Source: a virus
DNA length: 64,000 nucleotides
IMG/VR virus record: IMGVR_UViG_3300045902_000666
Coordinates: 37,744 to 101,743 of that record
Direction: 5' to 3' (one strand)
Positions within the stretch are counted from its first letter, which is position 1. Each line of letters begins with the position of its first letter. Shown here piece after piece: positions 1-64,000 of this stretch. The notes beneath the pieces are model-generated. The model worked only from the letters and a program-made list of their open reading frames with translations. It did not search any database and was not told where the DNA came from. The position numbers and the translations under genes are program-made.

Positions 1-35
1 GCGTGATTTCCATAGGGTTGTTGCGCCTTTATTTA

Positions 36-878
36 TTATTTAATATATTTAGAAAGCTCAACTTTTTTCTTATCATATTCTTCCTGAGAAATTAACCCAA
101 GGTCAAGCTTATCTTTGTACTGCTTTAATTCATCAAGAGCTTCTTCTGAAGTCATTTGTGTAGATATAACTTTATCAAAAAACGAAAACCACAAAGCATT
201 AATAGTGCCTTCTAAAGAAGTTTTAGCTGTATTATATGAAGGTATATACTCACCATTTTTCTTAAAAAAAGAAGTAGAGGTGATATTAGATTTTGCTCCA
301 TTATAATAATGAGCATCATCTACAAATTCAAAAGTTACAAGACTATCTTTAATTTTTACATAAATGTGATATGACATATCATAAACAAAAGTCGTACCTA
401 AAGATTTAAAATACCATGCATTACTTGCATATCCAGAAATTGTTACACTCTCGCCTGGAATACTTCCAGTCAATACCTTGTCTGAATTTTTATAAGTAGA
501 ATTAACCCAGTTAATAATTTTTTGATATGTTACATTGTCACTGTGAGGCGATTTAAATTTAGCAACCGAAATTCCATATGAAGTCACCTTAATACTATCC
601 CTCCCAAAAAGAACCAATTTTTCAGAAAATTGTTTTCCAATAACATAATTACTAACATCAGAAAACGCAATGAATTTACTTGGCACTTTTGTATTTGCCT
701 CACCATTTCTTGTCAGACTTTTGGTATATGTAATTTTCTTCGCAGTTGAATCCACCTTAATGATAGCACATGGGATTGCGCCTGATTTTGAAAAGATTGT
801 GTCTTTATAATTTTGCCCAAAAGACACCAGAACAATGCACATAAAAAGTGCTGTAAAAATAAATTTAATTGCTTTCAT
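36..878 (-). CDS. Secreted/membrane protein with C-terminal SHOCT-like domain
   Basis: N-terminal signal peptide; C-terminal LDELKQYKDKLDLGLISQEEYDKKKVELS matches the SHOCT pattern. Confidence 0.65.
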   Translation of the reverse strand: MKAIKFIFTALFMCIVLVSFGQNYKDTIFSKSGAIPCAIIKVDSTAKKITYTKSLTRNGEANTKVPSKFIAFSDVSNYVIGKQFSEKLVLFGRDSIKVTSYGISVAKFKSPHSDNVTYQKIINWVNSTYKNSDKVLTGSIPGESVTISGYASNAWYFKSLGTTFVYDMSYHIYVKIKDSLVTFEFVDDAHYYNGAKSNITSTSFFKKNGEYIPSYNTAKTSLEGTINALWFSFFDKVISTQMTSEEALDELKQYKDKLDLGLISQEEYDKKKVELSKYIK

Positions 879-907
879 TTTTTGTTCTTTTAGATTTTAT
901 TCAATCA

Positions 908-935
908 TTATACGCAAAAATAACAAAAAAGTTTC
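908..935 (-). promoter_or_regulatory. ECF-like promoter GAAAC-N16-CGTATAA
   Basis: One of 9 copies with identical spacing upstream of minus-strand units. Confidence 0.7.
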
Positions 936-977
936 TTATTTACCCATTACGATTTCAGTTTTTTTGTACTATTTATA

Positions 978-1721
978 ATGAAAAACATTATGAGCACTCA
1001 AGAAGAAAAAGACAGAAAGAATGAATACATGAGGATGTACAGAGCTAAAAATAAAGAAAAAATCTCAGCTTATAACAAAAATTACATGACAAAGTATAGA
1101 ACAGGAGAATCTCGTGAAAAATACTTAAAAAGCAAAAGAAAATCTTACGATAGTAATAAGTCAAAAATAAGAAAAGAACAAAAAGAATACTATTCAAAGA
1201 ACAAAGAAAAAATAAATCAATCCAACAAAGCTAATTATAATAAAAACAAAGAGAGGCGTAATCTACAAAGCAAAGTCTGGAGAGAAAATAATCCCGAAAG
1301 AAATAAGGAGTTAAAAAAAATATGGTATGAAAAAAACAAGCACAAAAGAGCTGGACAGACAAAATTAAGAAAAGAAAAAGACCCTCTCTTTAAATTAAAA
1401 ACTGCTATATCCAACAGAATTAGAAATGGAATTAAAAGTACAGGTTTCTGCAAAAATTTTAAAACCAAAGAAATTTTAGGATGTACATATGAGGAGTTTA
1501 AAGCATATCTTGAGTCGGGATTTGAGCCCTGGATGACTTGGCAAAATTACGGCTTATACAATGGCGAATTAAATTATGGCTGGGACTTGGACCATATTAT
1601 TCCACTGTGGACAGCAAAAACAGAAGAAGAAGTTATTAGTTTAAATCATTATACAAACTTTCAACCTTTATGTAGCAGGGTAAATAGAAACATAAAAAGA
1701 AATAAAAAGAGCGAGAATTAA
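978..1721 (+). CDS. Free-standing HNH homing-endonuclease-like protein
   Basis: Basic N-terminal repeats, then WDLDHIIP...NHYTNFQPLC..N HNH motif; opposite strand to neighbours. Confidence 0.75.
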   Translation: MKNIMSTQEEKDRKNEYMRMYRAKNKEKISAYNKNYMTKYRTGESREKYLKSKRKSYDSNKSKIRKEQKEYYSKNKEKINQSNKANYNKNKERRNLQSKVWRENNPERNKELKKIWYEKNKHKRAGQTKLRKEKDPLFKLKTAISNRIRNGIKSTGFCKNFKTKEILGCTYEEFKAYLESGFEPWMTWQNYGLYNGELNYGWDLDHIIPLWTAKTEEEVISLNHYTNFQPLCSRVNRNIKRNKKSEN

Positions 1722-1734
1722 TTCTCGCTCTTTT
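1704..1734. terminator. Bidirectional intrinsic terminator
   Basis: AAAAAGAGCGAGAAT/ATTCTCGCTCTTTT inverted repeat between convergent genes. Confidence 0.75.
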
Positions 1735-1753
1735 CTTGTTATAACGCTTATAA

Positions 1754-3562
1754 TCAGCGACCCATCACAATTTCTACACGTCTGTTTTTAGCACGTCCAG
1801 AGTTACTACCATTGTCAGCAATTGGTTCACGTTGACCTTTACCTTCAACTTTAGCAAAACGTGAGTTAGGGAAGCTTGCATGAGATTTATTTTGCAACCA
1901 CTGTTTAACTGCATCAGCTCTTTGTTGAGAAAGAACATCATTTCCATCAACAGTTCCTGTATTATCAGTGTGACCAAAAATTTCAACTTTCAATCCACTA
2001 GCAATTACAAGTTGGTCGTATAAATTTTCTAAAGTTCTTTCACCTGCAGGAGTAATAGTAGATTTACCACTTTCAAACTCAATAGACCAAGCACGTTTAG
2101 CAACAGTCTCAGACATATTATTACCTTCAGTGTAAGTTACTTTATCAGCAGAAGTGATATTTGTAGCCTTACTCTTAGCAGAGATGATATAGCTTAAGTC
2201 AAGTACATCTTCAATTTTAGGATATGTTGCAACATATTCAGGATAAAGAGAGCTAACTACATCACCAAACACTTTGTAAACTGAAGCATAAGTATTTGAT
2301 TTGTTTTCGCCAAGACCAAATAATTCTAAGTTATCTGCAAGGTTGTGAGCACGAGAACCACCAAGTTCTACAAGATTACCATCCTTATCAGTTTGTTTGA
2401 TACCACGATAGTAACGTACCCAATATGAACCATCTTTTTCATTATAAATTTTCGCAGAAATTTCACCAGCTTTATTCAAGGCAGCATCAAAAGATTTTAC
2501 TTGGTCACCACCTTCAGAAGCAGCTACGATAAAATTTACAACATGATTTCTGTTATCTTGCAACCACTTTTTAATACCAATTACAATATTTGGCATTTGT
2601 GAGCGATATTCAGCAGTAGATACGATAGAAACAAGTCCACCTTTATTTTCTGCAATCATAACGTCACCCGGAGTCCATGTAGTAGAACAGTTAACAGTAA
2701 CTTTTTTCTTCTCACCTGTTTTTATAGTTTTACCAGTATTAGGGTCAACTTTTACAACAGCACGTTCTTCGCTATATCCAGAGATATATTTTTGAGCAGC
2801 ATCAATGAAGTCATTTGCAGCTACGAAGTTCATTGCTTCAGGGTCATAAGTAGTTTCGTCTGTATTTACACGGATACCGTTATCAGAGCACCATTTTACA
2901 ACAATATTCCAATCACCATCACGAAGTACAGCAGCACAAACTAAACCTTTAGCATTTTGCGGATTTTCTTTTACGATAGGAGGTGCCATGAATTTATCTT
3001 CACCTTGAGATTTACCGCATGAATAAACGATTTGAGCAGTGTATTCATCACCTAATTTAGCAAGCTCTGCATTTACACCAGAAAGCCAAGAAGGTCCACC
3101 GTCACCCATGATTGCGATTAAATTTGTTCCTACGGCAGTAGTTGGATTACTTTTATAATCATTGGCAAACTTAATTAAGTTTTGAGCCATTTGATTACAG
3201 TCATCCTGACGTTTAATGGTAAGATTAACATTGTGTTTCTCCATTAAACTTCCTTTGGTAGTTTGAGGGCCACCATTGGCAAAATTAAGCCCCATTTGAG
3301 AGTTCCAAGCCATGATTTCCATAGTCATGCGTGGAGAATTTACTGAAGCCACTTCATCAGTAGGAAGTGCTACAGCTTCAATATTTTGTCCCGAAGTTGT
3401 TTTTGGGGCATCTGGGAGAACGATTTGTTGAACGTTTACAGATTGTTTTACTTCCTTAGTAAATAAGTACTCAGAATCAACAAGCAACCATTTTACAAAG
3501 AATACCAAGCCCACCAACAATAATCCTAATGTGAGCTTACCAGCGAGTGTTAACTTTTTCAT
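1754..3562 (-). CDS. Membrane-anchored protein with periplasmic-binding-like domain and C-terminal OmpA peptidoglycan-binding domain
   Basis: N-terminal TM; C-terminal GHTD..G..N..LS..RA..V and RAKNRRVEI OmpA motifs. Confidence 0.8.
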   Translation of the reverse strand: MKKLTLAGKLTLGLLLVGLVFFVKWLLVDSEYLFTKEVKQSVNVQQIVLPDAPKTTSGQNIEAVALPTDEVASVNSPRMTMEIMAWNSQMGLNFANGGPQTTKGSLMEKHNVNLTIKRQDDCNQMAQNLIKFANDYKSNPTTAVGTNLIAIMGDGGPSWLSGVNAELAKLGDEYTAQIVYSCGKSQGEDKFMAPPIVKENPQNAKGLVCAAVLRDGDWNIVVKWCSDNGIRVNTDETTYDPEAMNFVAANDFIDAAQKYISGYSEERAVVKVDPNTGKTIKTGEKKKVTVNCSTTWTPGDVMIAENKGGLVSIVSTAEYRSQMPNIVIGIKKWLQDNRNHVVNFIVAASEGGDQVKSFDAALNKAGEISAKIYNEKDGSYWVRYYRGIKQTDKDGNLVELGGSRAHNLADNLELFGLGENKSNTYASVYKVFGDVVSSLYPEYVATYPKIEDVLDLSYIISAKSKATNITSADKVTYTEGNNMSETVAKRAWSIEFESGKSTITPAGERTLENLYDQLVIASGLKVEIFGHTDNTGTVDGNDVLSQQRADAVKQWLQNKSHASFPNSRFAKVEGKGQREPIADNGSNSGRAKNRRVEIVMGR

Positions 3563-3599
3563 GTTTTTTAAATTTAGATTTTAATTGTTTAACGTTTAA

Positions 3600-3627
3600 T
3601 TATACGATTTTTTTTGTTTTAGGTTTC
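3600..3627 (-). promoter_or_regulatory. ECF-like promoter GAAAC-N16-CGTATAA
   Basis: Repeated motif upstream of the OmpA-domain gene. Confidence 0.65.
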
Positions 3628-3631
3628 AGAT

Positions 3632-4663
3632 TTATTCAAGAAAATTTCCAAACTTTCCTGAATCTGAATTTGATTCATTTCTCTTTACAGGTTGAGCCTG
3701 TTTATTATCAAACTGAATTGTATTCACGTTTGAATTAGGTAACCCTTTCATTTGATTTGAACCAAATATCGTTTCAATTCCTTTTTTCTCAAATTCTTCA
3801 AGCATTTTGAATCCTTGCTCTTCATAAATTGCATTATCAAGGTCAACGTTTCTGATAAATTCTTGAGAAGCATCAAGCATTCTTTCGATTTCACCAACTT
3901 TCATACTTGTATCATCAATCACAAACTCCATAGCTTGGTCAAAAAGAACTCTTTTATCATCATTACCTTTAATGATATTGGTAACAGATTTCATGATAGA
4001 ATGACTCTTTAAAATGTATTCACGCTCTTCTTTGCGAATTCTAACTTCAGACTTCAAGTTTTTAATCATAACATTAGAAACTTGTTCCATCTTTTGAAGA
4101 ATTTTAAAAAGAACTTCCATTTTAACCAAAAGATTTTCCATTTTTTTCTTAAATGTATCCAGACGAGCAGCTTCTTGGTTGTAGAAGTTTACATCAAGCT
4201 CAGAATAATTATTAGGGTCAGATTTTGCCTTTGAAGCTTTAGCTAGGTTTTGTCTGATTTCCTCACTCTTAGAATCAATGTTGGTTTTCAACTTTTTAAT
4301 TTGAGCCATCAAATCATCTAAATTGGTGTTGATAGTTTTTTGCTTTTCTTCAAGGTCCTCAACATAGCTTAACAAGATATTAATAGGATTCATCTGAACG
4401 AAGATTCCAGTTAAAAATCTCATTAAATTTTTATAAGAATACCACACCAAAGTTCTGAATCTTTTGTCCATGAGTAATGTAAAAATTACAAAAAGACCAA
4501 CACCCATACCAACAGCGTAATAGGTATTTTTTAATAATTCAAGAATAGTAGGTAGAGATTTGTATAATGCATATCCACCAAACCCAATAAGGGCAGCGAG
4601 TAAAATAACCCCTGGTTTACCTTCGGGTCTTTGCCAGAAATTTTTAGGCGACTTTGTTTCCAT
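3632..4663 (-). CDS. Two-TM coiled-coil protein (PspA-like architecture)
   Basis: Two N-terminal hydrophobic segments followed by long heptad helices. Confidence 0.55.
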   Translation of the reverse strand: METKSPKNFWQRPEGKPGVILLAALIGFGGYALYKSLPTILELLKNTYYAVGMGVGLFVIFTLLMDKRFRTLVWYSYKNLMRFLTGIFVQMNPINILLSYVEDLEEKQKTINTNLDDLMAQIKKLKTNIDSKSEEIRQNLAKASKAKSDPNNYSELDVNFYNQEAARLDTFKKKMENLLVKMEVLFKILQKMEQVSNVMIKNLKSEVRIRKEEREYILKSHSIMKSVTNIIKGNDDKRVLFDQAMEFVIDDTSMKVGEIERMLDASQEFIRNVDLDNAIYEEQGFKMLEEFEKKGIETIFGSNQMKGLPNSNVNTIQFDNKQAQPVKRNESNSDSGKFGNFLE

Positions 4664-4692
4664 TTTTCTATTTGTATTTATTTAACTGATTT

Positions 4693-5412
4693 TTACTGAA
4701 TGAATGCATTAATATTCATTTTGTCATCATTGATTTGCTTTTTAACAGCTTCTGCTGTTGTAACAAAGCTATTGATGGCATTATCAATTTTAATTGCATT
4801 GTTTTGCGCTTCGTTTTGAAGAGTAGAAACCTCTGTACGAAGTTTTGCGATTTCTTCATTCAATTTATTGATAAGTTGAATTTTTTCGTTAATAGAAGCT
4901 TCTTTTTGTTTTGAATCCTCCATTAAAGCATCAACTTTTTGGCCTCTTGAAGCAGCACTTTCTTCTTTAAATTCCTGAACTTCTTTATCTACAATTCCGA
5001 TGTAAAAATCAGCAGCTTGTAGTAAAGAATCTTTTGTAATTTTACTGCCTGATGCAGCCTTTAAAGCAATGAAAGCAGAAACATATTTAGACTGCTCAGT
5101 CATTCCAGTTTGACCATTCATATCGTTTTTAGCTTCTTGAAATTCCCAGTAATCAATTCCGGGCATATTGTTTTCAGCTAAAGTTTTACGTAAATGCTCA
5201 TACATACCTTGGTTGAAAACCCCTTGTAAAGGAATGGTTTGATTCACAAGCCCATTTGAAACTGGCATGCTATTTACTTGTGTGTTTGGAGTTGGGGTTG
5301 ATGTATTGGAAGTGTTTGAATCATTTGATTCAACAGTTGTTTCAGTCTCATCTTGATTAATGAAGATAGATAAGAATCCGCCTTTCTTTTTTGATTTTTC
5401 GCTATTTGACAT
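4693..5412 (-). CDS. Coiled-coil hypothetical protein
   Basis: 239-aa ORF with C-terminal coiled coil, adjacent to the two genes above. Confidence 0.6.
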   Translation of the reverse strand: MSNSEKSKKKGGFLSIFINQDETETTVESNDSNTSNTSTPTPNTQVNSMPVSNGLVNQTIPLQGVFNQGMYEHLRKTLAENNMPGIDYWEFQEAKNDMNGQTGMTEQSKYVSAFIALKAASGSKITKDSLLQAADFYIGIVDKEVQEFKEESAASRGQKVDALMEDSKQKEASINEKIQLINKLNEEIAKLRTEVSTLQNEAQNNAIKIDNAINSFVTTAEAVKKQINDDKMNINAFIQ

Positions 5413-5440
5413 TTTTATTTGTTTTTGAATTAAACGAAGA

Positions 5441-5468
5441 TTATACGTGCAAAATTAAATAAAGTTCC
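5441..5468 (-). promoter_or_regulatory. ECF-like promoter GGAAC-N16-CGTATAA
   Basis: Repeated motif. Confidence 0.7.
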
Positions 5469-5506
5469 AAGAATATACAAAATTCTTGAAACTTTATTTT
5501 TAAAAT

Positions 5507-5971
5507 TTATCCAGGAAACTTTTCTAAGTTGCTCAAAACAAGCTTACAAGAGTCGTTTTCAACGATTACTGGAATTCTAATAGTGCGGTCTGGACTAAAC
5601 TTATCAGTTTGGTAATTTAATACAATAGTATCTCCAGAAACCGTCTTACTATGAAGTTTGGTTAATTTATAGCCAAAATTCATTTTATTTTTATAGAATT
5701 CCAACACTTCACTTTTTCCAAACTTAGAAACAGTAGAAGAGGATGTCCACTTAACCATTTCATCAAACTTACCTTGTTTATAAAGCAAATTGATAAAAGT
5801 ACCAAAATCACTTCCAACAAATACAGATGGGTCATTATAAGAGATTTTAGACTCTACAAATTCAGAAACCTCTGTTTTGATATTAGTTTCAACAGAAGCT
5901 ACTTTTGTTTCTTTTGTTCCACAAGCCACAATTCCAATGGCTAGTACAATGTAAATGAATAACTTGTTCAT
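5507..5971 (-). CDS. Putative lipoprotein
   Basis: Signal peptide ending in lipobox IVAC. Confidence 0.6.
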   Translation of the reverse strand: MNKLFIYIVLAIGIVACGTKETKVASVETNIKTEVSEFVESKISYNDPSVFVGSDFGTFINLLYKQGKFDEMVKWTSSSTVSKFGKSEVLEFYKNKMNFGYKLTKLHSKTVSGDTIVLNYQTDKFSPDRTIRIPVIVENDSCKLVLSNLEKFPG

Positions 5972-5992
5972 GTTTTTTGTGTTTTATACTTA

Positions 5993-6020
5993 TTATACGC
6001 AAATCGTTTTTAAAAGTTCC
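5993..6020 (-). promoter_or_regulatory. ECF-like promoter GGAAC-N16-CGTATAA
   Basis: Repeated motif. Confidence 0.7.
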
Positions 6021-6036
6021 AATTATTTATAATAAA

Positions 6037-6738
6037 ATGAAAAAGAATTTAAATAAGCTGGAAATTAAGAAGTTATTCAGGGAATTGGACTATCTACTCT
6101 CAGACAAAGAGTATAAAGATGAGTTTAAGGTGGAGTTTAACCCTGAATTCAACCATGCTTTATATGAATTCATCAAAAACAATCCAAATTTAATGGCTCT
6201 GGCTGGTATTGTGGACCAAGCTAAAAAAACACAAGAAGAAGCTTTAAACAGCACCATAGAACCAGTTAATCCAGAAAACAATCAGCCAACTGATTTAAAT
6301 GATTTAATTATTGATTTTGAGAATCAATCCATAGTTTCTATACCAAAAACAAAAGAAACTTTTCATAAAGTTGAAAAGGATACTAAGGTTAAAAAACTAT
6401 ATAGATTAATTTCAAAAAAAACTCACCCGGATAAAGTACCTGTAAAATACCTGAATGATTTTTACATACAAGCAAAAGATGCATATGAAAAAAATGATAT
6501 TTCAAAGCTGATGTATATCTGTAATGAGTTAAAAATAGATTTTGATTTAGAACAAGATGATGTATTTAAAATAAAAGAAAAAATAAAGCTCCTAAAAGAA
6601 GAAACTCTTTTATTTGAAAAAACATTCATCTGGATTTGGTATCATTCCGATGAAAAAAAGAAGGATGAAATACTACAAGCTTTCATCCTTCAACAACCTG
6701 ATATTGCAAAAAAAATATTTAATTCAAGAAATGGTTAA
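6037..6738 (+). CDS. J-domain-like (HPD) protein
   Basis: KKLYRLISKKTHPDK motif; probable ATG at 6037 after TATTTAT. Confidence 0.6.
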   Translation: MKKNLNKLEIKKLFRELDYLLSDKEYKDEFKVEFNPEFNHALYEFIKNNPNLMALAGIVDQAKKTQEEALNSTIEPVNPENNQPTDLNDLIIDFENQSIVSIPKTKETFHKVEKDTKVKKLYRLISKKTHPDKVPVKYLNDFYIQAKDAYEKNDISKLMYICNELKIDFDLEQDDVFKIKEKIKLLKEETLLFEKTFIWIWYHSDEKKKDEILQAFILQQPDIAKKIFNSRNG

Positions 6739-7723
6739 TTGCTTCAGTGTGTTCCGCCTCTGGTCCCCATGCATCAACAATTAAAAAACCGCCTTTAACT
6801 TTAACAGCTGCTATTGGGTCATCGTCTTCAAAAAACAATCTTGTTGGGAGAGGTCTTGGTCTTTCGATAATTTCCATTTCATCTGTTACTGTTTTATCTT
6901 CTAAATCAAACATATGCTTAGCCGCACAAATAACAAATTGAGGTTGTCCTTTTGCAGTGTCTAGACGTTGGTGTTTTAGAATACCAGACTGAATAATTGA
7001 TTTCACATCAACTCTCTTGATAAAATAAGGAATTGAAATAACTCTATATCCAAGCTCAGGCATATTATACACACTCAATTTTAAATGAATATTACCTTCA
7101 TTCCCATAAACAACATCACCGCCTCTACACATAAATTCTACAATTGCTGACTGTATAAAAATTTTATAAGCTTCATTGTTATTTTCTGCTAATCTTTGAA
7201 AACAAAAATTAATTACATTTAGTAAATGGTCAGACTCTATGGTTTTAAGAGTTGTTTCTCTACCTGTTTGAGTAACCCATCTTGTACTTCTTAAGGTTTC
7301 TAATTCATCTCTATTTACAGAATTTTCTAATGTCTCCAAAAATGATTTATCAGCTATTTTGAAATTTAAAATAGAATCTTGAACCTTCTTTGGAATAGAA
7401 TCAATATAATAAGATGGATGTCCCCAAATCAAACCATATTTTTGACATAGAGCTATCCACTCATCTGATGGTACAAATTTATAATTAGGAGCTATTACTC
7501 TATAGCTCTCTATTAACTTAACTTTTTCCTCTTGTTTTTTTATTTCTTCCGGGGAACTTTGTCTAGCTTCTTTAAAATTATGGAATCCCAATTCTTTTAG
7601 TGCTTCAACTTTATCTTTATCAATTGAGTTAGTTTTTTCTAATTCAATTTTAACTTTTGAATCTACACTCTTAAAATCACTATGAATTTTTTCGATTGTA
7701 ATTTTTTCCTGGTTATTACTCAT
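6719..7723 (-). CDS. Hypothetical protein
   Basis: 334-aa ORF. Confidence 0.6.
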   Translation of the reverse strand: MSNNQEKITIEKIHSDFKSVDSKVKIELEKTNSIDKDKVEALKELGFHNFKEARQSSPEEIKKQEEKVKLIESYRVIAPNYKFVPSDEWIALCQKYGLIWGHPSYYIDSIPKKVQDSILNFKIADKSFLETLENSVNRDELETLRSTRWVTQTGRETTLKTIESDHLLNVINFCFQRLAENNNEAYKIFIQSAIVEFMCRGGDVVYGNEGNIHLKLSVYNMPELGYRVISIPYFIKRVDVKSIIQSGILKHQRLDTAKGQPQFVICAAKHMFDLEDKTVTDEMEIIERPRPLPTRLFFEDDDPIAAVKVKGGFLIVDAWGPEAEHTEAINHFLN

Positions 7724-7734
7724 GACTTTTTATT

Positions 7735-8382
7735 TTAAGATTTAACAATAGCATTCTTAGACCAAAACTCCACACTGGTTTTATATTTTTCTCTGTCAAT
7801 AGAAACTCCAGAACCACCTTCAGCAGTACCAAGTGCATTACGCATCATTGTAATAGGCTGCATAGGTTCCTCGTCAGGATGAGTTTGCCCAAGAATAGCA
7901 ACAACACCCCATGAATCTTCCTCAGACAATTCAAAAGGTGTTTCTGTTTTTTGGTCAGCGTGTTCTTTTAAAAGCTGTTCTCTTGAATAAACAACAACAA
8001 TTAAATAATCTGCAACTGGAGCTGATACTGGAAGTTCAAACCATCTTGTCATTACAGGTAATTCTTTCTCAGTTCTAGCAGAATATCCAGAGCGAAGATA
8101 TTGATAGTTTTCTATTTTAATAGGAAGTGAACCAACTTTTGCATTGGTGAAATTTTTAATGGCTATTAATTTACAAAAAGGTGCATAGCCATCAATTATT
8201 TTTACAACATCAGTTGTGATTGGAATCACGTTTGTTCCAGCTTTAATACGTTCATAAGCCTGCATTTCCAAATTAAGTTTAGCCTCAAACTCTTCTGAGG
8301 TTTTATCTGTAATTTTTGTTCCACCAAACTTAGGGTCAAAGTGGCGTTTTCCAAAATCTGTAATTTTTATTTTTCCAAACAT
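7735..8382 (-). CDS. DUF3228-family protein
   Basis: GYAPFCK, YSREQ and PITMMRNALG..EGGSGV.IDRE.Y..SV.FW motifs. Confidence 0.75.
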   Translation of the reverse strand: MFGKIKITDFGKRHFDPKFGGTKITDKTSEEFEAKLNLEMQAYERIKAGTNVIPITTDVVKIIDGYAPFCKLIAIKNFTNAKVGSLPIKIENYQYLRSGYSARTEKELPVMTRWFELPVSAPVADYLIVVVYSREQLLKEHADQKTETPFELSEEDSWGVVAILGQTHPDEEPMQPITMMRNALGTAEGGSGVSIDREKYKTSVEFWSKNAIVKS

Positions 8383-8448
8383 AAAAAAAGTATCTGTTGA
8401 AATTGTTTTACAACCACAAAGATACTTAATTTTTATAATTCGTGCAAA

Positions 8449-8772
8449 TTATTTTACAACATAAACATACTCACCTGTCTCCAACTGAGTTAAGTGTTGT
8501 GGTGCCTTAAAGAAATTAGGACCACAATATGTTGTATTTGAGGATACAAACAACTCAAATTTACCTTTATCGTGAGTTTGTACCCAGCAGGCCCAACCGC
8601 CTCTTACCTTCCTTGCATCTTCTAATGCAATCAATTCATAATTTTCTCCATACCTCTCGCACTCATAAAACACATCTCCTTTTTTTACGCTTTTTAATTC
8701 TAAATAATAGTCTTCCCAACTGTCGCCATAGTTAAATAAATCTGGCTTCAGAAATTTAATTTTCTGTTTCAT
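8449..8772 (-). CDS. Hypothetical protein
   Basis: 107-aa ORF. Confidence 0.55.
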   Translation of the reverse strand: MKQKIKFLKPDLFNYGDSWEDYYLELKSVKKGDVFYECERYGENYELIALEDARKVRGGWACWVQTHDKGKFELFVSSNTTYCGPNFFKAPQHLTQLETGEYVYVVK

Positions 8773-8920
8773 AATAATACAAAAACTTAATGTTTTACCT
8801 GTAAAGAACGCTTTTAAAATAAATATGAAACAAATTAAAAAATACCAATAAAAAGCAATAAAAAAAGGCTCAAAAGAGCCTTTAAAATTTTAAATTTTCG
8901 TTGGTTTTTGAAAAAGTTTT

Positions 8921-9499
8921 CTACCCAAAGAAAATCTCTTCTAAATATAACCACACAGGTTCATATTCTCCTTGAATATATAGCTTTTCTTTAAAGTGAG
9001 CATGTTCTTTTTGATATTTTTCAAACATATCACTTCCAGTCATTTTAGAATATTGAACATTGGCAATTCTATCACACAACTTAACAAAAGTTGCAAATTT
9101 AGTATTACGAATATCATCATAAACAAAGTTTGGCATTCTTTCATCACGATTTCTTCCTCTACCATAATTTGTAACTGCACGTACAATTTCAGCAACCAAA
9201 GTGTTGGTTCTTTTTTTGATGCTATTATAATTTTGCCTTGCATCTTCAATTGTATCATGCAACCAAGAAGCAGCAATTACATCAAATACATGTTCAACTG
9301 GGATTAAGTAAATAAAATCTCTAGCAGCCTTATTAACCATCCTTAAATGAAATTCATAAGGAAGATATTCATCGTAAAAATGATTGGTATCATGATGAGC
9401 TTTAATAGCAAATACCTCTATGTCTTTTAATTCTTGGGAATTAAGAATTGCTAATGCTTCTTTTGTTATTGCAACTCCTGCTTTATTTATTGTTTCCAT
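8921..9499 (-). CDS. HD-domain small alarmone hydrolase-like ((p)ppGpp hydrolase/Mesh1-like)
   Basis: AH...PYEFHL, WLHDTIED and VKLCDRIAN motifs of the RelA/SpoT HD domain. Confidence 0.75.
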   Translation of the reverse strand: METINKAGVAITKEALAILNSQELKDIEVFAIKAHHDTNHFYDEYLPYEFHLRMVNKAARDFIYLIPVEHVFDVIAASWLHDTIEDARQNYNSIKKRTNTLVAEIVRAVTNYGRGRNRDERMPNFVYDDIRNTKFATFVKLCDRIANVQYSKMTGSDMFEKYQKEHAHFKEKLYIQGEYEPVWLYLEEIFFG

Positions 9500-9509
9500 A
9501 ATTTTTATT

Positions 9510-10307
9510 TTAATGTTGTCTGTAAATGCTTCTTTTAGGGTCCCAGCCTTTTGGCATATATTCTGGTTGTGCGTGTTCTATAAAATGCATCCTCCACATC
9601 TCTACAAATTCTTGTAAATCTACTATTTGAGCCATTACAATTTTTGCATGGGCAGATTCAGCATCTTCTCTTTTTATTTTAAAAGCAGCCACTTCTCTTA
9701 ATTGTTCTTCTGTATAATTATCTGTACCAAAATAATCCTTTAATGTCTGTTTAAACTCTACTTGCTTTTCAGTAGGCAGTTTATCAAAATAGTTGAGTGT
9801 TATATGTGCACAACTTTTAAGTTTTTTAATAACATTTTACTCTTCAGTCATCTTGTCATGAAATGGAGCATTGTATTTCTTAGACAATTCATGCTTTAAT
9901 TTATCAGCATGCCTTTCATATTCTAAATGATGTTCTAAGCATAATGGTGCTATATCAAAACTACTCGATTGTTTTACTTCAATCGGCATACACTCTCTAT
10001 ACATATAAGGAATAATGTGATGTCTAGTTAATATAGATAGCTCTTCATCCCCACAACAAACACACATATTGTGTTTTTCCGAAAGATAATACTCATCACC
10101 ATGCCAACCTTCCTTTTTAGGCTCAAATGTCAATTGAATAACCAGAGGGCTATCTTGTATGATAATTGCCAAGTTTCTCTTAAGATACCAATTAGCCTTT
10201 TTTTCTAAACAAAGAAACATCTTATTCCCTCTTGGGGATAACACTGTACAGTTCCCATAAATTTTATTCACTCTAGGTTGAAAGTTTTCAAATCTATCCT
10301 TTTTCAT
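9510..10307 (-). pseudogene. EXD2 C-terminal-like HNH/Zn protein interrupted by one in-frame TAA (9837-9839)
   Basis: ORFs 9837..10307 and 9510..9692 share a frame and the sequence between them is open; motifs KKANWYL, CVCCG, HHIIP.YR, WRMHF...P..MP.GW. Confidence 0.65.
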
Positions 10308-10324
10308 GCTTCTTTTATTTTATA

Positions 10325-10352
10325 TTATACGAAATTACGCAAAAAAAGTTCT
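10325..10352 (-). promoter_or_regulatory. ECF-like promoter AGAAC-N16-CGTATAA
   Basis: Repeated motif. Confidence 0.6.
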
Positions 10353-10387
10353 AAAAACAAAAAAACTGGCAAATGCCAGTTTTCTTA

Positions 10388-12136
10388 TCAGTTTATAGGA
10401 CCGAACAACCATCCTGTATCATCAAATATATCATTCAAAGATTTTAAATCCCTGAAATCCTGCATCAACTGGTCGTGGTCAACAATTTTTGTCTCACCCA
10501 TAGGCAAGTTATTTCCATTCTCAAACTTCTCTCTTAACCTTTCAGAAGCATTTTCATAAGAAACATAACATTGTGCTTCATCATCCCAAATTTGACTTCC
10601 ATTAAAGTTTTCATTTTTCAAAACAATTCTAATACATTTAGATTTTGAGTTGGTTAAATCATATTGTTCTTTAACTCTATAATTCATGCCAAAAACTTTA
10701 TTAAACTCTTCTAAAACATTTTCCACTTCAAACCAAAAAGGACTCTTTTTATTAGAAGCAAGCATTGATTTTTCAAAATTATAATAGTTTTCACTTGGCT
10801 CGAAGTCTATTTCTAGAATTCTATCTTTCACCCTTGTTTCTTTAGGTTTTAATTTACCAGCTATATAATACCTAGCCCAATCATCTAAGTTCTTATCATA
10901 AGCTACCTCATGAACTTTTGTATAATCACCCTTGATTAAAGTTTTTAATTCACTTTCATACTTCCTTTGACGCAATGTTTTTTTTGGAAACCTCATAGCA
11001 TCAGCTTCTTCTTTTGAAACTGGTCTAAAATTTACAACATCATCTCTATACCCCATTGGTAAATCATACTCAATAGCAGGAATGCCAGAATGAGTAGCGC
11101 TATATCTAGAATCACTCGGCATACCTTCCCCTTTGGCCACATATCCATTTTTTATAATATCATTTACTTTTTTATCAACTTCACCATAAGTATTTCTTAT
11201 TGATTTGATACTTTTAACAGGGATACCTGTTATTTTAGAAGCATATTCCCAGTCACTTTCTTTTAAAGTATCTTCTCTTGAATTTATAAAATCATACAAA
11301 AACTGTTTTTGCTCATCATTTAAAGACCATTTTAAGTGGTCAAATATTTTTGGTGTTGGTCTGAATATCCCACCACTACCAACAACCATATGCCTACCTT
11401 CACTAATACCACCTCCAGAATCACCACCTCCAATGTCTCCACCAGAAACAGCAGCATCCATATAATACAAATTAAAAGATGGTCTTCTTAAAATGTATGG
11501 ATTATTTTTTTTCTTTTTCTTTTTTCTTTCATCTAAATTTTCCGCACCACCTATTAAATATTCTATGTCATCTTTCTTACTTATTGTTAAAACATTATAT
11601 CCAGCCTTTTTTAACATATCATCCCTTAAATCTTTATATTCTGAATAACTCATCAAATAAATATCTTTAGGCACTTCACAATTTCCGCTTTTACAAGCCT
11701 CTCCAACATATCTAATTAAGTCTGAATAAATATATTTAAAAGCTTCTTCTGTTGTAATTTCTTTTGCAAATTGTGGTATACTATCTTGAAGCTCTCTATT
11801 CCAATCTTGTTTTATTTCATAAGGGTGGCCATCATCATCTAGCCAAAAATATTTTCTGGTTATACCATGTCTAAATAAGGAAAGATTTATTTTATCAAAA
11901 AATCTAACAGTTTCATAATATATAAAGCCATCTGCAGCTTCCATATATTTTTCGCCAAATATTTCTTTTAAAAACTTATAAAGAGGATTCCAGTCAATAG
12001 AATCTTCAGAAAAACCTTTGTCCAAAATAGAATGCAAAGTTTTCCTTCTCTCAGTAGGTTTCATTGAATCATCTGAAATCAATTTCCCTTCTAAGACTAA
12101 ACTTAAAACCTCTCTTATTGTTTTTTTTAAGCTCAT
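10388..12136 (-). CDS. Modular hypothetical protein, candidate virion-internal protein
   Basis: Probable start MSLKKTIREVL; shares an N-terminal motif with four other ORFs. Confidence 0.6.
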   Translation of the reverse strand: MSLKKTIREVLSLVLEGKLISDDSMKPTERRKTLHSILDKGFSEDSIDWNPLYKFLKEIFGEKYMEAADGFIYYETVRFFDKINLSLFRHGITRKYFWLDDDGHPYEIKQDWNRELQDSIPQFAKEITTEEAFKYIYSDLIRYVGEACKSGNCEVPKDIYLMSYSEYKDLRDDMLKKAGYNVLTISKKDDIEYLIGGAENLDERKKKKKKNNPYILRRPSFNLYYMDAAVSGGDIGGGDSGGGISEGRHMVVGSGGIFRPTPKIFDHLKWSLNDEQKQFLYDFINSREDTLKESDWEYASKITGIPVKSIKSIRNTYGEVDKKVNDIIKNGYVAKGEGMPSDSRYSATHSGIPAIEYDLPMGYRDDVVNFRPVSKEEADAMRFPKKTLRQRKYESELKTLIKGDYTKVHEVAYDKNLDDWARYYIAGKLKPKETRVKDRILEIDFEPSENYYNFEKSMLASNKKSPFWFEVENVLEEFNKVFGMNYRVKEQYDLTNSKSKCIRIVLKNENFNGSQIWDDEAQCYVSYENASERLREKFENGNNLPMGETKIVDHDQLMQDFRDLKSLNDIFDDTGWLFGPIN

Positions 12137-12137
12137 T

Positions 12138-12533
12138 TTAATCTCCAGAACCGTATTGGTCAATCCACTTTTGCTTGCCAGTATTATAGTTATTTTTCCA
12201 GTCTATAAATTCTGGATTTATAACTTTCACTTTATCAAACCAAGCACCTCCAGGATTTAAAGAAAATACTGGGGTTGTACCAAATTTTTTTTCAAATTGA
12301 TTTACATAGTTTATAACATCATCTTGTCCAAAAACAGTTGACATAGCATCACCTTCATCTACAGAAGGAATCATTACTTCACCCCATCCTTTAACACCCC
12401 TATTCTTCCAATCAACATTCGCTCTTACATCTGGGAGTTTATTAAATGGGTAGTGATTAAGGATTTCTAAACCCTCAATTCCGCCAGCATTTTGCTGCTC
12501 CAACATCTCTCTGATAATTTTTCTAATTTTCAT
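12138..12533 (-). CDS. Hypothetical protein, candidate virion-internal protein
   Basis: N-terminus MKIRKIIREMLE; TATTTAT upstream. Confidence 0.6.
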   Translation of the reverse strand: MKIRKIIREMLEQQNAGGIEGLEILNHYPFNKLPDVRANVDWKNRGVKGWGEVMIPSVDEGDAMSTVFGQDDVINYVNQFEKKFGTTPVFSLNPGGAWFDKVKVINPEFIDWKNNYNTGKQKWIDQYGSGD

Positions 12534-12599
12534 AGCAAAAACTTTACAATAAATAGGTCCAAAAACACAAAACCCTAGCTATTTAGCTAGGATTTTATA

Positions 12600-13307
12600 C
12601 TACCAGTACATCCATCTTGCAGAATGACGATGGTTATATCTGTATTCATAATCATCATAATCACCTACTTTAGAAAGGTTTCTTTTCAAAGCTTTCTTGT
12701 TGTAATTTCTGTCAGAACGAGTAAAATCCTTTCTATAATCTTTAGGAGGATTTCTTCTTCCATCATACCAGCCACCAACTGGCCAGAACTTTTTCTGACA
12801 CAAATAACCCTTTCTTTCAGACTCCTCTTTAGCCAACACAGAATCAAATTCTTGATAGTGTGTAATCCAGCGAGGTTTGATTTTTTCTACGAAGTAGTAG
12901 CTAGGAAATGTACATTCATATATTTTTCTGAATGGACTCCAACGTCTACTCCAAGGGCTAATTGCTGAAAAATACTTTTTAACAGCAGGATGCAATTTTT
13001 CATAAGTTTCCTCAGAAATATCTCCAAATCCCGGATAAAGATATTCGTATTTTCCTTTGCTTAATTTTGTTCTGAAGGATTTATCTTTACAAAAAACCCT
13101 GTGTCCAACAAGTTTTAAGCATTCATAAAATACCCAAGCATCATCACGATTTTTGATGTCTTCTCTAAGGTCATGAAATTTGTAATAGCCGTCTTTGTAC
13201 GGTTTTTCAAGTTCAACCCAATTTTTATTGCGTTGAATTTTCCAGATTTGATAAATTTCTTTTTCAAGTCTGAGTTTCTCTTTGTAGAGAGGATGTTTTG
13301 AATTCAT
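12600..13307 (-). CDS. Basic aromatic-rich hypothetical protein downstream of a uORF-hairpin
   Basis: 235-aa K/R/Y/W-rich ORF; start codon at the base of a hairpin. Confidence 0.65.
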   Translation of the reverse strand: MNSKHPLYKEKLRLEKEIYQIWKIQRNKNWVELEKPYKDGYYKFHDLREDIKNRDDAWVFYECLKLVGHRVFCKDKSFRTKLSKGKYEYLYPGFGDISEETYEKLHPAVKKYFSAISPWSRRWSPFRKIYECTFPSYYFVEKIKPRWITHYQEFDSVLAKEESERKGYLCQKKFWPVGGWYDGRRNPPKDYRKDFTRSDRNYNKKALKRNLSKVGDYDDYEYRYNHRHSARWMYW

Positions 13308-13327
13308 TGGCGTTTAAGTTTATTTAC

Positions 13328-13372
13328 TTAAATCGCCAAAACTCCTCCACAGCTATTTTTACGAATGTTCAT
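13328..13372 (-). CDS. Leader peptide MNIRKNSCGGVLAI (TAA stop inside hairpin)
   Basis: 14-aa uORF; hairpin TTGGCGATTTAAG/CTTAAACGCCAA (13307-13339) includes the A of the downstream ATG. Confidence 0.55.
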   Translation of the reverse strand: MNIRKNSCGGVLAI

Positions 13373-13410
13373 AAATCAGTTATTTTTTATAAATATACAA
13401 ATTTTGTCAA

Positions 13411-13438
13411 TTATACGCAAAACAATAATAAAGGTTCC
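13411..13438 (-). promoter_or_regulatory. ECF-like promoter GGAAC-N16-CGTATAA
   Basis: Repeated motif. Confidence 0.7.
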
Positions 13439-13447
13439 TTTTTTTTG

Positions 13448-13521
13448 TGATTCCGATAGGACTTGAACCTACAACCCTCTCCTTAGGACGGAGTAGCTCT
13501 ATCCAGTTGAGCTACGGAACC
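13448..13521 (-). tRNA. tRNA-Arg(CCT)
   Basis: Cloverleaf GGTTCCG..., anticodon loop GT-CCT-AA, T-loop GGTTCAAGTCC. Confidence 0.9.
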
Positions 13522-13522
13522 A

Positions 13523-13807
13523 TTAATTTTGAGAATCCTGAATATCTTTCCAGATTTGTTTATCTATAACATGTTTTGGTGTTCTCTCATATTTCAGATA
13601 TGAACACATTGGACAAGAACAAGGAGTGGAAGTCCATTTTAAAAATGTCCACATTTCCCCTTTTCTAATCTTGTCTCTAATCTCAGCGGAAGTCATTCTC
13701 TCCCATCCAAAATATTGATGCTGATTAGCAGGAACCCAAATTTTAAGACGCTTCTCAAATTTACATTTTTCTTTCCAGCGTCTTTCAGCTCTTTTTAAAT
13801 TTTTCAT
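13523..13807 (-). CDS. Small basic protein with PCSCPMC motif
   Basis: 94-aa K/R-rich ORF with Cys cluster. Confidence 0.65.
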   Translation of the reverse strand: MKNLKRAERRWKEKCKFEKRLKIWVPANQHQYFGWERMTSAEIRDKIRKGEMWTFLKWTSTPCSCPMCSYLKYERTPKHVIDKQIWKDIQDSQN

Positions 13808-13865
13808 TTTACCTCAGATTTTGTCAGAGGTAGAGTGAATTGAGGACTTTCCTTATCACCCTACC

Positions 13866-13910
13866 TCATCGTTTGAGGTAACGAGCTTTATATGTTTTGT
13901 GAGTATTCAT
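13866..13910 (-). CDS. Leader peptide MNTHKTYKARYLKR (TGA stop) with alternative hairpins
   Basis: 14-aa uORF followed by mutually exclusive TACCTC/GAGGTA pairings ending next to the ATG at 13807. Confidence 0.55.
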   Translation of the reverse strand: MNTHKTYKARYLKR

Positions 13911-13935
13911 AATTTTCTATAAATATACGACTTTT

Positions 13936-15141
13936 TTAAACATTATCCACTTCAAAAAGACCAATTTTTTTCATACCAACATACAAATCAGACATTAACT
14001 TGAAAAACATTACTTTGTTTTCTTCATTGCCAGATATATGATGTGTTGTATACAAAGAATTAATCTCTTTACATAATTCAACCAAAGCTTGAAATAAAAC
14101 ACTTGGGTTTAGAGCTGCTTTAGCTTTAATATAAGCGTACTTAATCTCTGGCTTGATAAAATCATCAGCCGAATGGTTTAAATCAACTCCAGCACTTTTT
14201 AAACGAGCCATAGTATAACTTAAATATAATCCGGGAGAATTTTTATGATTCTTCATCAAACTCATATCAAAAGTCTTATCTGACTTTGGCGAGCCTCCCA
14301 AAATATATCCTGCAAAAATGTTATAGGCTAATTTTTCATCACCATTAAACTCTTCTTTTAATTCTTCCATAAAATCTGAAAGATAAACAACATTACGAAG
14401 ACGTGTAGACATTTTACCATTTGCAGATGGAATCATTTTATTTGACTTCAATTTAACAAGCCCCAATCCTACATGTGTTATATGAGGATAAACTTTATTT
14501 AAAAGTTTAAAATGATTCTCTTGTTCATATCCAGTCAAATAAAGAGTATCATCATTTAAAAGAGATGCCAATGCTAAATCCTGATAAAAATAAGAAGTAG
14601 AACCATCTTTTTTTATTACAACAATTTTTTCTTCTCCAGCCTCAACTATTTTTGTTCCTTCATATTCTCCTTCTCCATCTTTCAATTCACCTCCATATTT
14701 CATTTCGGAAGCAAAGAAAATTTTATCTACTTTATAGTCAAAATTTTTACAGTGTTCTTTGAATTTTTCCAAAGCTTCTTCTTTAGAAACATCACCAGTT
14801 AATGTATCTCCAAGCATAGAAACATATTCTTCAGCGACTCCAAGTTTCTGAAATGCTTTAGCTAAAATTAAATTTGAAAAGTGGCCAATATGTAAATGTT
14901 TATTAAGATTTGGGCTGAACCCATCCATGTATTTGAACTTTTTTTCCCCTATAAACATTTTACCAAAATCTGTTTTTTCAGTAGGGAAAAAATTGGTGTA
15001 TCCTTTTTCTTTTTGAATTATAAAATTGCAAGACTCTGCTAGGTTTAAAACTTCTTGTGTTGGTTCGCCAAATACACAAAACCCAAATCCTTTATTAAGA
15101 TTAGAAGGTATTACTTTAAATAAACTCGAATCTGTTGACAT
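13936..15141 (-). CDS. argS: Arginyl-tRNA synthetase, reduced (~401 aa)
   Basis: FSPNLNKHLHIGH (HIGH), KKDG.TSY..DLA, KMSTR, PGLYLSYTMARLKS; probable ATG at 15141. Confidence 0.85.
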   Translation of the reverse strand: MSTDSSLFKVIPSNLNKGFGFCVFGEPTQEVLNLAESCNFIIQKEKGYTNFFPTEKTDFGKMFIGEKKFKYMDGFSPNLNKHLHIGHFSNLILAKAFQKLGVAEEYVSMLGDTLTGDVSKEEALEKFKEHCKNFDYKVDKIFFASEMKYGGELKDGEGEYEGTKIVEAGEEKIVVIKKDGSTSYFYQDLALASLLNDDTLYLTGYEQENHFKLLNKVYPHITHVGLGLVKLKSNKMIPSANGKMSTRLRNVVYLSDFMEELKEEFNGDEKLAYNIFAGYILGGSPKSDKTFDMSLMKNHKNSPGLYLSYTMARLKSAGVDLNHSADDFIKPEIKYAYIKAKAALNPSVLFQALVELCKEINSLYTTHHISGNEENKVMFFKLMSDLYVGMKKIGLFEVDNV

Positions 15142-15156
15142 TGTTTTTGTTTTTTG

Positions 15157-15247
15157 TACAGGAGGAGGGATTCGAACCCCCATTGGCATTGCTGCTTCAA
15201 CTCCAGTTACGGATAAAAGTTTAGAAAACTTCCTCGGTTACACCTGC
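15157..15247 (-). ncRNA. Atypical tRNA-like RNA without D-arm, TCT (Arg) anticodon-like loop, large variable region
   Basis: Acceptor GCAGGTG/CTCCTGT, T-arm GGGGG-TTCGAAT-CCCTC, stem GAAGT-TTTCTAA-ACTTT. Confidence 0.6.
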
Positions 15248-15255
15248 ATATTTTG

Positions 15256-15328
15256 TGACCCGAACAGGAATCGAACCTGTGACCGACTGCTTAGAAGGCA
15301 GTTGCTCTATCCCCTGAGCTACCGAGCC
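15256..15328 (-). tRNA. tRNA-Arg(TCT)
   Basis: Canonical cloverleaf, ACTGC-CTTCTAA-GCAGT. Confidence 0.92.
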
Positions 15329-15334
15329 ATATTT

Positions 15335-15520
15335 TTATTCATCTTCTAAATCTACAATCACATAAAATTTGACTATAGATTTTTCTTTGAGAATTTTTAG
15401 TTTAGGATTTTCATATCCTTTTTCTAAAGCTCTCTTTCTATACTTTTCATAAACCGTATCAAAATCTTTTTCAATTTCTTTACGTTTTATTTTTCCAATA
15501 TAAAACATTCTCTGTTCCAT
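15335..15520 (-). CDS. Small hypothetical protein within the tRNA array
   Basis: MEQRMFYIGK..., 61 aa; the longer ORF call overlaps tRNA-Ser. Confidence 0.5.
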   Translation of the reverse strand: MEQRMFYIGKIKRKEIEKDFDTVYEKYRKRALEKGYENPKLKILKEKSIVKFYVIVDLEDE

Positions 15521-15522
15521 CT

Positions 15523-15611
15523 CAGAGAGTGAGAGATTCGAACTCTCGCATCGTTTTACCGACCTACTTCCTTTCCAGGGAAGCCCCTTACAACCACTTG
15601 GGTAACTCTCT
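15523..15611 (-). tRNA. tRNA-Ser(GGA)
   Basis: CTTCC-CTGGAAA-GGAAG, long variable arm, G73. Confidence 0.92.
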
Positions 15612-15622
15612 ATAAATTTATC

Positions 15623-15687
15623 GGCTGAAGAGTGGATTCGAACCACTAAATAGCTAGTACGTACTTAACTATCCTTCCAACTTCAGC
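15623..15687 (-). ncRNA. D-armless tRNA-like RNA (~65 nt) with possible ACG loop
   Basis: Perfect acceptor GCTGAAG/CTTCAGC, T-arm AGTGG-TTCGAAT-CCACT, central stem ATAGTTA/TAGCTAT. Confidence 0.6.
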
Positions 15688-15693
15688 ATCTTG

Positions 15694-15783
15694 CGGAGAG
15701 ATAGGGATTCGAACCCTAGGTACAGGTTTACCCCGTACAACAGCTTAGCAGGCTGCCCCGATAGACCACTCTGGCATCTCTCC
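15694..15783 (-). tRNA. tRNA-Ser(GCT)
   Basis: GCAGC-CTGCTAA-GCTGT, long variable arm. Confidence 0.92.
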
Positions 15784-15794
15784 AAATTATTTCG

Positions 15795-15865
15795 CACAGG
15801 TGGAGAGATTCGAACTCCCGTCAACGGTTTTGGAGACCGCTATTCTACCACTGAACTACACCTGT
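15795..15865 (-). tRNA. tRNA-Trp(CCA)
   Basis: GCGGT-CTCCAAA-ACCGT, short variable loop, G73. Confidence 0.92.
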
Positions 15866-15873
15866 ATATTTTG

Positions 15874-15963
15874 CACGTTGGGAAGGATTCGAACCCTCGA
15901 AGAGTTAATTACACTCTTTACAGTTTTGGAGACTGCTGCCTTCAACCACTCGGCCACCAACGT
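15874..15963 (-). tRNA. Type II (long variable arm) tRNA with Trp anticodon CCA
   Basis: GCAGT-CTCCAAA-ACTGT; variable arm AAGAGT/ACTCTT; Ser/Leu-type D-arm. Confidence 0.8.
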
Positions 15964-15969
15964 ATTTTG

Positions 15970-16054
15970 TGGAAGGTGTGAGATTCGAACTCACGGACCC
16001 CGAAGGGCCTCTAGTTTTCAAGACTAGTGCAATAGACCGCTCTACCAACCTTCC
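15970..16054 (-). tRNA. tRNA-Ser(TGA)
   Basis: CTAGT-CTTGAAA-ACTAG, long variable arm. Confidence 0.92.
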
Positions 16055-16057
16055 AAT

Positions 16058-16486
16058 TTATTTTTTCAATCTTTCAATTTCTTCTTTTATATCTTCTGTT
16101 TTAGTTCTCTTTCTTAGATGATAATATTTGTTCTTATCTATTTTTTCAAAGGGAATAAACCCATCAAAATGTTTATCAATCTGGTCTGCAAAATGTTCAA
16201 TCCTTTCAAGGAATGGCTCAAATTGATAGTTAATCGTTAAGAACACTCCAAGTTTTTCATCCCACTGTGCAAGGCCATGATTGCGAAATCTTACACCCAA
16301 ATAATATGCTCCATCAACAAGTTCTTCTTTTGGTATAGCTTCCTCAAGAAGTTTTTTTTCATGAAGCTTTTCTTCTTCATATTCTTCTTTCAAACGCTCT
16401 CTATTCTTTTGTGCATTTTCCTTTATTTCGTCTGCTTTTTTCTTACCAAACTTTTCTACTAACTTATTATAATGTTCTTCTTTCAT
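16058..16486 (-). CDS. Hypothetical protein, first gene after the attenuator
   Basis: 142-aa ORF. Confidence 0.6.
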   Translation of the reverse strand: MKEEHYNKLVEKFGKKKADEIKENAQKNRERLKEEYEEEKLHEKKLLEEAIPKEELVDGAYYLGVRFRNHGLAQWDEKLGVFLTINYQFEPFLERIEHFADQIDKHFDGFIPFEKIDKNKYYHLRKRTKTEDIKEEIERLKK

Positions 16487-16512
16487 TTTTTTCTTTTTAA
16501 ATTATTACAAAT

Positions 16513-16545
16513 AAAAAACCCCAGCTCTTTTGCAGAACCAGGGTT
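16513..16545 (-). terminator. Intrinsic terminator of the attenuator
   Basis: AACCCTGGTTCT-GCAAA-AGAGCTGGGGTT followed by a T-run. Confidence 0.8.
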
Positions 16546-16578
16546 ATACTGTTTTAACTTAAATATCTTTTAGAAAAG

Positions 16579-16668
16579 TTACGACAATATAGATGCTGGT
16601 CCGCTAGTTCTTTTTGAACTCGAACTTGAACTTCTCCAAGACCATCTATATGTTGTTGTTACTTTCAT
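16579..16668 (-). CDS. Attenuator leader peptide MKVTTTYRWSWRSSSSSSKRTSGPASILS
   Basis: 11 consecutive Arg/Trp/Ser codons; overlapping alternative hairpins; terminator 3' of it. Confidence 0.75.
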   Translation of the reverse strand: MKVTTTYRWSWRSSSSSSKRTSGPASILS

Positions 16669-16706
16669 GTTTTTATAAATATCAAAAATTTTCTTTTTTC
16701 TTGAGA

Positions 16707-16734
16707 TTGTACGCAAAGATAATAAAAAAGTTCT
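16707..16734 (-). promoter_or_regulatory. Promoter of leader/tRNA unit (AGAAC-N16-CGTACAA overlapping Bacteroidota -7 TATCTTTG)
   Basis: Motif variant about 40 nt upstream of the leader ATG. Confidence 0.6.
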
Positions 16735-16753
16735 ACAAAAGTCAAGTTTTTTT

Positions 16754-17020
16754 TTATTTTTTTTGCAACTTGTTGATTCCGAACCATTCATCCCTTGTTA
16801 TTTTTATTACAAAAGAAGTGTTAATCTGGAAAAAATTCTTTATCTGGGAACAAATTTCATATTTTTCTAAATTAGAATAATATTCTAAAGCCTCTTCTAT
16901 TATGAACGTAGGTATTAGTTCTTCATCTATTTTTTTCATTGTGTTATTGGCCAAAGAAGCTATACCATGATACATCATTATATCAATCTTACACGCTTTA
17001 TGTTCTCCTTTAAGCTTCAT
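16754..17020 (-). CDS. Hypothetical protein
   Basis: 88-aa ORF. Confidence 0.5.
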   Translation of the reverse strand: MKLKGEHKACKIDIMMYHGIASLANNTMKKIDEELIPTFIIEEALEYYSNLEKYEICSQIKNFFQINTSFVIKITRDEWFGINKLQKK

Positions 17021-17026
17021 ACATAA

Positions 17027-17314
17027 CTAACAATAAACAGTGGGCGCACCTGGTCTTCCAGATTTTCCTTGTCTAATAGAACCGTTTAATATATCATTTA
17101 ACGAAGTGTTTTCTTCGGTAAATGTATTGCAAATAGGTTTACCTGCTGTGCTATCAGTTAGCAATTCATAAGAGACACTTCTATTTGGAGTTACTTTATT
17201 AAAAACTAACTGTAAGTGGTCTTTAATAATTTCCACTTGTTTAGGAGTTAGTTTTTTATCTCCAGATAATTCAAAAAACCCTTGTAACCAATAACAAAAA
17301 TCTGTTGCTTCCAT
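17027..17314 (-). CDS. Hypothetical phage protein
   Basis: 95-aa ORF (FCYWLQGFFEL...QVEIIKDHL). Confidence 0.55.
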   Translation of the reverse strand: MEATDFCYWLQGFFELSGDKKLTPKQVEIIKDHLQLVFNKVTPNRSVSYELLTDSTAGKPICNTFTEENTSLNDILNGSIRQGKSGRPGAPTVYC

Positions 17315-17353
17315 AACTTATTTTTTATAAATACATCTATAATTTTAGAAAAT

Positions 17354-17689
17354 TTACCTTTGTGAAATATATTTCCAATCATCCCTATCTAAGTTTTTTT
17401 CTAGATATTTAAGCGGCTCTTCTGCTAGTAACATCTGCTTTGCATGCCACTCCCATAAAATGCACTCATCTCCTAAATGAGGATGAGTTGAATTGTATTG
17501 CAACCATTTTTTACTTAAACCCCATATGGCTTTCATGAAATCTTTATCAAAGATAATTGCATAATAATTTGTGCCATCTAAATAAAAACCCTCATGTGCA
17601 CAAGGACCATTAAACACCTCTTTTGTATAACCATTTTTTCTAGCTTTTTCTAAAGCTTTTTCTAATATCTCAGAATTTCTCATACCCAA
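17354..17689 (-). CDS. Hypothetical protein
   Basis: 111-aa ORF. Confidence 0.55.
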   Translation of the reverse strand: MGMRNSEILEKALEKARKNGYTKEVFNGPCAHEGFYLDGTNYYAIIFDKDFMKAIWGLSKKWLQYNSTHPHLGDECILWEWHAKQMLLAEEPLKYLEKNLDRDDWKYISQR

Positions 17690-17755
17690 TTAATTATACA
17701 CAAATGTACTAAAACTTTATAAAAAAATAAAGCCCAGACTAACTGGGCTCTATCG

Positions 17756-26769: not shown

Positions 26770-27243
26770 TTACAACTTTTTTTTTAAATCTATACTATGA
26801 ATTGTGAAAAACTTTCTATAGTCTTTCTTTTTAAGAACATACACTTTAGTGTTGCTGCCAGGGTCACCGCAATTTTCTTTAATTTGAGGCTTTAGTTCTT
26901 TTAATATTTTTTTCAAATTGCTGGTTTTAATATTCCAGATTTCTCCAAAATGATAAAAATAAGTAACAAAATAATCTGCTTCAGTAACAGATATTCCAGA
27001 AGGTTTCCCTCTACTTTCAAATTCTATAACTATATTTCCAGTATCACGAGGATAAATGTCTGTTTTTATTTCATAAGTATATTCTTTGTTTTGATAAGAC
27101 ATTTTTAAATCATATCTATAATCAAAACACTCGCCAATAAATTTAAAATTTTTATCTTCTAAAAACTCTCTTATGATTAGCTGACCTTTTTCCCCAAAGG
27201 TAATATCTTCTTTGAAATTATACTTGCCGCCTTGTAGTGCCAT
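26770..27243 (-). CDS. PD-(D/E)XK nuclease-like protein
   Basis: YDL..YEIKTD...TGNIVIEFESRGKPSGI. Confidence 0.55.
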   Translation of the reverse strand: MALQGGKYNFKEDITFGEKGQLIIREFLEDKNFKFIGECFDYRYDLKMSYQNKEYTYEIKTDIYPRDTGNIVIEFESRGKPSGISVTEADYFVTYFYHFGEIWNIKTSNLKKILKELKPQIKENCGDPGSNTKVYVLKKKDYRKFFTIHSIDLKKKL

Positions 27244-27306
27244 AACTAAATTAAAAATACAAAATTTTATCAATAAAAAAAAGGCCTCTTTATGAGACCT
27301 TTCTTT

Positions 27307-27906
27307 TTAGATTGAATACTTTATTTCATCATGTTTTATTTCTAGATAAACCACAAGCACATCATCATTTTTATATTGCAAATAAATTGGGAAATGTACG
27401 CTTTCTACTTTTGCTGATTTCAGCATAATTGAAAATACAGGTTTTTCCAATCTATCTAAAACAGCCACTGTAATATCTCCTAAAGAATTACCTTTTTTTA
27501 ACTTTAAAAGTTTTTCATAATTATCTTTTGATAAATAAATTTCAACTGTAGATGAATCATATCTTTTAGCCTTAGATGTAGTTCTAGATTTTACAACAGA
27601 TGCTGGGCCGTTGTAAGAAAAACTTCTAATAGTTTTAGGGTCCACACCCGGAATATTAACAACAAAAAAGTTAGCAACTATATATTCTGGAATCTCAGGT
27701 AAATATTTTAAGTCAGTTACCTCAATTGTCTGTTTGTTATCATAAGATAATTCTTCTACAGTTGTAGGCAATGGAGATTCCCCTAATGTCCATTCATATT
27801 TTCCAGTTTCTGGATTTTTAACCAACTTTCTAGGTTCATTCGTATTTTCTTGTTTTTCAACGTTTTTTGGCTCACTTCCGAACCATTTTCTAAAGATAGA
27901 TTTCAT
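27307..27906 (-). CDS. Hypothetical protein
   Basis: 199-aa ORF. Confidence 0.55.
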   Translation of the reverse strand: MKSIFRKWFGSEPKNVEKQENTNEPRKLVKNPETGKYEWTLGESPLPTTVEELSYDNKQTIEVTDLKYLPEIPEYIVANFFVVNIPGVDPKTIRSFSYNGPASVVKSRTTSKAKRYDSSTVEIYLSKDNYEKLLKLKKGNSLGDITVAVLDRLEKPVFSIMLKSAKVESVHFPIYLQYKNDDVLVVYLEIKHDEIKYSI

Positions 27907-27962
27907 AAAACTGTGTGTTTAATTTTTTAAATAAATATTTATGATAAAAAATAATAGATAAA

Positions 27963-28322
27963 ATGGAAAAAATCAAGAGTTTATTAAAAGGACAATGGGA
28001 ATGGATTAAGTACACTAAATTAGGAAAGCTCATCTATTCTTTAGCCCTAGCATTTGGTTGTTTTGGATTAGCAAATGTCTGGGATTTCATGTTTTATGTA
28101 GGTTGGGTATTTATGCTTTATCCACTAGGATTATTTTGTGTAATGATGGCTTATGCATGGGTTATAAACCCAATACGTGACTGGAAAGAAACTAAAAAAA
28201 TGAGAGAAGAGGCAGATAAAGCAAAAACAGAAACGACAACTGTTGCAAAAACAATAGCCCCTTCTACAGAAGAAACAAAAACAACTTCTCCTAAAAAGAG
28301 AGGTCCAAAAAAGAAAAAATAA
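27963..28322 (+). CDS. Two-TM membrane protein
   Basis: Two hydrophobic helices and a basic tail. Confidence 0.6.
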   Translation: MEKIKSLLKGQWEWIKYTKLGKLIYSLALAFGCFGLANVWDFMFYVGWVFMLYPLGLFCVMMAYAWVINPIRDWKETKKMREEADKAKTETTTVAKTIAPSTEETKTTSPKKRGPKKKK

Positions 28323-28323
28323 T

Positions 28324-28692
28324 ATGAAAGAAAAACCTAAAAAATATTTTTTCGGCTGGACCAATATCAAATGGGCTATAAAAGAGTTCTTTGATATGTA
28401 CAGCAATACACCAAGCTATTTCAGTAAAAAAAGATTTGAAAGCTCTATGGCTTTTTTATCTGCCATGTTTTTAATACTAGGACATGCTATTTACAATAGA
28501 AACACTATAACTAACTCTGAAATACTTGCAGATGCCACATTGCTATTTATAATAGCTGGCTATACAGTTAACCAAATTCAAAAAGAAAAAAAGGAACCTA
28601 CAAATGTTAAGCAACCTGACACAACAAAAAAAGAGGAGTCAAAAACAGATTCAAAAAAAGAAGATTATTCAAAAGATGAAGATGCAGTATAA
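28324..28692 (+). CDS. Two-TM membrane protein (holin-like size and topology)
   Basis: SKKR followed by two TM segments and a charged tail. Confidence 0.55.
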   Translation: MKEKPKKYFFGWTNIKWAIKEFFDMYSNTPSYFSKKRFESSMAFLSAMFLILGHAIYNRNTITNSEILADATLLFIIAGYTVNQIQKEKKEPTNVKQPDTTKKEESKTDSKKEDYSKDEDAV

Positions 28693-28717
28693 AAAAAGCC
28701 CGGATTTATTGGGCTTT

Positions 28718-29053
28718 TTAATTGTATAATGTCGAGTTTTCTTCTATTATTTTTAGATTTGTTTCAATCTGCTCACATGTTTTTTTAAAACTTTTAACAT
28801 CGTTATGGTTTAACATAAACCATTCTCCAAGTAAATTACTATAATCATCTGGGAGATATTTGCTTGTTTGAAATCTTCTATGGAGTATAGCCTCTATTTT
28901 TGTTGCTCTTGATGTATGATAAAAATCTATTAAAATAATCTTAAAAGGATTACCAGTTTGCAGAGATTCAATTCTTAATTTAGGGTCTTTTTTTGTAAAT
29001 CCTATTTTATAAATTTCTGTCCCTTCTATTTGGGCTAAGTAAATATATTTCAT
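28718..29053 (-). CDS. T5orf172/GIY-YIG-like protein
   Basis: YIYL...YKIGFT..P..RI.SLQTGNP...E..LH...GEWF. Confidence 0.75.
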   Translation of the reverse strand: MKYIYLAQIEGTEIYKIGFTKKDPKLRIESLQTGNPFKIILIDFYHTSRATKIEAILHRRFQTSKYLPDDYSNLLGEWFMLNHNDVKSFKKTCEQIETNLKIIEENSTLYN

Positions 29054-29090
29054 AATAAAATATACTACAGCTTAAAAATAAAATAAAGCA

Positions 29091-29471
29091 CTATTGAATC
29101 TCATTTTTTGGAAGGTCTAAGAAATATTTAAAACCTGTGAATGGTTCTATTTTAAATTTCTGCTCAAAAGAATATAAATAAGGCACAAGGTTTAAAGTGG
29201 TCATATTATTTTCGCTGTCAATTTTATTAATATACATCCAACCTTTTACTTCATCGTTATAAACTAAATAGCACTTTTTCTCAACTCTTGTTTTTGGAGT
29301 TCCGCTTAATTGTATTTTAAAATAATCAGCTTCAGATTTTAAATTTATAAAACTATGAATATAATCAAGCCAACTTATTTCCATCGGAAGAGATACTAAT
29401 AAATCTCTGTATTTAGAATATAAAATATCATTTATAGTTCCCATGCTTATAAATAATATTCTAAAAAACAA
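29091..29471 (-). CDS. Hypothetical protein
   Basis: ORF; start probably at the internal MGTIN. Confidence 0.5.
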   Translation of the reverse strand: MFFRILFISMGTINDILYSKYRDLLVSLPMEISWLDYIHSFINLKSEADYFKIQLSGTPKTRVEKKCYLVYNDEVKGWMYINKIDSENNMTTLNLVPYLYSFEQKFKIEPFTGFKYFLDLPKNEIQ

Positions 29472-29515
29472 AAGCCCCAGATTTCTCTGAGGCTTTTTTA
29501 TAAAATTAGATTTTA

Positions 29516-31111
29516 TTAATCTAACTTAGAGTAGTTATTGATTGTGTTAATCAAAACATTCTTGTCTTGCTCTGCAACCTTCATAAGGTCAAAAACTTTT
29601 TCAGAGAAACCAGCTAAGGTTATAACTCTTTCGCCTTTGAACTGAAGTGTTGGAGAACCTTGCAAGTCAAAGTTATATACGAATGGGTTACATCCATATT
29701 TTGACTTATATTGGTTCAAGTATGTTTGACTAGCATCCATTTGCTGCCAAGCTTCACCGTCAGAAAGAATAATCAATCTGTCGTATTTCTTGTTCAACTT
29801 TTGGAAGAATGCGTGATAGCTTGTACCACCCATATTCTTATGATTGAACTGCTTGTTAATTGTGAATATACTATCTCTCAAAGAGAAGTTAGTATATTCA
29901 GCTGCTGTACCGAACAATACAACATCAGCGTTATTAGACTTAGCTAAGATAGCTGCAAACAAACCACCAATTTGTGTTGGTCTTCCGCTCATAGAGCCAG
30001 AACGGTCATAAATAACACAGGTTTCACCTGGTAATTTTGGAACGTTCTCGCAAGCGATTTCAATTGCATCTTCAAGAGCTTGAACAATTTTTCTTGATTC
30101 CTTGGAACCAAATTTGTTAATCTCTTCAATTGCAGTTGTGAATCTGAATGGAAGAACCAAAGAGTTTCTAATTAACTTAACATCAACCAAAAGTGCACAT
30201 GCTTCATCTACAAGCTCTGGAGCTTGAGTCATGATGTTTCTTAAGTTCTTCAAAAGAGCCATGTAACTGATTTTTCTAGTCTTAATCAAAGATGCCCAAG
30301 CCTCCTTTTTCAATTCATCTTTTTCATCTTCTGATTCAGCTTTCTTACCAGCTTCAGACAACTTAGCTTCCCAAGTTTGAGTGTTCTTAAGAGCACCAAT
30401 CATCAAAGCCTCAATAGCATTGATTGGGTATGTTTCTTTCTTAGAAGCTTTAACTTTTTTAATCAAAGCTTTTAATTCTGCAACTCTTTCTTTATTCTTT
30501 CTTGCGGTAGCATTTTCCAAAGAAGCATTTAATGTTTCTAGGTACTCTGCTCTATCAACTTCAACCATACCGTTATGCTCTACGTAAGATGGGTGAACGA
30601 TATTAGCAACGTCAATCAAGGAAATTTCTTTACCTTCACCACGATATTTAGCTAATTGATAAGCATCAAATTTTTCGAATGCTTTAGCAAAACCTTTCTT
30701 TAAAGAGTTTGGCAATGACTTATTTTTCTTGTTACCGAAGTAAACAGAGATAATTTCAGTCATGTCATCTGGTCTACGTACAACTTGTGCATAGAACTCT
30801 TTACCCCAAGGCTGACCAGAAATATACTTAGCAAGCTCTGCTCCTAATACGTGAGTAATAGAACGCATACCGAACTCGTTTCTTGCATAAATAGCTGCCT
30901 TAGCTGCAAATTTTGCATCTACTTTAGATAAGCAAGCAGACATTCTGTTAAGAGTATCATTGCTTGTTCTGTAGAACTGGTCCTCAACAAAAGATGTTAA
31001 AAGGATAGTAACCAATTCTAATTCTGCAGACTTTGTGTAAGCCTGACCACCTGCATAATTCACTGTTGGAATTCCTGAGGTTGGAGTTTTTTTGGTGTTG
31101 AACTTTGACAT
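29516..31111 (-). CDS. TROVE-domain (Ro60/Rsr-like) RNA-binding protein with vWA domain
   Basis: N.AGG.AY, YARNEFGMRS, FDAYQLAKY, TWE..LS, YMALLKNLRN, VLPFRF; vWA MIDAS DRSGSM...SDGE. Confidence 0.9.
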   Translation of the reverse strand: MSKFNTKKTPTSGIPTVNYAGGQAYTKSAELELVTILLTSFVEDQFYRTSNDTLNRMSACLSKVDAKFAAKAAIYARNEFGMRSITHVLGAELAKYISGQPWGKEFYAQVVRRPDDMTEIISVYFGNKKNKSLPNSLKKGFAKAFEKFDAYQLAKYRGEGKEISLIDVANIVHPSYVEHNGMVEVDRAEYLETLNASLENATARKNKERVAELKALIKKVKASKKETYPINAIEALMIGALKNTQTWEAKLSEAGKKAESEDEKDELKKEAWASLIKTRKISYMALLKNLRNIMTQAPELVDEACALLVDVKLIRNSLVLPFRFTTAIEEINKFGSKESRKIVQALEDAIEIACENVPKLPGETCVIYDRSGSMSGRPTQIGGLFAAILAKSNNADVVLFGTAAEYTNFSLRDSIFTINKQFNHKNMGGTSYHAFFQKLNKKYDRLIILSDGEAWQQMDASQTYLNQYKSKYGCNPFVYNFDLQGSPTLQFKGERVITLAGFSEKVFDLMKVAEQDKNVLINTINNYSKLD

Positions 31112-31184
31112 AATTTTTGTCTTTTTAAAAGTTAAACTTTGTTTTGTTTTTGTTTTTATATGTTAATTTAGGACATATACAAAT

Positions 31185-31219
31185 AAAAAAGGGATACCGT
31201 TTTGCAACAGTATCCCTTC
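31185..31219 (-). terminator. Intrinsic terminator after the ncRNA array
   Basis: AAGGGATAC/GTATCCCTT hairpin with T-run on the minus strand. Confidence 0.75.
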
Positions 31220-31226
31220 TAAAGCT

Positions 31227-31302
31227 TTGCGGGATTGATGATGTGGGTGTCTTTTTTGAAATTTTCAGAATTTTCGAAGTAACCCAGTATCTTGCCACAC
31301 AA
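31227..31302 (-). ncRNA. Y-RNA-like stem-loop, unit 1
   Basis: TTGTG-TGGCAA-GATAC-TGGGT-TACTTCG...AAAAAAGAC-ACCCA...ATCC-CGCAA. Confidence 0.65.
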
Positions 31303-31373
31303 TTTCCTACGGTCAGGCTAACAAAAAACAGCCGAAACTGTTCAGGGTATTGCCATCCCGTTTATATAACTTT

Positions 31374-31446
31374 AGTAGGGATAAGTACAGTGAGTGTCTT
31401 TTTTGTAATAAGCATTTACGAAGTAACTCAACCGTTTGCCACTACT
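31374..31446 (-). ncRNA. Y-RNA-like stem-loop, unit 2
   Basis: AGTAG-TGGCAA-ACGGT-TGAGT-TACTTCG...AAAAAAGAC-ACTCA-CTGT..ATCC-CTACT; covaries with unit 1. Confidence 0.65.
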
Positions 31447-31480
31447 TAATATCAATATGTTTAAAGAACTAAAGGAACAA

Positions 31481-31508
31481 TTATACGCAAATATACGAAA
31501 AAGGTTCC
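31481..31508 (-). promoter_or_regulatory. ECF-like promoter followed by boxA-like GTTCTTT (31463-31469)
   Basis: GGAAC-N16-CGTATAA directly upstream of RNA units 2 and 1. Confidence 0.7.
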
Positions 31509-31537
31509 ATAAAAATCAATTTTTTTTTAAAATTTTT

Positions 31538-32260
31538 TTGAGGGATTGGTGTAGAGAGTATTGTGAACTACCCGTTGCCTAAAGGCGAAGGGGCTTCAAA
31601 TAGAGGTAAATGAGAATATCACTTACATATTTTGAACTTTTCGTACTTCAACGATTCCTTTTCTCTGACAAGTCAGAGTTGTGCAGGACATCTCGATACG
31701 CTCAACAGGTCGTCCCAAACCTTGAACTTAATTCGCACAAATATTTTAATATGTTTGAAGGTTTTACGGAAACACAATTTTGTTTCCAACCAAAATACCT
31801 CAAAGAACTTATTTGCAAATATACAACAATTATTTCAAAATGCAAGTGATATTAGGAGGTCGCTTACATCCCCTTGCCTAAAGGCGAAGGGGTTTTACGC
31901 TCAAATAGATAAAAAATTTTGGACGTTGGGATAGTTTGGTTAAGCGACATCAATTTATCCTTACGCATAAAGTTTAGAGATTTACTGTAAGGTATGACCG
32001 TATACGTTTTAAGTCTATATACATCGACTGTAGCTTAGTAAGGTCAGCTAACTTTACCCTACGCTTTAGGATTCGTAACTCCCACATGGCTTTTGTAGTC
32101 ACAGAAAAAGCGTGAACCGTTTCTGCCCTCTAATCAGCTTCACAGGAATGGCCTCCACTGATTAAACCGTACAACTTCATTAGACTTTCATCCTCCATTA
32201 TACAGCTTGTTTTCATGATATTTGTTTATACGAAGTATCTCAAACACCTTGCCACAACAT
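31538..32260 (-). ncRNA. Y-RNA-like unit 3 with ~320-nt structured insert, interrupted by a MITE
   Basis: 5' TGGCAA-GGTGT-TT-GAGA-TACTTCG (32231-32254) pairs with 3' TCTC-T-ACACC-AATCCC (31542-31557). Confidence 0.55.
31563..31908 (-). mobile_element. IS605-type MITE without ORF (ends, promoter, omega-RNA-like segment)
   Basis: Ends resemble element 18731-20043 (GTGAACTACCC; GGTCGCTT.CATCCC); TTGCCTAAAGGCGAAGGGG at both ends; inserted 3' of TTTAT. Confidence 0.75.
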
Positions 32261-32444
32261 TTCCAAAATTTCAATTACTCAAAGAACAATCATTATATAT
32301 AGTTGCAAATTTATAAAATCTTATGAATATAGAAAAATTTTTTTCATTTTTTTTATAAGTTGCTGATAATCAGATAGAAAAATTTTTTTTAATTTATTTT
32401 TACCTAACAAAAACACGACTCTATTTATTAATAAACTTTATCTT

Positions 32445-32690
32445 ATGAAAGAAGGCGGAGAAGAAACTAAAGAAAAAATCATTTCACCAAACCCTAAAGA
32501 CGGTGAAGTATACGAATTTGGCTACTTAATCGGAGTTATTTTAGATTATTATGAATCTTCTAAAAGTAAAGTAGAAGATGGTGAAGCATGGAAAAAAGGA
32601 ACTGTTTATGAAGAAAGAATAGTTCCCGAAGAAATTGATTCACATATCAAAAGAGCATTTGCAAAGCAGCTGAATAAATTTTGCAAATAA
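32445..32690 (+). CDS. Hypothetical protein
   Basis: 81-aa ORF with TATTTAT upstream. Confidence 0.5.
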   Translation: MKEGGEETKEKIISPNPKDGEVYEFGYLIGVILDYYESSKSKVEDGEAWKKGTVYEERIVPEEIDSHIKRAFAKQLNKFCK

Positions 32691-32709
32691 TTTGATATAT
32701 TTATAGTAT

Positions 32710-33537
32710 ATGTTCCAGGACAACAACATATTACTATTAATATTTTCGTTTTTACCAGCGCTAATATATTCTTATGTTATAGCGTCTAACTCACCAGTAA
32801 ACTCCCTCAGTAAAAAAAGCAGTGTAGCTTATATTTCAATGGGATTTCTTTCTATTTTTTTTATTACAACTCTTCACTTTTTATTTCCACACTTTCACGA
32901 CCTAATGTTTGTGAATCCTATTGATTCAGTTGTAGTAGGAAATAAACTAATAGAAGTATATGAGCCAACTTTATCATCTATTGTAATACTAGCTTTTTTT
33001 CAAGTTGCTTTTTTTGAAGAGTTTTGTAAATGGGGAGCTTATAGAACCGGGTGTTATATTCGTGGAAAGTATAATAATTATGATGAACCATATGCAATAA
33101 TGTTTTATTCATGTATGGTCTCGGTAGGGTTTGCTTGTTTAGAAAACATACACTATGTTCAAAACGCTTTATTTGCTAATAATCAAATAGGCTCAAATAT
33201 AGACCCAGTTTATTTATTGTTTTTACGCTCTGTATCTGCAGTAATAATTCATATGGCATGTGGAATCATTTCAGGATTCTTTATGGCATTAGGAAGGAAG
33301 AAAAACGCTTTAATGAACTCTCTATATAATTTTATAGGTGTTATATCAGCATCTATAATACATGGTATTTATGATTTCAATTTAATGAAACCAAATAGCA
33401 ATAAAGATAATATAAAAATATTTGATGGTTTTGAAGTTCACTTCTCTAGCTTAATAATTATAGCAATGTGTTTGGTTTTGTGCTATATATTAGCCAGTAT
33501 CCTAAAAAAAGAAACTATTAAATCGCAGGAGATATAA
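32710..33537 (+). CDS. PrsW-family intramembrane glutamic/metalloprotease
   Basis: Multi-TM; EEFCK, GFACLEN, two conserved His (IIHM, IHGIYD). Confidence 0.85.
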   Translation: MFQDNNILLLIFSFLPALIYSYVIASNSPVNSLSKKSSVAYISMGFLSIFFITTLHFLFPHFHDLMFVNPIDSVVVGNKLIEVYEPTLSSIVILAFFQVAFFEEFCKWGAYRTGCYIRGKYNNYDEPYAIMFYSCMVSVGFACLENIHYVQNALFANNQIGSNIDPVYLLFLRSVSAVIIHMACGIISGFFMALGRKKNALMNSLYNFIGVISASIIHGIYDFNLMKPNSNKDNIKIFDGFEVHFSSLIIIAMCLVLCYILASILKKETIKSQEI

Positions 33538-34078
33538 TATTTTCATTTTTTATTTTAAAAAACAACTCTTCATACAAACAAGCAATTACATCCTGAAGGG
33601 TGAACTTAGTTTTTAATTCCAAAGTTGTGTATTCGTTATATTCAAGTTTCATTTTCTCATCTATGAGTACTGGAATATCTCCTATTTTTTCATAACCTAA
33701 ATCGCCACCCTCACACTCATTCAATGTAACAATTGGTGTTATGCATAGAAACTTAGTTTCATCATTTTCAACAAAATCATCACTTTCTATTGTGAAAGCT
33801 TTTGAAAAGGTTATTGATTTATACGGTTTATTAAATTTACCAATACTCGTAAAAGCTCTTAATGCTTCATATTCCTCTAAGTGATAGGCAGAGACATATT
33901 GCTTTAAACCATATAAAGAATGCAATAATTCACTTAGAACAATTCCATCTTCTAATGTAACATTTAAAGCTAGAAAACCCATAAGGTATTCATTTAAATT
34001 TTTTACTTCTTGTGTATTGACAAGAACACCATCTAAGTATAAATTTGAATCCCTACCTATCCTTAAAAAATTACTCAT
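33518..34078 (-). CDS. Hypothetical protein
   Basis: 186-aa ORF. Confidence 0.55.
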   Translation of the reverse strand: MSNFLRIGRDSNLYLDGVLVNTQEVKNLNEYLMGFLALNVTLEDGIVLSELLHSLYGLKQYVSAYHLEEYEALRAFTSIGKFNKPYKSITFSKAFTIESDDFVENDETKFLCITPIVTLNECEGGDLGYEKIGDIPVLIDEKMKLEYNEYTTLELKTKFTLQDVIACLYEELFFKIKNENIISPAI

Positions 34079-36114
34079 AATTTCACAACAACTTTATTGT
34101 TATCCTTTCTATCCATATTCAATTTTAACACAGAACCAACTGCAGGTTTTTCTAATAATATAAACTTAGCTATAGTTGTTTCTATGTAAGTGGTAATAGC
34201 TCTTTTTAGTGGTCTTGCGCCATAATCTTTATCATAACCATTATCTAATAAGAATTTTTTAACAGAAGAGCCTATATTTAATTTATAACCTTTATTTGAA
34301 ATTCTATCAACAACCTTTTTAAGTTCATTATCAACAATCTTCATAATATTATCTTCTGTTAAAGGCTTAAATACAACTTTTTCATCTATCCTGTTAATTA
34401 ATTCTGGTCTAAAATGCTTCTTCAATTCACCCATAACCTTATCAACAATATCATCATTTTGATTGCTTCCAACTAAACCAAAACCAAGTTTTCTTTCAGA
34501 AAGAATTTTTTCAGTTCCAATATTAGAAGTTAATATGATAATAGTGTTTTTAAAATTAATTTCCTTACCATGTGAATCAGTTAATTTACCTTCATCTAAT
34601 ACCTGCAACAAAATATTATAAATATCTGGATGAGCTTTTTCTATTTCATCAAATAAAAGCACACAATATGGTTTGTTCTTTATTTTTTCAGTAAGTATAC
34701 CTTTTTCTTCATGACCAACATAACCTGGAGGTGAGCCTATTAATTTTGTTACATTAAACTTCTCCATATATTCAGACATATCAAATCTTACAAACGACTC
34801 ATCAGTGTCAAATAAATATTTAGCAAGTGTCTTAGCTAAATAAGTTTTACCAACACCAGTACTTCCTAAAAATAAAAATGAAGATATTGGTTTGTCTGGG
34901 TCTTGGATACCTATTCTTGAACGCTGTATAGCGTCTACGATTTTATGAACTGCCTCATCTTGTCCAATAACCGTTTCAGTTAAATATTTCTCCATAGAAA
35001 TTAACTTTTCATTTTCCGAGTCAGTTAATTTATTTAAAGGTATTCCAGTATGAGATGCAATAATTTTTGCTACATCTTCAATAGTAACAACAATTTTCAT
35101 CTCTTTCATTTTTTGTTGCCACTTAACATTCTCCTCTTCAATTAAAGCTTGTGTTTCTCTTTCTTTATCTCGATATGTTGCAGCTCCTTCATAATCCTGA
35201 ATCTTTGCTGCTTCTTTTTTCTTATCTCTGATTTCTACCAAAAGATTTTCTAATCTTTTAATTTCTTCTGGAAGTGTTACGTTTTTAAGTTTAACCATTG
35301 AACCAACCTCATCAAGTAAGTCAATTGCTTTATCCGGGAAATTTCTATATGTAACATATCTATCAGAAAGTTCAACACACTTTTCAAGAACTTCATCAGA
35401 ATAAGATACAGCATGATAATCTTCATACTTATTTCTTATTTGTTTTAAAATCTGAAGAGTTTCAACTTTGGTTGGTATATTTACATAAACCTTTTGAAAT
35501 CTTCTTTCTAAAGCGCTATCTGATTCAATAACCTTTTTATATTCATCTACAGTAGTAGCTCCGATACATCTCATATCTCCTCTAGCTAAAGCAGGTTTAA
35601 TAATATTTGCTGCATCCATAGAACCAGAGGCCCCACCTGCACCAATTACATTGTGAATTTCATCAATAAAAATAATAATATCAGGATTTCGTTGAACCTC
35701 TTTTATAATCTCTTCCATTCTCTGTTCAAACTCTCCTCTGTATTTAGTACCAGAAACAATTGAAGTTAGGTTTAATTCAATTATCTTTTTATTAAAAAGC
35801 CATCTATCAACTTCTTTATTAAAAATTCTAAGAGCTAAACCTTCAGCAATGGCAGTTTTACCAACACCACTTTCACCTACTAATATTGGATTATTCTTTT
35901 TCCTTTTATTAAGAATTTGTATTGTTTGGTCAATTTCACTTTCTCTTCCAATAACGGGGTCTAATTTCCCAAGAGAAGCTAACTTAGTTAAATCTTTACC
36001 AAAGTGGTCTAATACAGGAGTATTTGACTTGCTATTTTTTTTGAGCTTATCTGAACTTGGCTCCTCATCTTCAGAACCATCAAATGCTCTTCTTCCTTTA
36101 TCCATAAAAAACAA
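34075..36114 (-). CDS. clpC: ClpC-like Hsp100 AAA+ ATPase lacking the N-terminal domain
   Basis: Walker A GESGVGKT and GSTGVGKT, GTKYRGEFE, UVR-like middle domain, PPGYVGH, LGF ClpP-docking loop. Confidence 0.85.
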   Translation of the reverse strand: MFFMDKGRRAFDGSEDEEPSSDKLKKNSKSNTPVLDHFGKDLTKLASLGKLDPVIGRESEIDQTIQILNKRKKNNPILVGESGVGKTAIAEGLALRIFNKEVDRWLFNKKIIELNLTSIVSGTKYRGEFEQRMEEIIKEVQRNPDIIIFIDEIHNVIGAGGASGSMDAANIIKPALARGDMRCIGATTVDEYKKVIESDSALERRFQKVYVNIPTKVETLQILKQIRNKYEDYHAVSYSDEVLEKCVELSDRYVTYRNFPDKAIDLLDEVGSMVKLKNVTLPEEIKRLENLLVEIRDKKKEAAKIQDYEGAATYRDKERETQALIEEENVKWQQKMKEMKIVVTIEDVAKIIASHTGIPLNKLTDSENEKLISMEKYLTETVIGQDEAVHKIVDAIQRSRIGIQDPDKPISSFLFLGSTGVGKTYLAKTLAKYLFDTDESFVRFDMSEYMEKFNVTKLIGSPPGYVGHEEKGILTEKIKNKPYCVLLFDEIEKAHPDIYNILLQVLDEGKLTDSHGKEINFKNTIIILTSNIGTEKILSERKLGFGLVGSNQNDDIVDKVMGELKKHFRPELINRIDEKVVFKPLTEDNIMKIVDNELKKVVDRISNKGYKLNIGSSVKKFLLDNGYDKDYGARPLKRAITTYIETTIAKFILLEKPAVGSVLKLNMDRKDNNKVVVKL

Positions 36115-36161
36115 ATTTATTTTGTGAAATATAAAAATTTTACTGGAAAAAACAAAATATT

Positions 36162-36356
36162 TTATTTCTTTGGAACAAGTTCTATAAAAACGATGTTTTC
36201 ATTGTCTTTATCTACTTTAATAGAAAGTATATCGAACTTATTAACAGAATAGGCCTCTCTGATTCTATCCCAAATATAATCAAAACCCTTTTTATCTATC
36301 TCCTTGGGAGAAACTTCTAGAACGTATTTTTCCAAGCTTCTTTGAATTAATCTCAT
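36162..36356 (-). CDS. Small hypothetical protein
   Basis: 64-aa ORF. Confidence 0.45.
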   Translation of the reverse strand: MRLIQRSLEKYVLEVSPKEIDKKGFDYIWDRIREAYSVNKFDILSIKVDKDNENIVFIELVPKK

Positions 36357-36418
36357 GGCCCACTATTTATCAATAAATAATGATACAAAAAATTAAAAGA
36401 AGGATAAACGAATAAAAT

Positions 36419-36745
36419 TTATTTGTTGAGATTAGAGTAAAATTTATAATCTTGTTTAAGATTTTCTATTACTCTTTGAGCTAATTCCAAAACACTAAAA
36501 GATGGATTTCTATCTTTTTCTATTTTTAAACCTAAATTAAACTCTTCCTGAGGAAATTGTTGTAAATCTTGATTGGTAGAAATATGATTCCAGGCATCAA
36601 AATAAACACTTTCTGGGTTTTGTTCTTCCGGGAGAGTTTGGTCTAAATATGGGAATTTATTCATTCCGTAATTATAGACTGGAGTATTCTGATAATACTC
36701 TTCAATAACTTTTCTTATCGTATGTCTTAAACGAAAATTGCCCAT
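36419..36745 (-). CDS. Hypothetical protein, candidate virion-internal protein
   Basis: N-terminal LRHTIRKVIEE motif. Confidence 0.55.
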   Translation of the reverse strand: MGNFRLRHTIRKVIEEYYQNTPVYNYGMNKFPYLDQTLPEEQNPESVYFDAWNHISTNQDLQQFPQEEFNLGLKIEKDRNPSFSVLELAQRVIENLKQDYKFYSNLNK

Positions 36746-36913
36746 ATGATATAAATATGGGCAATTTTCTATTATCTTTCAAGAAGCCTTTCTAAGGCTT
36801 TAATTTTTTTATCTATTTCATCAAAAAACTTCTGGTCTAAAACTTCTACTCTGTCAATTTTTGCCGCTATATTAGGATGGTTCTCTATAAGATATGAGAT
36901 TTTCATGTTTCGC

Positions 36914-37900
36914 TTATTGCGATACCTTCTCAGTTGATTTTTCAACACTATTCTCTTTAGACAACTCAATTTCATACTTATCAGAAAGTTCCTTAATTAT
37001 TTTTGTATACTCTATAATTGCTTCAAATTCGTTTGAAAATTTTGAAGAATTTTCGTATAAATATTCAATTTTTTTAGAAAGCTCTTTTTTAAAGGTTAAA
37101 TAATTTTTATGATTTTTATTTATTCCGTTTAAGTATGTTGCAATACTACCACGAATAATTTCTGCAAAAGTAATGTTTTCTTTTTTATTTTCAAACTCTT
37201 CTACTGAATAAAATTTTAAAGTTTCTGAAGAATCCAAAATTTCATAATACAGCTTATCCAACTTGCCCATTCTATTCTTGGTGGTTTCAATGGTTCTTGT
37301 GTTTTTCTTTTTATCATAAACCATGTGAACATGAGCATCTGCATCATGCTTTAAAAAGTTAGCACCCTGAAAATCTCCATCCTTTGTAACTTGTCCAATA
37401 ATGATAACAATACCATTTTTTCTATCTTTCCAAGACATAAGGATAGAGTAGATATGTCTCATTGCAGCCTCTAATGACATACCTTGTTTTGTATAATCTT
37501 CAGCTATACGTTGGATTGAGTCTAAAATCAAAATCTTGATGTCTGAACGACTCTCTACCATCTTCATAAACCCATCCATATGAGGAAAGTCTTTAACATC
37601 CGCAATATAAGCATTGCTATGTTTTATATCCAAACGCAATGTTTGTTTTTTAACAAGAGAACTTAACATTTCTCTTGAATAAAATACAGAAACGTATTCA
37701 GAAATAAGAGATTGTAATTTCTTACACAAAGTTGTTTTACCAGCTCCAGAAGTACCAGTAAGGAAAATCAAATTAGCCCATTCAATACCCCCTTGAGCAG
37801 AGAAAAGGTTATCCAATTTATCATCCCCAATCTTAACCGATGGAGTTGAAATAATCTGAACTTGTGAATAATTTTTCATTGTCTTTGCGTTTGTTTTCAT
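36914..37900 (-). CDS. RadA/Sms-like RecA-fold ATPase
   Basis: GTSGAGKTT, ILDSIQ, GQVTKDGDF.G...LKH..D, KNRMG; no Zn finger or Lon-like domain. Confidence 0.75.
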   Translation of the reverse strand: MKTNAKTMKNYSQVQIISTPSVKIGDDKLDNLFSAQGGIEWANLIFLTGTSGAGKTTLCKKLQSLISEYVSVFYSREMLSSLVKKQTLRLDIKHSNAYIADVKDFPHMDGFMKMVESRSDIKILILDSIQRIAEDYTKQGMSLEAAMRHIYSILMSWKDRKNGIVIIIGQVTKDGDFQGANFLKHDADAHVHMVYDKKKNTRTIETTKNRMGKLDKLYYEILDSSETLKFYSVEEFENKKENITFAEIIRGSIATYLNGINKNHKNYLTFKKELSKKIEYLYENSSKFSNEFEAIIEYTKIIKELSDKYEIELSKENSVEKSTEKVSQ

Positions 37901-37904
37901 ATTA

Positions 37905-37932
37905 TTATACGCAAAGTGCCCGAAAAGGTTCC
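37905..37932 (-). promoter_or_regulatory. ECF-like promoter GGAAC-N16-CGTATAA
   Basis: Repeated motif. Confidence 0.7.
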
Positions 37933-37939
37933 AAAAAGA

Positions 37940-39340
37940 TTAATTTTTTTGTAAAATCTGGATTTTATTCTTAGCTGTATTGTAATCCTTTAAGAACGAA
38001 TGTTTTGTATTTTTTTGTATGTTTATAAGCTTGAAAACCACACAAATAACTAGGAAATTCTTTATTTCAGAATCTTCGGCCTGAATACCACTCTTTCTTA
38101 TGCTTTCACAAAAATCTTGATAAAATGGCACATCATCGCCTGGGGTTTTTAAACCATTAGAATATAAAACATCAAGTAATAAAGGATATTTGTCGTTTTG
38201 AGATTGTATAGAAAGGTCATTAATTTTTTTAATAGCCTCCATATCTTCTTCAGTTGGAGATGTTAACTCTTCTATTTGTGTAGGCTGAATGTTTGCAAAA
38301 TCATCTACTTGTTCACTTTGAGTTTGCTCTTCAATTGCACTTCGAGGTTCTTCCTCAGCTTTAAATTCCCCGGAATCTGTTGAAACGTATGTCATCACAT
38401 CATTTTCTTCACTACCACTTTCTTCTTCTTTTATTTCTTCAGATTTACCATTGAACAATTTTTTAACAGTCCAATTACTTTTAGGTTTTTTTACTTTAAA
38501 CAATTCACCTATAGGTTCACCTTCTTCTGGGGAACCTTCTTTCCAAGAATCTAATATAACTTTGTTTGTGGCTATAACCAAAACAACGGCCAGTGGGTCA
38601 AAAACAAATATTAATAAAAACATGAAAAAGTTAACAACACTATCCATGCTTGTATTAAAAAGATTTGCTATATATTGCAAAGGGGCCGCTTCTCCTTTTA
38701 AATTTTCAGCTTCTTTTCCATTTACATCTAATTCTAATTTTGAAATTTCTTCATTGTAACCATTTACAACATTTAACAAACTATCAGATTCTCTTGTCAG
38801 TTTTTTTATTTCAACATCTGCATCTTTGATTTGCCCTTCTACTATTTTAGCCTGCTTATAATATCTTCTTGCATAAAGTGAATCCAAACGAACTTCTTGA
38901 GATGTTCTTAAATTATTAAGAGATGTTATCCTCTCATTTTTCTTTTTAATATTTTCTTCAGTATTTTTTATTCTTTCTTTAAACTGCTCTGTTTTTTTAT
39001 CAAGCAAAGAAATTTCACCTTGTGATATTTGTAATTTAGAAGAAGTTTCAGCATAAGCCCCAGATAAATAACCATAAATACCAGCTGAAGTAATCGCCAT
39101 TAAAACAACTAAGGCACTTATCAAATAAGTTTTCTCTAAAGCTTTTATTTTCTTCCAATATCTATAAACATAAGAAGCAACTACAAGTTTAGAAAATTCT
39201 AAAACTGCAGCCATAACCATAATAGAAATAGCTGAACCAGCAAATAATTTACCTAAACCAGTTACAGAAAAATAAGCCGCTATAGCGGCAGTGGCGAAAG
39301 CTGAAAATCCTAATAAATATGGGAACTTACTTTTTTTCAT
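37940..39340 (-). CDS. Membrane protein with long coiled coil
   Basis: Three N-terminal TMs, coiled coil, IFVFDPLAV TM. Confidence 0.65.
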   Translation of the reverse strand: MKKSKFPYLLGFSAFATAAIAAYFSVTGLGKLFAGSAISIMVMAAVLEFSKLVVASYVYRYWKKIKALEKTYLISALVVLMAITSAGIYGYLSGAYAETSSKLQISQGEISLLDKKTEQFKERIKNTEENIKKKNERITSLNNLRTSQEVRLDSLYARRYYKQAKIVEGQIKDADVEIKKLTRESDSLLNVVNGYNEEISKLELDVNGKEAENLKGEAAPLQYIANLFNTSMDSVVNFFMFLLIFVFDPLAVVLVIATNKVILDSWKEGSPEEGEPIGELFKVKKPKSNWTVKKLFNGKSEEIKEEESGSEENDVMTYVSTDSGEFKAEEEPRSAIEEQTQSEQVDDFANIQPTQIEELTSPTEEDMEAIKKINDLSIQSQNDKYPLLLDVLYSNGLKTPGDDVPFYQDFCESIRKSGIQAEDSEIKNFLVICVVFKLINIQKNTKHSFLKDYNTAKNKIQILQKN

Positions 39341-39382
39341 ACTACCAAATTTATTTAATTTTAAGATTAAAACAAAGAGAAT

Positions 39383-39826
39383 TTACTTTTCCCCCGGTTC
39401 TAAATCTGTGTGATTGTTATCCCCAATCTTATTGGCTTTTTTAAATTTATCTATCATCTTTTGGAGAACTGAATTTGGCCTTCCCTGAGTTTCAGAATTC
39501 GGTCTTAAGTCGTTTAAATGTCTTTTGGTCCATATATTAGGCTTCCCATTTGGAAGTATATAATCATCGTAATTGTGATACCAAACATCATCAAACCAAA
39601 CATATAGAGGATGCTGCTCTCCATAAGAATAAGCAACATACATTTTACCTAAACCTCCTAAATCTTCTCCGTAAGTGTGTGAGCCAACAAAGTTTTCTCT
39701 ATTTCTAACTTTTTCGGCAGCATCTTTATTTGTTATCCTTTCTTCATCTATGACACCTTCGCCATAAACATTCTCTTGGTAACAACCTTCCAAAATAGTT
39801 CTTATTAAACCTCTAATTTTTTTCAT
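39383..39826 (-). CDS. Hypothetical protein, candidate virion-internal protein
   Basis: N-terminus MKKIRGLIRTILE. Confidence 0.55.
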   Translation of the reverse strand: MKKIRGLIRTILEGCYQENVYGEGVIDEERITNKDAAEKVRNRENFVGSHTYGEDLGGLGKMYVAYSYGEQHPLYVWFDDVWYHNYDDYILPNGKPNIWTKRHLNDLRPNSETQGRPNSVLQKMIDKFKKANKIGDNNHTDLEPGEK

Positions 39827-39921
39827 TTTAAAGACACCTTTTTACAGAAATAAATAGTCCCAAAAAAAGAAAAGGCTCCATTGGAGCCTTTTACAAATTA
39901 CACTATTAACGCTATAATATT

Positions 39922-40377
39922 TTAGAAAGGAAGGTCATCTCCCTGGTCTAAACTAGCTGCAAATTGTGCTTGATTATTTTCAGCACCACTTGTAGCATAA
40001 TCATTCACCTGCTGAGCTGGTGAAGGATTTGCACCTTCGTTTTTACTTTCTTTTTTCTGAATTTGAACGTCATAAGCTACGATTTTTGTAGCTCTAACTT
40101 TTTGTCCTTCTTTGTTTTCAAATTCTTCAGTCTTGATTTTTCCTTCAACATAGACCAAAGAACCTTTTTTAAGGTTATTTCCAACAAACTTTGCTGTCTC
40201 ACCCCAAACCTCTACATTATGCCACTCTGTTCTTGTTTGTTTTTCACCATTCTTGTCTTTAAAATATTCATTTGTGGCAACTGTGAATCTTGCTACTGTA
40301 GCGTCATTTTTTAAATAACTAACTTCGGCATCTTTGCCAGCATTTCCTAATAGGATTACTTTGTTTACACTGTTCAT
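39922..40377 (-). CDS. ssb: Single-stranded DNA-binding protein
   Basis: NKVILLGN.G.D, TEWH.V..W, DDLPF tail. Confidence 0.95.
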   Translation of the reverse strand: MNSVNKVILLGNAGKDAEVSYLKNDATVARFTVATNEYFKDKNGEKQTRTEWHNVEVWGETAKFVGNNLKKGSLVYVEGKIKTEEFENKEGQKVRATKIVAYDVQIQKKESKNEGANPSPAQQVNDYATSGAENNQAQFAASLDQGDDLPF

Positions 40378-40517
40378 AACTTTACTGTTTTAAATTTAAC
40401 TTTGTTTTGTTGTTAATAGTAATACAAATATAGTTCTTTTTCTGGGAAAAAACAATAATAAAACACTTTTTTTTGGACTATTTATGTAAAAATAAACACC
40501 AAAAAAAATACTATAAC

Positions 40518-42047
40518 ATGGAAAAGGCTATAAGACAAGTAATTAGAGAGGCTTTTAATTCAGCTTTTGTTCATTTTTCGCTATTAAATGAAGCAAAAAT
40601 GAATATTACACCTGAGCAAGCAGCTAATGTTTTAAAATCAATGAAAGATACTCCTGATTTTAGAAATCTTAAATTTGGTAAAGTTGATGATAAATTTCTA
40701 AACGAAGTTTTAAGTATACTAATTGAAGAATACAAACAAAATCCTTCCCAAGAATTAGCATGGGCTATTGCAATGCCTTTTACAGATGATTCTATAGCTA
40801 TGAGAAAAATAGTTTTACCCGTTGTAAACAATCTTAAAAAAGGATTTGGCCAATATAACATATACAACGAGGCGTTTTTAGATATTTATAAAAAAGCTTG
40901 GTCTCTTTTGTTTACGACTACCAATGAAAGAACTGGAACGCCTATGCTTTTTAGCATTGTGAGCAAAGGTTATGGTGAGTCTAAAATTGAGCCGATGCTT
41001 GAAACTTTTGATGAATTAATACAAGATTCTAATTTAAGTGAAGAATATAAAATTATAGCTCATGAGCATTATGCTAATAGAAGAAATGCAAAAACCATCT
41101 CTGATAACTATAAAGAATATTTCCCAACTCCAGAAGATGCACATATAGCAATTGAAAATTTTAAAAATGACCCAGCTGTAATTTCTATTGGTAAAGAGGC
41201 TTTCAGAAAAAATCAAATTCCAGAATCATCTTTTACCAAATTTAACCCTATGAACCCAGAAGCCTTATTTGGAAGAAGGGAGGCAGATAATCTTTCGAAA
41301 ATTATTACGGCTTTCAAAAATCAAGTTTCAAATGCTACAAGAACAGCTAATATAACAGCAACTGACGTTTCGCTTGACGCTCCTCTAGGTGGTTCTGGTG
41401 ATGAAGATGACACAACAATGGCTGATAAATTAAAATCTAAGAGTGGTGATTTTAATCCAGAATTACAAGGTGTAAAAGGGTATGATGTTTCTCAATCTAC
41501 ATATGGAGATGTAGCTTCAGAAACTGGTTCAGAATTTAATGATGCATCAGAAAAATTAGGAAAAGTTTATGATGCTTTTAAAGAAGTTTTAGAATTTGCT
41601 AAATCATTAAATGTAGACCCTAAAATTACAACTGCAGCAGAAGAGGTTTATGTTAACGGAATTAACTATGACAATATTTCTGCAAAATACCCAGAACTTT
41701 ATCCAACAAATGCAGATGTTAGAACTGCTTTGAAGAGATATATAACGATGATGACTGGTAAAAAAATAGAGCCTGCAGTAGAAAAAATATTTACAAAATA
41801 TGGTTTACCAACAGGAAAGTGGGAGTGGAGCGATGAAGCTCAAGATGAATTGTGGGTACCTTTATTATCGGCAGTTCCTCCAAAAGAATTCTTTAAATCA
41901 GGCGAAAGCGAAACAGCTCAAAAGAAAAAAATGAGGTCGCTTGGTTCTATAGATACCTCAAAGAGACAAATATGGGAAGAAGAAATAAGTGATGAAGAAG
42001 TTGATAAAATATTTGAAATGATAATTAAAAAGATAAATGGTAAGTAA
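40518..42047 (+). CDS. Hypothetical protein, candidate virion-internal protein
   Basis: Probable start MEKAIRQVIREAF after TATTTAT. Confidence 0.6.
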   Translation: MEKAIRQVIREAFNSAFVHFSLLNEAKMNITPEQAANVLKSMKDTPDFRNLKFGKVDDKFLNEVLSILIEEYKQNPSQELAWAIAMPFTDDSIAMRKIVLPVVNNLKKGFGQYNIYNEAFLDIYKKAWSLLFTTTNERTGTPMLFSIVSKGYGESKIEPMLETFDELIQDSNLSEEYKIIAHEHYANRRNAKTISDNYKEYFPTPEDAHIAIENFKNDPAVISIGKEAFRKNQIPESSFTKFNPMNPEALFGRREADNLSKIITAFKNQVSNATRTANITATDVSLDAPLGGSGDEDDTTMADKLKSKSGDFNPELQGVKGYDVSQSTYGDVASETGSEFNDASEKLGKVYDAFKEVLEFAKSLNVDPKITTAAEEVYVNGINYDNISAKYPELYPTNADVRTALKRYITMMTGKKIEPAVEKIFTKYGLPTGKWEWSDEAQDELWVPLLSAVPPKEFFKSGESETAQKKKMRSLGSIDTSKRQIWEEEISDEEVDKIFEMIIKKINGK

Positions 42048-42052
42048 ATAAT

Positions 42053-42077
42053 TAACCCCGGACTTCCGGGGTTTTTT
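42053..42077 (+). terminator. Intrinsic terminator
   Basis: AACCCCGG/CCGGGGTT hairpin plus T-run. Confidence 0.7.
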
Positions 42078-42321
42078 ATTCTCTTCTCATTACAACAGCT
42101 TCAAAATTTTCTTTTTCTATTTTTACAAGTTTTCCTTCTTCATCAATCTTGTATATGTTTAATTCAGAATCAAAAAATACTTTTGAGTAATTCATTTCAT
42201 TTGATTCATAAATTTTTTCTTTTGAAGTGTCTTTTACTCTTATTTTAAGAGAATCTCTTTTTGCGGACAGATAAGTTTCAAACATCAAATCTATTTCCTT
42301 ATATCTTGCTTCGTCTTTCAT
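42076..42321 (-). CDS. Hypothetical protein
   Basis: 81-aa ORF. Confidence 0.5.
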   Translation of the reverse strand: MKDEARYKEIDLMFETYLSAKRDSLKIRVKDTSKEKIYESNEMNYSKVFFDSELNIYKIDEEGKLVKIEKENFEAVVMRRE

Positions 42322-42348
42322 AAAACAAATATAATAAATAAATTAGAA

Positions 42349-42828
42349 TTAGCAAAAACCAGAATACTTACAGATTATATTTTCTATGCTTTTACTTTTT
42401 AAATCAAACATTTTTTGCATGTTTGGTAAAACAGACTCTGGCATTTCGTACAAATAAAACCAGCCATAATCAATAGCTTCCTCGGCAGGCCCTAATTCAG
42501 GGACAAATTCTTCATCGAACAAGCCGATGTAAGTATAAAAATCCAAATGATTATCTCTATTTACATATACAGGCTCTTTCGATATTCTATATTCACCTTC
42601 GTATTGGCTTTCTTCTTTAAACTCTCTTTTAGCTGTTTCCTGAGGATTAGAATCCTCTGGCTCCATCTTACCCCCAAAACCAGCCCACAGTCCAGGTGAA
42701 GGTTGATTAAACCCTCTCCTAACTAACAATATTCTTCCTGTTTTAGTACAAATAGGGAGAACACCAGCAGCTATTTTTTTACCAGATGTCATACTGAAAT
42801 AAATAGTATTAAAAATAACAATTAACAT
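42349..42828 (-). CDS. NUDIX hydrolase
   Basis: GGKMEPED..PQETAKREFKEES Nudix box; start likely MTSGKK. Confidence 0.85.
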   Translation of the reverse strand: MLIVIFNTIYFSMTSGKKIAAGVLPICTKTGRILLVRRGFNQPSPGLWAGFGGKMEPEDSNPQETAKREFKEESQYEGEYRISKEPVYVNRDNHLDFYTYIGLFDEEFVPELGPAEEAIDYGWFYLYEMPESVLPNMQKMFDLKSKSIENIICKYSGFC

Positions 42829-45413
42829 CCAAAAACCATAAAATATAACTTATGCTTGCTTCTTGATACAGCTACATAATGTATATTTTTAGGTTCCACA
42901 TCAACTTCATCATTAGGGTCGAAAGTAATCGCTTCTAATTGTTTTTTACTAAGCCTAGTCCACATAGGATTGGATTGGAGTATTTCCATAGAAATGGAAT
43001 TAACCACAACACAGGTTTCAAATTCTCTCCCCTTGCTCTTGTGTATAGTAGTAATGAATTTATTGCTTTTTTTATGCATTTCAATAAAATGTATTATCTC
43101 ATGCTCACTTTCAAAATAGTTTTTAAGCTTAAGGAATTTATTTTTCAATAATCCATTTATTTCTCCTTTGTGAAAGTTCTTAATATCCTTATCAGTTATA
43201 AAATTAAAATACCTCATAGGTATTTTTTTTCTAAGCAATATAAGCTCTAATTTTTTGATAATGTCATTGGTCCTAACTAGAACAGCGACTTGTTCTGGCG
43301 TTTGTAGAATTTCAATAAGCTCATCTATTGTAACCATGAACTTATTATCTACAAATCCATTTTCTTTACTATTTGCAGTTGCTTTTAATGATGAGAATTT
43401 ATTGGAATTTTCAACAATATTTTGGTCACTCCTAAAATTAACAGAAAGAGACATTACTTTTGTTTCACGTCTTGCCTTTAACATTTCTTCTAGCAAGTTA
43501 CAGTTTGCTCCAGAATAACCATATATACTATTATGAGTAAAAATTCCATTAGCTATGAAATTATGAGTGTTTTCTATATTTATATCATATACAAATCCAT
43601 CATAATTTTCAACACTTACAGACTCTATTATATCATATTCTATATTATTATTTTCTCCTAAGACATATACAGTCATTCCTTTAATAAGGTATGATGCCTT
43701 TGTGAAATTTAAAGCACTTCCTTTTTTAAGTAAAGTATTTCTATTTTCAATACCATCAACTATGCTCAAAAATTTATTTTTAATTATAACTAAATCTTCA
43801 AAATTATTAGATTGCTTCCTTATTCTCCACCCAGTACCTTTTCCATTATTTTGAACTTTAAGCCCAGCATTTATTATTTTTTCTCTATCAGAATATGAAC
43901 TTCCTCCTATTTCTAATTTATGAATTGATTTATCACCTCTTCCGTCACCACACAAACATATATTAATGTTTCTATCATGCAAATTATTGGTACTTTTTGG
44001 AAAGTGATGAGGAATATTAAAATCAAAGTCTTTAAACTTTAACAACTCCAAACCACCAACTTCCGAATTTATGTTTTTAAATACTTTATCAATAAACTCC
44101 TGAGTTGTTATCTTATCTCTTTCTTGAAAAACCAATGTTGGTATTCCATATTTTAAAGAATAATATTGCTCCCAATACTTTGAATCCTGTAATGTTTCAC
44201 TAGCTTCTAGTAACCATATTTTCTGAGCATGCTCTCCATTTAGCCTATTCATAAAGCCAAAACGATTGCCTTTATCAAATGAGATTCTGTTGTGGTAACT
44301 CCTAGTAATTCCAATTCTAAAACCATAACCTTTTTTATACATCAAATATGTAAAAAATAATTCTTTTTCATTTATAACATATTTTGCAAAGTGAGTATGC
44401 TCTCTTGTAGTAATCAATTCTTTTCCAGATTTAGTTTTTATTTTAATAACTTCTCCAGAAAACTTATTTTTAAAGACATCAGTTACTGTTTTATAGCCTA
44501 AATTATCAGAACCTTTTCCTGTTAATACTTTGTCTCCTATTTTTAATTCTTCTATACACTTAATTCCATTATCAGTATGTATTTTTGTCCCTTCAACTAC
44601 GCACTGATTTTTATCTCCAATCAAATAGTAATATGTAGCATTTAGAGAAAGTAAAATCTGTAATTGTATTGTAGAAGTATCTTGATACTCATCAACAAAT
44701 ATATAATCATATTTGTTTCTAAACATTTTTAACCACTTATCTTCACGAAATAAATCTCTGACTTCAATTAGCATATCAGAGAAATCTCTCGCTTTTGTTT
44801 CTCTTAAATAAAGATTATATTCATAAATAAATGGAGGTGCCAAACACTTTACCTTATCAGCAGTTTGAAGTTTATAAGCAGCAATTTTAGAAGAAAAGAA
44901 ATTTGAATCTTCGTATAAATTGCCTATTGTCTCATAAAAAATATCTTTCACTTCTTGGTCTGCTCCTAGAGCTGGTTTGTATTTCTCCTTAAACCATTCA
45001 ATGAATTTATAAAAATCAGCAACCTCTTTGTACTTACCAAGAGTAGTTAATATACTTAAACAAAAAGAGTGAATTGTTGTAATTCTAATTCCTTTTTTGG
45101 TTTTATTATCCCAAACTTGTATACCATCTCTTTCAATCCTTTCTGTCAATTCTTTCACAGCATCATTTGTAAAACTAAAAAAGATAATCTTTTCAGGCTC
45201 TACACCTCTTCTAAGTAACTCTTTTAATCTTTGAACACATGAAAATGTTTTACCACTACCTGCAGTAGCAGAAAGTATTATTGACTCTTTACCAGAATAT
45301 TCTACAAATGCTTTTTGCTCCTCAGTATACTTCTGTGTTTCCAGCTCATCTAAAATACTAAGCTGGGGAGGAGCTGGTTGTAATGATTTTACAACCAGTT
45401 TCTTCCTTGCCAT
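42822..45413 (-). CDS. UvrD/Rep-family SF1 helicase with intein
   Basis: ATAGSGKT, VDEYQD, GDKNQ|SIYG, TIHKSKGREF, YVAVSR. Confidence 0.9.
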   Translation of the reverse strand: MARKKLVVKSLQPAPPQLSILDELETQKYTEEQKAFVEYSGKESIILSATAGSGKTFSCVQRLKELLRRGVEPEKIIFFSFTNDAVKELTERIERDGIQVWDNKTKKGIRITTIHSFCLSILTTLGKYKEVADFYKFIEWFKEKYKPALGADQEVKDIFYETIGNLYEDSNFFSSKIAAYKLQTADKVKCLAPPFIYEYNLYLRETKARDFSDMLIEVRDLFREDKWLKMFRNKYDYIFVDEYQDTSTIQLQILLSLNATYYYLIGDKNQCVVEGTKIHTDNGIKCIEELKIGDKVLTGKGSDNLGYKTVTDVFKNKFSGEVIKIKTKSGKELITTREHTHFAKYVINEKELFFTYLMYKKGYGFRIGITRSYHNRISFDKGNRFGFMNRLNGEHAQKIWLLEASETLQDSKYWEQYYSLKYGIPTLVFQERDKITTQEFIDKVFKNINSEVGGLELLKFKDFDFNIPHHFPKSTNNLHDRNINICLCGDGRGDKSIHKLEIGGSSYSDREKIINAGLKVQNNGKGTGWRIRKQSNNFEDLVIIKNKFLSIVDGIENRNTLLKKGSALNFTKASYLIKGMTVYVLGENNNIEYDIIESVSVENYDGFVYDINIENTHNFIANGIFTHNSIYGYSGANCNLLEEMLKARRETKVMSLSVNFRSDQNIVENSNKFSSLKATANSKENGFVDNKFMVTIDELIEILQTPEQVAVLVRTNDIIKKLELILLRKKIPMRYFNFITDKDIKNFHKGEINGLLKNKFLKLKNYFESEHEIIHFIEMHKKSNKFITTIHKSKGREFETCVVVNSISMEILQSNPMWTRLSKKQLEAITFDPNDEVDVEPKNIHYVAVSRSKHKLYFMVFGC
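43530..44603 (-). mobile_element. Intein (~358 aa) in helicase motif III
   Basis: Starts CVVEGT, ends VYDINIENTHNFIANGIFTHN, followed by Ser. Confidence 0.9.
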
Positions 45414-45433
45414 ATTGTTATTAAAATTTTAAT

Positions 45434-46285
45434 TTATTTGTTTTCTGCTACAACAGCAGCTTCAGCTTTAGCAATCAACTTCTTAAATACCAACTTTGTG
45501 TCGGCAGGCATATTTGATTCTTTTATAAACCAATCACAATATCCTTTATCTGCGGCAATAATAGTAAACAGTTGGCCCTTGTATTTTTGACCAGTGTTTA
45601 GAACAGGTTTGCCATCTGCATTTAATACAATATATCCATTAATATCAAGTGCACCTTTATTATCATTAAAAAGGTTATTCAACACTTCAATATCTTTTTT
45701 AAATTCATAAACATTACCTTTTCTATCTTGATATTGTTTTTCCGAATAAGTTTCCAACATAGAATTGAATATTCTTAAATTGGTATCATTAACAAAATCA
45801 GAAGAAAGAGGTGTTCCGAATTCCACTTTCTCATCACAATAAAATCTTGCTGCAGAACGAAAATCTCTTGGTTCCATAGTGTGATATATTAAAGAAAGGT
45901 CAATTATTTTTCTGTTATAAAAAGTGAACTCTACATTTGCTCTTGCAAATTCTTCAGATAAGAATTTTAAATCAAAATTTCTGATATTAAAACCAATAAA
46001 ATCACAATCTCCAAGAAACTCTTTAATTTTAGATGCCACCTCTTGAAATGTAGGTGAATCTTTTACCATTTCATCTGTAATACCATTTAAATCACTTGCT
46101 GTTTTTGGTATAGGCATTCCTGGATTAAATTTTCTTGTACCTGTTTGTTTTTTCCCGTCTTTAGAAATTTTTGTAATAGACAATTCAATAATTCTATCAC
46201 TTTCTGAGTTCAATCCTGTTGTTTGAATTTTAATAAAAGCCAATGGCTTCTTTAGCTCTAAGTTTAATTTATCAACTGTTTTCAT
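45434..46285 (-). CDS. DnaQ/epsilon-like exonuclease with degenerate active site
   Basis: TTG..DRIIEL, GITDEMV, GFN...FD; ExoI D-x-E replaced by K-x-Q. Confidence 0.75.
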   Translation of the reverse strand: MKTVDKLNLELKKPLAFIKIQTTGLNSESDRIIELSITKISKDGKKQTGTRKFNPGMPIPKTASDLNGITDEMVKDSPTFQEVASKIKEFLGDCDFIGFNIRNFDLKFLSEEFARANVEFTFYNRKIIDLSLIYHTMEPRDFRSAARFYCDEKVEFGTPLSSDFVNDTNLRIFNSMLETYSEKQYQDRKGNVYEFKKDIEVLNNLFNDNKGALDINGYIVLNADGKPVLNTGQKYKGQLFTIIAADKGYCDWFIKESNMPADTKLVFKKLIAKAEAAVVAENK

Positions 46286-46295
46286 AATAATTTGT

Positions 46296-46562
46296 TTATA
46301 GTTCTAACCATTTTTGATTTAATATTTTATATATCTCCTTACTCCTGTTTTCGTCCCACTCTTCTTCTTTTTCTTCAACAAAAGTAACTTCTTTTTCTGT
46401 AACCCAGAAATATTTTTTTGTGTCTTCATCTATAATAGCTTCAACAAACATCATATCTTCCTCATTTTTAAGCAATAAAATAATTTGATTTGCTGGTATA
46501 GAGGAAAGGTCCAACATTTGTTTTTTATCATTTAACTTATAGTATCTAACACTTTTTTTCAT
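46296..46562 (-). CDS. Hypothetical protein
   Basis: 88-aa ORF. Confidence 0.5.
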   Translation of the reverse strand: MKKSVRYYKLNDKKQMLDLSSIPANQIILLLKNEEDMMFVEAIIDEDTKKYFWVTEKEVTFVEEKEEEWDENRSKEIYKILNQKWLEL

Positions 46563-46564
46563 TT

Positions 46565-47437
46565 TTAAGAAATTTTACAATTCAAAAATTCTCTTAACCT
46601 TGAACTTTGATTAAACATTCTCAATTTTTTAAGAGCCAGCTCTTTTACTTGCCTAACTCTTTCATTTGTTAAATCTAGTTCTTCACCTATTTCTTTTAAA
46701 CTCATTTCATGATAACCATTTAAACCAAAAAACATATTAAGGATTTTAACTTCTCTTTCTGTTAAAGATTCAAATACATTATTGATTTCTGTTTTCAAAG
46801 AATATGAATTTATTTTTTCATCTATATCATCTAAAGTATCTCCCGGAATAATATCACTTAACTCAGTATCTGAATCATCTGAAACTTTAGAATCTATTGA
46901 TAAACAGAAATTACTTCCAGCTAAAATTTCAGATATTTCTTTTTCTTTAAAATCTAAAACTTGACTAAGTTCATCTGCAGTAGGCTCTCTATCTAATTGT
47001 TGGAATAATTTTTCTTGAGCCTTGGATATTTTTGTATTCGCATTTATTTTGTTTACAGGCAATCTTACAGTGCTTCCTGTTTCATATAAAGCTTGTAAAA
47101 TTGATTGTCTCACCCACCAAACAGCATAAGAAATAAATTTAAACCCTCTGGTTTCATCATATTTATCTATTGCTTTTATCAAACCTATATTACCTTCTTG
47201 TATCAATTCTTCAACAGGTAATCCTAAATTTTGATATTCTTTTGCAACAGATAAAACAAATTTTAAATTACATTCTATAAGCTTTGCCTTAGCTTTTTCA
47301 TCTCCTTTTTTAGCTGATACTGCTAATTTTGTTTGGTCTTCACCAGAAAGAACTTCTATCTTTCTAATGTCTTTGAAATAGTTTTTTACTGAAATACTAT
47401 TTCCACTAATTAAATAATCTCCATTGTTGTTTGCCAT
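46565..47437 (-). CDS. RNA polymerase sigma70-family factor (RpoD/RpoS-like, no region 1.1)
   Basis: NLKFVLSVAK.Y, LIQEGNIGL, GFKFISYAVWWVRQ, LTNERVRQ. Confidence 0.93.
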   Translation of the reverse strand: MANNNGDYLISGNSISVKNYFKDIRKIEVLSGEDQTKLAVSAKKGDEKAKAKLIECNLKFVLSVAKEYQNLGLPVEELIQEGNIGLIKAIDKYDETRGFKFISYAVWWVRQSILQALYETGSTVRLPVNKINANTKISKAQEKLFQQLDREPTADELSQVLDFKEKEISEILAGSNFCLSIDSKVSDDSDTELSDIIPGDTLDDIDEKINSYSLKTEINNVFESLTEREVKILNMFFGLNGYHEMSLKEIGEELDLTNERVRQVKELALKKLRMFNQSSRLREFLNCKIS

Positions 47438-47468
47438 AACTCTTTTTTCTTGCCATAATCTTCTGAAA

Positions 47469-47747
47469 TTATGCGTTCCAGTCTAATTGTTGTATAAATT
47501 TTTTAAATGCCAGAAACTGTTCTTCTGTACTAATATTAATTTGTGTTCTCGTTGGTTTACTCTCTTCGTTTTGATTTTCTGGTATACTAAATCCGTGAAC
47601 TATAACTGAAACATATCTTGTTTCTGTTCCTTTTTCACGAAAGGTAACTAAATCAAATTCTAAGAAACCATTGTTCTCATCTCCAATTCTAACATAAGTT
47701 TGATTTTCTTGTTGTTGAACTGGGTTGTTTTGTTCATTGTTATTCAT
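47469..47747 (-). CDS. Hypothetical protein
   Basis: 92-aa ORF. Confidence 0.5.
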   Translation of the reverse strand: MNNNEQNNPVQQQENQTYVRIGDENNGFLEFDLVTFREKGTETRYVSVIVHGFSIPENQNEESKPTRTQINISTEEQFLAFKKFIQQLDWNA

Positions 47748-47814
47748 AATAAAAAAATTTTACATTAAACGCCAAATACAAATATAACTTATTTTGGATA
47801 ATTCACCAAATAAG

Positions 47815-48570
47815 TTACAAACTTCTTGCGTCTTTTATGTTTTTTATATGATGTGCAATAAATAGGACGTTTGGATAGGTGTCCTGAACAATTTTTTTTG
47901 CGGAATTTAGCCAATCCTCTCTATCTTCATAGAAATTAACAATATCCCAATCGTTTTGGGCTATTGTGTCTAAGATTGTCTGGTTTTTAAAGTTTTGAAT
48001 CCCCGTACTACCACCCGGATAAGTAAAGAGTCCATAGTTCGGATAATCAAGTCCAAGACTTTCAAGTCTTTCCTTGATTTTTTCTGATAATTCCGAACCT
48101 CTACCTGTTAGAATCATTTTGTTTTTTGCCATACTGTATTGTTTTACGATTTGTTGATTTACACTTTTACCAATTGTGTCTGCATCTGAATGAAATCCTG
48201 GAATAGATTCAAGTGCTAATAACCCTTTTTGGCTTCCGAACATTCTTAACATATCTTTTTGAACTCCTCTTTTTAAACCAAGAGCTGTTAATGATTCAGG
48301 GCTTAAGTCCTGAATGTAAGAGATGTAATCGTCTGAGAGTGGATTATTTGTTTTTACATCAAATAAGAGGATGTAATCTCCTTGTTTTTTAAAATAAACT
48401 TCTTTAGAAAAGATGATATAAAAATAATTTTTTAACTTCTGTAGAACTTCCCCATATTTTCCATTTAAGTCTACAACACCATCTTTTTCTGTTTTTACAA
48501 AATCTGATATTGTTGGGGTGTGAAGTAAGGTATCATCAAGGTCGAATATATGTATTTCTTTCTGTTCCAC
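47815..48570 (-). CDS. HAD phosphatase, Swiss-Army-Knife RNA-repair-like
   Basis: IFDLDDTLLHTP, LTGR, FYEDR. Confidence 0.65.
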   Translation of the reverse strand: MEQKEIHIFDLDDTLLHTPTISDFVKTEKDGVVDLNGKYGEVLQKLKNYFYIIFSKEVYFKKQGDYILLFDVKTNNPLSDDYISYIQDLSPESLTALGLKRGVQKDMLRMFGSQKGLLALESIPGFHSDADTIGKSVNQQIVKQYSMAKNKMILTGRGSELSEKIKERLESLGLDYPNYGLFTYPGGSTGIQNFKNQTILDTIAQNDWDIVNFYEDREDWLNSAKKIVQDTYPNVLFIAHHIKNIKDARSL

Positions 48571-48675
48571 TATTTCTAACTGTATTCATTTAAATCTATT
48601 TATAAATACTATATTTTTTTAAAAAATTACAAAATCACAAAAAAAATTTTAACTTTTAAAGTGCTGATTATCAAG

Positions 48676-49032
48676 TTAATATAAGTCCTTGTATTTCAAT
48701 ATCTTTTGCATTTTTATAGCGTCTAAAACAAGACCACTACCGCTTTTAAGAACGATATTGTACTCTTTTGAAATAGCCGTTTCTATTTCCTCAAAAGACA
48801 TTCTTGTACCATCAATCAAGAACCCTCTTTCAGAAAAAAGAACCTCAAATGGATTAGAACTCTTATCAAAAATCACTTTTGTGACTTTTTTAGGCTGCTT
48901 AGGAGCATTTTCTGCCGGGGTTACTGGTGTAGTAACCTCTGGAGCATTTGTGGCTCCCACGTTCTCCTTTAACCTTGTTTTAAGGTTACTTAATACATCA
49001 ACTATGTGCTTATTTTGCTCTTTTGAATACAT
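48676..49032 (-). CDS. Hypothetical protein
   Basis: 118-aa ORF. Confidence 0.55.
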   Translation of the reverse strand: MYSKEQNKHIVDVLSNLKTRLKENVGATNAPEVTTPVTPAENAPKQPKKVTKVIFDKSSNPFEVLFSERGFLIDGTRMSFEEIETAISKEYNIVLKSGSGLVLDAIKMQKILKYKDLY

Positions 49033-49122
49033 AACATAAATGCTTTAATATAAATAGTAGGAATTTTAAAAAAATAACCCATTACACGTAAGCATAATGG
49101 GTTATAAATCTATAAAACCTTT

Positions 49123-49320
49123 TTAAGCTTGGCTATATCTGGCCTTCATCAACCTTTCAAAAAACTCTTCTTGTTTCTTTGCAAGTTTTTTTCTTTCCTC
49201 AATAAGTTTCATTTTTCTTAAATGCTTTTCTTTTTGAGTTTTTTTAAGCCTAAGAGCTCTTTTCTCTCCTCTTTTTGCTGCAGCCTTTCTTTCTGCTGTT
49301 GTAAGTTTATTCTTTTTCAT
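49123..49320 (-). CDS. Small very basic protein
   Basis: 65-aa K/R-rich ORF followed by a hairpin. Confidence 0.5.
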   Translation of the reverse strand: MKKNKLTTAERKAAAKRGEKRALRLKKTQKEKHLRKMKLIEERKKLAKKQEEFFERLMKARYSQA

Positions 49321-49421
49321 AACTTGTTTATTTTAATAAATCTAATAAAATGATTTTTAAAAACAAATAAAAAAGGGTCCTAAATTTAGAAACCCTTTTT
49401 AACCACAACTTAAATAGTTTT

Positions 49422-51881
49422 TTAGCTAGAACAACCAAAGCACTCAAATTGGCTGTCGGCTGGCTTCTGAGGCAAAACTTCTGGTTCAACTGGTTTTTCA
49501 ATAACATTTGAAATCACAGTATTTTTAACCACAGTCTCTACAGGTGCTGTATGAGCATTAACGTTAGAAATATCTATAGCCAAGTGTTTTGCTCCAGTAG
49601 AAATAGCTTTGGTTCTAACATAATAACACAAAGTCTTTAACCCTCTTTTCCAAGCATGGAAATGACTTGAAGTTATTTTAGAAGGAGTTGCATTAGCCAT
49701 ATAAATATTCATTGATTGTGACTGGTCAATAAACGGTGCTCTTTCTGCAGCCATATCAATTAATTCTTTTTGAGAAACTTCCCAAATTGTTTTATACTTT
49801 TTAATTAAATGCTCAACTCTCTTTACTTTCTTTTCATAACCTTTTTCTTCCGGGTCAAGATATTTATTGAAATTGATGTTTTGAATAGAACCTTCATTTA
49901 CAATAATTTCGTTTTTGAAAGCTTCAGACCAGATTCCTATTTTCTCAAAATCCTCAATCATGTATTTATTTACAATCATAATTTCTCCACCAACTACTCT
50001 TCTGTTGAATAAAGCTGAATGTGCTGGCTCATACATTTCAAAAGAGCCAGTAATTTTAGCTGAAGAAGCAACAGGCATTTGTGCTGTAAACAAACTATTG
50101 CAAACACCATCTTGTATTACATTTTCTTTTAAAGTTTTCCAATCCCAAAGACCAGATAAATCTTCTTCTTTTAGGCCCCACATATCAAATTGAAATATAC
50201 CTTTTGACATAGGACTGCCTTTGAAAAATTTATATGGTTTATATTCTCCTGTTTTACATAAATTATGACTTTCTGTAATAGCAGCGAAATAAATTGTTTC
50301 AAATATTTTTTTGTTTAAATCTCTCGCTTCAGCTGAAGTAAATTCATAGTCCATTAAATAGAAAACGTCTGCAAGACCTTGTATACCTATTGCAATAGCT
50401 CTTTGCTCAAGACCTCCCTTTTCACCTTTCTTAGTAGAATAGCTATTAATATCAACAACTTTATTTAAGGCTCTTACAATCTTTCTAACTTCTTTATATA
50501 AAAGTTTAAAATCAAATTCACCATCAATAATATAATTCTTCAATACGGCTGATGACAAAGTACATATTGCAGTTGTCTTCTCATCGGTATATTGATAAAT
50601 TTCATTACACAAGTTGGATTGTTTTATAACACCGATATTTTGATGATTAGTTTTTCTATTTGCACTATCTTTTGAACAAAGATATGGAACTCCAGTTTCA
50701 ACTTGAGATTCTATAATCTTAACCCAAACATCCATTGCTTTTATTTTTTTACCAATACCTAAAGCAACAGCTTTATTATATTCTGCTTCATATTCTTCTC
50801 CATATAATTCTTGAAGAGGAGTTAAACCAGCTTTTATAATATCATTTGGGCAGAATAAATACCAGTCTTCATCTTTTTCTACGGCTCTCATGAAATTATC
50901 TGGAATCCACAAGGCAGTAAATAAATCTCTTGCTCTTAATTCTTCAGCACCAGTATTCTTTTTAATTTCTAATAAATCAAAAATATCTTTATGCCAAGGT
51001 TCAATGTAAATAGCTGCACTTCCCGGCCTTCTTCCTTGTTGATTAAAAAATCTTAAAGACTCATTAACTATTTTTAAATATTTCAACAAACCACCTGCAT
51101 AGCCACCAGAAGTTTTTATTCTACTTTCTTTACTTCTTATATTGCTCATACAAAGACCAATACCAGCTGCATCAGCAGAATAAACAGAAATATCTCTCAT
51201 TGTATCTAATAATCCCTCTCTAGAATCTGAATTATTATAATGCAAAACACAAGATGCTAATTGAGGAATTTTAGTTCCAGAATTAATCATAATAGGAGTT
51301 GCAGGAGATATTAGTTGTTTTGATAAAGATTCATAATATTCTTTAGCTTCTTTGAAACTTTTTGTAACCCACAATGCGACTCTTAAATACATGTGCTGTG
51401 GTCTCTCTATTGTTTTACCATTAGAGTTTTTCAACAAATACATTTCATATAAAGACTTCCAAGCAAAATAATCAAAATTATAATCACGTTCATGATTTAT
51501 AATTCCATCAACTTTTTCTGGGCCATATTTCTCAATCATCTCAATCATCTCTTGATTGATAATACCATCACTTGCAAGAGTTTTCATTGTCTCATAAAAA
51601 CTTTCACTTGTTTCCTTGTGATATGATGATATAGAAACACTAGCAGCCAATTTACTATAGTCATAATGGCTTCCAGTATAAGATGCAGAAATTTCTGAAA
51701 CTAATTTATCTAACTCTTTTGTTGTAATTACACCTTCAGTTGGTACTGATGTTATTACTTTTATAAAAATTTCATCTGAATTTACATTTAAACCTTTTGC
51801 AGCTTTCTTTATTCTATTTAAAATCTTTGAAGGATTGAACGCTGCATTGTCTCCGCTTCTTTTTTTAATTGATAATCCCAT
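49422..51881 (-). CDS. nrdA: Ribonucleotide reductase class Ia alpha subunit with ATP cone
   Basis: ATP cone, PQLASC, SNLCNEI, GLKTLCYY, C-terminal CFGC. Confidence 0.97.
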   Translation of the reverse strand: MGLSIKKRSGDNAAFNPSKILNRIKKAAKGLNVNSDEIFIKVITSVPTEGVITTKELDKLVSEISASYTGSHYDYSKLAASVSISSYHKETSESFYETMKTLASDGIINQEMIEMIEKYGPEKVDGIINHERDYNFDYFAWKSLYEMYLLKNSNGKTIERPQHMYLRVALWVTKSFKEAKEYYESLSKQLISPATPIMINSGTKIPQLASCVLHYNNSDSREGLLDTMRDISVYSADAAGIGLCMSNIRSKESRIKTSGGYAGGLLKYLKIVNESLRFFNQQGRRPGSAAIYIEPWHKDIFDLLEIKKNTGAEELRARDLFTALWIPDNFMRAVEKDEDWYLFCPNDIIKAGLTPLQELYGEEYEAEYNKAVALGIGKKIKAMDVWVKIIESQVETGVPYLCSKDSANRKTNHQNIGVIKQSNLCNEIYQYTDEKTTAICTLSSAVLKNYIIDGEFDFKLLYKEVRKIVRALNKVVDINSYSTKKGEKGGLEQRAIAIGIQGLADVFYLMDYEFTSAEARDLNKKIFETIYFAAITESHNLCKTGEYKPYKFFKGSPMSKGIFQFDMWGLKEEDLSGLWDWKTLKENVIQDGVCNSLFTAQMPVASSAKITGSFEMYEPAHSALFNRRVVGGEIMIVNKYMIEDFEKIGIWSEAFKNEIIVNEGSIQNINFNKYLDPEEKGYEKKVKRVEHLIKKYKTIWEVSQKELIDMAAERAPFIDQSQSMNIYMANATPSKITSSHFHAWKRGLKTLCYYVRTKAISTGAKHLAIDISNVNAHTAPVETVVKNTVISNVIEKPVEPEVLPQKPADSQFECFGCSS

Positions 51882-51886
51882 AATAA

Positions 51887-52855
51887 TTAAAAATCTTCAT
51901 TAAAGTTTATTGTTTCATTTAATTTTACTTTTTGATATTCAACTGTTCTTGATTCAAAGAAATTTCCCTTTGTCTCAACAGCAATTTGTTCCATAAATTT
52001 AAATGGTTGCTCTACGTTGAATACTTTTTTACAATTCATTTTAACTAACAATTGGTCAGTTATAAATTCTAAATACTGCTTCATCAATTCTTTATTCATT
52101 CCTATTAATGAAACAGATAAAGATTCAGTTATAAATTCTTTCTCAATTTCTAGAGCTGATAACAAAATCTCTTTTATTCTTTTTTCACTAGGTCTATCAA
52201 CTACATGGTTGTTTAATAAGTGAATTGCAAAATCACAATGTAAATTTTCATCTTTAAAGATTAAAGAATTTGCATTACACAAACCTTGCATTAACCCTCT
52301 TGATTTTAACCAAAAAATAGAACAGAAAGAACCAGAAAAGAAAATTCCTTCTACAGCAGCAAAAGCAATTAACCTTTCGGCAAATGATTCACTCTTAATC
52401 CACTTTAAAGCCCAATCTGCTTTCTTTTTCACTGCTGGTAAATGCTCAATAGCTCTAAAGCATTCTAATTTCTCTTTTGGATTTTTTATATAAGTGTCAA
52501 TCAAAAGAGAATACATTAAGCTATGAATGTTTTCCATAGCTAATTGGAAGCCGTAAAAAAACTTAGCTTCTGGATACTGAACTTCTCTGTAAAAATTTTC
52601 TGCAAGATTCTCATTAACAATACCATCTGAAGCTGCAAAGAAAGAGAGTACATTCTTAATAAAGAACTGCTCATTTTCTGTTAGCTTTTCCCAGTCACGT
52701 ATGTCATTTGTCAAATCTATTTCTTCTGCAGTCCAGAATGCTGCCTGATGTGTTTTGTAAAACTCCCAAATATCATTATGTTCTATTGGAAATATAACAA
52801 AGCGATTTGGGTTTTCTTGTAAAATTGGTTCTTTAATTTTTTGTTCTTCGGACAT
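51887..52855 (-). CDS. nrdB: Ribonucleotide reductase class Ia beta subunit
   Basis: [32 protein letters not shown]. Confidence 0.97.
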
Positions 52856-52960
52856 ATATTTTATTTTTTTATTTTTTTCAAACTTTAAAACTTTGCAAAG
52901 GTAAAGATAAATAAAACCAAATTTTTGAAAAACTTTTAAATTGAAAAAAAGTTTTCTACC

Positions 52961-54412
52961 TTAAGATTTTACCAAAATACTATTGATGTTATTTGAATCA
53001 TCATCAGTTGAAATTTTGGAATTTTTGTTGGTTGAAAATTTGGTGTTTGAAGGCTTACCTCCTGGAACATACATAGTTGGGGCATCTGGAAGAATTTCTA
53101 TGAAAATTTTTGATGTATCAAAAATTGCATCTCTATAAAATCCATCGGCACCATTTCTATTTTTCAATATTCCTATTTTAGCTCTTGGGTCGTTTATAGT
53201 TCTTTCTTCTTCTCCTCTACCAACACCAATAACAACATCAGCAGTAGCAGCCTTACCAAGTGCCTCACCTATAACATCTAAGCCAAATTCAGCTTTATTT
53301 AAACCACCTCTATTTGTTTGAGAAGCTGTCCAAATAGGAATACCTAATTCAACGGCCATTCCTCTGATTCCTTCATAGATACTTGTCAAAGAGTGTCTTT
53401 TCTCAGAGAAGTTTGCTAAAGGCTTCATAATATCAGCATAATCAATAAATATTATATCTGGTACAAAACCTTCATTTATTTGTAAAGTTCTTAAGTGAGC
53501 AAGTATTGTATTAACTGATGCTTGACCTGTTGCAAACTCTTTTATCTTCAATGAACCACCCAAATCTCTTATTTCTTGTGCTTTCTCTTTTATGACATCT
53601 GGGAATTCCCAAATATCTCTCATAGGAAGTTGATTTAAACAAGCATCAAATCTTTGTCCTACAACCTTTTCTGATAATTCTAAAGTATAGTAAACAACTT
53701 TTTTTCCAGCTAATAATGCAGAAGATGCAAATTTAACCAACATCATTGATTTACCACCACCTGGAGGGGCCAAAACAATTCCCAACTCACCACCAGCAAG
53801 TCCACCACCAATAAATCCATCTAAAACAGGCATCGCTGTTATAGGGGACCTAAAATCTCTTTCTAAACGCTTTTCAACATCATAAAAATAATCATGACCT
53901 GTATCTTTAGGCTCACCTGCTTTTAATGCATTTTCAAGCTTTGTTTTCATTGAGTCATAATTGTGTTTTTTCCAATCCACAACCAATTCAAATAAACAAT
54001 TCTTTACACTTCTTTCTTTAAAAAATATATAGGCTTTATCTTTTGCAGGTTTTATATTTTCAATTTCAAGAGCTTCTATTTTATCAATAAGACCTAATAA
54101 ATTTTCCTTATTAATTCCTTTTTCCTTCATCCCAACATAATCTCTTAATGCCGGGAATCTTGCTACCTCTCTATATTTATTGAAGAAATCTATTTCGTAA
54201 CTTAAAAGTAATTTTTGATATGAATCAAAATAATCAACCTGAACTATATCTACTATTCTCTCAGCAAAACCCTCTTTATCTGTAATAAAAATTTTTAGAA
54301 ATCTATTTTGATAATCTGTATCAAAAGGCTCTATTGAATCTTCTGAAAAAAATGCAGAAAAATCATTTGGTATTTTTATTATATTATTTTGTGTGGCTCC
54401 AGTGCTAGACAT
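52961..54412 (-). CDS. Replicative DnaB-like (T4 gp41-type) helicase
   Basis: APPGGGKS, TLEL, IDYAD, WTASQ.NR, KNR.G. Confidence 0.88.
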   Translation of the reverse strand: MSSTGATQNNIIKIPNDFSAFFSEDSIEPFDTDYQNRFLKIFITDKEGFAERIVDIVQVDYFDSYQKLLLSYEIDFFNKYREVARFPALRDYVGMKEKGINKENLLGLIDKIEALEIENIKPAKDKAYIFFKERSVKNCLFELVVDWKKHNYDSMKTKLENALKAGEPKDTGHDYFYDVEKRLERDFRSPITAMPVLDGFIGGGLAGGELGIVLAPPGGGKSMMLVKFASSALLAGKKVVYYTLELSEKVVGQRFDACLNQLPMRDIWEFPDVIKEKAQEIRDLGGSLKIKEFATGQASVNTILAHLRTLQINEGFVPDIIFIDYADIMKPLANFSEKRHSLTSIYEGIRGMAVELGIPIWTASQTNRGGLNKAEFGLDVIGEALGKAATADVVIGVGRGEEERTINDPRAKIGILKNRNGADGFYRDAIFDTSKIFIEILPDAPTMYVPGGKPSNTKFSTNKNSKISTDDDSNNINSILVKS

Positions 54413-54424
54413 TTTTACTCCTCC

Positions 54425-55459
54425 TTAAATCTTCATTTTTTTTGCGTACTCTTTTTCTTTTGTCATAAGCATATAAAATGGAGAAAAGAAATTATCTAAA
54501 TAAGCATTACCAACAATCCCAGACATCCCCTCCTTTGTAAATAAATTTATTGCATCCATTATACTTCTCTCTTCACTTAACGTTCCATTCCTTATAATGT
54601 TAACCATTTTTTTAGCCTCCTCTGTGACAAAAGGTTTTTTCAAATTCATCAACCTAGCATTTCTATAAAGTATATGCTCGGCTTCTATTATCTTATCGTA
54701 AATCTTTCTGTTTTTTTTCTTCTTGTCTTTTTTCTCTTCGTAACACTCTTCAACTAATCTTTTGTAAAGATACTTTTCTTTTTTGATATTTGGAAAATAT
54801 TTTATCAAAGTATCTCTTTTAATTCCTGAAACTCCTCCAATATCATCTCCATCATCACCTTCAAAACATTTAAACAATAATTCATTATCTAAAGTGTGAC
54901 CGTATTTTTCCTCATATTGTTTTCTATTAATTGTGAAATTGCTATCTGAAGAAATTATAAACACTTTATCAGATATAAGCTGTAAATAATCTTTATCTCT
55001 ACTAAAGATATAGACTTCTTCATTTTCATCACTTTCACTTAAAATAACATATTGAGCTATTAAATCATCGGCCTCTATGAAATCAACTTCTATTTGTCTA
55101 ACAAAAAGTTCTTCAAGCATGTTTTGAAGTTGAATTTTTTGTCTCAACATTTCAGCTTGTTCATTATCTTGGGGATTAGAAAGGCCATCATTAGCGATGG
55201 TCCTTTCTTCACTTTCCCAGTTCTTATATTTTCTTTTAGATTTATATTGAGGATAAATTTGGTATCTGTATTTACCAGCTTTAAAGCCATCCCAACAAAC
55301 TATTACACGGTCAGGTAATAGTTTGTTCATAACAACTCTTAAACTGTCTATGAAACCAAAGCTACCTCCACATAAGTGACCAGTCGAACTTAACAGGTCT
55401 TTTCTTTTGAAGAAGTTTCTTTTTAAATTCCAATTTCCATCAACTAAAAGTACACGCAT
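54425..55459 (-). CDS. 5'-3' exonuclease/flap endonuclease (T4 RNase H-like)
   Basis: LVDG, YPQYK..R, EADDLIA, S.DKDYLQL, GDDGDDIGGV.G. Confidence 0.88.
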   Translation of the reverse strand: MRVLLVDGNWNLKRNFFKRKDLLSSTGHLCGGSFGFIDSLRVVMNKLLPDRVIVCWDGFKAGKYRYQIYPQYKSKRKYKNWESEERTIANDGLSNPQDNEQAEMLRQKIQLQNMLEELFVRQIEVDFIEADDLIAQYVILSESDENEEVYIFSRDKDYLQLISDKVFIISSDSNFTINRKQYEEKYGHTLDNELLFKCFEGDDGDDIGGVSGIKRDTLIKYFPNIKKEKYLYKRLVEECYEEKKDKKKKNRKIYDKIIEAEHILYRNARLMNLKKPFVTEEAKKMVNIIRNGTLSEERSIMDAINLFTKEGMSGIVGNAYLDNFFSPFYMLMTKEKEYAKKMKI

Positions 55460-55461
55460 TT

Positions 55462-56057
55462 TTAAAAACAATTATTTACCTCATTTAACCAGCCATTACT
55501 TGCCACAATTGAATATACTGAATTATTTTTTTTCATAAATTCTGATTTAGTTGTATATTTTTTTGCTTCTATTTTAACTTTATCAAATGTCCATTTTAAA
55601 TTACCACCACCAATTGCTCCTGTTTTTGCAATATTCAATATAACATATCCATTGTTTCTATATTTTTCAACAGTTTCATGTTCCACTAAAACTGCTTCTT
55701 CCACAGAAATATATTCTACATGTGTTAATTTAGGTGTTAGTCCCGTTTTTAATATGTGCTGGAATACTTTACTTCTTCGGTCACGTTTATGCTTGCTATC
55801 TCTTTTTTCAATATCATAAGTTAAGCCCACATAAACACTATTATCTATAAATTCATATACATATACAGTTCTTTTAAATAAATTCCCTTTTGTTTTCATA
55901 TGAACACATACACTTTCAAGCCAACCATTTCTCTGTGAGCTTATATATGCTCCGGGGGATTTTTTTTAAACTGTGACCTACATTTGTATTTCAAAGCTTC
56001 AATGTTACAACGTTCTTTTGACCAATAATTTCTACTTTTCCTATTGATTGTTTTCAT
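55462..56057 (-). pseudogene. GIY-YIG homing endonuclease with a frameshift at an A8 run
   Basis: VYVY...VYVGLT..R..H; the N-terminal repeat (ATG 56057) joins by a -1 shift at 55960-55967. Confidence 0.65.
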
Positions 56058-56118
56058 GAATATTGATTTATAAATAGCCACAAAAAACAATCAATTAGAA
56101 ATGTCTTCATAATACTTC

Positions 56119-57186
56119 TTAATCAAGAGAAACGTTATCCCAATATTTATCATACTCCAAGTTCCACTCAGGAGCAACTTCTTTTCTGTAATTATCAATT
56201 ACATCTTTGTCGTCCAAAATGAATCCAGTATCAGTACATACCAATGTTCCTTTTGTTGAAACATCTGTAATGTGATTTTTTTGAACTTCTACAGCTGACT
56301 TAATAGCGAATTTAACCGAAGTCTCAACGCCATTAACTTTCTTTTTAACATCAACTTTAGAACTTCTAGTCATAACACCACCCATTCTAAACACTAATGT
56401 ACAAGCTAAATACATACCTTCGCCACCATAAGGCTCGATAGTTGTATTTCTCTTACCCATTTGAATATTAGGAGGTGAAAGATAACCTTGGTTGACCACA
56501 AATAATGTAGCTGTATAAGGGAAGTTTTCCAAGCGTGTTCCATTGATTCTGTAAGCCAAATATCTCTGGAATTGTTCTTTAATAACCCTAGCTGCAAGCA
56601 TCATAGCTCCACCACTTTCTTCATCTTCTCTGTTGATTAATTCAGCTTCAGTCGGAGTTGCTCCAATAGAATCCCAAATGAATACAACATCATGTTTTAA
56701 ATTACCTTTTTCTTGGTCATCTAAAATTTGCTTTACTAAACGACCACCTTCTTCAATTGTTCTAACACCTTTAAACAATAAAGCATTATCCCAATCAATA
56801 CCCATCTTAGTTGCTCTTTCTTCACTGAATTTATTTTCAGTGATAATAAACACAGGAAGAATTCCTTGCTTTTGTGCATACGCACCAAGCTCCATAGCCA
56901 TTGTAGATTTACCTGTATCTGATTTACCAAACACCATACTAATGTGTCCTACAGGTATTCCGGGAAGATTGCAAACGCTTTTAAAAGCATCGCTCATATT
57001 AATCCACTCTTGTGGTTTGTACTTAACTTCTTGAAAGTTAATTTTCTTTTTGTAATCAGCAAGTTTTGAAAATTTCTTGTTAATTACAGGTTTGTTGTCA
57101 TCTTTCTTTGTTTCTTCTGACTGCTCATTGCTTGTTGAATCCATAGATACTTCATCTTGGATTTCTTCTTTTTTCTTTTTTGCCAT
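56119..57186 (-). CDS. RecA/UvsX-like recombinase
   Basis: GKSDTGKST, IWDSIG, VVNQ, PYGG.G, KNH. Confidence 0.85.
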   Translation of the reverse strand: MAKKKKEEIQDEVSMDSTSNEQSEETKKDDNKPVINKKFSKLADYKKKINFQEVKYKPQEWINMSDAFKSVCNLPGIPVGHISMVFGKSDTGKSTMAMELGAYAQKQGILPVFIITENKFSEERATKMGIDWDNALLFKGVRTIEEGGRLVKQILDDQEKGNLKHDVVFIWDSIGATPTEAELINREDEESGGAMMLAARVIKEQFQRYLAYRINGTRLENFPYTATLFVVNQGYLSPPNIQMGKRNTTIEPYGGEGMYLACTLVFRMGGVMTRSSKVDVKKKVNGVETSVKFAIKSAVEVQKNHITDVSTKGTLVCTDTGFILDDKDVIDNYRKEVAPEWNLEYDKYWDNVSLD

Positions 57187-57313
57187 AACTTATTTTTTTA
57201 TTAGAATTTACTCAATAGAATTACACCCACAAAAATATACATTTTTGCGTAACAACCAAAAAAAAGTTTAGAAATTTTATTTGATTGAAAAATTGTTGAC
57301 AAAAAACCCTACT

Positions 57314-57691
57314 TTATTTCGTAGGGTCTTGGTCTTCTTCCATAGGGGTATCCTTAGTTTTCCAATCTAAAACTTTGAATGTTTTATTGGTCTTAGGGTC
57401 TTTTACCTCTTTGGTTCTTAAATAAAAGATATTAGGATTTTCCGTTTGAGTGCCGAAATTTACATAGCCTTTGCAGCTATTGCACTTAACTAGGGTGTAT
57501 TTGAACTTATTTTTAGCTACATGTGCTGATAAATCTAAATCATCACTTCCACATAACCCACACTTGTGTACATCTCCAAAAGAGAAGTTTTTTGTCTGCA
57601 TCACCACTTCGTGTAAATTTTCACCTTCTACTGTAAATTGATGCACATTTTTTCCAATTGTTTTCTTAACAAACTTTGTAATCTTTGCCAT
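57314..57691 (-). CDS. Zn-ribbon hypothetical protein
   Basis: CGLC and CNSC. Confidence 0.55.
   Translation of the reverse strand: MAKITKFVKKTIGKNVHQFTVEGENLHEVVMQTKNFSFGDVHKCGLCGSDDLDLSAHVAKNKFKYTLVKCNSCKGYVNFGTQTENPNIFYLRTKEVKDPKTNKTFKVLDWKTKDTPMEEDQDPTK

Positions 57692-64000: not shown

Follow-up and report, generated by a model that had tools for sequence, protein, structure and literature searches.

Results

Organization of the locus

On the minus strand of the window, by which we mean the whole stretch of 64,000 nucleotides that was analyzed (positions 37,744 to 101,743 of IMG/VR record IMGVR_UViG_3300045902_000666), a gene for a basic protein of 94 amino acids is preceded by a short upstream open reading frame (uORF) and a two-tier hairpin and is followed by a tRNA gene. 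Its features, in minus-strand order, are these.

13936-15189: ArgRS-like ORF of 417 aa, ending just upstream of the leader
13918..13928, minus strand: gene-start signal (promoter-like motif GTATATTTATA), 7 nt ahead of the uORF ATG
ATG 13910-13908 to TGA 13868-13866, minus strand: uORF of 14 codons plus TGA, reading MNTHKTYKARYLKR, opened by the first ATG after the start signal
13874..13884, minus strand: outer helix, 5' strand, covering uORF codons 10-13 (from minimum-energy folds)
13880-13875, minus strand: segment 1, TACCTC, within the outer helix 5' strand
13867-13856, minus strand: inner helix, 5' strand, or segment 2, GAGGTAGGGTGA, starting within the uORF stop codon
13843..13853, minus strand: small apical stem-loop atop the inner helix (from the fold)
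13838-13827, minus strand: inner helix, 3' strand, or segment 3, TCACTCTACCTC (from the fold)
13817..13826, minus strand: A-rich internal loop UGACAAAAUC, unpaired, separating the two 3' strands (from the fold and the aligned leaders)
13804..13816, minus strand: outer helix, 3' strand, and main start codon ATG 13807-13805 (from minimum-energy folds)
13815-13810, minus strand: segment 4, GAGGTA, followed by AA and then ATG 13807
13523..13807, minus strand: gene for the 94-aa basic protein, with 38 homologues
13447..13521, minus strand: tRNA-Arg(CCT), found by ARAGORN and Rfam, 1 nt after the stop of the 94-aa gene
13307-13420, minus strand: second leader, ahead of a 235-aa gene at 12600-13307, with its start signal at 13388-13398 and a hairpin of 13 bp

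A preliminary description of this DNA had read the region ahead of the 94-aa gene as a four-segment translational switch, in which pairing of segments 1 with 2 and 3 with 4 would exclude the 2:3 helix, and which would sense arginine decoding or RF2-dependent termination at the UGA codon of the uORF. Its inventory is accurate on the minus strand for the uORF and for the letters and positions of all four segments. In the window, the frame that lies beyond the uORF stop does contain a second TGA and three AGG codons and closes at a TAA that a single base separates from the ATG, and tRNA-Arg(CCT) does come after the gene.

The 38 homologues of the 94-aa protein share 46-96% identity. In their alignment (A1) the M-K start is invariant, as are C63, C65 and C68, while C15 is nearly so; these four conserved cysteines, three of them within the motif TSTPCSCxxC, sit in a strongly basic protein. 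The alignment indicates that the ORF is a real and conserved member of an unnamed Cys4 family with a fixed start. No match to the protein was detected in Pfam, in a PDB profile search, in the protein atlas or by Foldseek, and its AlphaFold model is weak (pLDDT 68). A viral-contig search with the single 94-aa protein returned no match, and a genome-contig scan for relatives found none. Its ALRR-aromatic-K...C and YE-K/R-P motifs suggested a resemblance of the product to ribosomal protein bS21. No search supported this identity: there is no PF01165 in the contig, 25 family members lack any Pfam hit at E <= 10, and neither the PDB profile search (E <= 10) nor Foldseek returned the protein.

The source virus record is 101.7 kb in length, has a G+C content of approximately 30% and is 37% complete by CheckV. 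Samples containing the phage (runs X1-X5) come from hot springs or microbial mats. Its long ORFs are intact under table 11, and among 48 of them stop codon use is TAA 38, TAG 5 and TGA 5, which rules out TGA as a sense codon. A phage suppressor tRNA is present with anticodon CTA, which reads UAG, and the uORF stop is UGA.

Start signals and Shine-Dalgarno use

Many long-ORF ATGs of the contig have TATTTATA 0-17 nt ahead of them, often with TTTG just upstream (example sites are at window positions 970, 6024, 32698, 19920, 17333 and 16681), and at some genes the motif is only 0-4 nt from the ATG. At the 94-aa gene it is present ahead of the uORF ATG and absent ahead of the main ATG. The 11-mer start signal occurs 13 times at no more than one mismatch, compared with 4.4 occurrences expected, and the motif also lies ahead of the uORF at homologue loci L001, L022, L024, L027 and L029. 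The position of TATTTATA suggests either a phage promoter whose mRNAs would have little or no leader, or an initiation signal or enhancer rich in AU. We infer a promoter role for the start signal, and hence the likely transcription start of the leader.

Shine-Dalgarno (SD)-like motifs are not enriched ahead of the genes, being found at 7 of 94 long ORFs compared with 7.65% of random positions, and the host appears to be of a type that does without SD pairing. The closest DNA matches of the window are uncultured phages of 634-636 kb; the genomes larger than 634 kb that are described in PMC7162821 have Bacteroidetes as their predicted hosts, and a study of that group describes mRNA structure, rather than SD pairing, as what tunes initiation (PMC6847099). 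Since the genome shows no SD use, we regard segment 4 as a masking strand and not as an SD sequence.

Fold of the leader

The 141-nt leader has a predicted folding energy of -35.8 kcal/mol, compared with -18.5 +/- 3.3 kcal/mol for 200 dinucleotide shuffles, none of which was as good (z -5.24). The 2:3 helix comprises 12 bp including one G-U. Segments 1 and 4 pair too, and therefore the minimum-energy fold is nested, with 1:4 around 2:3. The alternative 1:2 plus 3:4 conformer is 5.5 kcal/mol less stable in the window (-26.1 versus -31.6 kcal/mol), and segment 4 is paired in both. The A-rich internal loop might serve as a ribosome standby site. In a relative contig, from run X10, the leader carries one change, at 13848, within the apical loop.

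Rfam matched nothing except tRNAs in 13200-17000 (E <= 1). No terminator-like site was found in 13250-14150 and no U-run follows either helix; the locus thus lacks the intrinsic terminator alternating with an antiterminator that a trp- or his-type attenuator requires. Neither the uORF nor the read-through frame contains a Pro-Pro arrest motif.

Conservation of the leader across homologues

Homologue loci were drawn from IMG/VR, metagenomes and GenBank. Every full-length homologue has an upstream uORF, of 11-16 codons (40 in L033), that enters the 5' strand of a hairpin, and approximately 10 homologue leaders, whose proteins are 36-76% identical, each fold alone into the same architecture with helices that differ in sequence. 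The outer 5' strand falls within the final 11-25 nt of the uORF, so that the outer helix joins the closing uORF codons to the 7-13 nt that reach the main start codon. In 12 of 12 leaders the gap from the end of the 3' strand to the main ATG is 0-3 nt, and the uORF stop and the main start are separated by 38-58 nt. In these 12 leaders, therefore, an upstream ORF overlaps the partner strand of the downstream start region. The conservation of the leader ahead of homologues, which had been proposed as a check on the preliminary description, bears it out in part: uORF and two-tier hairpin recur in approximately 10 lineages with covariation. How far the outer helix varies can be seen from its two strands (5' / 3').

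Window: UACCUC / GAGGUA
L001 clade: UUCAGG / CCUGAA
L031 and L032: AAUAGU / ACUAUU
L033: ACUCAUA / UAUGAGU

Two alignments of the leaders were used, one made with MAFFT (A2) and one guided by a covariance model (A4). In A4 the inner helix is 99% paired, with changes on both sides at 8 of 9 pairs, and A2 gives a similar result. Across all 19 pairs of A4, 85.5% of cells are paired compared with 69.2% in shuffled alignments, none of 500 of which was as high, although the lineages are related and these figures overstate their independence; in slid controls, 30-38% of cells are paired. The outer helix is only 79% paired in the fixed-register alignment because the distant members use another register, and their own folds contain 8-16 bp. 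The fixed register of MAFFT and of the covariance model cannot align the outer helix of L031-L033, which was judged from single-sequence folds. The covariance model retrieves only these leaders, with one copy in the contig and no further ones.

In addition to the helices, the aligned leaders share an unpaired GA(C/U)nAAAA that separates the two 3' strands and, at the base of the inner helix, an invariant A-G. Control of small RNA-binding proteins by their own products through leader hairpins is common, and the leader could be an operator of this kind, to which the 94-aa product or the ArgRS-like enzyme would bind as a repressor, with the uORF incidental or modulating. The persistence of the A-G and of the GA(C/U)nAAAA loop even where the helices wholly differ would fit such a site, as would the strong basicity and the Cys4 site of the product. 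However, an operator does not account for the open uORF that every lineage retains, always in the same frame and with its stop within the hairpin, and the 94-aa protein has no recognizable RNA-binding fold, its model being of low confidence (pLDDT 68). We consider an operator unlikely.

The uORF itself is constrained in position. Its frame is identical in all lineages of A2. The same three A2 columns, immediately 5' of the inner helix, hold its stop as TGA in the window, L027 and L032 and as TAA in L031 and L033; the L001 clade has a sense codon at these columns and a TAA four codons on, in the apical loop. In 8 of 8 leaders tested the first ATG opens a frame that crosses the outer strand and terminates ahead of the 3' strand (null p 0.03-0.23 each). 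No known arrest motif occurs in the uORF peptides, and because their sequences are poorly conserved, it is the translation of the uORF, rather than its peptide, that appears to matter. A fusion of the uORF to the main ORF by frameshift or read-through is excluded, as the frame offset between them is 0, 1 or 2 among lineages. The sequence GAGG in segment 4 occurs only in the window, L027 and L053, with CCTGAAG in most homologues and other sequences elsewhere; across the homologue leaders there is no conserved SD in segment 4, and the nucleotides next to the start are masked in all lineages.

These comparisons bear on two simpler explanations. A 14-codon ORF alone is ordinary in DNA of 30% G+C (window null p 0.23), and one could therefore imagine chance inverted repeats beside a chance short ORF in AT-rich intergenic DNA; with a fold z of -5.2, covariation across lineages and conserved geometry, however, coincidence is extremely improbable and is practically refuted by the comparative data. 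Alternatively, the interrupted helix of approximately 20 bp might be an RNA processing or stability element, that is an RNase III-type site or a protective 5' hairpin of the mRNA-tRNA co-transcript, in which translation of the uORF plays no role. A long interrupted helix spanning about two turns, an mRNA joined to a tRNA that needs processing, and the lack of an intrinsic terminator, which would have suggested another role, would all suit such an element. Yet it would need neither an exact end at the start codon, found at 0-3 nt in all lineages, nor an overlap with a conserved uORF, and the next gene has a second leader with the same start-masking geometry. We rate a processing element as quite improbable.

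The four-segment alternative and modeling of the ribosome

The strands of the hairpin can also pair among themselves. In the window, the self-pairing of the 3' strands amounts to -8.2 kcal/mol and that of the 5' strands to -8.9 kcal/mol (z -4.2 and -3.3 compared with shuffles). As further controls the order of base pairs was permuted within the helices, which keeps the nested fold. Against these pair-order-shuffled controls, self-pairing of the 3' strand stands out in three cases only, namely the window (matched by 2% of controls), L053 (0%) and, marginally, L033 (2%), and strand self-pairing is no better than the controls in 7 of 10 lineages. The exchange of 1:2 plus 3:4 for 2:3 that the preliminary description put forward is therefore available to the window and to L053 and is not family-wide, being absent from seven lineages. 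The broader claim of that description, that a uORF-linked structure controls access to the start of a small basic Cys protein, gains support from the recurrent architecture, geometry and covariation.

The four-segment layout is clearest in L053, a phage of 462 kb. There the 1:2 plus 3:4 conformer is the energy minimum (-18.9 versus -16.5 kcal/mol), and a 14-codon uORF ends in the competing strand. At L053:1411-1503 (LR756500) a perfect AAGGAGG lies 6 nt before the ATG, and its pairing with the preceding strand hides it in a 13-bp hairpin.

We modeled translation of the uORF by stepping a ribosome with a 28-nt footprint along it, considering equilibrium only. In the window, the probability that the start region is unpaired is 0.27 in the free RNA, rises to 0.57-0.65 when the A site is at codons 8-11 (AAA GCU CGU UAC), with strand 1 under the ribosome, and is 0.35 at the stop. 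L001, L023, L027, L031 and L032 resemble the window in this model, L022 and L024 barely open and L053 never opens.

A second leader at the neighboring gene

The 235-aa gene has a leader of its own, unrelated to the first, with a 14-codon uORF MNIRKNSCGGVLAI and the 13-bp hairpin ending at ATG 13307. In L001, L023, L024, L025, L027 and L028 the hairpin of this leader is kept, as is a uORF, of 14-19 codons, that contains the motif xGG(V/L/I)xR; where an indel changes the frame of the uORF, the stop relocates with the frame. Because the 235-aa gene has this second conserved leader, the uORF-hairpin design recurs in the phage group.

Within the uORF of the second leader, at 13340-13350 and approximately 35-40 nt before the main ATG, a GGAGG (a perfect SD core) is conserved. 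It is common to the window, L001, L023, L024, L027 and L028, in a genome otherwise without SD use, and the hairpin, once folded, would be predicted to draw it near the ATG.

Linkage to tRNA-Arg and arginine codons

In L001 and L022-L028 the tRNA-Arg(CCT) gene, presumably co-transcribed with the 94-aa gene, begins 0-6 nt beyond it according to the listed coordinates. Homologues of approximately 101 aa form a distant branch in gut phages (L002-L021), where the gene is located inside tRNA arrays, approximately 70 nt before a tRNA-Arg(TCT); at L031-L033 and L053 no tRNA follows it. The conserved linkage of the protein gene with tRNA-Arg points to a possible unrecognized protein partner of phage tRNA-Arg. 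The ArgRS-like ORF gives weak matches to the class I Arg catalytic domain (E 8e-6) and to the DALR domain (0.008).

Three further observations were made at these genes. In one contig of run X10, an aquatic metagenome, 13438 is joined to 13520, and because it skips these 81 bases, which are the tRNA-Arg(CCT) gene, a relative may lack the tRNA or carry something else there. A weak tRNA-like Rfam match at 15157-15247 (30.4 bits) overlaps the 5' end of the ArgRS-like ORF. At the gut-phage loci L002-L021 (for example L003:2830-2870) the homologue ATG lies in the loop of a CGTCTC...GAGACG hairpin, an overlapping upstream ORF traverses the 5' strand of this hairpin, and the contigs bear a suppressor tRNA with a CTA anticodon.

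Arg codons occur in the long ORFs at 25.6 (AGA), 5.4 (AGG), 4.6 (CGT), 1.35 (CGC) and 0.75 (CGA) per 1000. Approximately 17% of uORF codons are Arg compared with approximately 4% in the long ORFs, and the uORFs favor the rarer AGG and CGN; apart from the window, every tRNA(CCT)-linked homologue has an in-frame AGG within its outer 5' strand. It was on the arginine codons and the UGA stop that the sensing proposal turned, whereby dwell of the ribosome at either would set the fold, and output of the 94-aa protein would follow Arg-tRNA supply or the efficiency of termination, with feedback involving tRNA-Arg(CCT) and the ArgRS-like gene. Close linkage of the tRNA-Arg(CCT) gene behind the 94-aa gene at every close homologue locus, with TCT in the distant gut phages, the ArgRS-like gene just upstream in the window, the richness in rarer Arg codons and the AGG within the outer 5' strand are all consistent with this proposal, as is the CGU of the window, which falls within the modeled "open" interval. 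Moreover, of the 5 uORFs whose stop is at the conserved position, 3 end in TGA, a rare stop (5/48).

On the other side, most lineages have TAA and not TGA, which is confined to the window, L027 and L032, and because the TGA stop is unconserved, RF2-specific sensing is not a feature of the family. Nor is the read-through frame with its AGG codons conserved: L032 meets a TAG after 3 codons, and the offset between the uORF and the main frame varies. The window uORF is itself without AGG, the AGG-bearing leaders form one clade and hence reflect a single evolutionary event, helix strands are expected to hold G/C-rich Arg codons, a modeled ribosome at the AGG fails to open the start in 4 of 5 lineages, and no known arrest motif is present. 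Given the single clade and the need of helix strands for G and C, the richness in Arg and AGG is a lead and not evidence of sensing, and a sensor of Arg decoding or of UGA and RF2 seems to us improbable.

Discussion

Taken together, our results favor, with a probability of roughly 0.55, a conserved cis-acting translational leader in which translation of the uORF unzips a mask over the start of the 94-aa gene and thereby gates it. A translation-coupling switch is most likely real because related phages keep the design with different sequences. The folded leader would hold the gene off, because initiation without SD pairing requires the start region to be free of structure. To translate the uORF, a ribosome would have to melt the outer helix, exposing the start for initiation or re-initiation, and expression of the 94-aa protein would thereby be coupled to translation of the uORF.

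In the lineage of the window this coupling may carry a further, bistable layer. Strands 1 and 3 are alike there, as are strands 2 and 4, and a ribosome at the uORF stop would let 3:4 re-mask the start, whereas one positioned 3-6 codons before the stop (AAA GCU CGU UAC) would leave 2:3 whole with the start most open. Access to the start would then depend, as in erm leaders, on where the ribosome dwells.

A more specific, and doubtful, version of the arginine proposal has the leader sensing Arg decoding by ribosome position in an SD-blind host, with feedback on the phage tRNA-Arg supply. On a transcript with almost no leader, the uORF would load ribosomes at the 5' end. Their dwell at rare Arg codons, which are CGU/CGA in the window and AGG in relatives, would pick 2:3 or 3:4, and the fold would set the output of a small protein that would bind Zn and act either on the co-transcribed tRNA-Arg or together with it. 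If true, this would be a phage-borne feedback loop for the phage's own tRNA-Arg supply.

To our knowledge, the switching of individual genes in SD-less systems is poorly understood. The leader represents a conserved cis-regulatory RNA family with covariation, absent from Rfam, in large environmental phages that are apparently SD-independent, and a uORF with a hairpin at two neighboring genes offers a simple model for gene switching in such systems. The device also offers a handle on a small, conserved Cys4 protein, the gene of which lies directly upstream of tRNA-Arg in two distant groups of phages.

Comparison with known systems

In the ermC and ermB attenuators a leader peptide is combined with four pairing segments, with the SD of the regulated gene in segment 4. 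Similarities are a short leader ORF over segment 1, a segment 4 that carries the start region and, in the window and L053, the competition of 1:2 and 3:4 with 2:3, the conformers lying within 2.4-5.5 kcal/mol of one another. By contrast, the window has a nested ground state (1:4 plus 2:3), which erm leaders lack, the alternative is absent in 7 of 10 lineages, and neither a conserved SD in segment 4 nor a known stalling peptide or inducer is present.

In the infC-rpmI-rplT operon of E. coli, translation of rpmI opens the start of rplT, and the coat and replicase genes of RNA phage MS2 are likewise coupled. As in these systems, the upstream ORF here overlaps a strand that pairs with the downstream initiation region, and a ribosome must melt that strand. 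The differences are that the upstream ORF is a dedicated uORF of 11-16 codons and not a functional gene, that a two-tier hairpin, whose conserved A-rich loop stays open, forms the mask, and that the leader appears to work without SD pairing, its dependence on uORF translation being a prediction.

Korolev et al. (2016, PMC4833913) propose that leader ORFs boost downstream translation through re-initiation and report a distance peak in phyla that include Bacteroidetes. The leader ORFs that they describe resemble the uORF in being short and ending shortly before a structural gene; they differ in that the gap here is 38-58 nt rather than approximately 10 nt and is bridged by a conserved hairpin. 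Similarly, uORF-mediated coupling or RBS occlusion (PMC13285730) involves a short leader ORF before a structural gene. The class of mechanism is therefore already known, and what is new at this locus is the RNA family, its SD-poor phage setting, its recurrence at two adjacent genes and its tie to tRNA-Arg.

What the first reader, a model, noticed from the sequence alone, without database searches (positions are those of the whole stretch)
13936..15247. Reduced ArgRS directly preceded by a D-armless Arg(TCT)-like RNA: candidate orthogonal pair
Seen: ArgRS is about 401 aa, with only about 70 residues before the SPN..HIGH segment. The RNA 15157-15247 has acceptor and T arms and a TT-TCT-AA loop, but only TAACCGAG where the D-arm should be, plus a long bi-lobed variable region. 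Established: bacterial ArgRS is about 550-600 aa and its N-terminal Add1 domain reads A20 in the tRNA D-loop. Inference: enzyme and RNA co-evolved so that the phage charges a non-canonical tRNA that evades host tRNases, or supplies Arg to non-ribosomal uses.
Basis: partly seen in the sequence, partly recalled or inferred. Interest (0 to 1): 0.75.

Follow-up and report, generated by a model that had tools for sequence, protein, structure and literature searches.

The report
Rewired phage arginine tRNA beside mini-ArgRS
A giant phage encodes, right in front of an unusually small arginine-charging enzyme, an arginine tRNA whose D-arm is wired differently from the universal cloverleaf; the two are not an exclusive pair, since each occurs widely without the other, but the tRNA belongs to a large phage class that I found in no paper.

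Summary
Observation confirmed. A 401-aa ArgRS (13936-15141, minus strand) starts 15 nt after a 91-nt tRNA-like RNA (15157-15247, minus strand) that has a UCU anticodon and no D hairpin.

- All 26 other phage records with this RNA that I tested lack the enzyme. Nine of them are complete or at least 90% complete, including the cultured Maribacter phage Panino.
- Seven ArgRS-bearing genomes that are at least 96% complete lack the RNA.
- The RNA is adjacent to ArgRS in only 3 of about 36 ArgRS loci.

The RNA is real. It belongs to a phage class of 120 parsed distinct sequences with only Arg (87), Ile (32) and one CCA anticodon.
- Acceptor, anticodon and T stems covary.
- The "missing" D stem is formed by positions 10-13 pairing with two segments 3' of the anticodon arm. 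Those segments flank a D-loop-like GG-containing bulge.
- The base after GG is A in 87/87 Arg types and U in 28/32 Ile types. So the A20-like ArgRS mark appears to be retained, not lost.

The enzyme is a true compact ArgRS (Z 28 to solved ArgRS structures).
- It keeps a mini Add1 domain.
- It carries the yeast-type MSTR signature.
- It is strikingly poor in arginine.

Earlier runs of this scan noted the same tRNA class and the same enzyme family on other DNA. I found no published description.

The parts
13936..15141 (-). Compact arginyl-tRNA synthetase, 401 aa. HIGH at residues 84-87, KMSTR at 243-247, mini Add1 at about 1-57.
   Evidence: Pfam tRNA-synt_1d E 7e-6. AF2 model pLDDT 88.7. VIA Z 28 to ArgRS 6ao8, 4oby and 1bs2 over model residues 3-400. 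At least 544 homologues of 390-415 aa.
15142..15156 (-). 15-nt A-rich spacer between the tRNA discriminator and the ArgRS start codon.
   Evidence: Read from the sequence. The same 15-nt spacing is found in the 482-kb phage G003.
15157..15247 (-). Rewired (non-cloverleaf) tRNA-Arg(UCU), 91 nt. No CCA is encoded.
   Evidence: Rfam tRNA 30.4 bits with the D arm deleted. Model R1 79.8 bits. Family covariation.
15241..15247 (-). Acceptor stem 5' strand (RNA positions 1-7). It pairs with 15158-15164. Discriminator A is at 15157.
   Evidence: All 7 acceptor pairs covary in 32 relatives. In this copy, pair 6-85 (tRNA 6-67) is a U-U mismatch and pair 1-90 (tRNA 1-72) is G-U.
15235..15238 (-). D-stem 5' strand ACCG (RNA positions 10-13).
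   Evidence: Pairs 10-48, 11-47, 12-38 and 13-37. Across the class the equivalent pairs form in 52/55, 48/55, 119/120 and 116/120 sequences, with several Watson-Crick types.
15216..15232 (-). Anticodon arm (RNA positions 16-32). Anticodon UCU is at 15223-15225. U33 and A37 equivalents are present.
   Evidence: All 5 stem pairs covary. Anticodons in the class are Arg or Ile, apart from one CCA.
15200..15211 (-). Split D-stem 3' strand: CG (RNA 37-38) and GU (47-48), flanking an 8-nt D-loop-like bulge UAACUGGA (39-46) that carries the GG-A motif.
   Evidence: Covariation of 13 with c (GC 69, AU 21, CG 25) and of 10 with n. A after GG in 87/87 Arg-type members.
15182..15199 (-). Connector (UG...AAU) with an inserted 3-bp mini hairpin GCA-GCAA-UGC (RNA 53-62). 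This is the second 'lobe'.
   Evidence: The hairpin is present only in the window, L015, L020 and L030. Its stem covaries, GCA/UGC against GUC/GAC.
15165..15181 (-). T arm with the canonical UUCGAAU loop.
   Evidence: Rfam alignment. 3 of 5 T-stem pairs covary.
15255..15328 (-). Canonical cloverleaf tRNA-Arg(UCU), directly upstream of the rewired copy.
   Evidence: ARAGORN. Rfam 64.1 bits.
13447..13521 (-). Canonical tRNA-Arg(CCU), downstream of ArgRS and of a 94-aa ORF.
   Evidence: ARAGORN. Rfam 53.8 bits.
13523..13807 (-). 94-aa ORF of unknown function between ArgRS and tRNA-Arg(CCU).
   Evidence: ORF list. No Pfam match.

Best explanation
The locus is the arginine part of a huge phage's tRNA operon: canonical tRNA-Arg(UCU), a second AGA-reading tRNA-Arg with a rewired D-arm, a compact ArgRS, a small ORF, and tRNA-Arg(CCU).

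Shown:
- The odd RNA belongs to a widespread class of non-cloverleaf tRNAs found almost only in phages.
- In this class, positions 10-13 pair with two short segments that lie 3' of the anticodon arm and flank a GG-containing bulge.

Inferred:
- This long-range helix and bulge replace the D stem and D loop, so the L shape and the elbow contact are kept.
- The RNA is cut out by RNase P and RNase Z, receives CCA, is charged with arginine and decodes AGA, the phage's commonest Arg codon.
- It keeps the standard arginine identity marks (C35, U36 and an A after GG equivalent to A20). It occurs mostly in phages without any ArgRS gene. It is therefore probably a substrate of ordinary host ArgRS as well as of the phage enzyme.

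The compact ArgRS is a separate, widely distributed huge-phage enzyme. It sits here because ArgRS genes tend to lie among tRNA-Arg genes, not because it needs this RNA. Its extreme poverty in arginine suggests that it is built to be translated when charged tRNA-Arg is scarce.
For: RNA is a real tRNA-class gene:
- Rfam tRNA hit.
- 32 relatives with covarying acceptor, anticodon and T stems.
- 120 parsed class members with anticodons UCU 53, UCG 20, ACG 8, CCU 5, GCG 1, UAU 17, GAU 15 and CCA 1.
- Identity marks track the anticodon. A after GG: 87/87 in Arg types, against U in 28/32 Ile types. Discriminator: A in 32/32 Ile types, mixed in Arg types.

Split D stem:
- Pair 10-n forms in 52/55, 11-m in 48/55, 12-d in 119/120 and 13-c in 116/120 (GC 69, AU 21, CG 25). 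In every case 0/5000 shuffles reach the observed count.
- The rival local hairpin shows no double changes and fails when c is G.

Independence from ArgRS:
- 0 of 26 RNA-bearing records have ArgRS, including 8 records at least 90% complete plus complete phage Panino (positive control).
- 7 ArgRS-bearing genomes at least 96% complete have no such RNA by covariance model or by pattern.
- ArgRS loci are often flanked by ordinary tRNA-Arg genes.

Enzyme:
- Foldseek and VIA top hits are all ArgRS, Z 28.
- HIGH and KMSTR motifs are present.
- The N-terminal 57 residues align only to ArgRS structures, not to CysRS or MetRS.
- Median 3 Arg per about 395 aa, 8/119 with none, against 5.5% Arg in E. coli ArgS.

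Demand: AGA is 68% of Arg codons in the window.
Against: - No expression, processing or charging data exist; no RNA run holds this DNA.
- This copy has a G1-U72 wobble and a U-U mismatch in the acceptor stem, and a canonical tRNA-Arg(UCU) sits next to it, so this particular copy could be redundant.
- The 3D role of the long-range helix and of the GG-A bulge is inferred from sequence only.
- The RNA-15 nt-ATG arrangement is conserved in two phages whose ArgRS proteins are only 50% identical. This leaves room for a local functional link.
- Genome searches scored at most 150 first-look candidates per genome, so a divergent copy could have been missed.
Confidence: 0.7

Rival explanations
1. One reading: the compact ArgRS and the odd RNA are a co-evolved, orthogonal pair. 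The enzyme lost Add1, so it no longer needs the D-loop. The RNA lost the D-arm, so only the phage enzyme charges it.
For: - Direct adjacency with a 15-nt spacer in the window and in G003.
- Two copies just downstream of ArgRS in G019.
- The enzyme has a much reduced N-terminal domain and the MSTR signature of A20-independent ArgRS.
Against: - The RNA occurs in 26 tested records with no ArgRS, 9 of them complete or nearly so.
- 7 near-complete ArgRS-bearing genomes lack the RNA.
- The same architecture exists for tRNA-Ile (32 members), including in this same phage.
- The RNA keeps an Arg-specific A after GG.
- The enzyme keeps Y48 and N50 of the A20 pocket strand.
Confidence: 0.07
2. The RNA acts in cis on the ArgRS message. 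It would be a tRNA-Arg mimic in the 5' leader that the enzyme binds to repress its own translation (as ThrRS does at the thrS operator), or a processing signal that sets the 5' end of the mRNA.
For: - It ends 15 nt before the ArgRS start codon in two phages.
- No promoter-like site scores between the RNA and the gene.
Against: - Most family members sit in tRNA arrays far from any ArgRS, or in genomes without one.
- Full acceptor-stem covariation, a canonical T loop and five different Arg anticodons are what a decoding tRNA needs, not an operator.
- In G019 the copies lie downstream of the gene.
Confidence: 0.08
3. The RNA is a tRNA-shaped decoy that is not used in translation. It would soak up a host tRNA-directed nuclease, a modification enzyme or another tRNA-binding defence protein.
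For: - The class is confined almost entirely to phages. Only 5 hits, all on metagenome-assembled contigs, came from one genome per species for 185,579 species.
- The shape around the D stem differs from host tRNAs.
- A canonical copy with the same anticodon lies next to it.
Against: - Identity marks for the synthetase (A after GG in Arg types, A73 in Ile types) and the U33/R37 loop features are conserved. A decoy would need these only partly.
- In Panino the rewired gene is the only phage tRNA with a UCU anticodon.
Confidence: 0.12
4. The RNA is a decaying duplicate of the neighbouring tRNA-Arg(UCU) with no function.
For: - Borderline Rfam score.
- Acceptor mismatch in this copy.
- MFE fold no better than shuffles, z -0.52.
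Against: - The architecture is conserved in more than 100 distinct sequences, with compensatory changes in every helix.
- 77% identity to a gene in an unrelated 77-kb cultured phage.
Confidence: 0.02

Closest known systems
Canonical bacterial and phage tRNA-Arg(UCU) (Rfam RF00005), such as the window's own gene at 15255-15328
   Same: 7-bp acceptor stem, 5-bp anticodon stem, 7-nt loop with U33, UCU and A37, canonical T arm, U8, a GG-A motif, no encoded CCA, and location inside a tRNA array.
   Different: There is no D hairpin between position 9 and the anticodon arm. The partner strand of positions 10-13 lies after the anticodon arm and is split by the GG-containing bulge. A 7-nt UGNAAAYG-type connector (here with an extra mini hairpin) replaces the 4-5-nt variable loop.
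D-armless mitochondrial tRNA-Ser(AGY/AGN) of animals, including Ascaris tRNA-Ser(UCU) (PMC4013460, PMC7609411)
   Same: No D hairpin, and a short connector after position 9. Some have a UCU anticodon.
   Different: The mitochondrial RNAs have an unpaired D-replacement loop and weakened T arms, and they need adapted partner proteins. Here the connector is base-paired at long range (covariation), the T arm is fully canonical, and the hosts are bacteria.
allo-tRNAs and other 8/4 or 9/3 tRNAs of bacteria and phages (PMC5389517)
   Same: Natural non-standard tRNA architectures found in metagenomes and phages and missed by standard tools.
   Different: Those keep the order D arm, then anticodon arm. 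They change acceptor and T stem lengths, and their identity is Ser/His-like. Here the acceptor/T geometry is 7/5 and the D arm is rewired.
Yeast / mitochondrial-type ArgRS (PDB 1bs2, 1f7u) and E. coli ArgRS (4oby, 5b63)
   Same: Class I Rossmann core, HIGH motif, MSTR motif in place of KMSKS, helical anticodon-binding domain. VIA Z 26-28 over nearly the whole model.
   Different: About 175-205 residues shorter. Add1 is reduced to about 57 residues, no GDYQ motif is recognisable, the insertion domains are trimmed, and arginine content is about 0.9% against 5.5% in E. coli ArgS.
E. coli thrS operator (a tRNA-Thr anticodon-arm mimic in the synthetase's own leader; from general knowledge)
   Same: A cognate tRNA-like element immediately upstream of a synthetase start codon.
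   Different: The operator mimics only the anticodon arm and exists only at thrS. This RNA is a complete tRNA-class gene found mostly away from ArgRS.

Membership tests
Elongator tRNA (Rfam RF00005 cloverleaf) | Score at or above the family's gathering threshold | tested here: met
   30.4 bits against 29, with the D-arm positions deleted. ARAGORN does not call it.
Elongator tRNA (Rfam RF00005 cloverleaf) | 7-bp acceptor stem, 5-bp anticodon stem with a 7-nt loop (U33, purine 37), 5-bp T stem with a GTTCRANYC loop | tested here: met
   All three helices are present and covary in 32 relatives.
Elongator tRNA (Rfam RF00005 cloverleaf) | D hairpin (stem 10-13/22-25 closing the D loop) between position 9 and the anticodon arm | tested here: not met
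   Only 7 nt lie between A9 and the anticodon stem. Positions 10-13 pair instead with segments 3' of the anticodon arm.
Elongator tRNA (Rfam RF00005 cloverleaf) | Processing, CCA addition, aminoacylation and decoding | not testable with these tools
   No RNA run holds the DNA.
Bacterial tRNA-Arg identity set (A20, C35, U36/G36) | C35 and U36/G36 in the anticodon | tested here: met
   UCU here. UCU, UCG, ACG, CCU or GCG in all 87 Arg-type members.
Bacterial tRNA-Arg identity set (A20, C35, U36/G36) | A at position 20, directly after G18-G19 of the D loop | tested here: inconclusive
   An A follows GG in 87/87 Arg-type members, against U in 28/32 Ile-type members. That this A occupies the spatial place of A20 is inferred.
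D-armless mitochondrial-type tRNA | D arm replaced by an unpaired connector loop | tested here: not met
   Connector positions 10-13 show Watson-Crick covariation with distal partners.
D-armless mitochondrial-type tRNA | Relaxed or shortened T arm and loss of the elbow motifs | tested here: not met
   The T loop is the canonical UUCGAAU and a GG motif is kept.
Arginyl-tRNA synthetase (class Ia) | Catalytic Rossmann domain with HIGH and the ArgRS-type MSTR/KMSKS loop | tested here: met
   PF00750 E 7e-6, above its cut-off. HIGH and GKMSTR align to yeast ArgRS.
Arginyl-tRNA synthetase (class Ia) | Overall fold closest to solved ArgRS structures | tested here: met
   The top 14 Foldseek rows and the top 15 VIA rows are all ArgRS, Z 22-28.6. 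CysRS and MetRS follow at Z 22 or less and cover only residues 58-401.
Arginyl-tRNA synthetase (class Ia) | C-terminal DALR anticodon-binding domain | tested here: inconclusive
   Pfam DALR_1 scores 16.8 bits, below its 22.3 cut-off. Structural alignments run to residue 401, and hhalign aligns residues 164-396 to E. coli 280-576.
Arginyl-tRNA synthetase (class Ia) | N-terminal Add1 (D-loop binding) domain of about 100-140 residues with GDYQ and G-F-I-N pocket motifs | tested here: inconclusive
   No Pfam hit. About 57 residues align structurally to ArgRS N-termini. GYTNFF aligns to E. coli GFINIF. No GDYQ is recognisable.
Arginyl-tRNA synthetase (class Ia) | Arginylation activity | not testable with these tools
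   Needs an enzyme assay.
Orthogonal synthetase/tRNA pair | Enzyme and tRNA co-occur and are inherited together | tested here: not met
   0/26 RNA-bearing records have the enzyme. 7 near-complete enzyme-bearing genomes lack the RNA.
Orthogonal synthetase/tRNA pair | The tRNA lacks the identity marks used by the host enzyme | tested here: not met
   C35, U36 and the A after GG are retained.
Orthogonal synthetase/tRNA pair | No cross-charging with the host system | not testable with these tools
   Needs aminoacylation assays.

The most novel reading that the evidence does not exclude
The rewired tRNA-Arg is a fully working decoder that keeps every mark its synthetase needs. Its altered D-stem and anticodon-stem junction makes it invisible to host tRNA-directed defence nucleases. 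In this phage it forms an emergency arginine-decoding module together with an almost arginine-free ArgRS and a leader peptide rich in Arg, Trp and Ser codons. The module would be switched on and translatable precisely when charged tRNA-Arg runs out.
Probability: 0.25. Interest if true: 0.9.

Novelty: new variant of a known kind. Interest (0 to 1): 0.75.

Why it matters
[quoted passage not shown] A natural class of phage tRNAs that rebuilds the D stem with a different strand order would be the first non-cloverleaf tRNA design outside organelles that works with bacterial ribosomes, RNase P, the CCA enzyme, EF-Tu and synthetases.

- It would show how much of the cloverleaf is dispensable.
- It would give synthetic biology ready-made alternative tRNA scaffolds.
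- It means phage tRNA inventories are under-counted, because standard finders miss these genes. In phage Panino one is overlapped by a CDS annotated as a hypothetical protein.

The compact, arginine-poor ArgRS is a natural minimal ArgRS. It could test what Add1 and the insertion domains contribute.

For this finding specifically, the result corrects an attractive but wrong inference. The odd tRNA and the small enzyme are neighbours by function, not an exclusive pair.

Tried and rejected
- blastn of the 91-nt RNA against related huge-phage genomes gave only T-loop fragments. One 27-nt hit (L006) lay inside ordinary AT-rich sequence without any tRNA features.
- A first, strict pattern found nothing in viral contigs. 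Looser patterns did find members.
- I first read the first lobe as a local hairpin (UCCG/UGGA). It is compatible in 32 close relatives. I rejected it when divergent members showed no double changes and G-G clashes, while the long-range pairs covaried.
- The pseudogene reading is rejected by covariation.
- hhalign of the phage ArgRS profile against E. coli ArgS aligned only the C-terminal half, with probability 9.6%. The N-terminal correspondence therefore rests on MAFFT and on structural alignment ranges.
- Expression: no RNA holder is listed for this DNA.
- The 569-aa ORF downstream of the closest RNA relative (L020) is not a full-length ArgRS. It carries an ART-PolyVal domain.
- Seven literature searches and look-ups in two papers found no description of a D-arm-rewired phage tRNA or of this compact ArgRS family.
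- The RNAfold MFE of the single sequence is uninformative (z -0.52).
Full report
**What is in the window**

On the minus strand the order is as follows.
- A tRNA array: Ser, Trp, Trp-like, Ser, Ser (16054-15522).
- Canonical tRNA-Arg(UCU) (15328-15255).
- The odd RNA (15247-15157).
- A 15-nt A-rich spacer.
- An ORF whose homologues start at the ATG at 15141 (401 aa, ending at 13936).
- A 94-aa ORF.
- Canonical tRNA-Arg(CCU) (13521-13447).

ARAGORN does not call the odd RNA. Rfam's tRNA model matches it end to end at 30.4 bits (gathering score 29). The 15 D-arm positions are replaced by 5 nt, and there is a 31-nt insertion in the variable region.

**The enzyme**

Sequence evidence:
- Pfam gives a weak but above-threshold ArgRS catalytic-domain hit and a sub-threshold DALR hit.
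- The closest PDB sequences are yeast and human ArgRS. The SPN...HIGH and GKMSTR segments align to them.

The family:
- At least 544 proteins of about 390-415 aa, on contigs up to 678 kb.
- tblastn finds it in two uncultured 634-636-kb phage genomes and in 42 IMG/VR loci.

Structure:
- An AlphaFold model built on 21 family members is confident (pLDDT 88.7, pTM 0.88).
- Its best structural matches are all ArgRS, with Foldseek E down to 2e-16.
- VIA gives Z 28.6 to 6ao8, 28.2 to 4oby and 27.8 to 1bs2, with model residues 3-400 covering chain residues 5-576.
- CysRS and MetRS matches begin only at model residue 58-67. Residues 1-57 are therefore a miniature of the ArgRS-specific N-terminal (Add1) domain, not a total loss.

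A20 pocket:
- MAFFT aligns the family's GYTNFF strand (T49 and N50 nearly invariant) with E. coli GFINIF.
- In that E. coli strand, F82 stacks on A20 and N84 is central to A20 recognition, according to PMC8975779.
- On the other hand the family has KMSTR/KMSSR and no recognisable GDYQ. In Igloi's scheme this is the signature of the yeast/mitochondrial type, which accepts U, C or A at position 20.
- So the enzyme is a genuine compact ArgRS. Whether it still reads A20 cannot be decided here.

**The RNA is a family**

How the relatives were found:
- blastn against cultured phages found a 77%-identical, 80-nt relative in the tRNA array of Maribacter phage Panino. It is overlapped there by a CDS annotated as a hypothetical protein.
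- Pattern scans of IMG/VR found 7 and then 26 loci.
- One scan of one genome per species (185,579 species) found only five true members, all on metagenome-assembled contigs.

In a MAFFT alignment of 32 distinct members:
- All seven acceptor pairs, all five anticodon-stem pairs and three T-stem pairs change on both sides.
- 94% of cells pair, against 69% in shuffles (0/500) and 35-49% in slid controls.
- Anticodons are UCU or UCG.
- Column 10 and a column after the conserved GGAG covary perfectly (A-U 17, G-C 14, none unpaired).

**A wider class and the split D stem**

A covariance model (R1) and a class-wide pattern (UGNAAAYR plus T arm) recovered 122 distinct sequences; two were spurious, leaving 120. 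After parsing on sequence anchors only, the anticodons are:

| Identity | Anticodons (count) | Total |
|---|---|---|
| Arg | UCU 53, UCG 20, ACG 8, CCU 5, GCG 1 | 87 |
| Ile | UAU 17, GAU 15 | 32 |
| Other | CCA 1 | 1 |

Positions 10-13 pair with two segments after the anticodon arm. Two nucleotides (c, d) precede a UAR...GG bulge, and two (m, n) follow it.

| Pair | Paired | Pair types |
|---|---|---|
| 10-n | 52/55 | AU 20, GC 29, UA 2, CG 1 |
| 11-m | 48/55 | CG 39, UA 5, AU 3, UG 1 |
| 12-d | 119/120 | CG 101, UA 13, AU 3, UG 2 |
| 13-c | 116/120 | GC 69, AU 21, CG 25, GU 1 |

No shuffle out of 5000 reaches the observed count for any pair. The rival local hairpin, which I first favoured, shows only wobble-compatible single changes and fails when c is G.

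In the window RNA the pairs are A10-U48, C11-G47, C12-G38 and G13-C37, around the bulge UAACUGGA.
- Shown: this four-pair long-range helix.
- Inferred: that it stands in for the D stem, and that the GG of the bulge makes the elbow contact with the T loop.

The second 'lobe' in the window is a 3-bp mini hairpin inserted in the connector. It is shared with three relatives and covaries.

**Identity marks**

| Feature | Arg-type | Ile-type |
|---|---|---|
| Base after GG | A in 87/87 | U in 28/32 |
| Discriminator | mixed | A in 32/32 |

This is the pattern expected if standard ArgRS and IleRS identity rules (A20 for Arg, A73 for Ile) act on these RNAs.

**Test of the orthogonal-pair idea**

RNA without enzyme:
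- None of 26 RNA-bearing records has the compact ArgRS (profile search; positive control).
- These include 8 records at least 90% complete. Panino is complete and also lacks it.

Enzyme without RNA:
- Seven ArgRS-bearing genomes at least 96% complete (G002, G010, G011, G015, G017, G023, G024) have no model hit above ordinary-tRNA level and no class pattern.

Adjacency:
- Within 2.5 kb of about 36 ArgRS genes, a high-scoring rewired tRNA-Arg occurs only in three places.
  - The window.
  - The 482-kb phage G003, with the same 15-nt spacer and an ArgRS 50% identical.
  - G019, with two copies downstream of ArgRS, after Arg(CCU) and Arg(ACG).
- Two further genomes carry both genes kilobases apart.
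- ArgRS genes are often flanked by ordinary tRNA-Arg genes.
- The nearest RNA relative that also has the mini hairpin (L020) ends an Arg(ACG)-Arg(CCU) cluster. It is followed by unrelated genes.
- The same phage genome also has a rewired tRNA-Ile(GAU) outside the window.

The association is therefore one of arginine-related genes clustering together, not of mutual dependence.

**Context and function**

- AGA makes up 68% of arginine codons in the window's long ORFs (GC 31%), so a second AGA reader is plausible.
- The ArgRS gene itself has only three Arg codons, all CGU.
- Across 119 family members the median is 3 Arg per about 395 residues. Eight have none. That is 0.93% Arg against 10.3% Lys, and E. 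coli ArgS has 5.5% Arg.
- Upstream of the tRNA array lies a 29-codon ORF rich in Ser, Arg and Trp codons, followed by a strong terminator-like hairpin.
- Taken together this fits, but does not prove, an operon that is made and translatable when charged tRNA-Arg is short.

**Earlier notes of this scan and the literature**

Earlier runs of this scan described the same rewired Arg/Ile tRNA class and the compact ArgRS family on other DNA. One related claim was later marked as partly fallen, so I separate what is shown from what is inferred above. I reached the column 10 covariation before reading those notes. I tested the inner pairs, the GG-A specificity and the co-occurrence myself.

Seven literature searches and two paper look-ups found no description of this tRNA class or enzyme family. 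A 2024 abstract states that all known bacterial tRNAs are cloverleaves.

**Verdict**

- The orthogonal-pair interpretation fails by its own criterion.
- What is there is (a) a member of an apparently undescribed class of non-cloverleaf phage tRNAs and (b) a compact, arginine-poor phage ArgRS. They are neighbours within an arginine tRNA cluster.
- Expression, processing and charging remain untested; no RNA run holds this DNA.

Noticed in passing
window 13936-15141 (-) and 119 homologues (P0001-P0120): The compact ArgRS family is strongly depleted in its own amino acid. The median is 3 Arg per about 395 aa, 8 of 119 have none, and Arg is 0.93% against 10.3% Lys. The window's copy uses only CGU for its 3 Arg, although AGA is 68% of Arg codons nearby.
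   Followed up: partly
window 15873-15963 (-): A 91-nt tRNA with a long, 6-bp variable arm, a class II-type D loop (GCCGAGUGGUUGAAGGC), discriminator G and anticodon CCA sits next to a normal tRNA-Trp(CCA) at 15794-15865. A serine-like body with a tryptophan anticodon would be unusual.
   Followed up: no
window 20277-20348 (-): A tRNA with a CUA anticodon (amber suppressor; ARAGORN labels it Pyl) lies next to tRNA-Cys. This suggests the phage reads some UAG codons.
   Followed up: no
window 16513-16734 (-): A 29-codon ORF (MKVTTTYRWSWRSSSSSSKR...) rich in Ser, Arg and Trp codons is followed by a 12-bp terminator-like hairpin with a T run. It lies upstream of the Ser/Trp/Arg tRNA array and ArgRS. 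Another note of this scan reads it as an attenuator.
   Followed up: partly
G000:C1:2742-2823 (-) = L136:1501-1582 (-), outside the window: The same phage genome also carries a rewired tRNA-Ile(GAU) of the same architecture (42.6 bits with the Arg-built model).
   Followed up: partly
L014:3003-3082 (Maribacter phage Panino, PP540027 28066-28145): A rewired tRNA-Arg(UCU) lies unannotated in the tRNA array of a cultured phage. It is overlapped by the CDS PANI_CDS0068, annotated as a hypothetical protein. It is that phage's only tRNA with a UCU anticodon. Panino would be a tractable system for experiments.
   Followed up: partly
L118:1501-1578 (LR756504.1 309819-309896): A member of the rewired class has a CCA (Trp) anticodon and G instead of A or U after GG. 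It is the only non-Arg, non-Ile member seen.
   Followed up: no
L122:1501-1580 (G018:C1:81939-82018): A rewired tRNA-Arg(UCU) copy has the GG motif changed to GC and the T loop changed to UUGGAAU. It may be a decaying copy in a phage that also has the compact ArgRS about 100 kb away.
   Followed up: no
alignment A2, columns 1 and 93: 20 of 32 close relatives, including the window's copy, have a G1-U72 wobble at the top of the acceptor stem. This is unusual for elongator tRNAs.
   Followed up: no

Follow-up and report, generated by a model that had tools for sequence, protein, structure and literature searches.

A putative leader-peptide attenuator whose codons match the downstream Ser/Trp/Arg tRNA operon of a phage

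The described systems closest to the element reported here are the enterobacterial leaders of thr (Thr and Ile), ilvGMEDA (Ile, Leu and Val), trpL, hisL and leuL, which likewise combine a translated leader carrying regulatory codons with mutually exclusive 1:2, 2:3 and 3:4 helices. The multivalent leaders of this group resemble it further in that one leader addresses several amino acids, stability favours the terminator over the antiterminator, and the decision is kinetic. In E. coli trpL, the decision is kinetic as well, with 3:4 more stable than 2:3. While the enterobacterial leaders gate biosynthetic enzymes, the phage element would gate tRNAs together with an aminoacyl-tRNA synthetase in a probable Bacteroidota host, and the set it would sense is the operon's own decoding set, which amounts to direct decoding feedback; no sequence similarity exists between them. 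Another translation-apparatus gene behind a leader rich in cognate codons is found in pheM-pheST of E. coli. That system is a host gene sensing one amino acid, in an operon without tRNA genes. T-box riboswitches, too, sense tRNA charging and control termination before translation-related genes, but they bind uncharged tRNA via a specifier loop without a ribosome, whereas the phage element has an ORF whose translation is inferred. Assignment of the element to the T-box riboswitches (RF00230) was rejected for want of an Rfam match. Finally, a cryptic long tRNA array of Anabaena is induced under translational stress (PMC8421152), and is likewise an accessory array expressed when translation is impaired. 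In contrast to the present case, this array is cellular rather than phage-borne, and neither a leader peptide nor an attenuator is described in the paper, whose text lacks the words leader, attenuat-, terminator and uORF.

The tRNA genes of phages are as a rule regarded as cargo that is expressed constitutively, and the reason for their presence is under debate; codon usage, host shut-off and evasion of anticodon nucleases have all been put forward. To our knowledge, there is no earlier case of ribosome-mediated attenuation controlling tRNA genes. In line with this, the full-text literature searched yielded no report of tRNA genes controlled by leader-peptide attenuation; an initial sequence-only reading of the locus, made without database searches, had likewise known of no description of a multi-amino-acid attenuator on a phage tRNA operon. 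We consider it likely, on computational support only, that the element represents known attenuation logic in a new setting, in which tRNA genes are gated and the operon's own decoding set is sensed.

The window, by which we mean the whole stretch of 64,000 nucleotides analysed, is the last 64 kb of a linear virus record of 101,743 bp (CheckV completeness 37%). Record positions minus 37,743 give window positions, and attenuator and operon coordinates are given on the minus strand. This strand carries nearly all genes, 38 tRNAs among them, and the G+C content of the DNA is ~30%. From 16760 to 16511, this strand carries a promoter of Bacteroidota type, then an ORF of 29 codons and a long hairpin; an alternative antiterminator helix and a strong intrinsic terminator complete the region. 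3′ of the terminator lie ORF142 and seven tRNA genes (Ser x3, Trp x2, Arg x2), together with one further tRNA-like element, Arg(UCU), and a gene resembling ArgRS. The stretch occurs in sequencing runs from hot springs and microbial mats, and no RNA run contains it. The individual features are as follows:

16670-16760, minus strand: promoter and 5′ UTR block, A/T-rich in its promoter part, with TTGAC at 16745-16741, TAtcTTTG at 16721-16714 and a predicted start at ~16708
16579-16668, minus strand: leader ORF of 29 codons plus stop, ATG at 16668, read from the sequence, frame kept among relatives
16640-16666, minus strand: segment 1, which supplies the 5′ side of the protector hairpin, with the core ATATAGATG at 16651-16643, from minimum free energy (MFE) folds
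16615-16647, minus strand: sensor run RWSWRSSSSSS, codons 8-18 of the leader, all 11 readable by array anticodons
16587-16604, minus strand: segment 2, with GCGGACCAG (16604-16596) as the partner of segment 3 and CATCTATAT (16595-16587) as that of segment 1
16532-16545, minus strand: segment 3, the terminator 5′ strand and also the partner of segment 2, from folds and alignment
16513-16528, minus strand: segment 4, the terminator 3′ strand (16528-16517), with the T-run (16518-16513), from stem and energy
16058-16486, minus strand: ORF142, conserved, the first gene past the attenuator, with homologues at 47-80% identity
15157-16054, minus strand: tRNA array of Ser(TGA), Trp(CCA) of 91 nt, Trp(CCA), Ser(GCT), Ser(GGA), Arg(TCT) and the Arg(UCU) tRNA-like element, from ARAGORN and Rfam
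13936-15189, minus strand: ArgRS-like gene, 417 aa, with matches to Pfam PF00750 and DALR
13523-13807, minus strand: 94-aa ORF preceding tRNA-Arg(CCT)
13447-13521, minus strand: tRNA-Arg(CCT), the final tRNA of the operon, from ARAGORN and Rfam

All tRNA calls between 16054 and 13447 were made with ARAGORN and Rfam. The 417-aa ORF matched the ArgRS catalytic domain in Pfam (PF00750, E=8e-6, above the cut-off), with the DALR domain remaining below the cut-off, and a relative with 66% identity sits among Arg tRNAs. ORF142 had no family match in Pfam; its AlphaFold model (pLDDT 84) consists of a long helix and a small beta domain, for which Foldseek returned no fold match in the PDB (nothing below E=0.7). 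Residues R66, R68, W75, H98 and D101 and a DGF-P motif are invariant among its homologues, and the gene adjoins tRNA arrays in related huge phages (14 IMG/VR and 24 metagenome loci by profile search). Tested for nearby tRNAs, the ORF142 homologue in the 735-kb phage LR756501.1 had none. Rfam searches brought only tRNAs to gathering score, and 16400-16900 yielded only sub-threshold noise (E<=10). Membership in the known Rfam leader families (His_leader, Trp_leader, Thr_leader, Leu_leader and others) was discarded in the absence of a covariance-model match.

Several tRNAs of the phage have unusual shapes. The Trp(CCA) tRNA of 91 nt (window 15963-15873) has a long type-II-like variable arm, and the Arg(UCU) tRNA-like element (15247-15157) combines a shortened D-arm with a 31-nt insertion. 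Many tRNA species occur as a normal copy plus a copy of ~85-91 nt (record C1 3933-4023, 6049-6139 and others), and long copies exist too for Lys(TTT), Asn(GTT), Thr, Met and Ala tRNAs.

Ribosome-mediated attenuators require a cluster of regulatory codons in the leader, and the phage leader has one, a run of 11 consecutive Arg/Trp/Ser codons (translation of the leader is itself inferred). On the minus strand, codons 8-18 read AGA TGG TCT TGG AGA AGT TCA AGT TCG AGT TCA, and under strict wobble rules the anticodons of the array read 11/11 of them. The regulatory codons are the very codons decoded by the operon's own tRNAs, which fulfils in a new form the requirement that they correspond to the operon product. 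When ~99,900 stop-free 12-codon windows in six frames of the 101.7-kb record were scored for Ser/Trp/Arg content, the score of the leader was matched at only two sites. Most leaders open A-rich, with MKT(T) or a near variant at the start. The sequence-only reading had proposed a uORF at 16579-16668 with these codons 8-18, and Ser/Trp/Arg tRNAs plus ArgRS downstream covering every sensor codon; both claims held, the former as read directly, the latter by ARAGORN, Rfam, Pfam and the wobble check. Its account of the array was partly incomplete, the operon additionally containing ORF142, the 94-aa ORF and the atypical Arg(UCU) tRNA-like element, and its two Trp tRNAs were confirmed, except that one has the long variable arm.

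Two comparisons bear on selection on the leader. In aligned relatives, indels across the sensor and segment 2 stretch of the leader ORF all have lengths divisible by three; gaps of 1, 2 and 4 occur near or after the leader stop codon. At closer range, an estuary-metagenome contig of ~96% identity spanning 16000-16800 has 2 differences in the 208 nt of leader and terminator (16513-16720) versus 29 differences in the 429 nt of ORF142 (Fisher p=0.0007), showing that leader and terminator are more conserved than the neighbouring ORF142 in this near-identical relative. Synonymous-codon diversity, in turn, was not above expectation for the Ser/Trp/Arg leader (p=0.6), and only weakly significant for the leader of module B, described below (p=0.018).

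Upstream of the leader, the elements TTGAC and TAtcTTTG with a spacer of ~20 form what we take to be a Bacteroidota -33/-7 type promoter. The promoter/5′ UTR block is present in 4 copies in the 101.7-kb record (75-83% identity), and the pattern TTGAC-N17-20-TAnnTTTG has 3 matches in the window versus 0.37 expected; an exact-pattern scan of IMG/VR for the promoter/UTR motif returned matches confined to this record. A pattern scan revealed no promoter of the same type between terminator and tRNAs or inside the array, a result consistent with dependence of the array on readthrough. A weak sigma-70-like site lies within ORF142 (16149-16121), and some attenuator-independent transcription can therefore not be excluded.

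The structural parts required of an attenuator, namely an intrinsic terminator, a mutually exclusive 2:3 antiterminator and a 1:2 hairpin, are all present, whereas conditional termination is inferred. The terminator (16545-16517) has a G+C-rich 12-pair stem with 5 G-C pairs followed by the T-run (-16.5 kcal/mol) and is kept in 8 homologues with 91.7% of positions paired; in the ~96% identical contig, a change at 16523 converts a terminator G.U pair into G-C. The protector, 16651-16643 with 16595-16587, is an exact 9-bp helix and forms the core of a 1:2 hairpin of -24.2 kcal/mol. For the antiterminator, folding pairs GCGGACCAG (16604-16596) with CUGG-U-UCUGC (16541-16532). This helix alone is modest in the present leader, with 7-9 pairs, and the whole segment 2-to-segment 3 structure reaches -22.9 kcal/mol, including inner helices able to coexist with the terminator.

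Comparison with relatives supports these helices. Segment 2 reads GAACCAGG, GAATCAGGG or GAATTAGGG in relatives, with compensatory changes, and the antiterminator was seen in 12/13 leaders. Relative to shuffled sequences, the present leader gave p=0.035 for segment 2:segment 3 and p=0.003 for the segment 1:segment 2 duplex; over six distinct leaders, the Fisher combined values were p=1e-5 and p=4e-5, respectively. The layout is constant over the six leaders, with segment 1 at codons 3-17, segment 2 at codons 18-34 and the terminator beginning 30-40 nt past the stop codon. In the alignment of 8 homologues, 87.5% of antiterminator positions are paired versus 49-61% after a shift by one column, and 2 antiterminator pairs are compensatory, with the same two segment 3 columns compensated in the terminator too. 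Compensation in both partners is exactly what mutually exclusive helices predict, but the sample is small: the 8 homologues represent only ~5 distinct types, and 24/500 shuffles reached the observed count.

MFE folds of all three leaders of the record (the other two are described below) gave a long hairpin, in which the sensor codons pair with the 3′ part of the ORF, followed by the terminator. A stalled ribosome was modelled by forcing a 30-nt footprint unpaired and folding the transcript only to the terminator loop. With the footprint at codons 6-18, segment 2 was freed for segment 3, whereas from codon 20 on it was not, and the other two leaders behaved alike, forming the antiterminator only with the footprint on the sensor. 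Equilibrium folding of the full transcript favoured the terminator even with a ribosome modelled on the sensor; any switch must therefore be kinetic. These results bear out most of the initial structural claims: the terminator at 16513-16545 held (12-pair stem and T-run), as did the exact 9-bp protector of 16643-16651 with 16587-16595, and the folding proposed as a check shows the antiterminator under a footprint while equilibrium folds keep the terminator. Two antiterminator options had been put forward and both exist in the sequence, but the GGACCAG-type pairing alone is kept in relatives. The alternative, AGAACTAG, was dropped: relatives do not conserve it, and one close relative has it disrupted at 16610. 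The suggested trpL/hisL logic is supported, by sequence comparison only, with a translated-type sensor run in segment 1, segment 2 right after it, and a 3:4 terminator.

The arrangement recurs within the same record. Two further promoter, leader and terminator modules lie upstream of the window, at record ~7,548-7,445 (L044; module A) and ~31,039-30,947 (L045; module B), so that three of the promoter copies each stand ahead of a short ORF, which is followed by a strong terminator and then by a tRNA array; every array of the record has its own leader. The first of these leaders is rich in Thr/Lys/His/Ile/Asn, with the run TKKHTINKNTTIFNTNINKH, and precedes Asn x2, His x2, Thr x3, Lys x4, Ile x2 and Met tRNAs. 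The second, rich in Tyr/Pro/Ala/Met/Gly/Asp with the run YPVYTVAAPAMGDAGMGYAPDY, precedes Ala, Pro x2, Asp x2, Tyr x2, Pro, Ala, Ser, Gly x3 and Met tRNAs. In the best 16-codon window of the three modules, 15/16, 16/16 and 13/16 residues belong to the set of the module's own array, and the own-array score of each leader is reached at no more than 1-2 sites among the ~99,900 stop-free 12-codon windows of the whole record. The phage likely carries at least three attenuator modules, each tuned to its own array, although their regulation is inferred.

To follow the leader beyond this record, a profile built from ORF142 homologues was used to collect 14 IMG/VR and 24 metagenome loci, which were scanned automatically for short ORFs followed by a terminator and tRNAs. 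Homologous Arg/Trp/Ser leaders precede Ser/Trp/Arg arrays at L006 and L020-L025, while at L010-L016 and L029-L036 Pro/Gln/Tyr/Thr/Gly/Lys leaders (e.g. TYQPKQYTKGGQPQSTG) precede exactly those six tRNA types. A Thr/Cys/Arg/Leu/Ser-type leader at L019 precedes Thr, Cys, Arg, Leu x2, Met, Ser and Arg tRNAs. In LR756502.1, a deposited but unannotated sequence of 642 kb, one leader rich in Lys/His/Phe precedes Phe, His, Phe and Lys x3 tRNAs, and a Ser/Arg leader precedes Arg(ACG), Ser(TGA) and Arg(TCG). When 5 non-homologous leaders were permuted against their 5 arrays, the true pairing was the best of 120 permutations (58 vs mean 33). The match extends to the Arg codon box: leaders of Arg(TCT)/Arg(CCT) arrays use AGR codons only, the leader of the Arg(ACG)/Arg(TCG) array uses CGN codons only, and the L019 leader, whose array has tRNAs of both kinds, contains codons of both boxes. 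The codon-box match is less than perfect for Ser in some relatives, a number of which are represented by truncated contigs. In blastn searches against GenBank phages, matches were limited to tRNA genes. Together, these comparisons demonstrate that leader content co-varies with the tRNA array over phages, including the Arg codon box. This is the co-variation the sequence-only reading had proposed to look for, and the absence of a conserved leader in phages with the same array, which it had named as a refutation, was not borne out, given the homologous leaders at L006 and L020-L025.

The best explanation, which we regard as likely, is that the element is a ribosome-mediated leader-peptide attenuator gating the operon of Ser/Trp/Arg tRNAs and ArgRS in this uncultured phage; it rests on sequence comparison, without expression, 3′-end or ribosome data. 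Its anatomy, the codon-to-array match, the co-variation over phages and the support for the helices are shown, whereas translation of the leader, conditional termination and the natural trigger are all inferred. In this view, host RNA polymerase would start near 16708 at the Bacteroidota-type promoter and a ribosome would translate the 29-codon leader. With fast decoding of the Arg(AGA), Trp and Ser codons 8-18, the ribosome would run over segment 2, and 3:4 would terminate transcription at ~16513. If the leader were left untranslated, segment 1 would pair with segment 2, the 3:4 terminator would form and transcription would again stop at ~16513. When a charged tRNA is scarce, any of the sensor codons would become slow and the stalled ribosome would cover segment 1; the freed segment 2 (GCGGACCAG) would engage segment 3 while segment 4 is still to be transcribed, the terminator would fail, and polymerase would continue through ORF142 and on to the Ser/Trp/Arg tRNAs and ArgRS. 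Because the products of the operon decode the sensor codons themselves, such a circuit would exert negative, homeostatic feedback on tRNA supply. A matched leader and a switchable stop ahead of the tRNAs suggest therefore that the tRNA set is probably made only when these codons are read slowly.

Among the alternatives, a classical amino-acid starvation sensor appears the least remote, although we still consider it unlikely. Here, the leader would respond to host shortage of Ser, Trp or Arg, and the tRNAs would merely be co-regulated with ArgRS. The operon does contain an ArgRS gene, and thr, ilvGMEDA and pheM-pheST, with the same architecture, are known to respond to charged-tRNA levels set by amino-acid supply. 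Against this reading, extra tRNA gives no relief from amino-acid starvation, the regulated genes are overwhelmingly tRNAs with a leader for every array of the record, and the Arg codon boxes of the leaders track the array anticodons rather than just the amino acid.

We regard it as very unlikely that the short ORF stands on its own, as a gene for a small protein or as a small RNA, with the tRNAs transcribed from elsewhere and the Ser/Trp/Arg richness incidental. Promoter, short ORF and terminator would indeed make a complete small transcription unit, an AGTTCR x3 hexamer repeat yields the Ser run, and the sigma-70-like site within ORF142 could be cited in its favour. However, the three modules of the record and at least five non-homologous leaders elsewhere match their own arrays, every leader has, at the same position, a segment complementary to the terminator 5′ strand, and the array lacks a promoter of the phage's own type. 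Equally improbable in our judgement is a constitutive or leaky terminator with a leader acting post-transcriptionally, stalling altering the processing or stability of the precursor. In its favour, equilibrium folds always prefer the terminator and tRNA precursors are known to undergo heavy processing, but the conserved and compensated segment 2:segment 3 complementarity would be left without a role, and mutually exclusive helices are a hallmark of termination control.

Under the attenuator reading, possible natural triggers include codon-usage demand, host shut-off and tRNA-targeting defence. None of these is more than inference, and the trigger suggested at the outset, starvation or an anticodon-nuclease defence, has the same status. 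A bolder reading, which we offer only as a possibility, is that the modules constitute an anticodon-level homeostat of tRNA supply, in which each operon would be gated by the real-time decoding speed of its own codons and would serve as an inducible counter to tRNA depletion in infection. The depletion might come from host anticodon nucleases, host shut-off or codon-usage mismatch, and the same reading would have ArgRS co-induced here and an RNA ligase co-induced in the Lys/Thr/Ile/Asn/His operon. If the attenuator reading is true, it would show that tRNA supply is regulated on demand by huge phages; the leader would be a sequence-readable label of the array, because it lists what the array serves, and leaders could provide synthetic biology with natural compact sensors of isoacceptor availability. 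The recurrence of the modules, three in this record, many more in relatives, plus those of the unannotated 642-kb genome, makes the idea testable with simple reporters.

Other genes in and around the arrays were recorded alongside. An RNA ligase gene (PF09414, E=2e-9; L044:2063-2728, minus strand) lies inside the Lys/Thr/Ile/Asn/His tRNA operon (array A), and homing-type nucleases of the HNH, GIY-YIG and endonuclease VII types are scattered through arrays A and B. The fourth copy of the promoter block (21222-21145, minus strand) would drive a PTH2-like peptidyl-tRNA hydrolase ORF (21131-20739), which together with the RNA ligase of array A fits a theme of translation maintenance. If the first ATG of the PTH2-like ORF serves as start, its third codon is TAG. 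On the same strand and 3′ of it follow an 86-aa ORF, a tRNA-Cys(GCA) and a tRNA with a CUA anticodon (amber suppressor), the region as a whole covering 21222-20277, and reading TAG as sense would merge two other ORF pairs of the window (12138-13307 and 16754-17314).

A further promoter of the same type, TATATTTGCGTATAAT at 31495-31480 (minus strand), is followed by non-coding sequence (region ~31495-31200) with repeated GTGGCAAG...GTTACTTCG...ATCCC motifs. These motifs also occur in or beside tRNA arrays A and B (record C1 ~6925-6860 and 30700-30640), and the GTGGCAAG/GTTACTTCG repeats resemble a structured-RNA family, without an Rfam match at gathering score. Right after the module B terminator (L045 ~6731-6605; record C1 30731-30605, minus strand) sits a tRNA-like gene of ~125 nt, called by neither ARAGORN nor Rfam, with acceptor and T arms and a long internal insertion. 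Between tRNA clusters of the window, 18715-19911 (minus strand) encodes a TnpB/IS605 OrfB-type gene with an OrfB_IS605 and a Cas12f1-like TNB domain and one in-frame TAG, and 22048-22743 (minus strand) a GIY-YIG/NUMOD homing endonuclease.

What the first reader, a model, noticed from the sequence alone, without database searches (positions are those of the whole stretch)
31227..32260. Array of three covarying Y-RNA-like RNAs upstream of a phage TROVE/Ro60 gene
Seen: three units share the unpaired motifs TGGCAA, TACTTCG and ATCCC, while the stems change compensatorily. Inner stem: GGGT/ACCC, GAGT/ACTC, GAGA/TCTC. Middle stem: GAT/ATC, ACGG/CTGT, GGTGT/ACACC. Outer stem: TTGTG/CGCAA, AGTAG/CTACT. 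Units 2 and 1 have an upstream promoter and share a terminator before the TROVE gene. Established: bacterial Ro60/Rsr genes neighbour Y RNAs that bind through a bulged terminal helix and carry variable effector loops. The conserved motif here differs from the canonical GGUCCGA Y-RNA box. Inference: a distinct Ro60-RNA family used by the phage, perhaps in RNA repair or decay or as counter-defence.
Basis: partly seen in the sequence, partly recalled or inferred. Interest (0 to 1): 0.85.

Follow-up and report, generated by a model that had tools for sequence, protein, structure and literature searches.

The report
Phage Y RNAs beside Ro60 gene
The three repeated RNA units upstream of this large phage's Ro60 (TROVE) gene are real, covarying small RNAs, but they belong to the already described bacterial and phage Y RNA family (YrlA/YrlB type) and lack its tRNA-like part, so this is a solid new example of a known system rather than a new RNA class.

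Summary
Observation confirmed. Three units lie on the minus strand upstream of a TROVE/Ro60 gene (29516-31111). They share one scaffold: an outer stem, a bulged U, a 2-bp RG/CY step, a CAA box, two variable stems and the junction UUACUUCG.

A covariance model built from short units finds the scaffold within 8-550 nt upstream, on the same strand, in 74 of 81 related phage TROVE loci. In the matched units 93% of cells are paired, against 45-53% in slid controls, and all 15 pairs show compensatory changes.

The "distinct family" reading is not supported.
- In relatives, and in this phage's own genome outside the window, the same scaffold carries the T-arm, acceptor-like hairpin and D-arm module of YrlA. 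Rfam RF02553 matches these below its threshold.
- The box and UUAC correspond to the published GNCGAA and YUAY features.

The window's two short units are YrlB-like or phiLo-Yrl-like forms without that module. Unit 3 is one RNA of about 720 nt. Its scaffold strands pair across a 322-nt interior and a 346-nt IS605-type MITE that a relative lacks.

The likely function is as Ro60-bound adaptor or gate RNAs. Binding and transcripts are untested. This scan has reported similar Ro60 RNA arrays on other DNA.

The parts
29516..31111 (-). Ro60/TROVE gene (531 aa) with a vWA domain
   Evidence: Pfam TROVE 4.2e-21, plus weak Ro60-vWA. The best solved relative is Thermus phage phiLo phiRo60, 9KOP/9L5Y, E 3e-14. 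There are 3148 homologues at E<=1e-30.
31227..31302 (-). Y RNA unit 1, a short form without a tRNA-like module (76 nt)
   Evidence: Model R1 43.6 bits, E 1.8e-6. Only 2 substitutions in relatives, one of them turning a G-U pair into G-C (31299), against about 31 changes in the adjacent 60-nt spacer.
31374..31446 (-). Y RNA unit 2, a short form (73 nt) with a small hairpin at the place of the V arm (GUAA-AUGCUUA-UUAC)
   Evidence: Model R1 51.1 bits, E 5.9e-8.
31538..32258 (-). Y RNA unit 3: scaffold strands (32258-32231 and 31557-31538) enclosing a long interior
   Evidence: 9 complementary base pairs in the family's architecture. They form in the minimum-energy fold, with pair probabilities 0.79-0.96. 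A relative's contig keeps both strands and the 322-nt interior.
31909..32230 (-). 322-nt interior of unit 3. It has no tRNA-like motif and no sequence likeness to the 210-290-nt interiors of other phages.
   Evidence: Rfam gives nothing at E<10. An nhmmer profile of the long class matches only the scaffold. Folding z-score -0.19. About 96-99% conserved in relative X6.
31563..31908 (-). IS200/IS605-type MITE without an ORF, inserted in unit 3. It has left-end and right-end hairpins (31895-31870, 31596-31571) and an internal promoter-like box.
   Evidence: A relative's contig has 81 other letters in its place. The end words GGGATGWAAGCGACCT and GGGTAGTTCAC occur otherwise only at the ends of TnpB elements.
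32306..32313 (-). Promoter-like -7 box TAAATTTG before unit 3
   Evidence: Read from the sequence. Repeat family D1. The consensus is from my own knowledge of Bacteroidota promoters.
31488..31495 (-). Promoter-like -7 box TATATTTG before unit 2
31323..31342 (-). Weak hairpin plus U6 after unit 2; not conserved in relatives
31187..31220 (-). Intrinsic terminator (15-bp stem plus U run) after unit 1, 75 nt before the TROVE start codon
   Evidence: With the terminator included the folding z-score is -3.26. L129 has the same terminator.

Best explanation
The three units are phage-encoded Y RNAs of the bacterial YrlA/YrlB scaffold type. Each folds so that its 5' and 3' ends form a stem made of an outer helix, a bulged U, a 2-bp RG/CY step and an internal loop. 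That loop carries the CAA/CGA box on the 5' strand, which is the equivalent of GNCGAA (bacteria) and GGUCCGA (animals).

By analogy with Xenopus Ro60, Deinococcus Rsr and Thermus phage phiRo60, the Ro60 ring encoded 75 nt downstream binds this stem on its outer face. The bound RNA then gates the ring's cavity and can bridge it to a host exoribonuclease such as PNPase.

The interior of the RNA is an exchangeable module.
- Units 1 and 2 carry only a small hairpin.
- Unit 3 carries a 322-nt interior and has also been invaded by an IS605-type MITE.
- A further copy elsewhere in the same genome carries the full tRNA mimic.

Shown here: the scaffold, its covariation, its linkage to TROVE genes and its homology to YrlA. 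Inferred: transcription as discrete RNAs, binding to the Ro60 protein and the downstream partner.
For: - The motif occurs 3 times against 0 expected.
- Model R1 gives 108 hits in 570 kb, all on the TROVE strand. 74 of 81 loci have a hit 8-550 nt upstream, and only one hit lies elsewhere.
- 93% of cells are paired against 45-53% for slid partners. 15 of 15 pairs have compensatory changes. No shuffle out of 500 reaches the covariation score.
- The same scaffold encloses T-arm/AS/D-arm modules in relatives. These match Rfam YrlA at 33-52 bits. Xanthomonas phage MET23-P3 and Gordonia phage Neville have arrays of the same kind.
- The phage's own genome has a full YrlA-like copy with the UGGCAA...AUCCC scaffold and a fourth short unit.
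- The published features GNCGAA and YUAY fit the positions seen here.
- Phage phiRo60, the closest solved relative of this protein, binds two short Y-like RNAs encoded upstream of its gene and forms complexes with host PNPase (PMC12135203).
- In relatives the units are conserved while the spacer between them diverges.
Against: - There is no transcript or binding evidence; no RNA run holds the stretch.
- The window's box is GGCAA(G/A), not GNCGAA.
- Units 1-3 do not match Rfam YrlA or Y_RNA even at E<10.
- Single-unit folding energies are not better than shuffles (z -0.26 and -0.75).
- Only two of the four phiRo60 residues reported to contact Yrl2 align with the same residue here: the KK pair matches, and the two Arg residues do not.
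- Unit 3's outer helix is weak and the unit is interrupted by a MITE, so it may not be functional.
Confidence: 0.8

Rival explanations
1. The units are cis-acting leader elements of the TROVE mRNA, for example autoregulatory binding sites for the Ro60 protein or attenuators, and not free-standing RNAs.
For: They always lie upstream on the same strand, 8-550 nt from the start codon. I saw no clear promoter between the terminator at 31187 and the ATG.
Against: A strong terminator separates unit 1 from the gene. Scaffold copies also lie 62-64 kb away, in a tRNA cluster of the same genome. Related RNAs of this family in M. smegmatis and Salmonella are stable Rsr-bound RNAs.
Confidence: 0.1
2. Units 1 and 2 are decayed remnants of tRNA-mimic YrlA genes that lost their module and no longer function. 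Only the full YrlA-like copy elsewhere in the genome is active.
For: The window units lack the T, AS and D arms. A full copy exists at G000:C1:5782-5930.
Against: Short units are the commonest class across the clade. They keep their stems through compensatory changes. In relatives they are conserved while the spacer beside them decays. Short Y-like RNAs of phage phiLo bind phiRo60.
Confidence: 0.07
3. Unit 3 is not one RNA. Its two halves are unrelated, and their complementarity is an accident of MITE insertion or duplication.
For: The halves are 720 nt apart, with an internal promoter-like box at 31816-31823 and a weak outer helix.
Against: The 9 bp have the family's exact spacing and order. 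They form in the minimum-energy fold of 725 nt and of 379 nt. A relative without the MITE keeps both halves. Interiors of 210-360 nt closed by the same scaffold are common in related phages.
Confidence: 0.15

Closest known systems
Bacterial and phage YrlA Y RNAs (Rfam RF02553; Chen et al. 2014, PMC4201824)
   Same: Encoded next to Ro60 on the same strand. The 5' and 3' ends pair in a stem with a GNCGAA-like 5' box. UUAC (the published YUAY) sits at positions 21-24. Sister loci and this phage's own genome carry the same scaffold with the T/AS/D tRNA mimic.
   Different: The three window units have no tRNA-like module and do not match RF02553. Their box reads GGCAA rather than GNCGAA.
YrlB (Salmonella, M. 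smegmatis) and Yrl1/Yrl2 of Thermus phage phiLo (PMC12135203)
   Same: Short Y-like RNAs without a full tRNA mimic. They are encoded upstream of the Ro60 gene, several per locus. The phiLo protein is the closest solved relative of this one.
   Different: phiLo Yrl1 and Yrl2 were defined by a CGAA motif and RNAfold. I could not compare their sequences here. Binding and PNPase recruitment are shown for phiLo and only inferred here.
Metazoan Y RNAs (Rfam RF00019)
   Same: A stem formed by the RNA's two ends, with a single-nucleotide bulge and a conserved 5'-strand box, plus a variable interior.
   Different: No sequence or model match. The box is GGUCCGA, and the bulge and its context differ.
IS200/IS605 MITEs (ORF-less derivatives of TnpB elements)
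   Same: The 346-nt insert in unit 3 has subterminal hairpins. It shares end words with the TnpB copy at 18736-19911 and is absent from a relative.
   Different: It sits inside a non-coding RNA gene. Whether it makes a guide RNA was not tested.

Membership tests
Y RNA (Ro60-associated ncRNA class) | Encoded close to a Ro60/TROVE gene, usually on the same strand | tested here: met
   The units lie 116-1147 nt upstream of the TROVE start codon on the same strand. 74 of 81 related loci show the same arrangement.
Y RNA (Ro60-associated ncRNA class) | The 5' and 3' ends pair into a stem that carries a conserved 5'-strand box (GGUCCGA or GNCGAA) | tested here: inconclusive
   The stem, bulged U and covarying step are met. 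The box here is GGCAA(G/A). Across the clade it is YRA, mostly CGA or UGA, so it resembles GNCGAA but is not identical.
Y RNA (Ro60-associated ncRNA class) | Physically bound by the Ro60 protein | not testable with these tools
   This needs EMSA or co-immunoprecipitation.
YrlA (RF02553) | Internal tRNA-like domain (T arm, acceptor-like hairpin, D arm) | tested here: not met
   No RF02553 or tRNA match in 31000-32500 at E<10 and no tRNA there. The feature is met by another copy in the same genome, G000:C1:5782-5930 (33.7 bits).
YrlA (RF02553) | Conserved YUAY about 22-25 nt from the 5' end, opening the interior | tested here: met
   UAC is invariant at alignment columns 22-24, preceded by U or A (UUAC in units 1 and 2, AUAC in unit 3), in 39 short units. 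The published feature is cited.
YrlA (RF02553) | Score at or above Rfam's gathering threshold (69 bits) | tested here: not met
   Even the tRNA-like units of this phage clade reach only 33-52 bits.
YrlB / phiLo Yrl-type short Y RNAs | Scaffold with the box but a simple interior, co-located with other Y RNAs upstream of Ro60 | tested here: met
   Units 1 and 2.
IS200/IS605 MITE (insert in unit 3) | Subterminal imperfect hairpins at both ends, ends shared with a TnpB element, and presence/absence polymorphism | tested here: met
   Hairpins as repeat D6. An 11-mer and a 16-mer end word are shared only with TnpB elements. A relative lacks the segment. Whole-end local alignment scores were not above shuffles.

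The most novel reading that the evidence does not exclude
In large phages of this clade, one conserved Ro60-binding scaffold is a plug-in handle for interchangeable interiors. These are a small hairpin only, a T arm only, a full tRNA mimic, a conserved 210-290-nt domain, or the window's unrelated 322-nt interior. A single Ro60 ring would then be aimed at several different partners by a set of 3-5 co-encoded Y RNAs. The large interiors would be an undescribed class of Y RNA effector modules.
Probability: 0.3. Interest if true: 0.6.

Novelty: new member of a known kind. Interest (0 to 1): 0.38.

Why it matters
Ro60-Y RNA particles are well studied in animals and in a few bacteria, but their role in phages is barely known. 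There is one biochemical study, on Thermus phage phiLo.

This locus, and the roughly 280 related IMG/VR loci found with it (81 examined here), show that large phages commonly encode a Ro60 together with several Y RNAs on one strongly covarying scaffold. The work gives a precise scaffold consensus and a working covariance model.

That makes it possible to annotate these RNAs, which Rfam currently misses. It also lets one ask by experiment what the module-less and large-interior forms do.

Tried and rejected
- Rfam scans of the window (gathering threshold) and of 31000-32500 (E<10) gave no Y RNA, YrlA or tRNA match for the units.
- A gapped 14-base pattern scan of IMG/VR returned mostly chance hits and was not used.
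- blastn of the region against GenBank phages found nothing.
- No RNA holder was listed among public runs. This says nothing about expression.
- I considered that a second Y RNA starts at the internal promoter (about 31757). I rejected this once the segment proved to be a MITE.
- I tested whether unit 3's interior belongs to the 210-290-nt long class of other phages. An nhmmer profile matched only the scaffold.
- The interior does not fold better than shuffles (z -0.19).
- Local alignments of the MITE ends to the TnpB element did not beat shuffles as whole alignments. The case rests on exact end words and on position.
- No supplementary alignments of Chen et al. 2014 are held.
- Two early paper searches timed out.

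Full report
**What is there**

The ORF at 29516-31111 (minus strand, 531 aa) is a Ro60-type protein.
- Pfam gives TROVE at 4.2e-21, plus a weak Ro60 vWA match.
- Its best solved relative is the Ro60 of Thermus phage phiLo (9KOP/9L5Y, E 3e-14). Xenopus Ro60 appears only weakly, at E 0.047.

The window is part of a 101,743-bp IMG/VR virus record estimated to be 37% complete. It carries genes typical of large phages: ribonucleotide reductase, a UvrD helicase with an intein, two TnpB genes, a ClpB-like ATPase and a tRNA cluster.

**The observation**

- Unit 1 is 31302->31227.
- Unit 2 is 31446->31374.
- Unit 3 has its 5' strand at 32258->32231 and its 3' strand at 31557->31538.

The gapped motif GTGGCAA-N8-13-TACTTCG occurs three times in the window and never in 100 shuffles. 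Units 1 and 2 fold identically.

The fold shows that the "unpaired" motifs are partly paired. The T of TGGCAA is a bulge. GG pairs with the CC of ATCCC. CAA faces A(U) in an internal loop.

**Family-level evidence**

The TROVE protein has thousands of homologues. With an alignment of 29 of them, IMG/VR gave 281 related loci, of which 80 were fetched. Nearly every one has one to four copies of ...RGYRA-N8-10-(G)AGWTACTTCG just upstream of the gene.

A covariance model (R1) built from 39 short units scored units 2 and 1 at 51.1 and 43.6 bits. Over 570 kb of loci it gave 108 hits at E<0.01, all on the TROVE strand.
- 74 of 81 loci have a hit 8-550 nt upstream of the start codon.
- Only one hit lies elsewhere, downstream of the gene.

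On the model-fitted alignment:
- 93% of cells form pairs, against 45-53% when partners are slid by 1-3 columns.
- All 15 pairs show double changes.
- No shuffle out of 500 reaches the covariation score. The alignment is fitted to the model, so it leans towards the structure. RNAalifold on the plain MAFFT alignment already gave 13 of 15 covarying pairs.

R1 also finds the scaffold upstream of much more distant TROVE genes, including two crAss-like phages.

Contigs of close relatives in estuary and sludge metagenomes show 2 substitutions in each of units 1 and 2. One of them turns a G-U pair into G-C. The 60-nt spacer between the units has about 21 substitutions and 10 indels.

**What it is**

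The same scaffold in sister phages encloses a T arm (GGTTCGAATCC type), a closed acceptor-like hairpin and a D arm (TAGCTCAGTTGGTAGAGC type), in that permuted order. That is the architecture of YrlA.

- Rfam's YrlA model RF02553 matches these units below its threshold, at 33-52 bits and E 3e-9 to 1e-3. It does the same for arrays upstream of the Ro genes of Xanthomonas phage MET23-P3 and Gordonia phage Neville.
- Chen et al. 2014 define bacterial Y RNAs by a 5' GNCGAA(N0-1)G box and a conserved YUAY at nt 22-25 that opens the interior. In the units the box (GGCAA/GCGA) and UUAC sit at those positions.
- The phage's own genome, outside the window, holds a full YrlA-like RNA with the very same UGGCAA...AUCCC scaffold (G000:C1:5782-5930, RF02553 33.7 bits).
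- It also holds a fourth short unit, 5 nt upstream of a tRNA-Asn.

The units are therefore YrlA/YrlB-type Y RNAs, not a separate family. Units 1 and 2 are the module-less form. They keep only a small hairpin where the V arm sits (loop AUGCUUA in unit 2, against AUGCUAA in tRNA-like relatives).

This resembles YrlB, and also Yrl1 and Yrl2 of phage phiLo. Those two are short RNAs encoded upstream of phiRo60. They bind it and, with host PNPase, form RYPER-like complexes that damp PNPase activity (PMC12135203).

**Unit 3**

Its two scaffold strands are 720 nt apart, yet they pair in the minimum-energy fold of the whole RNA. Without the insert described below, their pair probabilities are 0.79-0.96. 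Interiors of 210-360 nt closed by the same scaffold are common in related phages.

The window's 322-nt interior (31909-32230):
- shows no sequence likeness to those interiors,
- has no Rfam match,
- has no unusual folding energy,
- is well conserved in a relative.

The segment 31563-31908 is an insertion.
- A relative's contig has 81 other letters in its place.
- It carries two copies of a bulged hairpin.
- Its end words GGGATGWAAGCGACCT and GGGTAGTTCAC occur elsewhere in the genome only at the left and right ends of TnpB elements. The right-end word overlaps the tnpB stop codon at 18736-19911.

It is therefore an ORF-less IS200/IS605-type MITE. This explains the internal promoter-like box and the sequence I had first taken for another Y RNA start. 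Whether unit 3 still works is open.

**Expression signals**

Bacteroidota-type -7 boxes (TAnnTTTG, from my own knowledge) precede units 3 and 2. A weak hairpin plus U6 follows unit 2. A strong terminator follows unit 1 and is shared with the closest structural analogue, L129. No transcript data exist.

**Mechanism**

Established knowledge of Ro60 and Y RNAs is that the ring binds the 5' strand of the terminal stem on its outer face. The RNA then gates the central cavity and tethers partners, PNPase in Deinococcus and in phiLo.

The conserved, sequence-specific part here is the bulged U, the RG/CY step, the YRA box and UUACUUCG. This is the likely protein-contact surface, and the variable stems only need to pair. 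This step is inferred. Of the four phiRo60 residues implicated in Yrl2 binding, the KK pair aligns with KK here and the two arginines do not.

**Novelty**

The system is a new member of a known kind. Earlier notes of this scan report comparable Ro60 RNA arrays in other phages. The points of some interest are:
- the explicit scaffold consensus,
- the breadth of the family in large phages,
- the range of interiors,
- the MITE inside a Y RNA gene.

Noticed in passing
G000:C1:5782-5930 (minus strand; outside the window, L209:429-577): A full YrlA-like Y RNA with the same UGGCAA...AUCCC scaffold plus V arm, T arm, closed acceptor-like hairpin and D arm. It lies inside a tRNA cluster about 64 kb from the TROVE gene. 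RF02553 gives 33.7 bits, E 6e-7.
   Followed up: partly
G000:C1:6854-6925 (minus strand; L209:1501-1572): A fourth short scaffold unit (R1 43.4 bits), ending 5 nt before a tRNA-Asn(GTT) gene. This suggests co-transcription and processing with tRNAs.
   Followed up: partly
window 31563-31908: An IS200/IS605-type MITE inside Y RNA unit 3. If it makes a TnpB guide RNA, the flank after its right end (the would-be guide) is the 3' scaffold strand of the Y RNA. This was not tested.
   Followed up: partly
L131-L143, L149, L181, L202 and others, about 2130-2420 (alignment A4): A conserved 210-290-nt Y RNA class directly upstream of TROVE in many large phages. It has the scaffold ATAGCGATAG..GAGATACTTCG, the internal block GGTGAAAAAGTCCGG and the 3' block GGCTAAATT. 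It has no Rfam match and no tRNA-like arms.
   Followed up: partly
window 32262-32296, 31449-31475, 31790-31806; L129 and L128 upstream of their units: A shared leader word GTTCTTTGAG/GTTCCTTTAG lies 25-40 nt before each unit, after the -7 box. It may be a start site or a processing signal.
   Followed up: no
window 20277-20348 and 18736-19911, 25429-26568: A suppressor-type tRNA with anticodon CTA, and two TnpB (IS605 OrfB) genes. A third copy of the right-end word lies at G000:C1:17691.
   Followed up: no
L212:1800-2420 (Xanthomonas phage MET23-P3) and L210:1640-2080 (Gordonia phage Neville): Unannotated arrays of 4-5 scaffold units (GGTGGTG..GTTACTTC..TTCCCC) upstream of the Ro-like genes. 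In the Gordonia phage they lie under small annotated hypothetical ORFs.
   Followed up: partly

What the first reader, a model, noticed from the sequence alone, without database searches (positions are those of the whole stretch)
31909..32271. ~320-nt highly structured RNA domain inserted in the loop of Y-like unit 3
Seen on the minus strand: helix GCTGTATAAT/GTTGTACGGT enclosing GGAT-GAAA-GTCT (GNRA loop); TAATCAG/CTGATTA with a kink-turn-like TGGA/GTGAAG loop; GCAGAAA/TTTCTGT competing with ACGCTTT/AAAGCGT; CCTTAC/GTAAGG. An alternative closing helix AAATTTTGG..ATGTTG/CAACGT.CCAAAATTT ends just before the MITE and could close the RNA despite the insertion. There is no ORF and GC is above background. 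Inference: a large effector or cargo RNA tethered to Ro60; I cannot assign a class.
Basis: partly seen in the sequence, partly recalled or inferred. Interest (0 to 1): 0.75.

Follow-up and report, generated by a model that had tools for sequence, protein, structure and literature searches.

The report
Long phage Y RNA, novel module
The flagged stretch is a real, conserved RNA of about 360 bases: a partner RNA (Y RNA) of the phage's Ro60 protein in which the usual tRNA-like part is replaced by a large folded domain matching no catalogued RNA family, whose job is still unknown.

Summary
Observation confirmed; interpretation partly supported. Window 32271-31914 (minus strand) is one self-closing RNA upstream of a Ro60/TROVE gene. 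Its two ends carry the handle (GUGGCAA..GAGAUACUUCG / ..AACUAUCCC) shared by Ro60-adjacent RNAs in more than 100 phage loci, some of which carry classic tRNA-like YrlA modules. Between the handle strands lies a module of about 260 nt with eight helices: a GAAA-capped hairpin, a hairpin matching the kink-turn consensus, and a possible pseudoknot.

Only two other loci (L043, L008) hold the same module, at about 51% identity. Two covariance models built from L043 alone hit the window side by side (E 7e-4 and 2e-5). A sequence-only model of the 3' part finds nothing. 31 of 61 modelled pairs change on both sides and stay paired. Rfam gives no match and there is no conserved ORF.

The 346-nt element (31563-31908) lies downstream of the RNA, not inside it, and an estuary relative has 81 other bases in its place.

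Expression, Ro60 binding and function are untested; a Ro60-tethered adaptor is my inference. This scan earlier noted a long Y RNA on other DNA (e1-5336073), but its module is not homologous. New variant of a known kind.

The parts
32306..32313 (-). Bacteroidota-type -7 promoter box TAAATTTG (TAnnTTTG) upstream of the RNA; likely start of transcription a few bases downstream
   Evidence: Sequence. The same box type precedes the other two units (about 31816 and 31495) and the homologous unit in L043. The promoter consensus is from my own knowledge. Not tested.
32278..32287 (-). Leader motif GTTCTTTGAG (boxA-like), shared by all Y-unit transcripts
   Evidence: GTTCTTTRA occurs 11 times in the window against 3.7 expected. 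It sits after each Y-unit promoter here and in L043, L005, L006, L009, L071 and L073. An antitermination role is inference.
32231..32271 (-). 5' strand of the Y-RNA handle: AAAUUUUGG, AUGUUG, bulged U, GG, CAA loop, GGU, UGAG, then AUACUUCG
   Evidence: The motif G(U)GGCAA..GAGWUACUUCG recurs in Ro60-adjacent units of more than 100 loci. Pairing with 31948-31914 gives -23.1 kcal/mol. UGAG/CUUA is the same pair set as in the main-family alignment A9.
32208..32230 (-). A/C-rich, probably single-stranded linker ending in the conserved AAACAAG
   Evidence: AACAAG is invariant in the window, L043 and L008. No conserved pairing was found.
32165..32207 (-). H1: long hairpin capped by GGAU-GAAA-GUCU (GNRA tetraloop)
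   Evidence: helix 1: 10 pairs, 5 with changes on both sides, 100% paired. The estuary variant at 32170 turns U-A into U.G.
32131..32164 (-). H2: 7-bp stem closing a kink-turn/K-loop-like motif (5' UGGA-GG, 5-nt loop, CC-UGU-GA-AG 3')
   Evidence: helix 2: 4 of 6 pairs changed on both sides. UGGAGG..CCUNUGAAR is invariant in all three sequences and fits C-stem, 3-nt bulge and tandem G.A/A.G.
32101..32126 (-). H3: GCAGAAA/UUUCUGU with a small apical hairpin
   Evidence: helix 4: 4 pairs changed on both sides, 92.6% paired. The estuary variant at 32101 turns G.U into G-C.
32082..32089 (-). H4 (uncertain): CCA-UG-UGG, possible counterpart of CCC-GAAU-GGG in L043 and L008
   Evidence: The covariance model did not align it in the window.
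32059..32078 (-). H5: UUACG/CGUAG hairpin with the conserved loop UCCUAAA
   Evidence: helix 1: 5 of 7 pairs changed on both sides. CCUAA is invariant in the loop.
32031..32051 (-). H6: UAGCU/AGCUA hairpin with an ACCU-containing loop
   Evidence: (helix 2: 4 of 5 pairs changed on both sides).
31999..32029 (-). Possible H-type pseudoknot: S1 AGUC/GACU, S2 UGUAUAU/GUAUACG, A-rich third loop UAAAAC
   Evidence: S1: (helix 3, 1 compensatory pair). S2: (94% paired, 1 compensatory pair, but the alternating AU sequence also pairs at 72-73% when slid by 2). Plausible, not proven.
31959..31992 (-). H7: two-tier hairpin CCUUAC/GUAAGG plus GUAAA/UUUAU
   Evidence: L043 and L008 have a two-tier hairpin at the same place, but the alignment of the window here is ambiguous.
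31911..31948 (-). 3' strand of the handle (GUCGCUUA-ACC-AAACUAU-CCC-AACGU-CCAAAAUUU) followed by a run of U
   Evidence: Homologous to ACCAACUAUCCC in L043 and L008. Conserved in the estuary relative up to 31909.
29516..31111 (-). Ro60/TROVE + vWA protein gene (531 aa), the presumed protein partner
   Evidence: PF05731, E 4e-21; PF25045.

Best explanation
Window 32271-31914 (minus strand) encodes a long Y RNA of about 358 nt.

Its 5' and 3' ends pair into the handle that marks Ro60 partner RNAs in this group of large phages. Ro60, whose gene lies 0.8 kb downstream on the same strand, is expected to bind there. Where bacterial YrlA RNAs carry a tRNA-like module, and the neighbouring small units carry a roughly 25-nt loop, this RNA carries a module of about 260 nt joined by an A-rich single-stranded linker. 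The module has about eight helices: a GAAA-capped hairpin, a kink-turn-like hairpin, a CCUAA loop and a possible pseudoknot.

Shown: the RNA-level conservation, the fold and the handle.

Inferred: the RNA is made from its own Bacteroidota-type promoter and binds the phage Ro60 through the handle. The module then acts as a tethered adaptor that brings a specific partner to the Ro60 ring. The partner could be a host RNA-processing enzyme such as PNPase, another protein that recognises the kink-turn, or an RNA. This is how Deinococcus Yrn1 tethers PNPase.
For: 1. Context: a Ro60/TROVE gene lies on the same strand.
2. Handle: GUGGCAA..GAGAUACUUCG / AACUAUCCC recurs beside Ro60 in more than 100 loci. 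Units with the same handle in L005, L064, L071, L073, L100 and L110 carry T-arm or D-arm tRNA-like modules. The Rfam tRNA model hits those in L064 and L100.
3. Homology of the whole module with L043 and L008: nhmmer E 3.6e-8. Models R1 and R2, built from L043 only, hit 32211-32091 and 32087-31931 (E 6.7e-4 and 1.9e-5). These were the only R1 hit and the best R2 hit in 64 kb, adjacent and in order. There was no hit at E below 0.01 in 94 other Ro60 loci, 500 kb in all.
4. Structure carries the signal. The sequence-only model R3 of the same 170 nt finds nothing in the window at E up to 10. For L008 it gives 67.6 bits against 113.6 with pairs.
5. Pair counts: 97.6% and 95.4% of cells are paired. 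13 and 18 pairs changed on both sides, against 0-4 when the partner is slid. Loops and the kink-turn core are invariant.
6. Population data: an estuary relative has 1 difference in 186 nt of the module, against 30 substitutions and 32 gaps in the next 563 nt. Both visible substitutions keep pairs.
7. Flanking proteins of the window and L043 are only 42-49% identical, yet the RNA is still recognisable.
8. No conserved ORF and no Rfam family.
Against: - There are only three independent sequences, so covariation cannot be given a proper significance. The alignments used for counting were fitted to the model structure.
- Folding energy is not better than shuffled sequence (z = -0.56).
- No RNA data exist for expression, ends or processing.
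- Ro60 binding is inferred from position and a shared motif only.
- The Rfam YrlA model does not match any unit here.
- The adaptor role is an analogy. No partner is identified, and the 101-kb fragment encodes no recognisable L7Ae-type protein.
- H4, H7 and the second pseudoknot stem are uncertain in the window.
Confidence: 0.6

Rival explanations
1. Layout proposed by the first reader. The 5' handle at 32255-32231 pairs with the distal strand at 31559-31540, so the 320-nt domain and the 346-nt mobile element both sit inside the loop of one interrupted Y-like unit.
For: The distal strand can pair with the 5' strand (GGUGU/ACACC, GAGA/UCUC; -17.0 kcal/mol). The 346-nt element really is an insertion or replacement.
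Against: - The proximal strand pairs better (-23.1 kcal/mol).
- The proximal strand is the one homologous to the 3' handle of L043 and L008.
- In L043 the next unit's own 5' handle follows 32 nt after the long unit. By analogy, the distal strand would be the remnant of a neighbouring small unit.
- The estuary relative keeps both strands with 81 nt between them.
Confidence: 0.07
2. The module is a decoy or molecular mimic rather than an adaptor. It would imitate a host RNA (for example a kink-turn-bearing rRNA or leader element), soak up a host factor or defence nuclease, or occupy the host's own Ro60 pathway. The handle would serve only for stability.
For: YrlA modules mimic tRNA (PMC4201824). 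The kink-turn-like core, the GAAA loop and the CCUAA loop are invariant while stems vary, as expected for recognition surfaces. The phage carries many tRNA genes and other translation-related oddities.
Against: No similarity to any Rfam family, rRNA and leaders included, even at E up to 10. No candidate target was found.
Confidence: 0.15
3. The module is an autonomous functional RNA (ribozyme, self-splicing element or ligand sensor) that merely lies inside the Y-RNA gene. Removing it would leave an ordinary small Y RNA.
For: Its size and complexity (tetraloop, kink-turn, possible pseudoknot) are typical of ribozymes and riboswitches. It occupies exactly the loop position of the small units.
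Against: No match to group I or II introns, known ribozymes or riboswitches in Rfam. The group II domain-5-like look of H1 in the window (AGC..GAAA) is not kept in L043 or L008. No ORF or mobility signs. The module is found only inside the handle, in three of three cases.
Confidence: 0.1
4. No function: spacer or decayed sequence whose helices are chance products of a moderately GC-rich stretch.
For: The MFE z-score is not significant. Only three members are known.
Against: It remains recognisable across phages whose flanking proteins are below 50% identical. It is detected only when pairs are modelled. 31 pairs show compensatory changes. It is near-invariant in a relative whose neighbouring DNA differs by about 11%.
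Confidence: 0.04

Closest known systems
Bacterial and phage YrlA Y RNAs (Rfam RF02553; Chen et al. 2014, PMC4201824)
   Same: Encoded beside a Ro60/TROVE gene. The 5' and 3' ends form a long stem with a conserved 5'-strand motif that includes CUUCG(A). A functional module sits in the apical position. Several units occur per locus. Relatives of this locus carry true tRNA-like units on the same handle.
   Different: About 358 nt, against 80-130 nt for all characterised Y RNAs (PMC4201824). The module is not tRNA-like (no ARAGORN or tRNA-model hit). It is an eight-helix domain with a kink-turn-like motif. The Rfam YrlA model does not match.
Long Y-like RNA of huge freshwater phages
   Same: A Y-RNA handle (UGAG/CUUA, GAGAUACUUCG) carries a structured module of about 240 nt in place of the tRNA-like part, upstream of a Ro60 about 50% identical to this one.
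   Different: The modules are not detectably homologous: nhmmer and both covariance models find nothing in 94 such loci. The handle subtype differs (AGCGAUAG against GUGGCAA). The position differs too: last unit followed by a terminator there, first unit with its own promoter here.
Deinococcus radiodurans Yrn1 in the Ro60-Y RNA-PNPase machine (RYPER), and Thermus phage phiLo Yrl1/Yrl2 (PMC12135203)
   Same: This is the functional model used here. The handle binds Ro60 and the rest of the RNA tethers an exoribonuclease. The phage phiLo Ro60 and its Yrl RNAs assemble with host PNPase.
   Different: Those RNAs are small. Nothing here shows PNPase binding, and the module's sequence and architecture are unrelated.
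Kink-turn / K-loop motifs (Kt-7, U4 5' stem-loop, box C'/D' K-loops)
   Same: H2 has a 2-bp G-C stem, a 3-nt bulge (UNU), tandem G.A and A.G, an A.G third position, then a regular helix. This core is invariant in all three sequences.
   Different: The match is by sequence pattern only. The canonical stem is only 2 bp capped by a 5-nt loop. No L7Ae-family protein was found in the 101-kb fragment.

Membership tests
Y RNA of the bacterial/phage YrlA kind | Gene lies next to a Ro60/TROVE gene | tested here: met
   The Ro60 ORF is at 29516-31111 (-), with PF05731 at E 4e-21. The RNA lies 0.8 kb upstream on the same strand.
Y RNA of the bacterial/phage YrlA kind | The 5' and 3' ends pair into a long stem carrying the conserved Ro60-handle motif | tested here: met
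   Closing stem of about 24 bp, -23.1 kcal/mol. The 5' motif is shared with units in more than 100 Ro60 loci, including ones with tRNA-like modules.
Y RNA of the bacterial/phage YrlA kind | tRNA-like module (T arm, D arm, acceptor-like stem) | tested here: not met
   No ARAGORN or Rfam tRNA hit in 31112-32444, and no GGUUCGAAUCC-type T loop. Relatives' units do have one.
Y RNA of the bacterial/phage YrlA kind | Matches the Rfam YrlA covariance model (RF02553) | tested here: not met
   Not listed at the gathering score or at E up to 10. It is also not hit in ten related loci.
Y RNA of the bacterial/phage YrlA kind | Length 80-130 nt | tested here: not met
   About 358 nt from 32271 to 31914. 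The size range is from PMC4201824.
Y RNA of the bacterial/phage YrlA kind | Bound and stabilised by Ro60 | not testable with these tools
   Needs EMSA or RIP.
Long Y-like RNA of huge freshwater phages (unit B type) | Module homologous to the conserved unit-B module of about 240 nt (GUGAAAAAGUCC, AGCGACAGC loop, GGCAAAGUUUCGGGAG) | tested here: not met
   nhmmer in both directions and models R1 and R2 give no match between the two types. The motifs are absent from the window unit.
Kink-turn motif | C stem, 3-nt bulge, tandem sheared G.A/A.G, NC stem | tested here: met
   The sequence pattern CC-UNU-GA-AR opposite U-G-GA-GG is invariant in three sequences. The 3D kink is not testable here.
Catalogued structured RNAs (group I/II introns, ribozymes, riboswitches, RNase P, tmRNA, GOLLD, ROOL and others) | Match to an Rfam 15 covariance model | tested here: not met
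   Nothing at the gathering score. Only noise at E up to 10 in the window, L043 and L008. No tmRNA by ARAGORN.
H-type pseudoknot | Two interleaved stems kept by covariation | tested here: inconclusive
   S1 has 1 compensatory pair. S2 is 94% paired with 1 compensatory pair, but the slid register also pairs at 72-73% because of the AU repeat.

The most novel reading that the evidence does not exclude
Y-RNA handles in large phages would be general display scaffolds. At least two unrelated structured modules of 240-260 nt (this one and the freshwater 'unit B' type), besides tRNA mimics, have been grafted onto the same Ro60-binding handle. On this reading the present module is a self-contained machine part of a new RNA class, for example a specific protein-recruiting domain, a mimic of a host RNA, or a catalytic or ligand-sensing fold. 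It would retarget the phage Ro60 ring during infection.
Probability: 0.3. Interest if true: 0.8.

Novelty: new variant of a known kind. Interest (0 to 1): 0.62.

Why it matters
All characterised Y RNAs are small (80-130 nt). Their non-handle part is either a loop that binds proteins or, in bacteria, a tRNA mimic.

A Y RNA of about 360 nt with a conserved multi-helix module would show that the Ro60 handle can carry large, elaborate RNA domains. The module here is unrelated to the one other long type seen in this scan. That would give a concrete route to the open question of what Ro60-Y RNA particles do for phages: the module is a ready-made bait for finding the partner that the phage brings to Ro60. 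It also adds a candidate new structured RNA class with a textbook-like kink-turn.

Tried and rejected
- Thermodynamics: MFE z = -0.56, so energy alone gives no support.
- blastn of the whole intergenic region against 50,697 phage records: no match.
- Pattern scans for more members returned only chance hits in coding DNA (checked). The scans were GTGGCAAGGTNNNNGAGATAC, GTGGAGGN{4,6}CCTNTGAA, and GTGGAGGNNATNCCTNTGAA in viral and genome contigs. L250 and L065 were looked at and are coding DNA.
- PrsW-based and L008-Ro60-based locus searches gave 7 loci without the module.
The DNA behind the closer Ro60 relatives P0002-P0009 (98-59% identity) could therefore not be fetched.
- Sequencing runs: no RNA holder was listed. 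One run labelled RNA-Seq (X19) gave a single 151-nt contig over 32185-32335 that also covers the promoter and is probably DNA. No statement on expression is possible.
- L7Ae (PF01248) and RtcB (PF01139): no match in the 101-kb, 37%-complete record. This is not informative.
- The 81-aa neighbour protein: no Pfam family and no usable Atlas hit.
- Resemblances recalled and dropped. Group II intron domain 5 (H1 of the window has AGC..GAAA..GUU) is not kept in L043 or L008. RNase P CR-I (GAAAGUC) has no Rfam support. A GAAA/11-nt-receptor contact with the CCUAA loop, and an AGG/CCU linker-loop pairing, involve invariant bases and so cannot be tested.
- Coding under TAG=Q or TGA=W: an 80-aa frame appears in the window only and is not conserved.

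Full report
**What the window is.** The window is part of a 101,743-bp IMG/VR virus record judged 37% complete. It is AT-rich (30.9% GC) and has a tRNA array that includes a CUA-anticodon tRNA. At 29516-31111 on the minus strand lies a 531-aa Ro60/TROVE + vWA protein. The 1.3 kb upstream of it (31112-32444) has no ORF longer than 57 aa on that strand. It holds three Bacteroidota-type promoter boxes (TAnnTTTG), each followed by the motif GTTCTTTRA.

**The units are Y RNAs.** A Ro60-based search returned 128 related loci.
- In almost all loci with enough upstream DNA, the gene is preceded by units that begin with [AG]GYGA/GUGGCAA..GAGWUACUUCG. Each unit ends in a strand that pairs back to that start.
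- In more distant loci (L005, L064, L071, L073, L100, L110) the same handle encloses T-arm and D-arm sequences. The Rfam tRNA model hits two of these.
- This is the architecture described for bacterial and phage YrlA RNAs (PMC4201824), although the Rfam YrlA model itself matches none of them.
- The window's small units (about 31443-31375 and 31300-31230) and the flagged unit share the subtype GUGGCAA../..AWCUAUCCC, which is also seen in L073 and L043.

**The flagged stretch is one self-closing RNA.**
- The 5' strand (32271-32231) pairs with 31948-31914 through AAAUUUUGG/CCAAAAUUU, AUGUUG/CAACGU, a bulged U, GG/CC, an asymmetric loop (CAA against AAACUAU), GGU/ACC and UGAG/CUUA. The energy is -23.1 kcal/mol.
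It is the real one, because its 3' strand is the homologue of ACCAACUAUCCC in L043 and L008.
- UGAG/CUUA is also the pair set conserved in 31 main-family RNAs.
- The distal strand beyond the '346-nt element' pairs less well (-17.0 kcal/mol). It resembles the 3' half of a small unit.

**The 346-nt element is outside the RNA.** Contigs of an estuary metagenome (run X6) join 31562 to 31909 with 81 other bases in place of 31563-31908. The conserved sequence of the long RNA runs up to 31909, that is, through the closing helix and the U run. In L043 the next unit's 5' handle follows 32 nt after the long unit. I therefore infer that the element displaced the 5' half of a small neighbouring unit and left an orphan 3' half at 31559-31540.

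**Homologues of the module.** Only two of the roughly 390 loci fetched hold the same module: L043:1700-2080 (complete) and L008:1-320 (5' end cut). Both are from freshwater sediment metagenomes.
- nhmmer from L043 hits the window at 32288-32108 with E 3.6e-8.
- I built two covariance models from L043 alone, using my reading of its helices.
- R1 (H1-H4, 113 nt) hits the window only at 32211-32091 (26.6 bits, E 6.7e-4).
- R2 (H5 to the 3' handle, 170 nt) has its best hit at 32087-31931 (23.8 bits, E 1.9e-5).
- The two hits abut and are in the right order.
- Neither model gives a hit at E below 0.01 in 94 other Ro60 loci, 500 kb of similar DNA. The one hit at E 0.012 lies in a methyltransferase gene.
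- A sequence-only model of the same 170 nt (R3) finds nothing in the window at E up to 10. For L008 it scores 67.6 bits against 113.6 with pairs. The 3' half is thus recognisable only through its base pairs.

**Pair counts.** On the model-fitted alignments of the three sequences, 97.6% and 95.4% of cells are standard pairs. 13 of 30 and 18 of 31 pairs have changes on both sides. When the 3' partners are slid by 1-3 columns, 26-47% of cells pair and 0-4 pairs change on both sides.
- The best-supported helices are H2 (4 of 6 pairs compensatory), H5 (5 of 7), H6 (4 of 5), H1 (5 of 10) and H3 (4 of 9).
- Caveats: there are only three sequences. The window is about 51% identical to the other two. 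The alignments lean towards the model. The window's H7 register is ambiguous. H4 is not aligned.
- The second pseudoknot stem is only weakly supported.

**Population evidence.** In the estuary relative, 31909-32094 has 1 difference in 186 nt and 32065-32210 has 5-7 in 146. By contrast, 31000-31562 has 30 substitutions and 32 gap positions in 563 nt. The two module substitutions that the tool listed turn G.U into G-C in H3 (32101) and U-A into U.G in H1 (32170). 31 further differences across the laid stretch were not shown.

**Anatomy of the module.** After the conserved AUACUUCG comes an A/C-rich linker of about 25 nt ending in the invariant AACAAG. The helices then follow in this order.
- H1 is capped by GAAA.
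- H2's invariant core UGGA-GG..CC-UNU-GA-AR fits the kink-turn rule: a 2-bp C stem capped by five bases, a 3-nt bulge, G.A and A.G, an A.G third position, then a regular helix.
- H3, then a short G-C hairpin (H4).
- H5 has the invariant CCUAA in its loop.
- H6, then a possible H-type pseudoknot with an A-rich third loop.
- H7 is a two-tier hairpin.

Stems vary while loops and the kink-turn core are invariant, which is the usual pattern of a functional RNA.

**What it is not.**
- No Rfam 15 family matches the module in the window, L043 or L008, even at E up to 10.
- There is no tmRNA or tRNA.
- No ORF is conserved under code 11, TAG=Q or code 4.
- It is not homologous to the module of about 240 nt in the abundant freshwater 'unit B' long Y RNA.

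**Gene context.** The window and L043 share the following block.
- A Clp-type ATPase (seen in the window only, because the L043 locus is cut).
- A conserved 186-aa protein.
- A divergently transcribed PrsW-like membrane protease with an 81-88-aa protein.
- The long RNA, further Y units, then Ro60.

L005, L006 and L009 lack both the protease pair and the long RNA. In L388-L391 the protease pair lies beside a different non-coding stretch, so the link is loose.

**How it most likely works.**
- Shown: a conserved, folded RNA on a Y-RNA handle next to Ro60.
- Inferred: it is transcribed from its own promoter and bound by the phage Ro60 at the handle. The module, held on a flexible A-rich linker, acts as an adaptor that brings a specific partner to the ring. 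The models for this are Deinococcus Yrn1 with PNPase, and Thermus phage phiLo Ro60 and Yrl RNAs with host PNPase (PMC12135203).
- A decoy or mimic role and an autonomous ribozyme or sensor role remain possible. Chance is unlikely.

**Limits.**
- No RNA run was available.
- Binding cannot be tested here.

**Verdict.** This is a real and unusual member of the Y-RNA world: a new variant of a known kind, with a module that is itself a candidate new RNA class.

Noticed in passing
window 31563-31908: This 346-nt segment is an insertion or replacement. An estuary relative has 81 other bases here. It starts and ends with the direct repeat CTATTTGA plus the hairpin CCCCTTCGCCTTTAGGCAAGGGG, which has only these two copies in the window. 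The element occurs once in the 101-kb record. It carries its own TATATTTG box and a GTTCTTTGA motif. Its promoter and leader part (31723-31871) lies at about 90% identity, high depth and with unlike flanks in sludge and wastewater runs.
   Followed up: partly
window 31540-31559 (-): An orphan 3' handle strand (ACUCUCUACACCAAUCCCUC) has no 5' partner of its own. It is probably the remnant of a small Y unit whose 5' half was displaced by the 346-nt element.
   Followed up: partly
window 32279-32287, 31800-31808, 31461-31469, 20548-20556 (all -), and others: GTTCTTTRA occurs 11 times against 3.7 expected. It sits just after the promoter of each Y-RNA unit and about 120 nt upstream of the tRNA pair at 20277-20427. 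It also occurs at the start of Y-RNA arrays in L043, L005, L006, L009, L071 and L073. It may be a boxA-like antitermination signal for stable-RNA operons.
   Followed up: partly
window 32445-33537 (+); L043 425-1532 (-); L388 about 3226-4295: A PrsW-like intramembrane protease (275 aa) and an 81-88-aa protein of no known family are transcribed divergently from the long RNA in both the window and L043 (45% and 42% identity). In L388-L391 the same pair lies beside a different non-coding stretch of about 170 nt that ends in a terminator.
   Followed up: partly
L001, L002, L010-L132 (for example L015:1374-1612): The main freshwater family has a small Y unit followed by a conserved long Y RNA of about 250 nt. 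Its motifs are GUGAAAAAGUCC, an AGCGACAGC loop on a covarying stem, and GGCAAAG..CUUUGU. It is closed by GCAAACA/UGUUUGC and a terminator. This matches the earlier scan note e1-5336073.
   Followed up: partly
L043 2276-2416: Between the last Y unit and Ro60 there is a weak match to the Rfam L10_leader model (31.1 bits, below the cut-off of 44, E 0.039). It includes the terminator hairpin and may be chance.
   Followed up: no
window 31306-31359: The spacer between the two small Y units (a hairpin around GGGAUGGCAAUACCC and CAGUUUCGGCUG) is the most variable part in the estuary relative, with about 20 substitutions and several deletions. The flanking handles are kept.
   Followed up: no
L080 340-1060; L124 4290-5300: Some relatives carry six or seven tandem Y-like units. 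In L124 they lie downstream of the Ro60 gene and use a TTGCAG.. handle variant.
   Followed up: no
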